32,000 nt of DNA from Nanoarchaeum equitans Kin4-M (lineage in GTDB: Archaea; Nanobdellota; Nanobdellia; Nanobdellales; Nanoarchaeaceae): positions 180,001 through 212,000 of the forward strand of contig AE017199.1 in the NCBI GenBank assembly GCA_000008085.1, written 5' to 3'. A model generated the notes under the pieces. The model did no database searches. It was not told where the DNA came from and was given only the letters and a program-made list of their open reading frames with translations. This document shows positions 1 through 32,000 of the stretch, in pieces. The position numbers were made by a program, and so were the translations under genes. Each line of letters opens with the position of its first letter. Positions within the stretch are counted from its first letter, which is position 1.

Positions 1-388
1 TATTAATTTTGGTTTTCCCAATAGCTTCTATTACAGTGTTTTCAGGTAATTCTTTATCGGTATTCCAAATAATAGCTTTAATAGTACCGGTTTCGTCTCC
101 TAAAATAATAGGTTGGAATTTCCCTTTCGAATAACTAATTAATCCAAAAGATTTGAGAATTTTGCCCTTTACTTTTACATATTCCCAGCTTTCTAATTCG
201 CCAATTTTTTTCTCTTTCGGAGTGTTTTTATACAAAACACCAAGTTTTTTTGCTACTAATAGTAAAGCCCCCCTACGAGATATTAAATTGTTAAAAGCTT
301 TAATTTTTTCTTCCACCATTTTTTCTATTTCCTCTCGAGATTTGCCAGTTTTTTCTATTATTAGTTGTATTAGTTCCTCTTCATCCAT
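1..388 (-). CDS. rpa: Replication protein A-like ssDNA-binding protein, N-terminal part (CDS runs off the left edge)
   Basis: My own minus-strand translation from the ATG at 388 gives [51 protein letters not shown]..., then GKILKSFGLISYSKGKFQPIILGDETGTIKAIIWN. This is the helical N-terminal module plus the start of an OB fold, as in euryarchaeal RPA41-type proteins. The frame is open to position 1. It is missing from the ORF track because it is truncated. Confidence 0.6.
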   Translation of the reverse strand, partial: MDEEELIQLIIEKTGKSREEIEKMVEEKIKAFNNLISRRGALLLVAKKLGVLYKNTPKEKKIGELESWEYVKVKGKILKSFGLISYSKGKFQPIILGDETGTIKAIIWNTDKELPENTVIEAIGKTKIN

Positions 389-923
389 TTATTATTTTTG
401 TGTACTCATTAAATAATGCGTAATAGCCATAATGGTACAAAACCCTAAATAGGTTTGCCACTATTATATAGCCTTTTAGAGAATAATTATACTTTTTTAG
501 AACTTTTTCTTCTATTTTTTTAAATATTGGTGGTATATAAACATTTCTTATAACTTTTATATGGGGAAACCAGTATTTAATGTATCGAACATATCTTTCT
601 TTTAATATTACGGGTTTCTCTGTAAAAGAGCTATGCCACACATCTTCTTTTGGATATACAATAGAAGAAACATTGTATTTGGCAAAAAAATAGAATATTC
701 CTAAAGAGTTGTAAAACCTTATTCCAGGCAATCTATCATATTCGATGGGAATCTCGCTATAGTTACCTACCACATAATAATAATCGCATTTAGGCTTATC
801 TTTATAATAATATATGGGTATATTAAATTGCAATGCCAGGGGTTTGGCTATAATTAGTGAATGTAGAGAACCAACTAATACGCAGTGCAAAATTTTACAT
901 TCCGAATAGGGATGCCAAACCAC
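381..923 (-). CDS. Hypothetical protein (Tyr/Ile/Lys-rich, no recognisable motif)
   Basis: 180-aa ORF wedged between the P1 gene (29-nt overlap) and the RPA-like gene (8-nt overlap) on the same strand. Composition resembles the neighbouring real genes. No family assignment is possible by eye. Confidence 0.4.
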
Positions 924-1203
924 CCAATGCTTCTTCTTCTTTCTTTTCCTCTTTTTTCTCCTCTTTCTTTTCTTCTTTCTTCTCTTGTTCTGGAGCTGGA
1001 GCTGCTACGGGGGCTGCTACAGTAACTTGGGAAGCCTTTTCTAATATTTCATCAATGTTTACTCCCTCTAAAGCAGCAACTACAGCTTTAACCATACCTT
1101 CATTAACCTCAACTCCAGCAGCTTCTAAAACTTTTTTTAAGTTTTCTTCGTTAATTTCTTTGCCTGCCTTGTGTAAAAGCAATGCCGCGTATATGTATTC
1201 CAT
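895..1203 (-). CDS. rpl12: Ribosomal stalk protein P1 (L12e/aP1)
   Basis: [33 protein letters not shown]..., an Ala/Pro hinge, an (EEKK)n acidic tail and the terminal GLASLFGM. This is the archaeal P-stalk signature. Confidence 0.95.
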
Positions 1204-1223
1204 TGGCTTTCCATTAAGAACAA

Positions 1224-1231
1224 TTTAAAAA
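1224..1231 (-). promoter_or_regulatory. TATA-like box for the P1 gene
   Basis: The minus strand reads TTTTTAAA, 20 nt upstream of the ATG at 1203. Confidence 0.45.
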
Positions 1232-1238
1232 TGGAATG

Positions 1239-1246
1239 TTTATAAA
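1239..1246 (+). promoter_or_regulatory. TATA-like box for rpl22
   Basis: TTTATAAA, 20 nt upstream of the ATG at 1267. Confidence 0.5.
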
Positions 1247-1266
1247 GGGTATATTGAAGTTTCCCA

Positions 1267-1791
1267 ATGAGATATTCAGTAAGCTTAGAAAATGTGGCAA
1301 AGCTCTATGCACATAATTTGCCTATTTCAACAAAACATGCTGTAGAGATTGCGAAAATGATTAGATATTTGCCTTTGCAATTAGCAAAAGAAATGTTACA
1401 AAAAGTTTTAGACAAAGAATTAGCTGTGCCTTTCTTTAGATACAATAGAGATATCCCCCATAGGAAAAAAGGACAAATCCACCCATATTTTAAAATAAAA
1501 CATGGTAGATTCCCAGAAAATGCCACAAAATGGATATTAAAAGAATTAAATTCTGTAGAAAAGAATGCCATTAATTTGGGAATGGATCCTAACAAATTGT
1601 TTATAGTACATATTGCAGCACACAAAGGAGTTAGGGGATATACAAGCGTTTATGGGAGAAGAGCAAGAAGAAAAGCAACCCATTTAGAAATAATGGTTGC
1701 AGAAAATAAGGATTATGATCCCTCTAAGAAGTACCCATTAAAAGAATTAAAAAGGATGGGCCATAAATTATTTTTGAGCCTCAAGAAATAA
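1267..1791 (+). CDS. rpl22: 50S ribosomal protein L22 (uL22)
   Basis: ISTKHAVEIAKMIR, VPFFRYN, GRFPENATKWILKELNSVEKNA, IVHIAAHKG and RRARRKATHLEI match the archaeal L22 pattern. It has a basic C-terminal extension of about 25 aa. Confidence 0.9.
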   Translation: MRYSVSLENVAKLYAHNLPISTKHAVEIAKMIRYLPLQLAKEMLQKVLDKELAVPFFRYNRDIPHRKKGQIHPYFKIKHGRFPENATKWILKELNSVEKNAINLGMDPNKLFIVHIAAHKGVRGYTSVYGRRARRKATHLEIMVAENKDYDPSKKYPLKELKRMGHKLFLSLKK

Positions 1792-2358
1792 TTTTTCCAC
1801 TCCTTTTTTAGTTATAGTGTATATTTCTATACCATAACCAGAAAATACATCTCTCGCTATAGAGGATTTTAATGCCTTTTCCGCTAATTTAATAGCATCT
1901 CTAACAGTTATATCTGGGTTGTACTCTGCTTCTAATGTACCTAAAGCTATTACTCCACCACTTCCTTCGGCAAAATAGTCTTTTATCTCAGATATTGCTC
2001 CTATACCGTCTAAGCTATAGATTCCAAACTCTTTACTATTTATGGGCCCTGCAATTAACAAACCCAATGGATTTAGATAAAACCTGTTTTGATATAAAAG
2101 ATGCGATAGTAAATTCGCTGCCTCAATAACATTCATTGTTCTTCTAGAATATAGCTCTCTTAACTTTAATTCGGTTTTTAGTATCTTTGCTATATGTTGC
2201 AAATCTGCTACAGTTCCAGAGCCAGCCAATAAAATATAATCAGTAATAGGTATAATCTTTTGCGCTCTTTTGTCTTCTACTATATTCCCCATAGATGCTT
2301 GTTTATCTGAAGCTAATACTACACCATCTCGGGCTTTTATACCTATAATAGTAGTCAT
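1768..2358 (-). CDS. psmB: Proteasome beta subunit
   Basis: M-TTIIGIKARDGVVLASDKQAS..., GSGTVADLQ and AEGSGG. The active-site Thr follows the initiator Met directly. Confidence 0.95.
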   Translation of the reverse strand: MTTIIGIKARDGVVLASDKQASMGNIVEDKRAQKIIPITDYILLAGSGTVADLQHIAKILKTELKLRELYSRRTMNVIEAANLLSHLLYQNRFYLNPLGLLIAGPINSKEFGIYSLDGIGAISEIKDYFAEGSGGVIALGTLEAEYNPDITVRDAIKLAEKALKSSIARDVFSGYGIEIYTITKKGVEKLFLEAQK

Positions 2359-2376
2359 AGAGTTATCAATAATAAA

Positions 2377-2384
2377 AATTTAAA
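2377..2384 (-). promoter_or_regulatory. TATA-like box for psmB
   Basis: The minus strand reads TTTAAATT, 18 nt upstream of the ATG at 2358. It abuts the endA stop codon. Confidence 0.4.
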
Positions 2385-2386
2385 GG

Positions 2387-2851
2387 TTAGGGTTTTTTCC
2401 AACTAACCTCTATAAATTCTATTTTATCACTCACTATCCCTAATAACAGTTTTTTCCTTGTGGAATGGGCTACCCTATTTTTAGAAGCAAACTCGTAAAA
2501 ATCAAATGTTTCATCTTTAGATACTGGGTATAAAACCCATTTTGAATGCTCTCTTTCGGATCTCTTTCCTTTTTTTGGGATAACCCCAATATCGTAAACC
2601 CTAAAGTCTGCACCGAATTTTAATGCTGTTCCTAAAGTATAACCTTTATCTCTTAACTCTTTGTAAGCCTTATACCTAATCAAAAATCTTTCATCGTAGG
2701 TTAAGCATTTTTTTAAGAACTCCTCTTTAGAGAGCTTTTTATCATCTTCATAAACCTCTAATTCTCCTTTATCTAATAAATAATATGCCTCTATCAAAGG
2801 TAATTCTTTATCATCAACTAAAACCCTATTGCCAAACAAATAACCTATCAT
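2387..2851 (-). CDS. endA: tRNA-splicing endonuclease, short catalytic-type subunit
   Basis: 154 aa with LIEAYYLLDKGELEV, YKELRDKGYTLGTALKFGADFRVYD, EHSKWVLYPV and AHSTRKKLLLGIV. This is the EndA fold with the Tyr/His/Lys catalytic positions. Confidence 0.9.
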   Translation of the reverse strand: MIGYLFGNRVLVDDKELPLIEAYYLLDKGELEVYEDDKKLSKEEFLKKCLTYDERFLIRYKAYKELRDKGYTLGTALKFGADFRVYDIGVIPKKGKRSEREHSKWVLYPVSKDETFDFYEFASKNRVAHSTRKKLLLGIVSDKIEFIEVSWKKP

Positions 2852-3060
2852 ACAAAATTTATATGGGGTTTAACTGGGATTTTTCTTATTACTTTTATAG
2901 GGATTGCTCCTTTTTCGAATTCCATTTTGGCTATTTCTATAGGGCTATAATTTATTTTCTTTAATGTCTCTTTATCTATTTTTATCAATATTGGGGCCCC
3001 TTGGGCTATTTGCATTGCCCTAATTCCAATAATTCTAGCTTTCTCATATTTAGAATACAT
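2848..3060 (-). CDS. rpoK: DNA-directed RNA polymerase subunit K (Rpo6)
   Basis: YEKARIIGIRAMQIAQGAPILIK....PIEIAKMEFEKGAIPIKVIR is the RpoK/Rpb6 core. There is a 4-nt overlap with endA downstream. Confidence 0.85.
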   Translation of the reverse strand: MYSKYEKARIIGIRAMQIAQGAPILIKIDKETLKKINYSPIEIAKMEFEKGAIPIKVIRKIPVKPHINFV

Positions 3061-3065
3061 TTATA

Positions 3066-3073
3066 ATTTAAAT
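3066..3073 (+). promoter_or_regulatory. TATA-like box for the PUA-domain gene
   Basis: Palindromic ATTTAAAT, 20 nt upstream of the ATG at 3094. Confidence 0.45.
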
Positions 3074-3079
3074 AATCCC

Positions 3080-3087
3080 ATTTAAAT
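3080..3087 (-). promoter_or_regulatory. TATA-like box for rpoK-endA
   Basis: A second identical ATTTAAAT, 19 nt upstream of the ATG at 3060. Confidence 0.45.
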
Positions 3088-3093
3088 CCTTTC

Positions 3094-3522
3094 ATGCGCT
3101 ATCTATCCAAAAAAGAGATCAAAGAATTGTTAAATAAATACAAAATAGATTGGCTCAAACCGGAAAAAAATAAATATTACGAAAAGGATTCTATAATATA
3201 CTACGAAGGGAAACCATTGTTTGTTGTAAAAGAAGAGGTTTATCCCACATTAGAATTAATAATAGAGCATTATAATAAGAAAGGGGAATTGCTATTCCCT
3301 TATGTTAGAGTAGACAAAGGCGCAGTAAAACCAATTTTAAATGGGGCAGATATAATGAGACCAGGTATAAAAGAGTATAGCCCCTTCAAAAAAGGCGATA
3401 TAGTTATAGTTATAGATGAGAACGATAATGTATTAACCTTGGGCAAAGCTCTATTAGATAGCACAGAATTGGAAAAAATGGACAAAGGCAAAGCTATAAA
3501 GAATTTGAAAATTTTTATTTAA
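3094..3522 (+). CDS. PUA-domain RNA-binding protein (MCT-1/Tma20-like, COG2016 type)
   Basis: The C-terminal VRVDKGAVKPILNGADIMRPGI....GDIVIVIDENDNVLTLGKALL is a PUA domain pattern. Its stop overlaps the argS start. Confidence 0.7.
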   Translation: MRYLSKKEIKELLNKYKIDWLKPEKNKYYEKDSIIYYEGKPLFVVKEEVYPTLELIIEHYNKKGELLFPYVRVDKGAVKPILNGADIMRPGIKEYSPFKKGDIVIVIDENDNVLTLGKALLDSTELEKMDKGKAIKNLKIFI

Positions 3523-5135
3523 TGCGCGAGCTGTTAGATAATAGGTTACAATTTAATGGAGAAGCTTATATAATAAAGGATAGCCCATTGCCCTCCTATG
3601 TTAAAGAATTAGAAAAGGTGGGACATAAATATAGAGTAATATTCGATATAGAAAAGGTTATAGATTATTTGGAAAATCCCCCAACATATAAGAAAAACCA
3701 AACATACGTTTTAGATTACTTTTCTCCAAACATCGGCAAACCCCCACATGTTGGTAACCTAAGAAGTGCCATTATTGGGAACCCATTAAAAAATATACTA
3801 AGGAAAGTAGGATACAATGTAATATCTATTAATTGGTGGGGGGATTTTGGCACACAATTTGGAGAATTAATTTACGCTTTCAAAACCAAAGGAGATGAAA
3901 AAGAGCTAAGGAAAAATCCAATAAAGCATTTGTTTGAATTGTATACTTGGTTTAATAGAGAATTGGAGAAAAACCCCGAAATAAAGAATTATGCTAGAGA
4001 GGAATTTAAATATTTAGAAGAGGCAATGTATAAGGGAATTCAAATAGATGTTAGTCCTTTTTTTGAAGGGAAACCATTGTCCGAGCTATTAAAAAACAAA
4101 ACCAGAGAAGAACAAAACTATATTCTATGGAAAATATTCAGAGAAATAACTATAAAATATATGCGAGAGCAATTTTATCCAAAACTAAAATTAGAATTCG
4201 ATGAAGAGAGCGGGGAATCCTTCTTTCTAAAAAAAGCTAAAGAAGTTGCAAAAGAACTATTAGAAAAAGGGGTTGCAGAGGAAGACAAAAATTCTATAAT
4301 CGTTAGAACCCCATATGGAGTAGCTCTATTATTGAAAAGCGATGGGACTACTTTGTATTTAACTAGGGATTTAGCTGCGGCTATAGAGCATTATGAAAAA
4401 TACAAATTCGATAAAAAAATCTATGTAGTAGCGAATGAGCAATCGCAACATTTTAATCAATTAATTTATATAGCTAAGAAAGCCAATTATCCTTTTGCTG
4501 ATAAATTATACCATCTAAAGTTTGGTTTATTATTACTAAAAACAGAGGAAGGTGTAAAAAAGTTCAGCACAAGAAAAGGGAGAGCTGTTTTTGCTGAAGA
4601 CATATTAGAAAAAGCTTACGAATTGGCTAAAGAAGAAATACTAAAAAGAAACAAAGACAAACCATTAGAAGAAATAGAGAAAAACGCAAAAATAATAGGG
4701 TATGGCGCAGTCATCTATGCTATAGTTAGATATGATCCTAAGAAAGATATAATATTTGATTGGGACAAAATATTATCTTTAAACGGGAAAACATCTGTGT
4801 TTATACAATATAGTGCAGTAAGGGCCAAGCACATTTTAGATAAATACAATAAACCTATAGAGAGACCTAACAATTTAGAAAAAGATGAAGAGAGATTATT
4901 ACTATGGCTTTTCTATTATTATGCTGTATTAGAAGAAAGCGCTAGAAAATTAAAACCAAACATTTTAGCTGAATATCTATATAATTTGGCCGAAGAATTT
5001 AATAGATTTTACGAAAAGAATAGAGTCATCGGCTCTAATAGAGAAAAAGAAAGAGTTTGGTTAGTAAATAAAACTTATCAAATATTAAAGGAAGGGCTAA
5101 ACCTCCTAGGAATAGATGTGCCAACTTTTATGTAA
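3522..5135 (+). CDS. argS: Arginyl-tRNA synthetase
   Basis: Class I signature [31 protein letters not shown] (MSTRKG-type loop), a DALR-like C-terminal helical domain, and the C-terminal Met typical of ArgRS. Confidence 0.92.
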
Positions 5136-5616
5136 ATTTTGCTCCCAAATATTTGGATAATTCTCCTAACTCTATATATTTTATGTTACCCCTCTCAAAT
5201 TTGGGTTTTGCTTTTAACACCTCTTTTATTAATGCCTCTGGGTAGCCTTTAGCGTTTTCCAAATTTAATCCTAGTTTTGGTTTATCCTTTAATTCTTCTG
5301 GTACTCCTATGTATACTTTTACATTTTTTAATAACTCTCTGCCCCTTGCAGTTTTCCTTGGTAACATTCCCCTAATAACTCTTTTTAATATATTATCTGG
5401 TCTCTTTGGATAGAAAGGCCCCTTATAATAATCGCCCCTCTTTACTTTTTGTAGCCATTCCTTTTTAACCATATTGGGATCCCCAGTAATTATAGCTTTC
5501 TCGGCATTTACTATTTTTACTCTATAGCCCCTTTTTAGGTTTCTAGCTACTATAGAGGCCAACCTTCCTAAAACTAAGCCTTCTGCGTCATAAATTAGTT
5601 CGCCCAAAAATTCCAT
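5128..5616 (-). CDS. rpl13: 50S ribosomal protein L13 (uL13)
   Basis: [33 protein letters not shown], and [22 protein letters not shown]. Confidence 0.9.
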
Positions 5617-5633
5617 TTGGCATAGAATAAATT

Positions 5634-7769
5634 TTATTTATAAATATCTTCTTGGGTGCTATCGAATTTTTCTATGGCTAACCCAGACCATAAAGGTTTT
5701 TTCATTTGATATACATCTTCTGCTACAGTTTGAACCCTTACAGTATAGGGTAAAGTCCAACTTAATTCTGGGTAACTAATTCCATTGATACTAGCATTCA
5801 TGTTAGTTAATATTTGTTTGTATATATCTCTTACAGGGCCTTCCCTTTGGCCTAGGCTTTCCAATAAGGTTATTTCATTACCAGCTTCAAAAACAAAAGT
5901 AGGACTTTCTATATTGAATGTTCTATCCAATACTTCTTTCAAAGTTTTTGGGTCTTTCTCTAATAATTCTAATTGGGGATTGACTTGTTTTAACCTTTCA
6001 TATATCTCTTTTATGGGCATTATACCAGACCCAGGAGCTAAATGGGCATCTTCTTCGCCTAACCAACCATCTACTATATGCAAATGCTTTATTGTTTTTG
6101 AATCTATTATTTTTTGATATTCTTTTAGCAAATCATCAACAGTATAACCTTCGTGTTTGCCTAATAACATTGTTGTATGTAAATTATCTAATGTAGTTCC
6201 TATATATTTTTCGCTATATTCTTTTAATTTGGCTTCGTTATTTCTAAGCTCTTTGGCTTTTTCTATCATAGTTTTTAATATTTCATCAGCTTTTTCTCCA
6301 TATTCAGATTTTAAGTATAGTTTTATCCTGTCTAAAGCTAATTTAAACTCTTTTACATCGGGATCATCAGAATTGCCTTCATAGGCTTTTACTAATTTAT
6401 CTAAAGCGTCTTTTACTTTTTCTCTCGATTCTTTTATTATTTCTACGAGTTCTCCACTTCTAGAACCGAAAAATTCTGGGAACACATTCTCTATAGCGAT
6501 TATTGGAGTTTTGTCGTATTTTTCTAATCCTAAAGCTTTTAGTGCTTCGCTCTCAGCGAAATTTAAAGCTGCTAATTTAGCAATTGTTTCTGGGACTTTT
6601 TGCATAGTGTATTGAGATAACGTCATAAACTGTTTTTTCTCTAATCTATCTTCTAATTCCTTTTTTATCTCTTCTAATTTTTCTTCCAATTCCTCTTTAG
6701 GCAATTCAATTTGGGCTTTGTTTGTTAGTTCAACATATTTGCTTAGCCATTGCTGTTGTAGCTCTTTCTTTTTATTTTCGTCCTTTTCCTTTTTTATTTG
6801 TTCTTCTATTTGTGATAGTTCATTTCTAAGTTTTTCTAATTCTTCCCTCTTTTCACTAATCATCTTTTCAATTGATTCCTTTATCTTTTGGAAAGTACCA
6901 TTTCTTAGTTTGTGTATTAAATCGGCTTTATCTTTATCTGACAATGGAGTACTATATATTACGCTTTCTAATTGGTTTTTTAATTGTTGGAATGCCAAAT
7001 CTGGTTTTTCAGGATTTTGCGATAAAGCAACTAAAGCATTAATTATGGCATTATTTATTTGGATTTCCAGGTTTCTCTTTAGTTCTTCTTTATATAAGCG
7101 ATTTACATCTATGTTACCTTCTATTTTGAAATAACTCTTTAGATTTGCGTTTTCCATTATTGGTCTACCATTTTCATCAACAATAACATCTACTGCGGGA
7201 ACTAAAGCTTCCCATGCTCTAACATTGTATTTTTTCTTAAGCCATTCCTTGAATTCCTCTTTTTTCTCCAATTCATCAAAATTATTTATATTAGTGCCAT
7301 GCTCTTTATTGTATTGTTCTAACAAATATTTCTTTACAGCTTCTTCATGTTCTTTAGAGAAAAGCCTTTTTGCTTCAACAGATACATGTGTGTTTACAGG
7401 GATATGCCTATTTGAAGGAGTAGCAAATTTTCTAGCAGTATCTAAAGCTATAAAAAGCTTAGCAATTGTTTGAGCCCTAGTTTGTTCGTTTTGTCCCGCT
7501 AATTCGACTAAAGGAGCGTGCATCGAAGCTTTTATACCTGCAGCTTTAGCCAAATCTGCAGCAGTATCGAAAACCCATTTTGGTATCGCTTCCCAGCCGT
7601 TTCGGCCCGACCAACTTAATACTTGGACATCTGTCCTAGGGAAACCTTGCCATATTTGTTTTTCTATTTCTTTATGTATAGCCCTATTAAAAGGGTTTGT
7701 AGAAACAGCTATGTTCGTTTTAGGGATAGGCAATTTATAAAAATCCTTTTCATTATCAACAATCTTCAT
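5634..7769 (-). CDS. Endonuclease IV-like (AP endonuclease family 2 / xylose-isomerase-like TIM barrel) protein with large coiled-coil insertions
   Basis: Ordered metal-ligand-type motifs: MH84APL, NTH128VS, IAIE427N, LD528NLH531, HLH564IVD, ED574AH576LAPGSG, FVFE628AG. Spacings match my recollection of E. coli Nfo ligands, except for two inserts (about aa 135-415 and 436-520) that are K/E/L-rich heptad sequence. Confidence 0.55.
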
Positions 7770-7789
7770 AAAAATTTATTATACTATAT

Positions 7790-9403
7790 TTAATAAGTTT
7801 TGCCTATATAAACCCAATATTTTGCAGGCTCCCCACAATAAACACATCTCTCTTTTTCAGCATTTTCAGGGTTTATATCAGTGCCTCTTACCTCTGCATG
7901 TAACAATTCTTTTATTTGGTTAGCACAGCTTTCTCTCATACAGAATGGGGCTTTTGCTATTTTGTTTTGCTCTATGGCTTCTTTTAATTCATCGAAAGTT
8001 TTAACTCTAACTACCATGTCATTAACAAAAGATTTCGCTTTTTGTTTTAGGTCTTCTTCCATCTCTTTGAATATTTGGTCTATCTTTTCTAACTCGTTTA
8101 GAGAAATTGTGTATTTCTTTTTGTTGTCCCTTCTTACTATGGTTATACTATTGTTTTCCACTTCTTTTAAGCCAATGTCTATTCTTAATGGAACCCCAAT
8201 CAAATCATAATAGTAATATTTATACCCCGGGGTTTTTGTATCGTCCGAATCTAAATAAACTCTATATTTGTCTTTAATTAATTCATAAACTTTTTTAGAA
8301 TACTCTATTACTTTTGTATCGTCTTTGCCCAAAATTGGAATAATAACTATTTGTATTGGCGCTATTTTATAAGGCATAACCAATCCTAAATCGTCGCCTA
8401 GCCAATACAAAGCGCCTCCAAAAGCTCTCATAGATATCCCATAAGAGGTTTGCCATACATATTTTCTAAAATCATATTCTTTTAGTTTTTCGTTTATTTC
8501 CTCTATAGAAGAGATTGTATACTCTTTATCCCCAATTTTTATTGTATAGGTTTTTGTTAATTTACCTTTTTCTAATTCTTCCCAAAACTCTTTTGGCGCA
8601 TGAACTTTGTATTCGTTACCGTTTTTGTCTTTTATATAAATGTTTGGATCTCCGTATTTTTTATAAAAGGGATGATAATCCAAAAATTTTATTTCAAATG
8701 GGATAGCGAATTTTTGCCCTAACAAATGGATAGTACCTACTTGTAAAAACCTACCATCTGGCATTATTGCATCTGCAGCATAGGTTTCTTCTCCCCCAGG
8801 GAATTTGTCCCATTCTGGTCTTCTAACCCATATGTAGGGCAAATACAATACATCCCAAAATATATAATCATAAACCTCTTTGGCTTTAGCCATATGTTCT
8901 CTAGCATCTTCTTCACTTCTATGTACCGAATGAGTTTCGTTCCATAAAACCTCTCTCCCCCTAATTAGAGCTTTTGTAGATTTGGTTTCGTATCTATAAA
9001 CGGTATTAGTCATATAAATAATTAAAGGTAAATCCCTATAGCTTTCGATCCATTTGGCAAACATATAATACATTTCTGTTTCAGAAGTGGGTCTAAGTAT
9101 CAGTGGGTCTTCTAATTTATCGTTACCAGCTCTCTCTATCCAAAATACCTCTTCTTCAAAACCTTTTATATGTTCGCTCTCTTTTTTAAATATAGAATAT
9201 GGTATAACTATAGGAAACCATGCCGGCTCTGCACCTATAGATTCTAATTTGTTTTCCAATAAGGACATCAAAAATTTGAATGCTTTATATCCATATGGCT
9301 TATAAACGGGCATTCCCTTTACGGGATAAGCGTCATCGATAATATTGGCTTTCCTTACTATTTCGTTATACCATTCCTTTGGGTTTTCGCTTTTTTTAAC
9401 CAT
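7790..9403 (-). CDS. proS: Prolyl-tRNA synthetase (archaeal/eukaryotic type)
   Basis: WYNEIVRKANIID, LILRPTSETEMYYMFAKWIESYRDLP, RGREVLWNETHSVH, the Zn-type C-terminal domain CVYCGEPAKYWVYIGKTY, and a terminal Tyr. Confidence 0.95.
   Translation of the reverse strand: MVKKSENPKEWYNEIVRKANIIDDAYPVKGMPVYKPYGYKAFKFLMSLLENKLESIGAEPAWFPIVIPYSIFKKESEHIKGFEEEVFWIERAGNDKLEDPLILRPTSETEMYYMFAKWIESYRDLPLIIYMTNTVYRYETKSTKALIRGREVLWNETHSVHRSEEDAREHMAKAKEVYDYIFWDVLYLPYIWVRRPEWDKFPGGEETYAADAIMPDGRFLQVGTIHLLGQKFAIPFEIKFLDYHPFYKKYGDPNIYIKDKNGNEYKVHAPKEFWEELEKGKLTKTYTIKIGDKEYTISSIEEINEKLKEYDFRKYVWQTSYGISMRAFGGALYWLGDDLGLVMPYKIAPIQIVIIPILGKDDTKVIEYSKKVYELIKDKYRVYLDSDDTKTPGYKYYYYDLIGVPLRIDIGLKEVENNSITIVRRDNKKKYTISLNELEKIDQIFKEMEEDLKQKAKSFVNDMVVRVKTFDELKEAIEQNKIAKAPFCMRESCANQIKELLHAEVRGTDINPENAEKERCVYCGEPAKYWVYIGKTY
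9392..9399 (+). promoter_or_regulatory. TATA-like box for nob1, embedded in proS codons
   Basis: TTTTTTAA, 19 nt upstream of the ATG at 9419. It lies inside the first codons of the divergent proS. Confidence 0.4.
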
Positions 9404-9418
9404 GTTTCTTTATAGTCT

Positions 9419-9835
9419 ATGGTTTTAAAAGTAGTAGATAGCTCTTATGCTATTAGAGCAGATTTTATTCCAAAGGATTCGGTAACAGTTAAAGAAGCAA
9501 TAAAAGAGATACAAAAATTCGATAAAGAAAAAGCCTATAGCTTAATTGCTTTAGAACCTAAAAAAGAATATATAGATTTGGTAAAGCAAAATATAAAAGG
9601 GGAAAAATTATCGAAAACAGATATTAAATTATTGGCTTTGGCTAAACAATTAAATGCCATATTATTAACCGATGACACTGATATGCAAAGTGTGGCTTTA
9701 AGATTGGGAATAAAAGTTAAAGGCTATAGAATTACAATAGAAAAACCGAAGAAAAAAAGATATAGATGTCCCAATTGTGGAAGGTTTTATAACAAACCTT
9801 ATTGCCCTATTTGTGGTCTTCGATTAAACCAATAA
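9419..9835 (+). CDS. nob1: Nob1-like endonuclease (PIN domain + C-terminal zinc ribbon), 16S rRNA 3'-end maturation
   Basis: VVDSSYAI (PIN acidic 1), LSKTDIKLLALAKQLNAILLTDDTDMQSVALRLGIKV (PIN acidic 3/4), then CPNCGRFYNKPYCPICG. Confidence 0.7.
   Translation: MVLKVVDSSYAIRADFIPKDSVTVKEAIKEIQKFDKEKAYSLIALEPKKEYIDLVKQNIKGEKLSKTDIKLLALAKQLNAILLTDDTDMQSVALRLGIKVKGYRITIEKPKKKRYRCPNCGRFYNKPYCPICGLRLNQ
9423..9430 (-). promoter_or_regulatory. TATA-like box for proS, embedded in nob1 codons
   Basis: Palindromic TTTTAAAA, 19 nt upstream of the ATG at 9403. It lies inside nob1 codons 2-4. Confidence 0.4.
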
Positions 9836-11306
9836 AGAAGTTTTTACTCTCTCTAACTCTAAATCCTAATTTTTCTATTTGGTCTTTACATTTTACTCCT
9901 ACGGCATAGTTTTTATTGTATAAAACAACACAATCCAGATCTATTAATTTTTTTATTAGCTTTATTAGATCACTTAGTTCTAGGCTATCGCTCACTTTTA
10001 TTATGTATTCGCCATTATTTATTTTCTCTTGTATTAGCCTAAAGTAATCTTTTAATAGAGAATCATATTTCTTTTCCATTGCTTTCCAATTATCGAAAAA
10101 CTTCTTTACTGCTATGGGGGTATTATCGATATCGGTTTTAGTTATTTTGGATATTTCTTTTAATATTTTGTCCCTTTTAATGATTTCCTTTACCGCTTGG
10201 TTTCCAGTAGTTAAGTATATTCTTATAGTATTATCGCTAATCTTTTTTGATGCCAATATTTTTATATAGCCAACTTGTATTGTATTATCTAAATGGGTTC
10301 CAGAACATGCTTCAACATCTAAATCTTCTATCTCAACTATTCTTAATATTTTCTCTGGGACTACTCCTCCTTGGTATATTCTAAAACCAAACCTCTTCTC
10401 TGCTTCGTTTTTAGGTAAGAAATATTTTTTGATCGGTCTCATTTCCATTACTATTTTGTTTGCTTCCTTTTCTAATAGCTCTAACTCTTCGTCAGATAAA
10501 TTCTTATAATGGGTTAAATCTATTGTAGCATATTCGTATTTTTTCTCAGCCCCCGCTTGCCAAATGTGTTCGCCGAACAATTTTCTTGCTATCCCTGTAA
10601 TTATATGAACCGCAGTGTGGTTGCGAGATAGTTGTAACCTTCTATCAAAATCTATTAATAATACGGGGTTTTCTATTTTCTTTAGTTTCTCTATATCATC
10701 AACTTTATGTAAAATTACTTTGCCCTTCTTTATTACATCTATAACTCTAACAAAGACTATTTCTTCTTTTTTGTATTGGTAGTCTTTATAATATTCATAA
10801 ACATCCTTATAAAATGGTATATTATATTTAGAATATTGGCCCGTTTTGTACAAATATACTAAGGAATCTCTATCTATTATATAACCGGTATCGTGCTCTT
10901 GTCCCCCCATAGTTGGATAAAAAACGGTTTTATCGAATATCGCATAATCTTTCTCTATTCCCAATAGATTTGCTTCGCAAAATTTTAAGAAAGTATCTTT
11001 CCAAAATAGAAACTCTGTAGGTTTATATTTAGAAACATCGATGTCTATTTCTTTTTTATGCTTTTCCGCTTTAGATTTTTGTCTATGTTTTTCTAATAAT
11101 TCATAGAACTTTTCTGGAATATGATCAACAATTAGATCGGGAGTTATCCCTTTAGAGATATATAGTTCAAACAAAACCTTTGCTTTTTCTTCATCGCTTA
11201 AGTTTTTAATTTTTTCCCTTGTTTTTTCTATAAGGGGTTTAAATTGCTTTTCAGTTTGTTTATATTTCTTATATTCCTCTAATATTATTTCATTGATTGG
11301 TATCAT
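9807..11306 (-). CDS. alaS: Alanyl-tRNA synthetase, C-terminal half only (split gene: end of tRNA-recognition region + editing + C-terminal domain)
   Basis: LFELYISKGITPDLIVDHIPEKFYELLEKH; the editing-domain zinc motifs HTAVHIITGIARK and EACSGTHL. No class II catalytic motifs are anywhere in the ORF or upstream of it. Confidence 0.9.
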   Translation of the reverse strand: MIPINEIILEEYKKYKQTEKQFKPLIEKTREKIKNLSDEEKAKVLFELYISKGITPDLIVDHIPEKFYELLEKHRQKSKAEKHKKEIDIDVSKYKPTEFLFWKDTFLKFCEANLLGIEKDYAIFDKTVFYPTMGGQEHDTGYIIDRDSLVYLYKTGQYSKYNIPFYKDVYEYYKDYQYKKEEIVFVRVIDVIKKGKVILHKVDDIEKLKKIENPVLLIDFDRRLQLSRNHTAVHIITGIARKLFGEHIWQAGAEKKYEYATIDLTHYKNLSDEELELLEKEANKIVMEMRPIKKYFLPKNEAEKRFGFRIYQGGVVPEKILRIVEIEDLDVEACSGTHLDNTIQVGYIKILASKKISDNTIRIYLTTGNQAVKEIIKRDKILKEISKITKTDIDNTPIAVKKFFDNWKAMEKKYDSLLKDYFRLIQEKINNGEYIIKVSDSLELSDLIKLIKKLIDLDCVVLYNKNYAVGVKCKDQIEKLGFRVRESKNFFIGLIEDHK

Positions 11307-11856
11307 TTAAATCTAAAAACCATTTCTTTATAGCTTCTATTTTTTGTTTAATGTCTTTGACATCTTCTTTCGGTTTTTCTTCTTTTTCCTCTTTTACCTC
11401 GGGTTTTGCTTCTTTTTGTTTTGGGGCCAACCATTGGTCTAATATTGGATCTAAATAGTTTTTTATTTTTTCTACCCATTCTTTAGCAGTATTATCGTCT
11501 AATTTTTCTCTGGCCCATTCCATTACTATTTTGTTTTGGTCATTTTCTTGCCTAGGTATTATATATATCGCAACATGGGGAACTCTTTGCCCTGCGTAAG
11601 GGCCATTGGGAATATAAATTGTAACACTCGGATAAATAGAACCAATTACTTTGGCAAATATTACTGAAGCTTCTAAAATTTTATGTAAAATCTCTCTATC
11701 CAATTCCCAAATAAATGTTACATGTTGTTTGGGAATAATTAATAGTTGGCCCGGATGTGCTGGATAAATGTCTAAAACAACAACTAAATCGTTATCTTCA
11801 TATATTTTATATGAAGGGATTTGCCCAGATGCTATAGCACAAAATAAGCATTCCAT
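11290..11856 (-). CDS. HIT-family protein with degenerate histidine triad and Lys/Glu-rich C-terminal tail
   Basis: CLFCAIASGQIPSYKIYEDNDLVVVLDIYPAHPGQLLIIPKQH is the classic HIT N-terminus. The triad position reads QRVPHVAIYIIPR instead of HxHxHxx. There is a 17-nt overlap with the alaS-C start. Confidence 0.8.
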   Translation of the reverse strand: MECLFCAIASGQIPSYKIYEDNDLVVVLDIYPAHPGQLLIIPKQHVTFIWELDREILHKILEASVIFAKVIGSIYPSVTIYIPNGPYAGQRVPHVAIYIIPRQENDQNKIVMEWAREKLDDNTAKEWVEKIKNYLDPILDQWLAPKQKEAKPEVKEEKEEKPKEDVKDIKQKIEAIKKWFLDLNDTNQ

Positions 11857-11865
11857 TTTTAGTTT

Positions 11866-12147
11866 ATGGCTATCAAAATTTATATGTTAGAAATTGTGGT
11901 ATTGGGAGTAGGATTACTATTTTTAGTTTGGTATTTGGTTTGGATTTCTAATAAACAAGCCGAATGGTATATGCGTTATAATAAAATTTCGACTTTTTAC
12001 CAAGAGCTAACATTGTATGTTTTATTTATTACAATTAGTTATTTTATTTTTATACATATACCACATATACAAAAATTTGTTGTTGGAATGATTAGCCTAT
12101 TGGTATCTAGCTATATACTAAAAAAAGTTATCGAATCAATCGCTTAA
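11866..12147 (+). CDS. Small hypothetical membrane protein (about 3 TM)
   Basis: It has hydrophobic segments LEIVVLGVGLLFLVWYLVWI, LTLYVLFITISYFIFI and FVVGMISLLVSSYIL. It lies only 9 nt from the divergent HIT gene, and its own promoter is weak. The start may instead be the ATG at 11884. Confidence 0.35.
   Translation: MAIKIYMLEIVVLGVGLLFLVWYLVWISNKQAEWYMRYNKISTFYQELTLYVLFITISYFIFIHIPHIQKFVVGMISLLVSSYILKKVIESIA
11877..11884 (-). promoter_or_regulatory. TATA-like box for the HIT/alaS-C unit
   Basis: The minus strand reads TATAAATT, 20 nt upstream of the ATG at 11856. Confidence 0.4.
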
Positions 12148-13333
12148 TTAGATATAGTAAGGGCAATACCAATAACAAATAAATCCAATTGTTGTTTTTC
12201 TCTTTCTTTTCTTGTTTTGGAATTATTATTTGGCCCTCTTTTTTATATTGGTTTCCGAGCCAGTCTTGGTAATAGATTGTATAATTGTATTTACCCGGTT
12301 TTAGATTAAAATATGCTGTATCATAATCATTGGGATCAATTTCTCCAATAAAATAGGATTTATCTGCTATTGTAACATAAACACCCTTTAGTTTATATGG
12401 ATTAGGATTCCCAATGGTTATTTCTAAATTTTTATCTAAATTAGTGCTAACAACGATTTTAGGCTTTTCATTTATTATAACATAAGAGCTATACTCGGTT
12501 TTGTATTTTTTATTGTCTTTCTCATACTCTATAACAAATTTTATTGGATATTTGCCATAACTATTAGAGAATACATCAAAATCTATTATGGCACTACCAT
12601 CTAAAAAAGGCAAATAATATGGGTTAGGCGATACCGATATGTTAGATACAGCATAAATTTTTATGTTAGTTATTTTATTGTAAGAGAGCAATTTTAATGA
12701 AATTTTGCCTTTCTTATTAATGGTTTTTGGCTCGTAATAAACTAATAAATATGGCTTTTCCTCAGAAAGTTTTAGAATTTTATGAAACGTTTTGTTTATA
12801 TCTATTATTGATTTGGCTCTCAAAGTTATGTTTAAATAACAATCTTTGTCAGCATAGAGTTTAATGGTATATTCGTTTTTGTTTAAAACCAAAGGAGAGC
12901 TAACATTTAAGGGACATCCCTCTATATATAAATAACCATTCCTTAGATTTAGGTTAGAGTTAATTTTTATTTTTATGGTATTCCAGCCATATTTTATTAT
13001 ATTAGGGCTAACATCTATAGAAATTTTATCCAAGGGGAAAACAAAAATTGGTAAGTGCAATTCTTCATCGTTCAAATTTATTATAATTTCGTTATAACCC
13101 TCTTTTTTAGCTTTCCCTTTTAGATATAAAGTGAACTCTTCGCTAGGTTTTAATAGTTCTATTGTTTTAGAATAATTTATTTCTAATCCTTCGCTACGGG
13201 CTTTTACATCTAAATCTGTATAGGTTTTGTTTTTGTCATTCAATATAGTTATATAGAATAAAGGTTCGTCCCCAATAGTAATATTGGAAGGTATCGTTTT
13301 TATCGATTTAATTAAAAAGGCATAGGCGAGCAT
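12128..13333 (-). CDS. Membrane-anchored protein with repeated beta-sandwich (CARDB / COG1361 S-layer-domain-like) modules
   Basis: Repeated pattern of the type LEITIGNPNPYKLKGVYVTIADKSYFIGEIDPNDYDTAYFNLKPGKYNYTIYYQDWLGNQY. It has a C-terminal TM anchor WIYLLLVLPLLYLIKRLIR. It is the last gene of the S27e-atpK unit. Confidence 0.4.
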   Translation of the reverse strand: MLAYAFLIKSIKTIPSNITIGDEPLFYITILNDKNKTYTDLDVKARSEGLEINYSKTIELLKPSEEFTLYLKGKAKKEGYNEIIINLNDEELHLPIFVFPLDKISIDVSPNIIKYGWNTIKIKINSNLNLRNGYLYIEGCPLNVSSPLVLNKNEYTIKLYADKDCYLNITLRAKSIIDINKTFHKILKLSEEKPYLLVYYEPKTINKKGKISLKLLSYNKITNIKIYAVSNISVSPNPYYLPFLDGSAIIDFDVFSNSYGKYPIKFVIEYEKDNKKYKTEYSSYVIINEKPKIVVSTNLDKNLEITIGNPNPYKLKGVYVTIADKSYFIGEIDPNDYDTAYFNLKPGKYNYTIYYQDWLGNQYKKEGQIIIPKQEKKEKNNNWIYLLLVLPLLYLIKRLIR

Positions 13334-13334
13334 T

Positions 13335-14009
13335 TTATAATTGTTTAGTTTTCTTTAAATGCTCTATATATTTTTCATTAATCAAAGCGGAAAGTTTTGT
13401 TGTTTCTACTTCTAAAGCTAATGGGAATCCAATGAATGGCTTATCATTATAAAATGGGTAAGCCATAAATCTTTTAGCATCTTTTTCCATTTCATCAATA
13501 ATATTTGTTGGGTTACCTTGCTCTATTGATTCTACATATTTATATAATTCTTTATAATAGGGGTAAACCTTTTGAGCTATGCTTTTTAGTAAAGCTAATT
13601 CCATATCTTTTTTGTTTTCTCTATAAAAGGGTAGCCTTTTTATTATAGATGGGTCTTTTTTGTATTGTTCTATGAAATACCTATTAAAGTATTTGGTGGG
13701 TATTAAATAATTTGGATCTGCATTAATGTTATATAAATCCAAAAACATAAACATTCCTTCTAAAAAGGGAACAAGCTTTTTTGGATAAATTTTCATTAGC
13801 TCGAAAAATGTATTAGCTTCTCTTAACCTTAAAGAATACTCTATTTTTAGTATATTGTTAAAATCTGCTGGTTTTAGTATTGTTAAATAGCCGTATTTGT
13901 TTAACACTCTTAACAGCCCTATATAATCCAAATCTTTTAATTTATCCAAATTGTGTAATAATAGCGAACCGTATTTTGTTTTTATTTTTGTATAGCTATA
14001 GATTCGCAT
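13335..14009 (-). CDS. Candidate truncated A/V-type ATP synthase subunit C (d-like)
   Basis: Three collinear motifs recalled from subunit C/d: YSYTKIKTKYGSLLL (aa 4-18) versus (F/Y)AYxNARVRxxxGxLL; DLYNINA (aa 91-97) versus DLHNLQA; LALEVETTKL (aa 197-206) versus LALEVDAENL. It sits two genes downstream of atpK, where atpC lies in the canonical operon. At 224 aa it is only about two thirds of normal length. Confidence 0.5.
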   Translation of the reverse strand: MRIYSYTKIKTKYGSLLLHNLDKLKDLDYIGLLRVLNKYGYLTILKPADFNNILKIEYSLRLREANTFFELMKIYPKKLVPFLEGMFMFLDLYNINADPNYLIPTKYFNRYFIEQYKKDPSIIKRLPFYRENKKDMELALLKSIAQKVYPYYKELYKYVESIEQGNPTNIIDEMEKDAKRFMAYPFYNDKPFIGFPLALEVETTKLSALINEKYIEHLKKTKQL

Positions 14010-14268
14010 GTTTCCATTTTTCTAATATAAGCTTCTCCCTTCTCTTTAGAAATTCCAATGATTCCTTTCTATTTTTGACTATTTCTTTTTCTATTTGGGC
14101 TTTTTTTAGTATTCTTTCTCTTTCTTCTAAAGCTTTTTTCAAATATTCTTCTAAAATTTGTTCTTTTTTCTCTAATGCCTCTCTTATTTTTTTGAAATAT
14201 ATTTTTCTTGCCAAGCTAACTATTTCTTTTTCTATTAAATCACTATTATCTATAATAATTTTATACAA
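13996..14268 (-). CDS. Short coiled-coil protein, candidate peripheral-stalk (subunit E/H-like) remnant
   Basis: 90 aa, almost entirely K/E/L/I heptad-like sequence (EKKEQILEEYLKKALEERERILKKAQIEKEIVKNRKESLEFLKRREKLILE). It overlaps the atpK stop by 8 nt and the next ORF by 14 nt. Its position corresponds to atpE. Confidence 0.35.
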   Translation of the reverse strand: MYKIIIDNSDLIEKEIVSLARKIYFKKIREALEKKEQILEEYLKKALEERERILKKAQIEKEIVKNRKESLEFLKRREKLILEKWKHANL

Positions 14269-14470
14269 TTTTAGAAAGCAATAGGTAAGCTATCACTAAA
14301 CCATAAATAGCTTGTGTTTCAGGCAATGCTGCAAATATTAGCATTTTACCAAATAGATCAGGTTTCTCTGATGTGGCTGCCGCAGCAGCAGATGCGGCTA
14401 GGCCCTGGGCTATTGCAGAGCCAAAAGCAGCTAACCCTATAGCCAATGCAGAGGCTAACGCTAGATCCAT
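14261..14470 (-). CDS. atpK: A-type ATP synthase proteolipid subunit K (c)
   Basis: 69-aa two-helix hairpin: ALAIGLAAFGSAIAQGLAASAAAAA ... FAALPETQAIYGLVIAYLL, with the ion-binding Glu in helix 2. Confidence 0.9.
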   Translation of the reverse strand: MDLALASALAIGLAAFGSAIAQGLAASAAAAATSEKPDLFGKMLIFAALPETQAIYGLVIAYLLLSKIV

Positions 14471-14491
14471 TTAGTTAATATAAAAAATGTT

Positions 14492-14992
14492 TTAAGAACC
14501 TTTAGTTATAAAATAGGCTATTCCTACCATTATACCTAATGTGACTAAAACTGATATTATTTGAAATATTGGGGTTAGATCTATGCTAATCCCATTCGAT
14601 GGGGCTGGTAAAAAGTAAATTATTATTAACAATGCTGCTAATCCCAATAAAACATAACCGACTTTTTTGTCTAACCAAACTTCGTTCTCTTTAACGGTAT
14701 TAGATAAAATAACACCTACTGCTGCCATACCAAATAAAGCGAAAATGCTAACCAAAACGAAATCCGGTAAATATATTTTTAACATATGCACAGCGCTTTT
14801 AGCTGCAGCAAAAATAAAACCAACAGACAAACTAATCAAAGATATTCTCGCCCTAACATCGTCATTAGCAGGATCGCCTAATATTTTGGTTTTGGCTAAA
14901 ATCGAATACATAATAGCATAAACCAAAATAACTGGTATAACTACATCAACAAACCCTATATTTATTAGATAATCAAAAGCTTGTCTAAACAT
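14492..14992 (-). CDS. Hypothetical integral membrane protein (4-5 TM)
   Basis: Hydrophobic helices VDVVIPVILVYAIMYSIL, ISLISLSVGFIFAAA, FVLVSIFALFGMAAVGVIL, VGYVLLGLAALLIIIYFL and IISVLVTLGIMVGIAYFI. Its start overlaps the S27e stop. It lies directly upstream of atpK. Confidence 0.5.
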   Translation of the reverse strand: MFRQAFDYLINIGFVDVVIPVILVYAIMYSILAKTKILGDPANDDVRARISLISLSVGFIFAAAKSAVHMLKIYLPDFVLVSIFALFGMAAVGVILSNTVKENEVWLDKKVGYVLLGLAALLIIIYFLPAPSNGISIDLTPIFQIISVLVTLGIMVGIAYFITKGS

Positions 14993-15189
14993 TATTCATA
15001 TATTTCAACTATTTCTCCGAATATTTGGGCCTTTCCCCCTGTGGGTTTGGCCAATATATTACCACATTTGTGGCATTTTACAATTGTTGAAGCCCTATCA
15101 AATATTATTTGCTCGTTACCGCATTTACATCTTACTTTTATAAACCTAGATCTTGGTTTGACAATATAGTCATTCACTTGCTTTACCAT
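14992..15189 (-). CDS. rps27e: 30S ribosomal protein S27e (eS27)
   Basis: PRSRFIKVRCKCGNEQIIFDRASTIVKCHKCGNILAKPTGGKA is the C4 zinc ribbon of S27e. Confidence 0.9.
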   Translation of the reverse strand: MVKQVNDYIVKPRSRFIKVRCKCGNEQIIFDRASTIVKCHKCGNILAKPTGGKAQIFGEIVEIYE

Positions 15190-15204
15190 TTGTTATTATT
15201 GAGT

Positions 15205-15216
15205 AAAATTTTAAAG
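15205..15216. promoter_or_regulatory. Single shared, near-palindromic TATA element between rps27e and ef1b
   Basis: AAAATTTTAAAG. The TTTAAA core (15210-15215) is 20 nt from each of the two divergent ATGs (15189 and 15236). Confidence 0.5.
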
Positions 15217-15235
15217 GGTTAATTTTTTATCGGGG

Positions 15236-15502
15236 ATGGCCCAGGTTTTGATAAAAATGCAAATAATTCCAGAAAGTCCAGAAGTAGATTTAGACAAGTT
15301 ATTGGAAAAGGTAAAAGAGGTTATAAAAGATTATGGTGAATACTATAAACATGAAGTAGAGCCTTTAGCTTTTGGATTGAAAAGTTTAATAGTTTATTTC
15401 TTAATTCCAGAAACATCCTTTAATGAGGAGCAATTTTTAGATAATATTAAACAAATAGAAGAGGTAAGCGATGCAGAAATATTAATGGCTACGAGAGCAT
15501 AA
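15236..15502 (+). CDS. ef1b: Translation elongation factor aEF-1 beta
   Basis: IKMQIIPESPEVDLDKLLEKVKE....EPLAFGLKSLIVYF. Confidence 0.9.
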   Translation: MAQVLIKMQIIPESPEVDLDKLLEKVKEVIKDYGEYYKHEVEPLAFGLKSLIVYFLIPETSFNEEQFLDNIKQIEEVSDAEILMATRA

Positions 15503-15503
15503 A

Positions 15504-15511
15504 TTTTTAAT
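15504..15511 (+). promoter_or_regulatory. TATA-like box for the 98-aa repeat protein
   Basis: TTTTTAAT, 20 nt upstream of the ATG at 15532. Confidence 0.4.
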
Positions 15512-15531
15512 AGATCGTTTTTTATATAAAA

Positions 15532-15828
15532 ATGGTCGAAGTTGTATTCGAGGTTTCATGCGGTAAAACAGTTACAGACAAAATAGAATTGCCCGACAAC
15601 ATACAAGGGAGAGAAAAATTCAAATATGGGGGAAAAATGGTTAAAATGCTTTGGGATTTGTATAAAAAAGCCAATTGCAATGGAGCAAAAGTTAAAATAA
15701 TCGCTAAAGGCAAGAAAAAAGCTGAAAAAACTATAGAAATAGAAAGCGATTTAGACCATAGAAAAAGAATAGGCTATGGTGGTAAAGTTGTAAGAATTGT
15801 ATGGGAATTGTATGATTTAGTTAAATAG
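15532..15828 (+). CDS. Small hypothetical protein built from two tandem repeats of about 46 aa
   Basis: KTVTDKIELPDNIQGREKFKYGGKMVKMLWDLY aligns with KKAEKTIEIESDLDHRKRIGYGGKVVRIVWELY. It has its own TATA-like box 20 nt upstream. Confidence 0.5.
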   Translation: MVEVVFEVSCGKTVTDKIELPDNIQGREKFKYGGKMVKMLWDLYKKANCNGAKVKIIAKGKKKAEKTIEIESDLDHRKRIGYGGKVVRIVWELYDLVK

Positions 15829-15829
15829 C

Positions 15830-15836
15830 TTTAAAT
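15830..15836 (+). promoter_or_regulatory. TATA-like box for the 668-aa membrane protein
   Basis: TTTAAAT, 21 nt upstream of the ATG at 15858. Confidence 0.4.
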
Positions 15837-15857
15837 GATAGTGACAAATTCTTACTA

Positions 15858-17864
15858 ATGCGCAAGCTATTAAGCTTACCCCTAATAACATTTTTTGTAT
15901 TAGGTTTATCTGTAGGGGAATTGGTCCCAATAGGTAAAGGTAGAGGCGGAACCACTGTTACTATAGGACCACAAGACATAAAGCTCATTGGGGTATCAGC
16001 AAATCCAGAGAACAAGCCTGACTATACAGCTACATTAACTTTGTATATTACAATAGACGAAAATGTTTTTAGTAGTGCAGGTACATACAATGTAAAACTT
16101 AGGGGAACTAGTGAAAAGGTACAAGTAACAGTTACGGGCAAATCTCCAAACTTACAAATTAGTAATATAAATGACAAAAATAATGATTTGGCAACATATA
16201 TATACAAAAAAATAACAGAAGGTTTGCCACCAACCAATTATGTTAGGGTTGAATCTCCTGCTCTTGTTGGGAATAAGTATTATGAGATTAAGGTTAAACT
16301 ATTGCCGTTTAGTTCTTTGCCCCCTATTTTATGGTTGGTCACAACATCCGAAGCGGAAAGTAGGTATAATAGTATTTATAGTATTAGTGCCAAAGCTACA
16401 GCAAATGTTTTTACAACTTTTAACGAACAAGCAAGCATTAAAACGATAATTGCTTCTTTTAGTGAGGGGATGAACTTAATAGATATACGTTCTCAATTAT
16501 TTTCATTAAGCCTTGCGAAGTACATAACAAACTCTGTTAATGAGTGTTTTATAAGAGCATGGAAATCCCTGGGGTATGAACCAGCAGATAAACTATGCAA
16601 CAGAATTAATTCTGAAGCTTCTGCATTATTATCGAAATTTGGAATCAATTTGGATGCTGTTTACACATATGACACTGGTAGTGGGTCTTGCACTCTTACC
16701 AAAGATGCAAAAGCAGACGAAGAAGTAATGAGTGTTTTAGAAGGTATGGGTTTCAAACCCTCTTATAATACAATAGAAGAAATGGTTTTTCAATTAAAAA
16801 AGGGAGATAGATTTATTTGCTGGTTGGATAGCGTATTTGGAGCAATATTTGGGTCGACTTATTATTCAATCAAAGGCTTATTGCCCCAAAACATTACCAA
16901 TAGAGAGATGGTGGCATTGATTATTACATTATCTTTATGGGGTATGTTAGCTTATCTTGTTATAAAAAGGATAGGGCCAAGCGAAGAAAACAAAAACATT
17001 GGTATAAAACATTTCATAGGAGGTTTAGCTATATCATATTTATTATTAACTTTGCTAGGAAACAGCCTTTCAAGTATGTCTAGTGCACATATAATTGGAT
17101 CGATACTATTCTTGTTCTTTACCTACGAAATAGTTTCTTATATCGTGGCACTCATCTCACATCCCAGATTAGAAGCAATAGTATATTTAGTTCTATATGG
17201 TTTATATGTAATCGCCCTCTCCGTTTTCCTACGAACGATGGGTATTGTAGGAGGAGCATCCGAAGGTGTTTTTAACCCCACGAAAGCGATAGCGCTAAGC
17301 GCCGCAATGCCCTTTAGTGATATTATAGGTGGGATAGCAATACCTATAATATATCAAGCATTGTTAGGCTTCCAAGTTGGGTGGTTCCAAGCGATAGGGT
17401 GGGCATGGCTAATAACAAAAATTATTACTTACATAGCAGACTTGGTAGGAATAACTTTACCACCATTCTTAGATGTGTCAAAAAAACTAAAAGAAAAACT
17501 TGACAAAGATCTTGGCACATTTGAATGGCACAAGAGAGAGGGCAATGAAGTAGAAATTGCAAAGAGAGTTATAATGAATATCGCTTCACAATTAAGGGAT
17601 TTATGGACAAACATACATTGTAGCACTCTTGGGGCGAGAAAACTTTTGGGAAGAAAATTTAATCCGGTGCCATTAACGGGTGCACTATTATATGTTCTCA
17701 GCGATGAGGATAATAAGGCTCTCATACTCCAAAAAATACCTGATGAGGATCAAAAGAAAATAGTTGAGAATGTTTTAAACAACAAGTTAGAGGAACTGGC
17801 TAAGAGTCTAGCGAAAGATGATAAGTTTAGGTCATTACTCATGAACTACTGCAAAGATAGTTGA
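15858..17864 (+). CDS. Hypothetical membrane protein: signal peptide, ectodomain of about 330 aa, about 6 TM helices, cytoplasmic tail of about 130 aa
   Basis: MRKLLSLPLITFFVLGLSVG signal-like N-terminus and a Ser/Thr/Asn-rich, Lys-poor ectodomain with 4 Cys. TM cluster at aa 350-530. Local GC reaches 42-48% on spot-counted lines. Confidence 0.6.
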   Translation: MRKLLSLPLITFFVLGLSVGELVPIGKGRGGTTVTIGPQDIKLIGVSANPENKPDYTATLTLYITIDENVFSSAGTYNVKLRGTSEKVQVTVTGKSPNLQISNINDKNNDLATYIYKKITEGLPPTNYVRVESPALVGNKYYEIKVKLLPFSSLPPILWLVTTSEAESRYNSIYSISAKATANVFTTFNEQASIKTIIASFSEGMNLIDIRSQLFSLSLAKYITNSVNECFIRAWKSLGYEPADKLCNRINSEASALLSKFGINLDAVYTYDTGSGSCTLTKDAKADEEVMSVLEGMGFKPSYNTIEEMVFQLKKGDRFICWLDSVFGAIFGSTYYSIKGLLPQNITNREMVALIITLSLWGMLAYLVIKRIGPSEENKNIGIKHFIGGLAISYLLLTLLGNSLSSMSSAHIIGSILFLFFTYEIVSYIVALISHPRLEAIVYLVLYGLYVIALSVFLRTMGIVGGASEGVFNPTKAIALSAAMPFSDIIGGIAIPIIYQALLGFQVGWFQAIGWAWLITKIITYIADLVGITLPPFLDVSKKLKEKLDKDLGTFEWHKREGNEVEIAKRVIMNIASQLRDLWTNIHCSTLGARKLLGRKFNPVPLTGALLYVLSDEDNKALILQKIPDEDQKKIVENVLNNKLEELAKSLAKDDKFRSLLMNYCKDS

Positions 17865-17874
17865 TTTTTAATTA

Positions 17875-18699
17875 TCAAAAGCTTTCCAACAAAATTCTTC
17901 CAGCCAATTTATAGTCTTTCGCTTCAACCAAATCAAAGCCATAAATGTTTTCCAAAGAATAAATTATTCTCAAATAATGATGGGGCATTATTCCTAGGGG
18001 CTCTCTCCACACCCCTTTATCAATAAAAACATCGAAATCTAAACTTACATAGGGATTTTTGAATTTTTTTAGCTCTTGTATTACATTATCTAAATCGAAA
18101 AACACATCGATAGAATCGTAATACTTTATATTATAGCTATCTAAAAACTCTTTCTCATCTTTGGCCCAATTATTTATACCAACCAAAGCTATTTTATTAG
18201 GCTTAATAATACCTTCTTCTATTATATACCTAACCCAAGTGGCATAATTCAAATCGCCATAAAAACAATCCGGATGCGAATCGAATATAATTAATTCCCT
18301 AGGTTCTAAAGCTTTTATTATTGGATAACTAATTAGATGGTTCCCGCCTAAAGAATAAACCTTTTTACCTAGGCTTTTAAAATATAGAACGGTTTCATAT
18401 ATTTTATCTAAAGCCTTTGGTAATGGCATATCTAAATCTATATCGCCATGGTCATAAACTTTAGGCAACCTATTCCTTAATGGATAATATATTTCATCGA
18501 AAGATTCTCTAATTTTTTTAGGTATCTCTTTATAGCCTTTTTTGTCTGATCCTTCTTCTAATGGAAATCCAACTAAAACTATTTCTGCTTCTTCCAAAGT
18601 GGAATCGAATAATGGAACGAACATTTTAGTTTTAAACCCTCTATTATAAAAAATAAATGGAAAAAGATTTGTCCCCTTTAGGGATATATAGATTTTCAT
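17875..18699 (-). CDS. speB: Ureohydrolase-family protein (agmatinase/arginase fold)
   Basis: LGGNHLISYP (GGDHS-type), IIFDSHPD (DAHxD) and VSLDFDVFID (SxDxDxxD). All six Mn-ligand positions are present. The real start is probably M26 (ATG ending at 18624), which has TTTATAAT 18 nt upstream; the ATG at 18699 has no such box. Confidence 0.75.
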   Translation of the reverse strand: MKIYISLKGTNLFPFIFYNRGFKTKMFVPLFDSTLEEAEIVLVGFPLEEGSDKKGYKEIPKKIRESFDEIYYPLRNRLPKVYDHGDIDLDMPLPKALDKIYETVLYFKSLGKKVYSLGGNHLISYPIIKALEPRELIIFDSHPDCFYGDLNYATWVRYIIEEGIIKPNKIALVGINNWAKDEKEFLDSYNIKYYDSIDVFFDLDNVIQELKKFKNPYVSLDFDVFIDKGVWREPLGIMPHHYLRIIYSLENIYGFDLVEAKDYKLAGRILLESF

Positions 18700-18787
18700 T
18701 AGAAGATAGAAAAGGAATAGACCCTAAAACATTAGTATATTTCATAATAGGTTTGGTTATAGCCGATATAATAATATATAAATTGCT

Positions 18788-19201
18788 ATGATCGAAGAGG
18801 CGATACATTCTTACAATAACGCTGTATTCTATATAAGGTCTGCGCTATTAGATAAAAGAACAAAGGATACATTTATAGAAGGGTTAAAGAGATTGGCAAA
18901 AGCATATGAAGAAATATTTAGAGCTTTGTTATTGCTAAAAGATGTTGAACCCCCTAAAAATCCATATATAATGATGGAAAAAACCATAGAATTATATCCG
19001 GAATTAAAAGAGCATTACGAATTCTATAAAAAAATAAAAGAATGGTTATCCAAAGATATAAAAGCTGAAAATGAAGGGACTAGCAAATTTACTATATACA
19101 TAAATGGCACTACCTTATATTTAAAAGATATGCGCAAACTTTCTAAAGATTTAGAAATTTTGTTTGAGCGCTTTAAGAGATATTTAAATGCAATAGAATA
19201 A
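18788..19201 (+). CDS. Hypothetical all-helical protein
   Basis: 137-aa ORF, first gene of a tightly packed plus-strand unit (18788-21522). It has a vague HEPN-like helical-pair look but no Rx4-6H motif. Confidence 0.45.
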   Translation: MIEEAIHSYNNAVFYIRSALLDKRTKDTFIEGLKRLAKAYEEIFRALLLLKDVEPPKNPYIMMEKTIELYPELKEHYEFYKKIKEWLSKDIKAENEGTSKFTIYINGTTLYLKDMRKLSKDLEILFERFKRYLNAIE

Positions 19202-19208
19202 ATCGGTA

Positions 19209-19997
19209 ATGCCTATAGTAGTTGATAAACTAATAGAATATTTCGAAAAAGAGTTGGGTAAACCATTAAAGAACAAACGCTATTGGATAAATAAAGGGAA
19301 AGAGGGTGATACGGTTATTAGTTTGTATAAAGAAAAACCATTTATCTTAAAAAGAGTAAAATTTGAGGACTTTTATAAGTTTTTGTCTATAAGCTCTGCG
19401 ACCAAAATGAACAAATTTCTATTTGTGGGCAAAGTAATAGAAAAACCAACATATTATTTGGTTGATGTGAAAGGCATATTCGTATATGGAGTAAAAAAAG
19501 TTTACCAATGTTTAGGAAACCCAGAATTCAAAATAGAAGGAGAATTTTTAAAATACAAACTATATAGATTAGATAATAGGGAATATTTCTATATAGAGAA
19601 AAACTTAGAAATAATGCTTAACACCAATGGGTTAACCATAAACCAGGGCAAAGAGTTAAAACAAAGAATAAACATGGAAGAATATATTTATACTAAATCG
19701 ATAGACCCAAGAGAGGTTTTTTCGATAATAGATAGTATAATAAAAGAATTTGAACAAAAAGCTTTGTCTTTAGAATATGCAGCATTAACAAAAAAAGATT
19801 TGGCTTTTAGCATTAAAAGGGAATATAACGATTTAGTTTTTAGAGCGTGGTATTGCTCTAGAAAAAGTAACATACCAAAAATATGCGAAAACCCCTTGGC
19901 TTATAAACCAGAATTGGTTTATGAACAATATTACCAAGGGATGAAAAAATTAGAAATACTATTATTGCCTAAAGATATAGAAATAAAAGAGAAATGA
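19209..19997 (+). CDS. Hypothetical protein
   Basis: 262-aa ORF, 7 nt after the previous gene and overlapping the dph2 start by 4 nt. No recognisable motif. Confidence 0.45.
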   Translation: MPIVVDKLIEYFEKELGKPLKNKRYWINKGKEGDTVISLYKEKPFILKRVKFEDFYKFLSISSATKMNKFLFVGKVIEKPTYYLVDVKGIFVYGVKKVYQCLGNPEFKIEGEFLKYKLYRLDNREYFYIEKNLEIMLNTNGLTINQGKELKQRINMEEYIYTKSIDPREVFSIIDSIIKEFEQKALSLEYAALTKKDLAFSIKREYNDLVFRAWYCSRKSNIPKICENPLAYKPELVYEQYYQGMKKLEILLLPKDIEIKEK

Positions 19998-20884
19998 AAG
20001 TTTTTGTTCAATACCCAGAGGGGCTAAAAAATAAACTATTCGAAATAGAGCAAAAATTAAGAGAAAAAGGTTATAATCCAATATTTGATGCAGAACCAAC
20101 CTATGGGTTTTGTGATTTGAAAGATGATATAGCAATAGAGTTAGGTTGCGAAGCTATAATACATATAGGACATAACTCTTTCGGTTTTGAGCATTTGCTA
20201 AAAAATTCTAAAATCCCAATAATTATAGAGGAATATAGATACGAAATAGATGAAGAAGCTGTAAACGAGACATTAAAATATATAGATGTTATAAAGCATA
20301 AAAAATTGGGCATAGTTAGCTCTTTGCAATATTTGAATTATGTGTATTATTTGAAGGACAAACTAAAAGGTTTCGAAATAGTTATACCAAAGAACCCCCA
20401 AATATTGGGATGCAATGTAATTAATGCTAAATCCATAGAAAATAAAGTTGATGCTTTTTTAATTCCAACAGATGGCAAATTTTATAGCTTGGGATTAGCC
20501 TTACAAACGAACAAACCAGTATACGCTTTCGATCTAGGATTAAGAAAAATTTATAGCTTAGAAAAAGAAAAACAGAAATATTTAACAATAAAATGGTTTT
20601 ATTTATCCAAATTCGAAGAAGCAAAAAAAGTTGGTATCTTAGTTTCATGGAAAAAGGGCCAACTATTTTATAACCCATATGAAGTTAAGGAAAAAATAGA
20701 ATCGCTAGGGAAAAAAGCTATTATTTTAGCTTTCGATGAAATAGATCCTAACAAAATAATTGGCTTAGATTTAGATTTTTATGTTAATTTGGCCTGTCCA
20801 AGAATTTTTGATAATTATAAAAAATTTGACAAACCCATATTGAATTGGGTAGACATTTTTAAACATTATTTTGTTAAAAGCTAA
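19994..20884 (+). CDS. dph2: Diphthamide synthesis protein Dph2 (radical-SAM-type ACP transferase)
   Basis: VFVQYPEGLK, PTYGFCDL....AIIHIGHNSF, PQILGCNV, DGKFYSLGLAL and VNLACPRI. All three Fe-S Cys positions are present. Confidence 0.85.
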   Translation: MKVFVQYPEGLKNKLFEIEQKLREKGYNPIFDAEPTYGFCDLKDDIAIELGCEAIIHIGHNSFGFEHLLKNSKIPIIIEEYRYEIDEEAVNETLKYIDVIKHKKLGIVSSLQYLNYVYYLKDKLKGFEIVIPKNPQILGCNVINAKSIENKVDAFLIPTDGKFYSLGLALQTNKPVYAFDLGLRKIYSLEKEKQKYLTIKWFYLSKFEEAKKVGILVSWKKGQLFYNPYEVKEKIESLGKKAIILAFDEIDPNKIIGLDLDFYVNLACPRIFDNYKKFDKPILNWVDIFKHYFVKS

Positions 20885-21118
20885 ATGCCAGCCCATAGCT
20901 GGGAAAAAATGCTAAAACAAAGTGGGCATAAACATGGTAAACTATTAAAAATATTAAAACATAATAAACCTAAAGAAAGAAAATTTGGCAAAGGCGCTAG
21001 GAGATGCGAAAGGTGTGGTAGATACGATGGTATAATAAGAAGGTATGGACTATATTTATGCAAAGACTGCTTTAAAGAAGTGGCACACGAATTAGGATTC
21101 TTTAAATGGGGAGAATAG
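20885..21118 (+). CDS. rps14: 30S ribosomal protein S14 (uS14, zinc type)
   Basis: [46 protein letters not shown]. It has an N-terminal extension of about 20 aa, so an internal start at M9 is possible. Confidence 0.9.
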
Positions 21119-21522
21119 ATAGCATAGACATAAAAATTTTATCTATTTTAGAGGAAAACGCTAGGACAAAATTTACTGATATAGCTAAAACATTAAACCT
21201 TACAGAGGCAGCAATTAGAAAAAGAATAAAGAAACTGGAAGAAAACCAAATAATAAAACGCTATTCTATAGATATAGACTATAAAAAATTAGGATACAAC
21301 ATGGCAATCATTGGCTTAGACATAGATATGGATTATTTCCCAAAAATAATAAAGGAATTGGAAAAAAGGAAAGAGTTTTTGCATATATATTCATCTGCAG
21401 GCGACCATGATATAATGGTTATAGCAATATACAAAGATTTAGAGGAAATTTATAATTATTTGAAAAACTTAAAAGGAGTAAAAAGGGTTTGCCCAGCAAT
21501 AATTATAGATCAAATTAAATAA
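21106..21522 (+). CDS. lrp: Lrp/AsnC-family transcriptional regulator
   Basis: [47 protein letters not shown] (HTH) plus a RAM-like C-terminal domain. Confidence 0.9.
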
Positions 21523-22403
21523 ATATTAATTCTTATCCTATATTTTCTTACTCCAATGTCGCCCACAATTTTATAATCATAATGTTTTATTTCTCTTAGT
21601 TGGCTTGCTATATCAATTATTTCTTTTACTTTTTGTTCTATCTCTTTTTCATGGGCGAAACTATATAAATGGATATACTTTTTAGCTAAAACTAAAGCTT
21701 CAAAAATAAAATGCTCTCCCCCTTTTGGAAGGGGCATTATTATTCGATCGAAATATTCTATACCAGGCTTCAGCTCTTCTATCAATTTGGTATTATAATA
21801 TTGGTTTAGCAAATCGTAATATTCTTCATTAGTATAAACCAAATCCAATTCTGGTTTAGCTTTTAATAATTCGTTAACATATTTTGTTACAATCCCCTCT
21901 TTGTTATGCAAATTTCTTATATATTTCCAAGCTATTCCAAAATCGGCTAAAATTGTATCGACATTAACTTTGTTTAGTTTAGTATTTATTATTCCATATT
22001 TTACTGCCCATGGATTTAATTCTATAGATTTTATTTGAACTTTTCTATGTTTAGCAATAACAATAGGATATGGGTTAACCCCTGCAAAGGGTATTAAAAT
22101 TTTTTCATTGTCCTTAACTAGATCTATAAACTCTTTTCTTTCTGTGCTAAGCCTTGGGGAGAAATAGACTTTATCTACTCTTAATTTAAACACACATTTG
22201 TTTTCTTTATAGGTTGTTTCCAATATTGGTTCTCCATATAATAGTTTTAGTTTAGGCAATCTTAATTCAGTTTCTAATTTGTCAGTTTTTAGGTATATGG
22301 CTTTAACATATTTGTGATGCTTTAATATTTTGTTTACAATTTTATCTAAATCATCAACAGGGGGATAAATTATAGCGATTTCTCCAATAATATCATAACT
22401 CAT
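21510..22403 (-). CDS. trm5: tRNA (guanine37-N1)-methyltransferase, Trm5/Taw22 (Met-10+) family
   Basis: SYDIIGEIAII, VYFSPRLSTERKEF, ILIPFAGVNPYPIVIAK, ELNPWAVKYGIINTKLN and FDRIIMPLP. There is a 4-nt overlap with the ileS stop upstream. Confidence 0.85.
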   Translation of the reverse strand: MSYDIIGEIAIIYPPVDDLDKIVNKILKHHKYVKAIYLKTDKLETELRLPKLKLLYGEPILETTYKENKCVFKLRVDKVYFSPRLSTERKEFIDLVKDNEKILIPFAGVNPYPIVIAKHRKVQIKSIELNPWAVKYGIINTKLNKVNVDTILADFGIAWKYIRNLHNKEGIVTKYVNELLKAKPELDLVYTNEEYYDLLNQYYNTKLIEELKPGIEYFDRIIMPLPKGGEHFIFEALVLAKKYIHLYSFAHEKEIEQKVKEIIDIASQLREIKHYDYKIVGDIGVRKYRIRINIYLI

Positions 22404-25400
22404 TTTTTAACGAAAATTTTAACTTTATGGCCTTTTATATTGTATTCCTCAACCAAATCCCATTCTTCGTTTTCGCTAAATTCGGCATTAACTCTATTCT
22501 TTATTAAATCTTCGAAGCCTTTATAATCGATACCTTCTATTTTTAACTTTATAGGTTGGTATTTCTTTAGTTTTAGCTTTTTCCTCGCTTCTTGTATTCT
22601 TCTTATGGTTTCTCTTATTAGGCCTTCCCTTATTAGATTGCTATCTAATTTAAAGCTTAAGCCGACTTCTATGTCATTAACGATAACATCATCTATTCCT
22701 TCTTTAGTATAAACTATTTCTTTTACATTCAATACTTCTTTTAATATCTCTTCTATCTCTTTAGGCAATTGCTTGCTTATATACAATTTTGGTAAAGGCC
22801 ATCTAATTCCTATTCCATGCTTGTTTCTTAAAGAATTGGCCATCTCTATTACTTTTTTCATTATTTCTATTTCCTCTAAATATTGGAACTCTATTTTCTC
22901 TGGTTCTGGATAAGGCAATAGATGTACGCTTTCCTCTTTATAACCTAATTCGTCTCTCATTTTTTGATATAGATATTCGGCACTAAATGGAATTATTGGG
23001 GCTATGGCTCTTATTAGTTTGTCTAAGCTATACTTTAATACATACAAAATAGTAGCTGCATCATCTTTTGATTTTTCTATTCTTTCTCTATTGACTTTTA
23101 TATAGAACCTACTTAGCTCTAACCAGAATTCCTCTAAGGGTTTTGGCGCTTTCCATATTTGATAGTTCTCGAAGTAATTAATAGTTTCTTCAATAGCTTT
23201 GTTTATTTTGTATATAACGTATTGGTCAACAATGTTCAATTTTTTGGGTTCTGGGTTTACTTTTAGATATTCTTTTTGATCGAAATAGTATTTTACTATA
23301 TTATATAGTATATTTAAGTTGGATTGTTTCTCCTTTATTCCGTCTATTCTTAATATTAAATCTTGGTAAGGCCCAGTCGCTTGTATTGTGAATAGCCTAA
23401 CAGCATCTGCTCCATATTTTTCCATTAGCTCTCTTGCATATATGAAATTGCCTAACGATTTAGACATCTTTCTACCTTGTTCATCCAATACAAAACCGCT
23501 AACATATACATTTTTGTATGGACTTTGGTTAGTATATAATACGCCTTCTCCCAATAGAGAATAGAACCACCCTCTTATTTGGTCCCAGCCTTCTAATATA
23601 AAGTCGAATGGATAAAATATTTTATAAGCCTCTTCATTATCGAATGTGGCATAGAAAGCCCCACCGGAGTCTAGCCATACATCTAAAACATCGGGCTCTC
23701 TCTTCATTGGTCTCCCACATACAGGGCATTTGATTTCTATATTGTCTATCCATGGTTTATGCAAATCATAAGAATACACTCTTAATATCGTATAAGAATC
23801 GCCTCCAAACCTATATACATAGTATTTTTCTTTTAGTTTTTGCTCTAATTCGTTTGCGTCTCTATTTGTTAATATTATTGCTTCTTTCTCTTTTTCTATT
23901 ACCGATTCTACATCATCGGTTTCTATAAAATCTCCAAAATGGGTTTTTATATAATCTTTATCTAATTCTTTGTGCTTAACTATTATTATAAATCTTTTTA
24001 ATGTTAACCCAGAATACTTTTCTAATTCCTCTTTCGAAGAGATAACTAAATAATGATTATTTTCACATTTCCAGATTGGCAATGGAATACCCCAGAACCT
24101 TTGTCTTGAAATGGCCCAATCTCTTATATTGGATAGCCATTGTAACATAGCTCTTTTAGCCTTTTCAGGAACCCAATTGACTTTAGATGCTTCCTCAATC
24201 ATTTTGTTTTTGTATGCAGTTACTTTCCAATACCATTCCTCTGTAACTCTAAATATAAGCTTACTCTTACATCTCTCACATACAGGGTAATTATGCTTTA
24301 TTTTGTCTTTATGGAATAGTAATCCTTTTTTCTCTAATAATTCTATAAATTTATCGTCATCTTTTTTGGCTACCCAGCCTTTAAATGGCTCTCTAACAAA
24401 GGAACCATCTTCTTTCAAATCATTAAATGGAGGAACATTGTATTTTAGACCGACTTCAAAATCTTCTGGCCCACAACCTGGGGCAGCATGTACTAAACCA
24501 GTACCTTCTTCTAAAGAGACATATTCTTCGCTTAACCATACGGTATGTACATTTTTGTATTGTTTTTTCAATTCGTCATATATTTCTTTCCATTCCTCAT
24601 AGAATGGGGGATAATATTCTAATCCCTCTAAGTCTTTGCCTTGCACTTCTTTTAGTATTTTGTATTTATGTCCCAAAGTTACCAAAACTATTAATCTATC
24701 TTTAGCTATATAAAGCTTTTCGCCATTCTCTAACTCAACTAAAACATAAGTAGCATTAGGGTTAACCATTACTCCCAAATTGTATGGCAAAGTCCATGGA
24801 GTAGTAGTCCATATTAATAGATAAGCATCTTCATTTTTTAGAGGGAATTTAACAAAAATAGAAGGATCTTCCACTTCTTTATATATTACTTCATAGTTTG
24901 GAGCTAAAGCTGTTTGACATCTAGGACACCAATGAACTACATATTTACCTTTGTATAATAACCCTTCTTCCCAGGCTTTTTTAATTATTTTCCATATTCT
25001 TTCTATATAGTTATTATCGTAAGTAAAATAGGGATTATCATAATCTGCTAATACCCCTAACCTTTTGAAAGAGCTTATTTGTTTGTTTATATTTTTGTAA
25101 GCGAATTGTCTCGCTTCTTCTATAAATTTGTCTACCCCATATTTAATTATATCATCCTTATTTGTAAAACCGTGCTCTTTTTCTAATTTAACCTCTATAG
25201 GTAAACCATGAGTATCAAAACCGGGCCTAACATATATTTTATAACCTCTCATTAGTCTATATCTGATTTCAGAATCCCTTAATGCCCTACCCCAGGCATG
25301 GCCCACATGTATATCGTCATTAGCGAATGGTGGACCATCTAAATAAGACCATTTCTTCCCACTTTTCAAAGATTTTGCTAATAGCCTATGCGTTAATCCT

Positions 25401-25450
25401 ATAGATTTCCAATATTCTAATATTTGCTTTTCTATCTCTGGAGAATACAT
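22400..25450 (-). CDS. ileS: Isoleucyl-tRNA synthetase
   Basis: PPFANDDIHVGHAWGRALRD (HIGH), TTTPWTLPYN (CP1 editing), GTGLVHAAPGCGPEDF, WAISRQRFWGIPLPIW and KMSKSLGN. Confidence 0.97.
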   Translation of the reverse strand: MYSPEIEKQILEYWKSIGLTHRLLAKSLKSGKKWSYLDGPPFANDDIHVGHAWGRALRDSEIRYRLMRGYKIYVRPGFDTHGLPIEVKLEKEHGFTNKDDIIKYGVDKFIEEARQFAYKNINKQISSFKRLGVLADYDNPYFTYDNNYIERIWKIIKKAWEEGLLYKGKYVVHWCPRCQTALAPNYEVIYKEVEDPSIFVKFPLKNEDAYLLIWTTTPWTLPYNLGVMVNPNATYVLVELENGEKLYIAKDRLIVLVTLGHKYKILKEVQGKDLEGLEYYPPFYEEWKEIYDELKKQYKNVHTVWLSEEYVSLEEGTGLVHAAPGCGPEDFEVGLKYNVPPFNDLKEDGSFVREPFKGWVAKKDDDKFIELLEKKGLLFHKDKIKHNYPVCERCKSKLIFRVTEEWYWKVTAYKNKMIEEASKVNWVPEKAKRAMLQWLSNIRDWAISRQRFWGIPLPIWKCENNHYLVISSKEELEKYSGLTLKRFIIIVKHKELDKDYIKTHFGDFIETDDVESVIEKEKEAIILTNRDANELEQKLKEKYYVYRFGGDSYTILRVYSYDLHKPWIDNIEIKCPVCGRPMKREPDVLDVWLDSGGAFYATFDNEEAYKIFYPFDFILEGWDQIRGWFYSLLGEGVLYTNQSPYKNVYVSGFVLDEQGRKMSKSLGNFIYARELMEKYGADAVRLFTIQATGPYQDLILRIDGIKEKQSNLNILYNIVKYYFDQKEYLKVNPEPKKLNIVDQYVIYKINKAIEETINYFENYQIWKAPKPLEEFWLELSRFYIKVNRERIEKSKDDAATILYVLKYSLDKLIRAIAPIIPFSAEYLYQKMRDELGYKEESVHLLPYPEPEKIEFQYLEEIEIMKKVIEMANSLRNKHGIGIRWPLPKLYISKQLPKEIEEILKEVLNVKEIVYTKEGIDDVIVNDIEVGLSFKLDSNLIREGLIRETIRRIQEARKKLKLKKYQPIKLKIEGIDYKGFEDLIKNRVNAEFSENEEWDLVEEYNIKGHKVKIFVKK

Positions 25451-25466
25451 ATATTGTTATATGCAT

Positions 25467-25480
25467 AAAATTTTAAAAAA
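25467..25480. promoter_or_regulatory. Single shared palindromic TATA element between ileS and spt4
   Basis: AAAATTTTAAAAAA. The perfect palindrome TTTTAAAA (25471-25478) is 20 nt from the ileS ATG (25450) and 19 nt from the spt4 ATG (25498). Confidence 0.5.
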
Positions 25481-25497
25481 TATGTTCTATACGAAAG

Positions 25498-25695
25498 ATG
25501 CCCAAGCCAAAGAGGAAGGTATGTCTAAAATGTAAAGCCATACTCCCCATGGATGTTGAGAAATGCCCTTACTGTGGGGGCACAGAGTTTACAACAGAAT
25601 TCGAAGGGATAATAATTATAGTAAATAAAGAGAAAAGCGAAGTAGCTAAAGTGGCTGGTATTGATAAAGAAGGCAAATTCGCCATTAAAATATAA
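25498..25695 (+). CDS. spt4: Transcription elongation factor Spt4 (RpoE'')
   Basis: VCLKCKAILPMDVEKCPYCGGTEFTTEFEGIIIIVNKEKSEVAKVAGIDKEGKFAIKI (zinc ribbon + NGN-binding part). Confidence 0.85.
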   Translation: MPKPKRKVCLKCKAILPMDVEKCPYCGGTEFTTEFEGIIIIVNKEKSEVAKVAGIDKEGKFAIKI

Positions 25696-26219
25696 TGGAT
25701 CCAAAGAAAATATCTGTTTTGGAAAAACATGGTTTCAATGTGCCGAAAAGGGTTATTGGAAAAAAAGCCCCATTCAAAGAATGCTCAGCAAGGGTTTTTG
25801 GAGAGATAGATTTTGAAAAGCTAAAAAATTACAAATACAAAATTTCTAACCATAAACCTTACTTTGTTTATTACCTAAAACCTTGTAATTTGGATTTCGC
25901 AGATGGTTATGTAGAAATATACGATGTAACAAATAAAGATGTTATTGCCTCTTTAATTATAGATTATAAGAACAAATATTTTGAAGGGGAAAACCAAGGC
26001 TATATAAGAAGGATTACTAGAGAAGGAATAAAAGAGTTTTATGGACATTTCAAAAATTATTTAGAGATTAATGGTTTTATTAAAAGCGATTTAGTTTATA
26101 GAGTAATAAAAGAGTTAATAAAGAAAAACATAGATGGGATCGTTGAAATTACTATACATAGACATAAGCATGGAGTGTTTAGAAAAAACTATATTGCTTG
26201 GGAGTTTATACCACAATAG
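25695..26219 (+). CDS. Hypothetical protein, translationally coupled to spt4
   Basis: 174-aa ORF whose ATG shares a base with the spt4 stop (TAATG). No motif recognised. Confidence 0.45.
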   Translation: MDPKKISVLEKHGFNVPKRVIGKKAPFKECSARVFGEIDFEKLKNYKYKISNHKPYFVYYLKPCNLDFADGYVEIYDVTNKDVIASLIIDYKNKYFEGENQGYIRRITREGIKEFYGHFKNYLEINGFIKSDLVYRVIKELIKKNIDGIVEITIHRHKHGVFRKNYIAWEFIPQ

Positions 26220-27111
26220 TTATAGCGTTCTTAAACTTTATTGGATAGTTTTTCGATGTAATAATTATTTTTAAGTCAGCTTTTTCCTTTAAAAAGCAGT
26301 CCCATTTCATTTTATAAGACAAAGGTTTCGCTTTGATTAAACCAAACTTAATTTGATACAATATTGGAATATTATATTTGGGCTTAGCTTTGTAATCATT
26401 AATAATTGGATCGCCCTTCCTACATTCTTTAGAGTTTACCGAATAAACTATTATTTTGTGTCCCCTAAAATAGTTTTTTAGAAATGCCAAAACATCCAAT
26501 ATGTATTCCCAGTATTCTATATTTATTACAGAGCTTACTACTGCTATAACTATTTTAGCATGTCCTTCCATATGGAATATATTAGCATAAAGTTTTCCTT
26601 TCATTGATTTTTTCCAATTTATATAACGGGCAGGCCCATATTTATATTCTTCTATTCCATAAAATTCTAATCCCTCTTTGGCTTTAACTTTCATAATAGT
26701 ATTGCCCTTTAATATAGAGGCTTTTAGCAATTTTATGGGATATCTCTTTTTTCTTAAAGGTAATACAAAAAACCTTACAGGGCTTTCGTTAATAAAAAAC
26801 AAAGGGTTTATTTTATAGCCATATATCGTTGGGTTTCCTTCGTAAGGAGTTTTTATTATTTTTTCCTCAAATGGATATAAACTTACTAATATATTTTCGA
26901 TATGCCCATTTTTTGTTAAAAACTCTATCGAAACAACTATAGGCAAAAAGCTGTTTTTTATTTTAATAGTTAGTTTATCCCCTCTTAAAAATTTTATCTT
27001 AATTAGCTTAGTATATAAAATAAGCAATAAATACAATGGCAACAAAAATAAAATTATTGATTTATGCAAATAGTATTCTATTAAAGATGCGATGAAAAAT
27101 TGTAACATCAT
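26206..27111 (-). CDS. DUF58-family protein (MoxR-associated, N-terminal TM)
   Basis: GLEFYGIEEYKYGPARYINWKKSMKGKLYANIF matches the DUF58 core (G.eF...ReY..GD....I.Wkasar). It has an N-terminal TM pair and a 4-nt overlap with the moxR stop. Confidence 0.7.
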   Translation of the reverse strand: MMLQFFIASLIEYYLHKSIILFLLPLYLLLILYTKLIKIKFLRGDKLTIKIKNSFLPIVVSIEFLTKNGHIENILVSLYPFEEKIIKTPYEGNPTIYGYKINPLFFINESPVRFFVLPLRKKRYPIKLLKASILKGNTIMKVKAKEGLEFYGIEEYKYGPARYINWKKSMKGKLYANIFHMEGHAKIVIAVVSSVINIEYWEYILDVLAFLKNYFRGHKIIVYSVNSKECRKGDPIINDYKAKPKYNIPILYQIKFGLIKAKPLSYKMKWDCFLKEKADLKIIITSKNYPIKFKNAITIVV

Positions 27112-28010
27112 AGTCTTTCTTCTGGAACTTTAGTATGCAATATTGCATCTTCAATTATTTCTTCGGGTTTAACTTCAAATTCTGGGTTTAGGAATATTCT
27201 ATGCCTAAAGCAATCCATAATTAGATATTTTATATCATCAGTAATAACATATTCCCTATTATTAAGAAAAGCCAAAGTTTTTGCCGCTTTTATTAGATAT
27301 ATAACCCCCCTAGGAGAAATACCAAAAGCTACAGCTTTATTGTTGTTTATTCTTTTAACCAAATCTAAAATATAGTCTATAACCCTTCTACTTACCCTAA
27401 CTTTAGAAATATTATTCTTTACAAATTCGATAAATTCTAAATTTATTACCGGTTTTATGTTGTCTAAAGAAAAATATGGATAATTCTCTATTATTGCACT
27501 ATAATCTTTTGGATAACCCATTTCTATTTTAAACATAAATCTATCTAATTGTGCTGCAGGTAATGGGTATACGCCTTCTTCTTCTATTGGATTTTGAGTA
27601 GCAATAACAAAAAATGGTTTAGGTAATTGAAATGTTTTCCCCTCTATTGTTATTTGTTTTTCCTGCATTGCTTCTAACAAAGCACTTTGCGTTTTTGGAG
27701 GAGCCCTATTTATTTCGTCAGCTAAAATAATATTAGCGAATATTGGACCTTTAATGAACTCTAATTGGTTATTCCTGTAAATAAAATAGCCAGTTATATC
27801 TGAAGGCAATAAATCCGGCACAAATTGGATTCTTTTGAATTGCAAATTTATAGCTTTAGCAAAAGCTTTTGCTAAAGTGGTTTTTGCTATTCCAGGAGGG
27901 CCTTCTAATAGAACATGGCCTTCATTTACTAAAGCGATAAACAATTTTATAACAACATCATCATAGCCTATTACAGCTTTGTTTATCTCTTTTATTAATG
28001 GGGCAAGCAT
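27108..28010 (-). CDS. moxR: MoxR-like AAA+ ATPase
   Basis: GHVLLEGPPGIAKTTLAKAFA (Walker A), RIQFVPDLLPSDITG, ILADEINRAPPKTQSALLEAMQE (Walker B/sensor) and ATQNPIEEEGVYPLPAAQLDRF. Confidence 0.92.
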   Translation of the reverse strand: MLAPLIKEINKAVIGYDDVVIKLFIALVNEGHVLLEGPPGIAKTTLAKAFAKAINLQFKRIQFVPDLLPSDITGYFIYRNNQLEFIKGPIFANIILADEINRAPPKTQSALLEAMQEKQITIEGKTFQLPKPFFVIATQNPIEEEGVYPLPAAQLDRFMFKIEMGYPKDYSAIIENYPYFSLDNIKPVINLEFIEFVKNNISKVRVSRRVIDYILDLVKRINNNKAVAFGISPRGVIYLIKAAKTLAFLNNREYVITDDIKYLIMDCFRHRIFLNPEFEVKPEEIIEDAILHTKVPEERL

Positions 28011-28018
28011 TTATAATT
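28011..28018 (+). promoter_or_regulatory. TATA-like box for nmd3
   Basis: TTATAATT, 20 nt upstream of the ATG at 28039. Confidence 0.4.
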
Positions 28019-28038
28019 CGTTATATCATTATTCAAAA

Positions 28039-28752
28039 ATGCGTTGTTTGCTATGTGGAAAAGAAACCGATAAAACTATAGAAGGTTTGTGCTTAGATTG
28101 CTATATAAAGAAAAATCCTCCTTTAATTAAAATTAGCCCTATAGTAGTTTGCAAATATTGTGGTAAAGTAAAAGTAGGTAAGGTGTGGAAAAAAATAGAT
28201 ATAAAAAAATTGGTAAAAGTTAAGCCCCCTTACAAATTAGAATCCATCGAAGATGGGATAGTTTTATCCTTAGAAGGAGAGCTGTTCAAATTCGATTATA
28301 ATGTGCCAATAAACTATGGAATATGTCCCCAATGTGCTAGACAACAATCCGAATACTATGAAACCATTTTACAATTAAGGGGGGAAAATGCCATTAAAGA
28401 AGCATTAAAAATTATTGGTCAAAGACAATACAGAATATCGAAATATGAAGAGAAAGAAGAAGGCTTAGATCTATATATGGTAAGTTATAGGGAAGCGGAA
28501 AAGCTAGTAAAAGAACTAAAACAAAAAATAAATGGAATAATTAAGAAAACCTTCAAATTACATACGAGAGACAAACAAACATCGAAAGATATTTATAGAT
28601 CGACCATATTGTTTAGGGAAGTTAAGCTAAAAGAAGGACAAACTTTAATCCACAATGGGAAAAAATACAAAGTTCTAAAAGTTAGTGACGATTATGTTAT
28701 TGTGAGACATGGTAATGAAATAGCGCGTATTCCATTAAAGAAATTAATATAA
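28039..28752 (+). CDS. nmd3: NMD3-family protein (archaeal large-subunit biogenesis factor homologue)
   Basis: MRCLLCGKETDKTIEGLCLDCY....VVCKYCGKVKVGKVW....ICPQCARQ (N-terminal Cys4 clusters of NMD3). I chose the start at 28039 because TTATAATT ends 20 nt upstream. The ORF-track start at 27979 would overlap moxR. Confidence 0.7.
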   Translation: MRCLLCGKETDKTIEGLCLDCYIKKNPPLIKISPIVVCKYCGKVKVGKVWKKIDIKKLVKVKPPYKLESIEDGIVLSLEGELFKFDYNVPINYGICPQCARQQSEYYETILQLRGENAIKEALKIIGQRQYRISKYEEKEEGLDLYMVSYREAEKLVKELKQKINGIIKKTFKLHTRDKQTSKDIYRSTILFREVKLKEGQTLIHNGKKYKVLKVSDDYVIVRHGNEIARIPLKKLI

Positions 28753-28773
28753 AAACATAGTTACTAATAAGTA

Positions 28774-28813
28774 AAAATACCCTCAAAGACTTTTAAAGAA
28801 AAAGGGGTATTTT
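28774..28813. repeat. 9-bp inverted repeat bracketing the surface-protein TATA box
   Basis: AAAATACCC (28774-28782) is the exact reverse complement of GGGTATTTT (28805-28813). The 22-nt spacer contains TTTTAAAG. Confidence 0.6.
28791..28798 (+). promoter_or_regulatory. TATA-like box for the surface-protein gene
   Basis: TTTTAAAG, 21 nt upstream of the ATG at 28820. Confidence 0.45.
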
Positions 28814-28819
28814 CTTAAT

Positions 28820-29830
28820 ATGAAAAAGATGTTCGTTCCATTAATGGCAGCAATGCCATTTCTAGCAATAGGTCTAGCAGCGAATCCTGTTTTGTTTAAA
28901 GCCAAAGAAGTAAAAGTAGAGCCCCATTGTGATTTTGTAGAAGAAACAAAAACTTATACAATAAATGGAGAGAAATATGAGGTAGACCATGTTTGCAAAA
29001 CAACAAACGAATATGTAACATTCACATCGGTATGGACTAACGAAGATAATTGTTATTTAGACGATACCCAAGGAGCAGTATGTCAAACAGAAAATCCAAC
29101 AGAAGTTAGATTATACGGTTTCGTATTTGTAACAAAAACAGATAATGGATTTAAATGTACAGATAAAACCGGAGGAAATGAAGCATATGGTAAAACAGTA
29201 AGTGAATGTATTGCCAATTACCTAAAAGGAAACAACAATGTAAATGTAGAGGTAAAAATAGAAAATGGAAACACTTTAGTAATTGAATATAAAGCTAATT
29301 ATGAAAACCCAGTAGAATTTGGTTACAAAGATTATTTCGTGAGATATAACCCTACAACAAAATTCGGTTATGTATTACCAGTTGTTAAAGTAGAAGGCAA
29401 TACCGTATATGTAGATCCATCTGAATTCCAAACCTCTAAAAATGCTGAAAGAATGAGAGCATTATTCGAAGATGTAGCAAATAGCCAAACAACAGTAACA
29501 CAAGAAGAAACAAAAGAAACAACAACAGAGACAACCGAAACTACAGAAACAGAAAAGAAAGAAGAAACTAAAGAAGAGGAAACCACAACAGAAGCTAAAC
29601 AAGGAGAAGCCACAGAAGAAACCAAAGAACAAGCCGAAAAGACAGGAGAAGAAAAAGAAACTGAAAAAGAAAAAATGGGAGAAAAAGAAACCAAAGAAAC
29701 TAAACAAGAACAAACCAAACAAGAAACCAAACAAGGATTCCCAACCACATACTTATTAGCAGCTGCAGTAGTAATTGCAGCAATAGCTGGAGCTGTTTAC
29801 TTCTTCAAGCAACAACAACAAGAGCAATAA
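28820..29830 (+). CDS. Secreted/surface protein: signal peptide, 6-Cys globular domain, Thr/Glu/Lys-rich stalk, C-terminal TM anchor
   Basis: MKKMFVPLMAAMPFLAIGLAA signal. Cys at 37, 59, 78, 88, 113 and 130. Low-complexity region aa 223-305 (TKETTTETTETTETEKKEETKEEETTTE...). Then GFPTTYLLAAAVVIAAIAGAVYFFKQQQQEQ. Confidence 0.6.
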   Translation: MKKMFVPLMAAMPFLAIGLAANPVLFKAKEVKVEPHCDFVEETKTYTINGEKYEVDHVCKTTNEYVTFTSVWTNEDNCYLDDTQGAVCQTENPTEVRLYGFVFVTKTDNGFKCTDKTGGNEAYGKTVSECIANYLKGNNNVNVEVKIENGNTLVIEYKANYENPVEFGYKDYFVRYNPTTKFGYVLPVVKVEGNTVYVDPSEFQTSKNAERMRALFEDVANSQTTVTQEETKETTTETTETTETEKKEETKEEETTTEAKQGEATEETKEQAEKTGEEKETEKEKMGEKETKETKQEQTKQETKQGFPTTYLLAAAVVIAAIAGAVYFFKQQQQEQ

Positions 29831-29834
29831 AATT

Positions 29835-30422
29835 TTGATTCTCTATTATTTAAAACTCTCTATAGTTATACCTTTACTTCTATTCCTAAACTATTTAATT
29901 TCTAAATTTATAGGACGATCCGTAAAATTAATAATAGATTATTTGCATATTGATGATTGGCTTAAAGCTAAAAATTTAGGCAATGCTTTGTATGGAATAA
30001 AAATTGATGAAATCGTACCATTTTTAACTAAGCTAATAGTATTTATTTTTCTATTGCAATATTTATCATGGGTTAAGATTAAAGAGTTGCAATTATTATT
30101 TATGCTTGTCTCCCTCTATGGAACAATAATATTTTCTTTGGGCCTAGTATTAATAGTTGGTCTAATTTTTGGAGAAATAATAAAGCAATTGATATTAAAA
30201 ACCAACATAGATATAAAAGAAAGGCTTGGAGAAAACATAAAACTATTTATTGCCTCTCTATTCGTTGTTTCTTCAATAAATATAATAAGCTATTTACTTG
30301 TTTTCACTCCATTTGAAATAGATACTAGTATTGTAAATTTGGTTTTCTTTATTCTAACTCTATTTTTGTTTGCGCCATTATTATTAAGAATAGCCGTAAA
30401 AACCTATTATGGTAGGTTATGA
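29835..30422 (+). CDS. Hypothetical integral membrane protein (TTG start)
   Basis: About 5 TM helices. There is no in-frame ATG before aa 89, so a TTG at 29835, 4 nt after the preceding stop, is the only start that keeps the N-terminal helices. There is a 14-nt overlap with the next gene. Confidence 0.45.
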   Translation: MILYYLKLSIVIPLLLFLNYLISKFIGRSVKLIIDYLHIDDWLKAKNLGNALYGIKIDEIVPFLTKLIVFIFLLQYLSWVKIKELQLLFMLVSLYGTIIFSLGLVLIVGLIFGEIIKQLILKTNIDIKERLGENIKLFIASLFVVSSINIISYLLVFTPFEIDTSIVNLVFFILTLFLFAPLLLRIAVKTYYGRL

Positions 30423-30936
30423 GCCTGCAGAAGACACATTTTTGTTATTAAAATGGGCCAAAAAATTTGCTAAAGGCAAAATATTAGAAATCGGAGTAGG
30501 AAGCGGTTACATATTAGAAAACCTATTAAAAAAGGGCTTCGATGCTTATGGAGTAGAAATAGACAAAGATGTTTTAAAATATTTAAAAGAAAAATTTAAA
30601 GACAGGGTTTGGTATAGCGATTTATTTAGCAATGTAAATGACAAATACGATCTAATAATTTTTAACCCGCCTTATTTACCAGAAGAAGGTTGGGAAGATG
30701 AAAAAACAAAACTATGGACCGTAGGAGGAAAAGAAGGCAACGAAATAATATTAAAATTTATAGAACAATTGCCATTCTATTTAAAGGAGGGGGGAAAAGC
30801 CATAATAATAGTAAGCTCTCTATCAAATCCAAATAAAGTGTTTGAAAAAATAAAAGAATTAGGAATGAAATACGAAATATTGGAGGAAATGTCATTGTTT
30901 TTTGAAAGGCTTTACGCTGTTCTTATTTATAAATAA
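30409..30936 (+). CDS. prmC: HemK/Mtq2-family N5-glutamine (release factor) methyltransferase
   Basis: YEPAEDTFLL, ILEIGVGSGYI (SAM motif I) and DLIIFNPPYLP (NPPY). Confidence 0.8.
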   Translation: MVGYEPAEDTFLLLKWAKKFAKGKILEIGVGSGYILENLLKKGFDAYGVEIDKDVLKYLKEKFKDRVWYSDLFSNVNDKYDLIIFNPPYLPEEGWEDEKTKLWTVGGKEGNEIILKFIEQLPFYLKEGGKAIIIVSSLSNPNKVFEKIKELGMKYEILEEMSLFFERLYAVLIYK

Positions 30937-30953
30937 TAGTTTTAGTATCAAAG

Positions 30954-32000
30954 ATGAAAAAGTTCTTTGTAACAGCAGCGTTCCCATATGTAAATGGTTA
31001 TTTACATTTGGGCCATCTAGTAACATACATAAAAGCAGAAATTACAGCAAGATACAAGAAAATGAGGGGTTATGATGTTTTATTCCCAATGGGCTTCCAT
31101 GCTACTGGTGCCCCAATATATGCTGCGGCATATAAAGTATCTATTGGGGATCCTAAACAAATAGAAACTTTAAAGAAAATGGGAATAAAAGACATAGAAA
31201 AATTCAAAGACCCAGCTTATTGGGTTGAGTATTTCTCTAAAGCAGCAAAAGAGGATTTATCTAAATTGGGCTTTATGATAGAATGGGAAAGATCTTTTAC
31301 CACAGTATTCAACAAACCATTCCATAAATTTGTTGAATGGCAATACCACAGGCTTAGAGAGAAAGGTTATATCTATAGAGGGGCACACCCAATTGTATGG
31401 GATCCAAAAGTTAATATGGTTATTGGCGACCACGATAGGCCCGATGATTATGCTGGAATAAGACCAATAGAAGGAGTAATAATTAAATTCTATTCAAAAG
31501 ACTTAGATGCGTATTTGCCAGCATTTACATTAAGACCAGAAACAGTTTTTGGAGTAGTAAACATATGGGTAAACCCAGAAACCGAATATGTATTAGCAAA
31601 GGTCAAAAAAGTATTTTATGTATACGAATTGTATAGTCTATACAAAAAATTTGGAAGGCTCCCATTAAATATAGAAAATAGGGACAAACTAGAAAAACTA
31701 ATTCAAGACTATAATAATCTATTAGATAGGCTAAAGCAATATGAAAAAGGTATAGATTTGATAGCCCACGCTGAAGAGATTGCCTATAAACCAAAAGAAG
31801 AATTTGTTAAAGAATTAAAAGAATTCGCTGAAAAAGAAGGCATTAAAATAGAAGAAAAAGATATAGAATTACTATATGAATATTACAATACAAAAGTAGA
31901 AACCCAAGAAGAAAAATGGATATTACCCAATACTATAGTAATAGAAGAGCTTAAAAACCAAGATTTTGAAATAGAAATAATAGGTAAAATAGATAAACTA
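30954..32000 (+). CDS. leuS: Leucyl-tRNA synthetase, N-terminal 349 codons (runs off the right edge)
   Basis: My own translation gives MKKFFVTAAFPYVNGYLHLGHLVTYIKAEITARYKKMRGYDVLFPMGFHATGAPI..., YIYRGAHPIVWDP and FTLRPETVFGVVNIWVNP. The frame is open to position 32000. Confidence 0.95.
   Translation, partial: MKKFFVTAAFPYVNGYLHLGHLVTYIKAEITARYKKMRGYDVLFPMGFHATGAPIYAAAYKVSIGDPKQIETLKKMGIKDIEKFKDPAYWVEYFSKAAKEDLSKLGFMIEWERSFTTVFNKPFHKFVEWQYHRLREKGYIYRGAHPIVWDPKVNMVIGDHDRPDDYAGIRPIEGVIIKFYSKDLDAYLPAFTLRPETVFGVVNIWVNPETEYVLAKVKKVFYVYELYSLYKKFGRLPLNIENRDKLEKLIQDYNNLLDRLKQYEKGIDLIAHAEEIAYKPKEEFVKELKEFAEKEGIKIEEKDIELLYEYYNTKVETQEEKWILPNTIVIEELKNQDFEIEIIGKIDKL

Follow-up and report, generated by a model that had tools for sequence, protein, structure and literature searches.

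A predicted AP_endonuc_2 TIM barrel interrupted by helical inserts, with a conserved endonuclease IV-type ligand set, in Nanoarchaeum equitans and other DPANN archaea

What does a large, interrupted barrel protein do in Nanoarchaeum equitans, an archaeon whose complement of ~550 genes is devoted almost entirely to information processing? The window that we analyzed, a stretch of 32,000 nucleotides of its genome, encodes such a protein, NEQ209, on the minus strand at positions 5634-7769. The open reading frame has an ATG start and specifies 711 aa (82 kDa, pI 5.7, no transmembrane segment; maximum hydropathy over 19 residues, 0.82), an exact match to AAR39062.1 (UniProt Q74ND6, “NEQ209”) of N. 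equitans. M1 is the correct start; a public gene call at M83 would remove strands 1-3 of the barrel described below. The protein is made, as it was detected by proteomics with spectral counts of 20 and 95.

NEQ209 has been assigned neither a name nor an arCOG, and its source annotation reads “sugar phosphate isomerase/epimerase.” An earlier note on this DNA had instead read it as an intact trinuclear-metal AP-endonuclease barrel that carries a long antiparallel coiled-coil arm; the open reading frame, its length and the ligand residues and motifs listed there are all exact. Searches of the PHROGs and PADLOC libraries with NEQ209 returned nothing, and a defense-system or viral origin was rejected; a Foldseek search of viral structures with its model gave noise.

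The Pfam model AP_endonuc_2 (PF01261) matched NEQ209 with E=1.2e-7 and 32.1 bits, above its cut-off of 31.1, and the best-scoring stretch was residues 520-597. With both inserts cut out, the protein aligned as a single AP_endonuc_2 stretch that covered profile positions 31-220 of 249 (34.6 bits), and the relative P0002 scored 59.1 bits against the same model. Our reading of the structure is based on an alignment-based AlphaFold model (pLDDT 78.7, pTM 0.76), the single-sequence model being unusable (pLDDT 41). The alignment-based model has eight strands and a barrel core mostly above pLDDT 90, and six of the eight strands (3-8) terminate at or beside a proposed ligand. Foldseek comparison of the whole model to the PDB gave weak matches (E≥0.05), because the inserts break the alignment, and these included endonuclease IV as well as sugar isomerases and epimerases; all of them fall inside the AP_endonuc_2/xylose-isomerase-like superfamily. 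By Pfam match and model, NEQ209 belongs to the AP_endonuc_2 superfamily and folds into a closed barrel of eight strands that two helical inserts interrupt.

In the model, the N-terminal barrel part (residues 1-136; positions 7362-7769, minus strand) contains strands 1-4 at residues 20-23, 45-49, 80-84 and 124-128 (pLDDT 79-98) and carries H84 and H128. The middle part (residues 384-451; positions 6417-6620, minus strand) is made of barrel helix 4 (384-412), strand 5 (423-427) and helix 5 (438-450), each with pLDDT >90, and carries E427. The C-terminal part (residues 512-660; positions 5790-6236, minus strand), placed by both model and Pfam, contains strands 6-8 (523-528, 560-564 and 624-627) and the remaining six ligands. 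The tail that follows (residues 661-711; positions 5637-5789, minus strand) is predicted to be disordered (pLDDT <50 for 662-711), yet it keeps aromatic and proline positions family-wide (consensus ...Y..GYG..LP..HF..YG.GFS.LP.ELGG...), with P667, W671, Y675 and P692 of NEQ209 among the conserved columns.

The proposed ligands, with their codons on the minus strand, are H84 (MHAPL; 7518-7520), H128 (NTHVS; 7386-7388), E427 (IAIEN; 6489-6491), D528 and H531 (LDNLH; 6186-6188 and 6177-6179), H564 (HLHIVD; 6078-6080), D574 and H576 (EDAHL; 6048-6050 and 6042-6044) and E628 (FVFEAG; 5886-5888). The nine endonuclease IV ligands that the earlier note had listed have the right residue types in the sequence of E. 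coli K-12 Nfo, and hhalign placed all nine NEQ209 residues in register with them (H69, H109, E145, D179, H182, H216, D229, H231 and E261). Where the barrel is uninterrupted the spacings in NEQ209 are, as claimed, close to those in Nfo: 44 versus 40 residues for 84-128, 3 versus 3 for 528-531, 33 versus 34 for 531-564, 10 versus 13 for 564-574 and 2 versus 2 for 574-576. H128 and E427 are 299 residues apart versus 36 in Nfo (~263 extra, against ~260 claimed), and E427 and D528 are 101 apart versus 34 (~67 extra, against ~70 claimed).

Conservation of these residues was counted in 126 full-length relatives. H84, H128, E427, D528 and E628 are present in all 126 sequences (100%), H531 and H564 in 125 (99%), and the D574/H576 pair in 112 (89%). 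Another 11 sequences show a coupled swap of D-x-H to H-x-E, which retains two metal-binding residues, and N428, the residue that follows E427, is kept in 95%. The likeness to the nine-ligand set is more than chance, given the Pfam match, its contiguity once the inserts are cut out, the hhalign register and the conservation in the 126 homologues. On this comparison NEQ209 carries a complete and strongly conserved set of putative ligands of the endonuclease IV type. The Glu-Asp-His-Glu set is present in NEQ209 and likewise in Nfo, and the ends of strands 3 and 4 are occupied by invariant His. Ketose 3-epimerases have Gly or Ala at these strand 3 and strand 4 positions, as in the structure of the Agrobacterium D-psicose 3-epimerase. 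The invariant strand-3 and strand-4 His of the NEQ209 alignment fits the metal-1 site of endonuclease IV.

Insert 1 (residues ~137-383; positions 6621-7361, minus strand) lies in the β4-α4 loop, at the catalytic side of the modeled barrel, is predicted to be helical and is found family-wide; in hhalign it falls in the Nfo loop that joins H109 to helix 4. Across the family, the spacing from the second His to the Glu is 224-356 residues (median 270). In the model, insert 1 forms helices at 139-157, 164-181, 222-251, 256-273, 278-306, 308-327, 331-350 and 359-376 (pLDDT 44-90), or six to eight distinct helices, each 18-30 residues long, and looks bundle-like rather than like the long antiparallel coiled-coil arm proposed earlier. 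The N182 and W186 columns look nearly invariant, in a region where the N. equitans-lineage alignment within insert 1 is visibly unreliable.

Insert 2 (residues ~452-511; positions 6237-6416, minus strand) occupies the α5-β6 connection on the non-catalytic side and is predicted to form a helical hairpin, with helices at 452-464 and 470-509 (the latter of 40 residues; pLDDT 93-98). Its occupancy in the alignment is 0.02-0.17, the Glu-to-Asp spacing of 101 in NEQ209 compares with a family median of 53, and BLASTP of NEQ209 against P0002 leaves a 49-residue gap there. Insert 2 is thus confined to the N. equitans lineage; the relative P0004 has the extra stretch as well. A third, small insert (residues ~598-622; positions 5904-5978, minus strand) is lineage-specific too (occupancy 0.08-0.25), with an H564-to-E628 spacing of 64 in NEQ209 versus a family median of 41. 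Conservation across the protein is lowest in the inserts. Both large inserts had been described as K/E/L/Q-rich heptad sequence, and the composition holds, with K/E/L/Q fractions of 0.49 for insert 1 and 0.44 for insert 2 versus 0.24-0.38 for the core. The heptad pattern holds only in part: by a crude home-made and uncalibrated score, best-register a/d hydrophobicity exceeded shuffled controls at residues ~291-336 of insert 1 alone (positions 6762-6899, minus strand; p 0.015-0.03), a stretch that includes the 21 residues given earlier as the example, and the same score against shuffled controls gave no significant heptad signal in insert 2.

The interrupted barrel is not peculiar to one reduced genome. 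We found the family in at least 369 species genomes, and nearly all of the 80 loci listed carry a DPANN/Nanoarchaeota label; the profile used to search for these related loci was built from a tighter alignment of 43 sequences. Members are ~600 aa long with 190-320 extra residues in the β4-α4 loop. The interrupted architecture is therefore a trait of a DPANN/Nanoarchaeota family, and of the two large inserts only insert 2 is lineage-specific. Short matches in a representative search were considered as insert-free relatives and rejected, all of them being N-terminally truncated fragments that lack the HAP region.

Among solved structures, the best match to the family profile is MJ1311 of Methanocaldococcus jannaschii (PDB 3WQO; E=2.6e-16 full-length and 2e-18 insert-free), a “D-tagatose 3-epimerase-like” TIM barrel. 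Eight of the nine ligands are seen in the alignments, and the strand-5 Glu falls outside the aligned stretches. The likeness extends over HAP, the strand-4 His, D..GH, HxHxxDN, D-x-H-L..G.G and the final Glu, whereas MJ1311 is an uninterrupted barrel of 293 aa and has neither the extra residues of the NEQ209 family nor its conserved C-terminal tail. MJ1311 reportedly keeps the nine endonuclease IV ligands without a DNA groove, and the residues just past its strand 4 are said to reach over the metal site of the partner subunit; we take this loop to be the one that is enlarged in the NEQ209 family. MJ1311 gives no functional transfer because it is itself uncharacterized. A search for its own family with a 106-aa MJ1311 fragment returned one 117-aa fragment only.

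There are several possibilities for the function of NEQ209. It could be a true endonuclease IV of DNA repair, with AP-endonuclease and 3'-repair-diesterase activity on duplex DNA and with its inserts as a scaffold, a ruler or a platform for a partner. The NEQ209 family shares with endonuclease IV (COG0648; Nfo, the N. equitans protein NEQ368 and a 278-aa protein at locus L084) the TIM-barrel superfamily, the HAP motif at the first His, the EN motif and the nine ligands in register; the profile also matches a short archaeal endonuclease IV-like protein (HAPYYINL) significantly (probability 81%, E=1.2e-5, ~200 columns), and the gene is kept in genomes dominated by information processing. E. coli Nfo itself, however, is a marginal match to the insert-free profile (hhalign probability 3.8%, E=0.011; hmmsearch 3.6 bits), and at E≤1 neither an nfo model in NCBIfam nor an Nfo chain in the PDB profile search was found. 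Of the endonuclease IV signature HAPY(L/I)INL only HAP is left, within a family motif HAPxxDPxGF, 112 of the 126 sequences have I, L, V or M in the column of Tyr72, the wedge residue of Nfo (Tyr is not among the common residues there), and the strand 2-helix 2 loop of the family alignment shows no conserved Arg equivalent to Arg37. Moreover, MJ1311, the nearest structure, is said to lack the DNA groove. In NEQ209 the barrel is interrupted on the DNA-binding face by a domain of ~250 aa, and the barrel face that carries β-α loops like that of insert 1 is also where endonuclease IV has its DNA-recognition loops (PMC13113976). Nor is NEQ209 the sole endonuclease IV-type enzyme of N. equitans, since NEQ368 (293 aa), a separate short homologue, is among its most abundant proteins, and the genome of P0004 has long and short forms 2 kb apart; a gene for a short endonuclease IV was looked for in the 6-kb flanking regions of the Pace- and Woesearchaeal loci and not found. 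The barrel and nine ligands of the earlier note stand, and with Nfo so far behind by profile its assignment to the AP endonucleases is weakened to the point where we regard it as unlikely. The profile outcome, with AP_endonuc_2 passed and MJ1311 and then the E. coli ketoamine 3-epimerase FrlC nearest, comes close to an assignment to the sugar-isomerase branch, a result that the note itself had named as speaking against its reading.

An enzyme of that branch would be a sugar or ketoamine isomerase/epimerase that transfers protons at the Glu-Asp-His-Glu metal site, as do FrlC or D-tagatose 3-epimerase. By profile, FrlC is the closest characterized homologue of the family (95.4% hhalign probability and E=1.9e-8 against the insert-free profile; 33.7 bits by hmmsearch), the best NCBIfam matches are the FrlC and hydroxypyruvate isomerase models, both far below their cut-offs, and sugar epimerases come next after MJ1311 in the PDB profile search. 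A further resemblance to the sugar-isomerase branch is the strand-2 motif G..x(I/V)E, and IMG labels family members in the same way as the source annotation of NEQ209. FrlC has the motif HLHIVD..G..D.H..PG.G.(M)P in common with the family, along with seven or more of the nine ligand positions, but it is an insert-free protein of 276 aa that has Gly at strand 3 (QMPIIGY) in place of the H69 equivalent, which is invariant in the NEQ209 family as H84; the D..H histidine is probably missing as well, and the fructoselysine-utilization operon context of FrlC is lacking at NEQ209. The FrlC model NF007360, which has a cut-off of 305 bits, scores family members at 20-30 bits and matches them at the C-terminal motif alone. 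Given the significant hhalign match, the two are related without being orthologous. The coupled D-x-H to H-x-E swap points instead to metal ligation at a third site. In addition, central carbohydrate pathways are reportedly missing from the very reduced N. equitans genome, which leaves no known pathway for such an enzyme, and the family is conserved in organisms that are poor in central metabolism. We therefore consider an isomerase or epimerase doubtful. A third possibility is that the barrel is catalytically inactive and now serves as a scaffold or other structural element, with function residing in the helical inserts. This would account for inserts that are large, helical and partly coiled-coil and for a tail that is conserved yet predicted to be disordered. 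The ligands, however, vary little or not at all among sequences with only 21-39% overall identity, while the inserts are least conserved, the opposite of what is expected for a dead enzyme, and this possibility is very improbable.

FrlC also bears on how far a ligand pattern can be read. The D-x-H motif is no proof of endonuclease IV chemistry because FrlC has it too, and the HxHxxD...DxH..PGxG motif in FrlC counts against reading hydrolase chemistry from the ligand pattern alone. Annotation by that pattern alone is unsafe, since the nine-ligand signature is also found in MJ1311 and is nearly complete in FrlC.

The reading that we favor, tentatively and with a probability of about 45%, is that NEQ209 would be an active, metal-dependent hydrolase whose most likely identity is a three-metal phosphoesterase on an AP_endonuc_2 TIM barrel with a helical lid domain. 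In such an enzyme, three metal ions would be bound, as they are in endonuclease IV, by the side chains of nine His, Asp and Glu residues where strands 3-8 reach their C-terminal ends, and the metals would activate water for the cleavage of a phosphate ester. Insert 1 (~250 aa), which the loop topology of the model puts on the catalytic face, may act as a lid, as a substrate-selecting domain or in oligomerization, and would take the place of the open groove for duplex DNA seen in endonuclease IV; insert 2, on the opposite side of the barrel, is probably structural. The substrate is then probably not a classical duplex AP site, and another phosphoester is likelier, our leading guess being a nucleic-acid end or a nucleotide-derived compound. 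AP_endonuc_2 barrels that cleave non-DNA phosphodiesters with conserved His, Asp and Glu are known from CbiR, a cobamide-remodeling phosphodiesterase. CbiR weakly matches one member of the NEQ209 family (E=7e-7 and 28.9 bits, versus a cut-off of 105 bits), but it has no helical insert, and its cobamide gene context is absent from the family.

Because the same layout recurs in hundreds of tiny symbiotic archaea, the NEQ209 family is probably a core enzyme of such organisms and not a one-off oddity. A reduced genome keeps and expresses this 82-kDa protein, and in hundreds of other ultra-small DPANN archaea the same interrupted barrel persists, its metal site intact, which makes NEQ209 a concrete candidate for a missing core activity in DPANN symbionts. 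It is also a natural example in which a TIM barrel has gained a large domain within a loop on its catalytic face. A bolder and, in our estimate, improbable extension is that the NEQ209 family and MJ1311 form a functionally new class of endonuclease IV-like three-metal TIM-barrel hydrolases, in which the helical insert redirects the enzyme to a non-duplex-DNA phosphoester essential to the host-dependent Nanoarchaeota; if so, it would be one of few lineage-defining DPANN enzymes. Candidate roles are the processing of nucleic-acid ends together with an adjacent nucleotidyltransferase, or the salvage of host-derived phosphodiester compounds.

Gene neighborhoods at the 80 loci were compared for partners. 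A link to a HIT gene, present in N. equitans and at L084, was dropped when the gene was not found at other loci, and for one neighbor family (c2, 478 aa) no Pfam or PDB relative was found. The nucleotidyltransferase neighbor is missing from the N. equitans window and from the locus of its closest relative. At 58 of the 80 loci, in Pace- and Woesearchaeota, a minimal nucleotidyltransferase with a Lys-rich tail lies 17-70 nt downstream.

The minus-strand ORF at 5634-7769 of the window was identified by exact look-up as NEQ209 of N. equitans Kin4-M (AAR39062.1; UniProt Q74ND6), and "NEQ209" is the only name the database entry carries. It lies between the ProRS gene (20 nt upstream) and the L13 gene (17 nt downstream), all on the same strand, and encodes a 711-aa protein of 82 kDa and pI 5.7 with no hydrophobic segment. 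The gene is expressed, since a proteomics supplement lists the 711-aa protein, without an arCOG, with spectral counts of 20 and 95 (PMC3149612); no mention of NEQ209 was found in the literature searched.

The profile match and the predicted structure place NEQ209 in the AP_endonuc_2 superfamily. The full-length protein scored 32.1 bits against the Pfam AP_endonuc_2 model (gathering score 31.1, E=1.2e-7) in two stretches, and swapping both inserts for short linkers merged these into one match covering profile positions 31-220 of 249. AlphaFold reached a pLDDT of 41 from the single sequence, and of 78.7 (pTM 0.76) when supplied with an alignment of 126 family sequences. The resulting model shows an intact barrel of eight predicted strands (residues 20-23, 45-49, 80-84, 124-128, 423-427, 523-528, 560-564 and 624-627). 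Of these, strands 3-8 terminate at or beside H84, H128, E427, D528, H564 and E628, which is the geometry expected of a closed barrel with its ligands at the C-terminal strand ends. Foldseek matches to the whole model were weak (best E=0.05). They comprised xylose-isomerase-like barrels together with TIM-barrel enzymes of other kinds, for example glycoside hydrolases; D-tagatose 3-epimerase was matched at a probability of 1.00 and endonuclease IV (3aam) at 0.99.

The earlier note had listed metal-binding residues and motifs in this ORF and compared their spacing with the ligands of E. coli endonuclease IV (Nfo). Every residue and motif was found where it had been placed, the E. coli Nfo sequence carries the residue types given for it, and the spacings agree everywhere but two places, namely H128-E427 (299 residues vs 36 in Nfo) and E427-D528 (101 vs 34). 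Across NEQ209 and 125 full-length members (21-39% identity), H84, H128, E427, D528 and E628 are present in all 126 sequences, H531 and H564 in 125, and D574 and H576 in 112. The endonuclease-IV-type ligand set is thus complete and strongly constrained in the family. In 11 of the 126 homologues the D574/H576 columns (window nt 6042-6050) hold His and Glu instead (for example NFGFEHTELP); this swap from D-x-H to H-x-E is coupled and retains two metal-binding side chains, which argues, from the alignment, that the position pair really ligates metal. The observation as a whole was confirmed. Its interpretation held in part: the barrel and the metal site stood, but NEQ209 as an AP endonuclease, one long coiled-coil arm and a unique architecture were not borne out.

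The two wide spacings correspond to inserts that differ in distribution and position. Insert 1 (residues ~137-383) follows strand 4 and precedes barrel helix 4 (384-412); it is modeled, at moderate confidence, as separate helices of 18-30 residues each. The spacing from the second His to the Glu is 224-356 residues across the 126-sequence alignment (median 270), so that insert 1 is a family trait: a family-wide helical domain in a catalytic-face loop. Insert 2 (~452-511), between helix 5 and strand 6, forms a hairpin-like pair of helices (452-464 and 470-509) at very high confidence. The family median for the Glu-to-Asp spacing is 53 residues, and about 50 additional residues occur only in NEQ209 and its closest relative, the 41%-identical P0004 (757 aa, from a hydrothermal-vent Nanoarchaeote); insert 2 is thus confined to this lineage, and its predicted hairpin sits on the barrel side opposite insert 1. 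A small extra stretch at ~598-622 is likewise common to these two proteins. Both inserts are K/E/L/Q-rich, as the earlier note had said (fractions of 0.49 and 0.44 vs 0.24-0.38 elsewhere in NEQ209). The long single coiled-coil arm it proposed did not hold up: the helices are separate, and in a crude test against shuffles the heptad signal was significant only at residues ~291-336, which covers the example it had quoted, and was not significant in insert 2.

The last 50 residues are predicted to be disordered. In this C-terminal tail (window 5637-5789, minus strand), aromatic, proline and glycine positions are nonetheless conserved, with the family consensus Y..GYG..LP..HF..YG.GFS.LP.ELGG...; a role of the tail in docking or oligomerisation is possible.

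The place of NEQ209 within the superfamily was addressed with an insert-free core profile (hhalign) and an HMM from all 126 insert-free cores (hmmsearch). The E. coli fructoselysine 3-epimerase FrlC scored far above the other E. coli proteins (probability 95.4%, E=1.9e-8, 200 columns; 33.7 bits), UlaE reached 6.5% and 6.9 bits, and Nfo reached 3.8% (E=0.011; 3.6 bits) with nine of nine ligands in register. A short archaeal endonuclease-IV-like protein (HAPYYINL) from the P0004 genome gave 81% (E=1.2e-5, 199 columns). Among all PDB sequences, the sole convincing match was MJ1311 of Methanocaldococcus jannaschii (3WQO; E=2.6e-16 with the full-length family profile and 2e-18 with the core profile), a protein that PMC2770678 lists as a predicted endonuclease IV homologue; sugar epimerases followed at E ~0.06-0.5, and no Nfo chain appeared within E<=1. 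The MJ1311 structure reportedly keeps all nine endonuclease IV ligands with the DNA groove absent, and the residues right after its strand 4 are said to cover the metal site of the partner subunit. If this description is right, insert 1 is an enlargement of exactly that loop.

That NEQ209 is a true DNA AP endonuclease, as first proposed, is unlikely. The ligand register with Nfo speaks for it, but MJ1311 and FrlC match far better than Nfo, the column of the Nfo wedge residue Tyr72 is aliphatic in 112 of the 126 members, and the endonuclease IV signature HAPY(L/I)INL is cut down to HAPxxDPxGF. No nfo model of NCBIfam was matched, and the models for FrlC, CbiR and hydroxypyruvate isomerase were matched weakly, below threshold. 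A sugar or ketoamine isomerase/epimerase, which we consider equally doubtful, would fit the FrlC and hydroxypyruvate isomerase matches and the name "sugar phosphate isomerase/epimerase", under which sources list members of the family when they do not call them "hypothetical protein". FrlC shares the motif HLHIVD..G..D-T-H..PGEG with the family, so the D-x-H pair is not exclusive to endonuclease IV; unlike the family, FrlC has no His at strand 3 (QMPIIGY), and the histidine of the D..H motif is probably missing from it as well. An inactive scaffold is very improbable, because conservation in the family is highest at the catalytic residues and lowest in the inserts.

We tentatively favor, at a probability of about 0.45, a predicted three-metal phosphoesterase with a non-classical substrate. 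The barrel would bind three metals and hydrolyse a phosphate ester in the manner of endonuclease IV, on a substrate other than the classical duplex AP site. Insert 1 may cover the site as a lid, select the substrate or mediate oligomerisation, and would stand in for the open duplex-DNA groove of endonuclease IV, because the DNA-recognition loops of that enzyme lie on the same catalytic face (PMC13113976). CbiR, a phosphodiesterase acting on a non-DNA substrate, is a precedent in the superfamily. Our leading guess for the substrate is a nucleic-acid end or nucleotide-derived phosphoester, given a neighboring nucleotidyltransferase in relatives (see below) and the reported absence of sugar metabolism in N. 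equitans.

The fold and ligand set are already known. In the literature searched we found no description of such a barrel broken by a ~250-aa helical domain, or of this layout as a large unnamed DPANN/Nanoarchaeota-wide family. The layout is not unique to NEQ209 but is broadly conserved in reduced genomes: when 1.84 billion representative proteins were searched exhaustively with phmmer, 223 matched at E<=1e-3, most of 580-760 aa and aligning in three separate stretches, and relatives are encoded at no fewer than 369 loci (one genome per GTDB species), a lower bound because the locus scan requires exact motif patterns. Shorter phmmer matches, considered as insert-free relatives, proved to be N-terminally truncated fragments. 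Among the 80 loci listed, almost all are labeled Pacearchaeota, Woesearchaeota, Nanoarchaeota or Iainarchaeum. Two others, L033 ("bacterium") and L070 ("uncultured Methanosarcinales"), have the same DPANN neighborhood (archaeal L10e and a 195-aa family, c7), so both bins are probably mislabeled.

In Pace- and Woesearchaeota the homologue sits in a conserved same-strand array (L003-L082, match at ~6001-7800; also L001, 2555-2854) of (i) a 478-aa protein without detectable Pfam or PDB relatives, (ii) a ~190-aa acidic low-complexity protein, (iii) the NEQ209 homologue and (iv) a minimal nucleotidyltransferase of ~297 aa with a Lys-rich N-terminus, which lies directly downstream in 58 of the 80 loci, typically at 17-70 nt. 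The same nucleotidyltransferase follows the NEQ209-like gene on the contig of another relative, P0002; neither the N. equitans window nor the P0004 locus, L084, contains it. NEQ209 matched no defense-system or phage families.

Long and short barrels coexist, as L084 carries both, 2 kb apart. The gene order there (7367-13362) is HIT, ThiS-like, NEQ209-like, a 604-aa membrane protein that begins at the base right after the NEQ209-like gene, ferredoxin and the short endonuclease-IV-like gene. In N. equitans a short endonuclease IV homologue, NEQ368 (293 aa, arCOG06583), is encoded separately and ranks among the most abundant proteins; a HIT homologue lies at 11290-11856 of the window (minus strand), 3.5 kb from NEQ209.

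The window is low in G+C (~31%) and also encodes hallmark N. equitans genes: the tRNA splicing endonuclease subunit of 154 aa, ribosomal protein L13, ArgRS, ProRS and, from the split alanyl-tRNA synthetase, the C-terminal half (499 aa; 9807-11306, minus strand). At its 3' end this last gene overlaps a convergent 138-aa PIN-domain ORF (9419-9835, plus strand) by 29 nt. ARAGORN detected no tRNA genes across the 32 kb.

Public gene calls differ over NEQ209 itself. One starts at M83 (629 aa), and strands 1-3 would be lost if that start were used. In one public assembly of N. equitans reads, a break at residues 199-205 (window ~7165-7175, minus strand) yields two products: one of 203 aa, which matches residues 1-199 exactly before EMVDQ and a stop, and one of 507 aa, which spans residues 205-711. 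The break is as expected if a single A were missing from the A4 run in GATGAAAATGG.

Follow-up and report, generated by a model that had tools for sequence, protein, structure and literature searches.

Candidate homologues of ATP synthase subunits C and E encoded beside atpK in Nanoarchaeum equitans

In A-type ATP synthases, subunit C is the socket that joins the central stalk to the c-ring. It consists of three helical repeats, each about 115 aa long and homologous to one another, sits on the c-ring as a cap and accommodates the foot of subunit D. Canonical C proteins (Thermus thermophilus 1R5Z/1V9M; the eukaryotic d; family PF01992) are 320-395 aa in length. Subunit E (PF01991; NF003049) has about 190-215 aa, with a long charged N-terminal helix followed by a C-terminal globular domain that binds B. 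The corresponding genes follow the canonical order K-E-C-F-A-B-D, which was found in 63 loci. The ATP synthase of Nanoarchaeum equitans as published presumably comprises five subunits, namely A, B, D, a and c. This enzyme has been described as 'incomplete', as 'minimal', or as one that 'lacks several subunits' (PMC3149612, PMC3655853, PMC4935971, PMC10656485), and for about 20 years the literature has portrayed it as incomplete and probably without function, and has used it as a model for the 'minimal complexes' of DPANN archaea (PMC3655853, PMC4935971, PMC6349945, PMC10656485). It is because of this presumed incompleteness and probable loss of function that N. equitans is viewed as unable to make its own ATP. 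Two of these sources state that neither synthesis nor hydrolysis of ATP by the enzyme has ever been demonstrated, and the structural study of A3B3 that they cite is reported to suggest inactivity (PMC4935971, PMC6349945). No mention of NEQ215 or NEQ216, the two genes that follow atpK, was found in the papers of the library searched.

The window analyzed here is a stretch of 32,000 nucleotides from N. equitans Kin4-M, in which six minus-strand ORFs extend from 15189 down to 12128 (Table 1). A previous sequence-only reading of this DNA had described these ORFs as tightly packed, and all of its overlaps and gaps were reproduced from the coordinates. Going from NEQ219 to NEQ214, the first two genes overlap by 1 nt, a gap of 21 nt separates NEQ218 from atpK, NEQ216 overlaps atpK by 8 nt, NEQ215 overlaps NEQ216 by 14 nt, and NEQ214 follows NEQ215 after a gap of 1 nt. 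The atpK product matches PF00137 with an E-value of 3.6e-23, consists of a single hairpin and contains the sequence ALPETQAIYG, of which PETQAIYG is the ion-binding motif. Its identity to the atpK of two related loci, L001 and L003, is 77-78%, and its set of Na+ ligands is complete (PMC2359735).

Table 1. Minus-strand genes around atpK in the N. equitans window (positions are those of the window)
Gene	Coordinates	Strand	Product length	Description
NEQ219	14992-15189	minus	65 aa	ribosomal protein S27e
NEQ218	14492-14992	minus	166 aa	membrane protein upstream of atpK; neighbour only
atpK (NEQ217)	14261-14470	minus	69 aa	c/K proteolipid, PF00137 ATP-synt_C
NEQ216	13996-14268	minus	90 aa, TTG start	single long charged helix, putatively E-related
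NEQ215	13335-14009	minus	224 aa	probable divergent, shortened subunit C homologue
NEQ214	12128-13333	minus	401 aa	predicted surface protein, C-terminal anchor

The order of atpK, a gene for a protein of 90-94 aa and a gene for a protein of 224-281 aa was identified in four otherwise different neighbourhoods, with the genes overlapping or nearly abutting. In addition to N. equitans, three further lineages have an NEQ215-type gene as the third member of a trio headed by K, and the NEQ216 orthologues located directly after atpK in these relatives (L001, L003 and L085/L086) are 91-94 aa long. Across the four lineages the trio shows about 40% identity, intact reading frames and conserved overlaps. 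Its order matches the K-E-C portion of the canonical operon: the NEQ216-type gene lies immediately after atpK, as the gene for subunit E does, and the NEQ215-type gene is the second one after atpK, which is the place of the subunit C gene in the 63 canonical operons. In published proteomics, NEQ215 and NEQ216 were detected at protein levels similar to those of their neighbours, with spectral counts of 23 and 73 for NEQ215 and of 0 and 36 for NEQ216 (PMC3149612 supplement). The best explanation is that, in N. equitans and its vent relatives, atpK, NEQ216 and NEQ215 constitute a conserved module of three translationally coupled genes that belongs to the A-type ATP synthase.

The sequence-only reading had noted no convincing subunit-a signature in the 166-aa membrane protein upstream of atpK, and its caution was justified. 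NEQ218 has no family match in Pfam or NCBIfam, it is absent from the top window matches of the subunit I HMM, and a comparison with 69 canonical subunit I proteins gave an hhalign probability of 0.5%, ruling it out as a fragment of subunit a. The position upstream of atpK is occupied in the relatives by YdjM on the opposite strand (L001), by L30 (L085) or by an unrelated ORF (L003). NEQ218 is outside the conserved atpK module and is not subunit-a-like. At the other end, NEQ214 is listed under arCOG2079 'S-layer domain' (PMC3149612 supplement); in L003 the C-like gene is followed by an ORF related to NEQ214 (BLASTP E-value of 2e-7), in L001 and L085 it is not, and the membership of NEQ214 in the unit is uncertain.

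For NEQ215, searches with the single sequence returned no match in Pfam, NCBIfam (E-values up to 10) or PDB, and neither NEQ215 nor NEQ216 had an arCOG in 2011; the earlier suggestion that the two were missed for being short and divergent was correct. A word-indexed homologue search with either protein returned only the query itself, and no relatives were found when genome contigs and metagenome contigs were scanned with a C-like profile. The homologue set (P0003, P0004, P0006, P0013 and P0014) provides three or four homologues of 269-281 aa, which come from vent metagenomes and one MAG. When the profile of this family was compared by hhalign with sets of 32-63 canonical subunit C proteins (all 32 being members of PF01992), the two aligned end to end and collinearly over 255 columns, with a probability of 96.9-97.2%, E-values of 1.6e-10 to 4.2e-11 and an identity of about 13% over the aligned columns. 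The likeness extends from the N-terminal 'Y.NA+.+A' to the C-terminal 'E.E..L' of subunit C. Three collinear motifs had been pointed out in the 224-aa ORF, namely YSYTKIKTKYGSLLL at aa 4-18, DLYNINA at aa 91-97 and LALEVETTKL at aa 197-206; their positions are exact, and the profile-profile alignment places them on the conserved C motifs aYpNAriRA..., Di..iK and KE.EirNL, respectively.

Taken singly, the sequences stay below the curated thresholds. NEQ215 does not reach that of PF01992 (vATP-synt_AC39), its relative P0004 matches the family with an E-value of 1.4e-5 and 25.1 bits, below the cut-off of 29, and P0003 and P0006 have no match to it. A plain hmmsearch of PDB with a four-sequence profile of the NEQ215 family found no C/d chain. 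With respect to structure, the AF2 model of NEQ215 is all helical, with a pLDDT of 91.9 and a pTM of 0.89 (AlphaFold run on the single sequence only gave a pLDDT of 43). The best Foldseek match of this model in PDB is subunit d of the yeast V-ATPase, and V-ATPase subunit d is the only match with a TM of about 0.4; the match itself is not significant (TM 0.41, E-value of 1.6).

Given that no curated threshold was passed and that the Foldseek E-value is 1.6, it could be proposed that the resemblance between NEQ215 and subunit C arose by chance between helical, lysine-rich proteins of an AT-rich genome. This is very improbable, as the hhalign score of 77-81 compares with only 11-20 in 22 reversed and column-shuffled controls and the 255 collinear columns include all three signature motifs. 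Moreover, the HMM-to-sequence matches are reciprocal, NEQ215 ranking first among 132 window ORFs with the canonical C HMM and the NEQ215-family HMM retrieving bona fide C proteins at an E-value of 3.8e-9, and the position of the gene provides independent support. The second-best window matches of the C and I HMMs, a ribosomal protein P1 (895-1203) and an Lrp/AsnC-type regulator (21106-21522), both identified by eye from the sequence, were set aside as noise. Together with the alignment, the controls and the match of P0004, these results strongly bear out the C-like character proposed for the 224-aa protein, and on sequence grounds there is strong support for regarding NEQ215 as a homologue of A/V-ATPase subunit C (d in eukaryotes, AC39 in Pfam) that is both divergent and shortened.

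The three internal repeats of canonical C are clearly recognizable (probability of 98.7-99.7%), and NEQ215, at 224 aa compared with the 320-395 aa of canonical C, can be mapped onto them. Repeat 1 is retained nearly whole, whereas approximately the initial two-thirds are left of repeat 2 and only the C-terminal part of repeat 3. The missing portions correspond to template columns 243-280, about 38 columns with which repeat 2 ends, and 291-327, about 37 columns in repeat 3, and the earlier description of a C-like socket of two-thirds length was accurate. The NEQ215 relatives of 269-281 aa retain part of the segments that are absent from NEQ215. Because NEQ215 no longer has the 'DIxNLK' helix that is conserved in repeat 2, the funnel may not close.

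For NEQ216, K, E, L and I account for 64% of the residues (72% with R added), in keeping with the K/E/L/I coil seen by the sequence-only reading. A large part of the NEQ216 signal reflects the periodicity of a charged helix. The thresholds of the E and H families are not reached, the best scores being 21.5 bits for NEQ216 against TIGR01144 (cut-off 65.5) and 25.6 bits for its L003 orthologue against NF003049 (cut-off 225). The direct HMM matches of the family to E, H, b, FliH and SctL were discounted, as reversed sequences gave similar matches. When the NEQ216 family was compared by hhalign with 63 canonical E proteins, residues 6-92 of the query aligned to positions 15-108 of the 224 in the template, with a score of 57.3 and a probability of 96.3%. 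These 87 columns are confined to the N-terminal helix of E and stop where that helix ends, and NEQ216, with 90 aa compared with about 190-215 aa, lacks the C-terminal globular domain of E and ends where this domain would begin. Subunit H/G (TIGR02926 AhaH) is similar in size to NEQ216, but the score of the family against H (35.3, compared with 31.2 for a reversed control) is no better than coil background.

It is conceivable that NEQ215 is a homologue of C while NEQ216 is a generic charged coiled coil whose resemblance to E and H reflects its composition and heptad periodicity. This possibility, which appears rather unlikely, is consistent with the matches of reversed NEQ216-family sequences to SctL, E, H and b at similar E-values, with the proximity of the H score to its reversed control and with the mix of unrelated coil families among the top Pfam matches of the family. 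On the other hand, the score against E clearly exceeds those of the reversed query (34.8) and reversed template (33.8), as well as those of heptad-preserving shuffles (at most 17). The canonical E and H HMMs rank exactly the NEQ216-family ORFs first out of 118-132 ORFs, the gene occupies the E slot in every lineage, and the conserved C-terminal motif NR...L..RE..ILEKW is not that of a simple coil. In unbiased ORF sets, the top matches of the NEQ216-family HMM are only E and H subunits, and one NEQ216 orthologue is named 'vacuolar-type H+-ATPase subunit H' in IMG. The proposed headless E/H-like coil is moderately supported: NEQ216 may correspond to the long helix at the N-terminus of subunit E in the peripheral stalk, with the globular head absent, and may also be related to H. 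The H, E and F HMMs revealed no gene for a second stalk partner in the window, nor was one found beside atpK in the relatives; F-like and D-like ORFs are likewise absent from the window.

Two candidate subunits, the C-like NEQ215 and the E-like NEQ216, are newly added to the N. equitans ATP synthase by this analysis. The overall proposal of the sequence-only reading, that shortened C and E proteins encoded beside atpK belong to the ATP synthase, is probably correct; homology, gene linkage and expression are observed, and assembly is what we infer. NEQ215 would be a trimmed C that remains able to dock on the c-ring and to couple subunit D (NEQ166) to the ring, and NEQ216, possibly as a homodimer, would provide a stator element of the coiled-coil type that is attached to subunit a. 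At least seven kinds of subunits (A, B, D, a, c, C-like and E-like) rather than five would then make up the enzyme; the docking geometry and the coupling of ion flow to ATP by this enzyme are likewise putative. NEQ216 has neither the E head nor a recognizable H partner, and no known mechanism would enable it to hold A3B3.

A different fate of the two genes, namely that they descend from C and E but are relics or have been repurposed and no longer assemble with A3B3-D, for instance plugging or capping a free c-ring or decaying along with an inactive enzyme, could account for the heavy truncation of both proteins. The activity record of the enzyme summarized above would also fit, as would the complete loss of the ATP synthase in the close relatives Nanopusillus and Nst1. 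Such a fate is nonetheless unlikely in view of the retention of the trio in four lineages with the identity, intact frames and overlaps described above, the confident AF2 model of NEQ215 and the expression of both genes at neighbour-like levels. In addition, the linkage to atpK persists in rearranged neighbourhoods, which decay would not preserve. With both proteins read as probable parts of the enzyme, a bolder and rather doubtful proposal is that N. equitans and its vent relatives possess the smallest known coupled rotary A-type ATP synthase, having a rotor socket reduced to about two of the three C repeats and, as stator, a headless and possibly homodimeric E-type helix that would hold A3B3 in a way unprecedented among solved A/V-ATPases. 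The 'incomplete' enzyme would then be functional in a radically simplified form instead of being a dead relic.

The presence of probable C and E homologues beside atpK reopens the question of whether the N. equitans enzyme works. With an expressed C homologue the rotor (D-C-c) may be complete, and with an E-type helix a stator element may exist. NEQ215 and NEQ216 are two named proteins to be sought in native complexes, and the trimmed C may indicate which parts of the three-repeat socket are dispensable. More generally, when subunits are surveyed with standard HMM thresholds, too few of them are counted in reduced, fast-evolving genomes such as that of N. equitans.

The six ORFs packed on the minus strand from 15189 down to 12128 include a 224-aa ORF that is NEQ215 of Nanoarchaeum equitans Kin4-M (identity 100%) and a 90-aa ORF that is NEQ216. 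Going from NEQ219 to NEQ214, successive ORFs overlap by 1 nt, lie 21 nt apart, overlap by 8 nt and then by 14 nt, and are separated by 1 nt. The atpK product matches PF00137 (E 3.6e-23) and carries PETQAIYG, K, E, L and I make up 64% of NEQ216, and three motifs of NEQ215 lie at residues 4-18, 91-97 and 197-206; ORF calling and a sequence check thus confirmed the packing, junction sizes, coil and motif sites described in the sequence-only reading. NEQ216 starts with TTG within the last codons of atpK, and since its orthologue in the metagenomic loci L085/L086 has the same start and first residues (YK[IV][IV]IDNS), this unusual start is conserved. An intergenic region of 29-247 nt precedes atpK in the relatives, suggesting that atpK, NEQ216 and NEQ215 may have their own promoter; as the genome is AT-rich, the TATA-like spacer is not significant by itself.

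Features of the window, repeat mapping of NEQ215 on the canonical subunit C profile, and loci of relatives
Feature	Position	Strand	Description
NEQ219	14992-15189	-	65 aa, ribosomal protein S27e
NEQ218	14492-14992	-	166 aa, membrane protein
NEQ218-atpK spacer	14471-14491	-	21 nt, AACATTTTTTATATTAACTAA; TATA-like stretch directly 5' of atpK ATG
NEQ217	14261-14470	-	69 aa, atpK
NEQ216	13996-14268	-	90 aa, unnamed
NEQ215	13335-14009	-	224 aa, unnamed
NEQ214	12128-13333	-	401 aa, 'S-layer domain'
Antisense ORF	13880-14284	+	134 aa, F/L/S-rich, antisense to NEQ215/NEQ216; almost certainly no gene, just the K/E-rich coding strand's shadow
NEQ211	9807-11306	-	499 aa, half of split alanyl-tRNA synthetase NEQ211/NEQ547 (PMC3655853)
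ORF	21106-21522	+	weak second-rank match of subunit I HMM; Lrp/AsnC-type regulator by eye, noise
ORF	895-1203	-	weak second-rank match of subunit C HMM; ribosomal protein P1 by eye, noise
NEQ215 4-96	template 48-147		repeat 1, nearly complete
NEQ215 97-159	template 154-242		most of repeat 2, small deletions
NEQ215 absent	template 243-280		repeat 2 end including DIxNLK helix; kept in longer relatives
NEQ215 160-169	template 281-290		repeat 3 start
NEQ215 absent	template 291-327		repeat 3 middle
NEQ215 170-212	template 328-370		repeat 3 end
L001 (NCBI MAG GCA_054016815.1)			YdjM (opposite strand), atpK 71 aa, coil 93 aa, C-like 277 aa, tRNA intron endonuclease
L001	15893-20011		Cas2 and Cas3-like helicase; ATPase trio within 6-10 kb
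L003 (vent metagenome)			unrelated ORF, atpK 71 aa, coil 94 aa, C-like 281 aa, NEQ214-like ORF
L003	1734-2225		NEQ214-related ORF after C-like gene (BLASTP E 2e-7)
L085/L086 (metagenomes)			ribosomal L30, atpK 72 aa (L085) or 68 aa as called (L086), coil 91 aa, C-like 269 aa, methyltransferase (opposite strand)
L085	9729-10004		NEQ216 orthologue, TTG start

For the relatives, an exhaustive HMMER search retrieved three homologues of NEQ215, namely P0003 (269 aa, E 1e-27), P0004 (277 aa, E 1e-19) and the fragment P0005; P0006 (281 aa) came from a profile search, and P0013 and P0014 from a cluster look-up. Their identity to NEQ215 is about 40%, with two internal deletions in NEQ215. The trio of atpK, coil and C-like gene is the sole constant across the neighbourhoods, its genes overlap or nearly abut in all cases, and its order matches the K-E-C order of 63 canonical archaeal operons collected by an atpK profile. 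NEQ218, a multi-pass membrane protein without a family match whose ORF shares 1 nt with the S27e stop, is absent beside atpK in the relatives and lies outside the conserved unit, bearing out earlier doubts that it is atpI. NEQ214, assigned to an 'S-layer domain' arCOG and ending in a C-terminal hydrophobic anchor, begins 1 nt past NEQ215; a similar ORF follows the C-like gene in L003 and in neither L001 nor L085, and a partial link between this surface protein and the trio is possible. TGT, a split gene in N. equitans, is also present on the L001 contig, there as one unsplit gene of 419 aa.

NEQ215 is homologous to subunit C, as the sequence-only reading had proposed. The profile of its family (4 sequences) aligned with canonical C (63 proteins extracted, 32 non-redundant, all PF01992 members, the best at E 1.8e-80) at a probability of 96.9-97.2%, E 1.6e-10 to 4.2e-11 and a score of 77-81 over 255 collinear columns (family 7-263, template 48-370 of 391), and all three motifs fall on matching conserved C motifs. 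The controls remained at background, with 17.2 for the reversed profile, 11.5-19.9 for 22 column shuffles and 14.4 against the E alignment. The canonical C HMM ranked NEQ215 first among 132 six-frame window ORFs (E 5.4e-4) and placed the three C-like ORFs of the relatives on top of 118 ORFs (E 1.2e-8, 3.9e-7 and 1.1e-3). Reciprocally, the NEQ215 family HMM matched bona fide C subunits (E 3.8e-9, 1.8e-6 and 1.3e-5) of unrelated metagenomic K-E-C-F operons, and P0004 just missed the PF01992 (AC39) cut-off of 29 with 25.1 bits (E 1.4e-5).

Three homologous repeats of ~115 aa each make up canonical C (profile columns ~40-160, 161-275 and 276-387; pairwise hhalign probability 98.7-99.7%), and in the archaeal operons a D/E-x-x-N-L-K/R-type helix closes each repeat. 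The repeat mapping of NEQ215, from which template columns 243-280 and 291-327 are missing, shows that 'two-thirds-length' is therefore an accurate description. AlphaFold2 with the four-sequence alignment gave a model of 13 helices (pLDDT 91.9, pTM 0.89), and with the single sequence a pLDDT of 43. Foldseek found no significant match of the model in PDB; the best was yeast V-ATPase subunit d (8eau_d, E 1.6, TM 0.41, 202 columns), followed by a second subunit d chain (6o7u_d, TM 0.40), with all remaining matches at TM 0.24 or lower.

An invariant motif at the C-terminus, NR...L..RE..ILEKW, is common to the NEQ216 orthologues. Nearly all of their direct HMM matches fall in rotary-ATPase stator families or in the type III secretion families related to these. 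As reversed sequences matched similarly and shuffled sequences matched nothing, these direct matches largely reflect charged-helix periodicity. In profile-profile comparison the family (4 sequences) scored 57.3 against 63 canonical E subunits (probability 96.3%, E 1.6e-9), compared with 34.8 for the reversed query, 33.8 for the reversed template and at most 17 for heptad-preserving shuffles. The alignment spans 87 columns (query 6-92, E 15-108 of 224) and covers the N-terminal helix only. The earlier proposal of a truncated, headless E/H coil is moderately supported for E, the score against canonical H (35.3) being indistinguishable from its reversed control (31.2). Both in the window and in the relatives, canonical E and H HMMs put the 90-94-aa ORFs in first place, the best 27 non-self matches of the family HMM among 2,435 ORFs were all E or H subunits, and one orthologue is named 'vacuolar-type H+-ATPase subunit H' by IMG. 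These sequence comparisons point with moderate confidence to an E/H-class stalk helix, nearest the N-terminal half of E and lacking its head domain, and NEQ216 was probably derived from E.

Both genes were overlooked because standard searches give no match or sub-threshold matches only. For NEQ215, Pfam and NCBIfam give nothing up to E 10 and sequence comparison with PDB gives nothing either, and NEQ216 has sub-threshold matches only, to F-type b, V-type E and AhaH. The 2011 proteome study assigned an arCOG to neither (PMC3149612), in agreement with the suspicion that they had been missed. Neither locus tag is mentioned in the searchable literature, where the ATP synthase of N. equitans is called incomplete, minimal or without several subunits (PMC3149612, PMC3655853, PMC4935971, PMC6349945, PMC10656485); as far as this literature shows, the two were unrecognised in N. 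equitans, and database-level annotation may already exist.

The linkage of NEQ215 and NEQ216 with atpK is conserved and both proteins are expressed, with spectral counts of 23 and 73 for NEQ215 and 0 and 36 for NEQ216 in published shotgun proteomics that detected neither atpK nor NEQ218 (PMC3149612 supplement). NEQ215 would cap the c-ring and receive subunit D, completing a D-C-c rotor, and NEQ216 would form a stator coiled coil. In the literature neither synthesis nor hydrolysis of ATP by the N. equitans enzyme is described as demonstrated, and a cited structural study of A3B3 is reported to suggest inactivity (PMC4935971, PMC6349945). The chief rival explanation is that the two proteins are relics or have turned to another use; their conservation in four lineages and their expression argue against simple decay. 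Though NEQ215 and NEQ216 fall into known subunit classes, they are truncated variants of an unusual kind. Extending a known machine rather than adding a new kind of system, this result bears directly on the long-standing question of the N. equitans enzyme, which is now testable.
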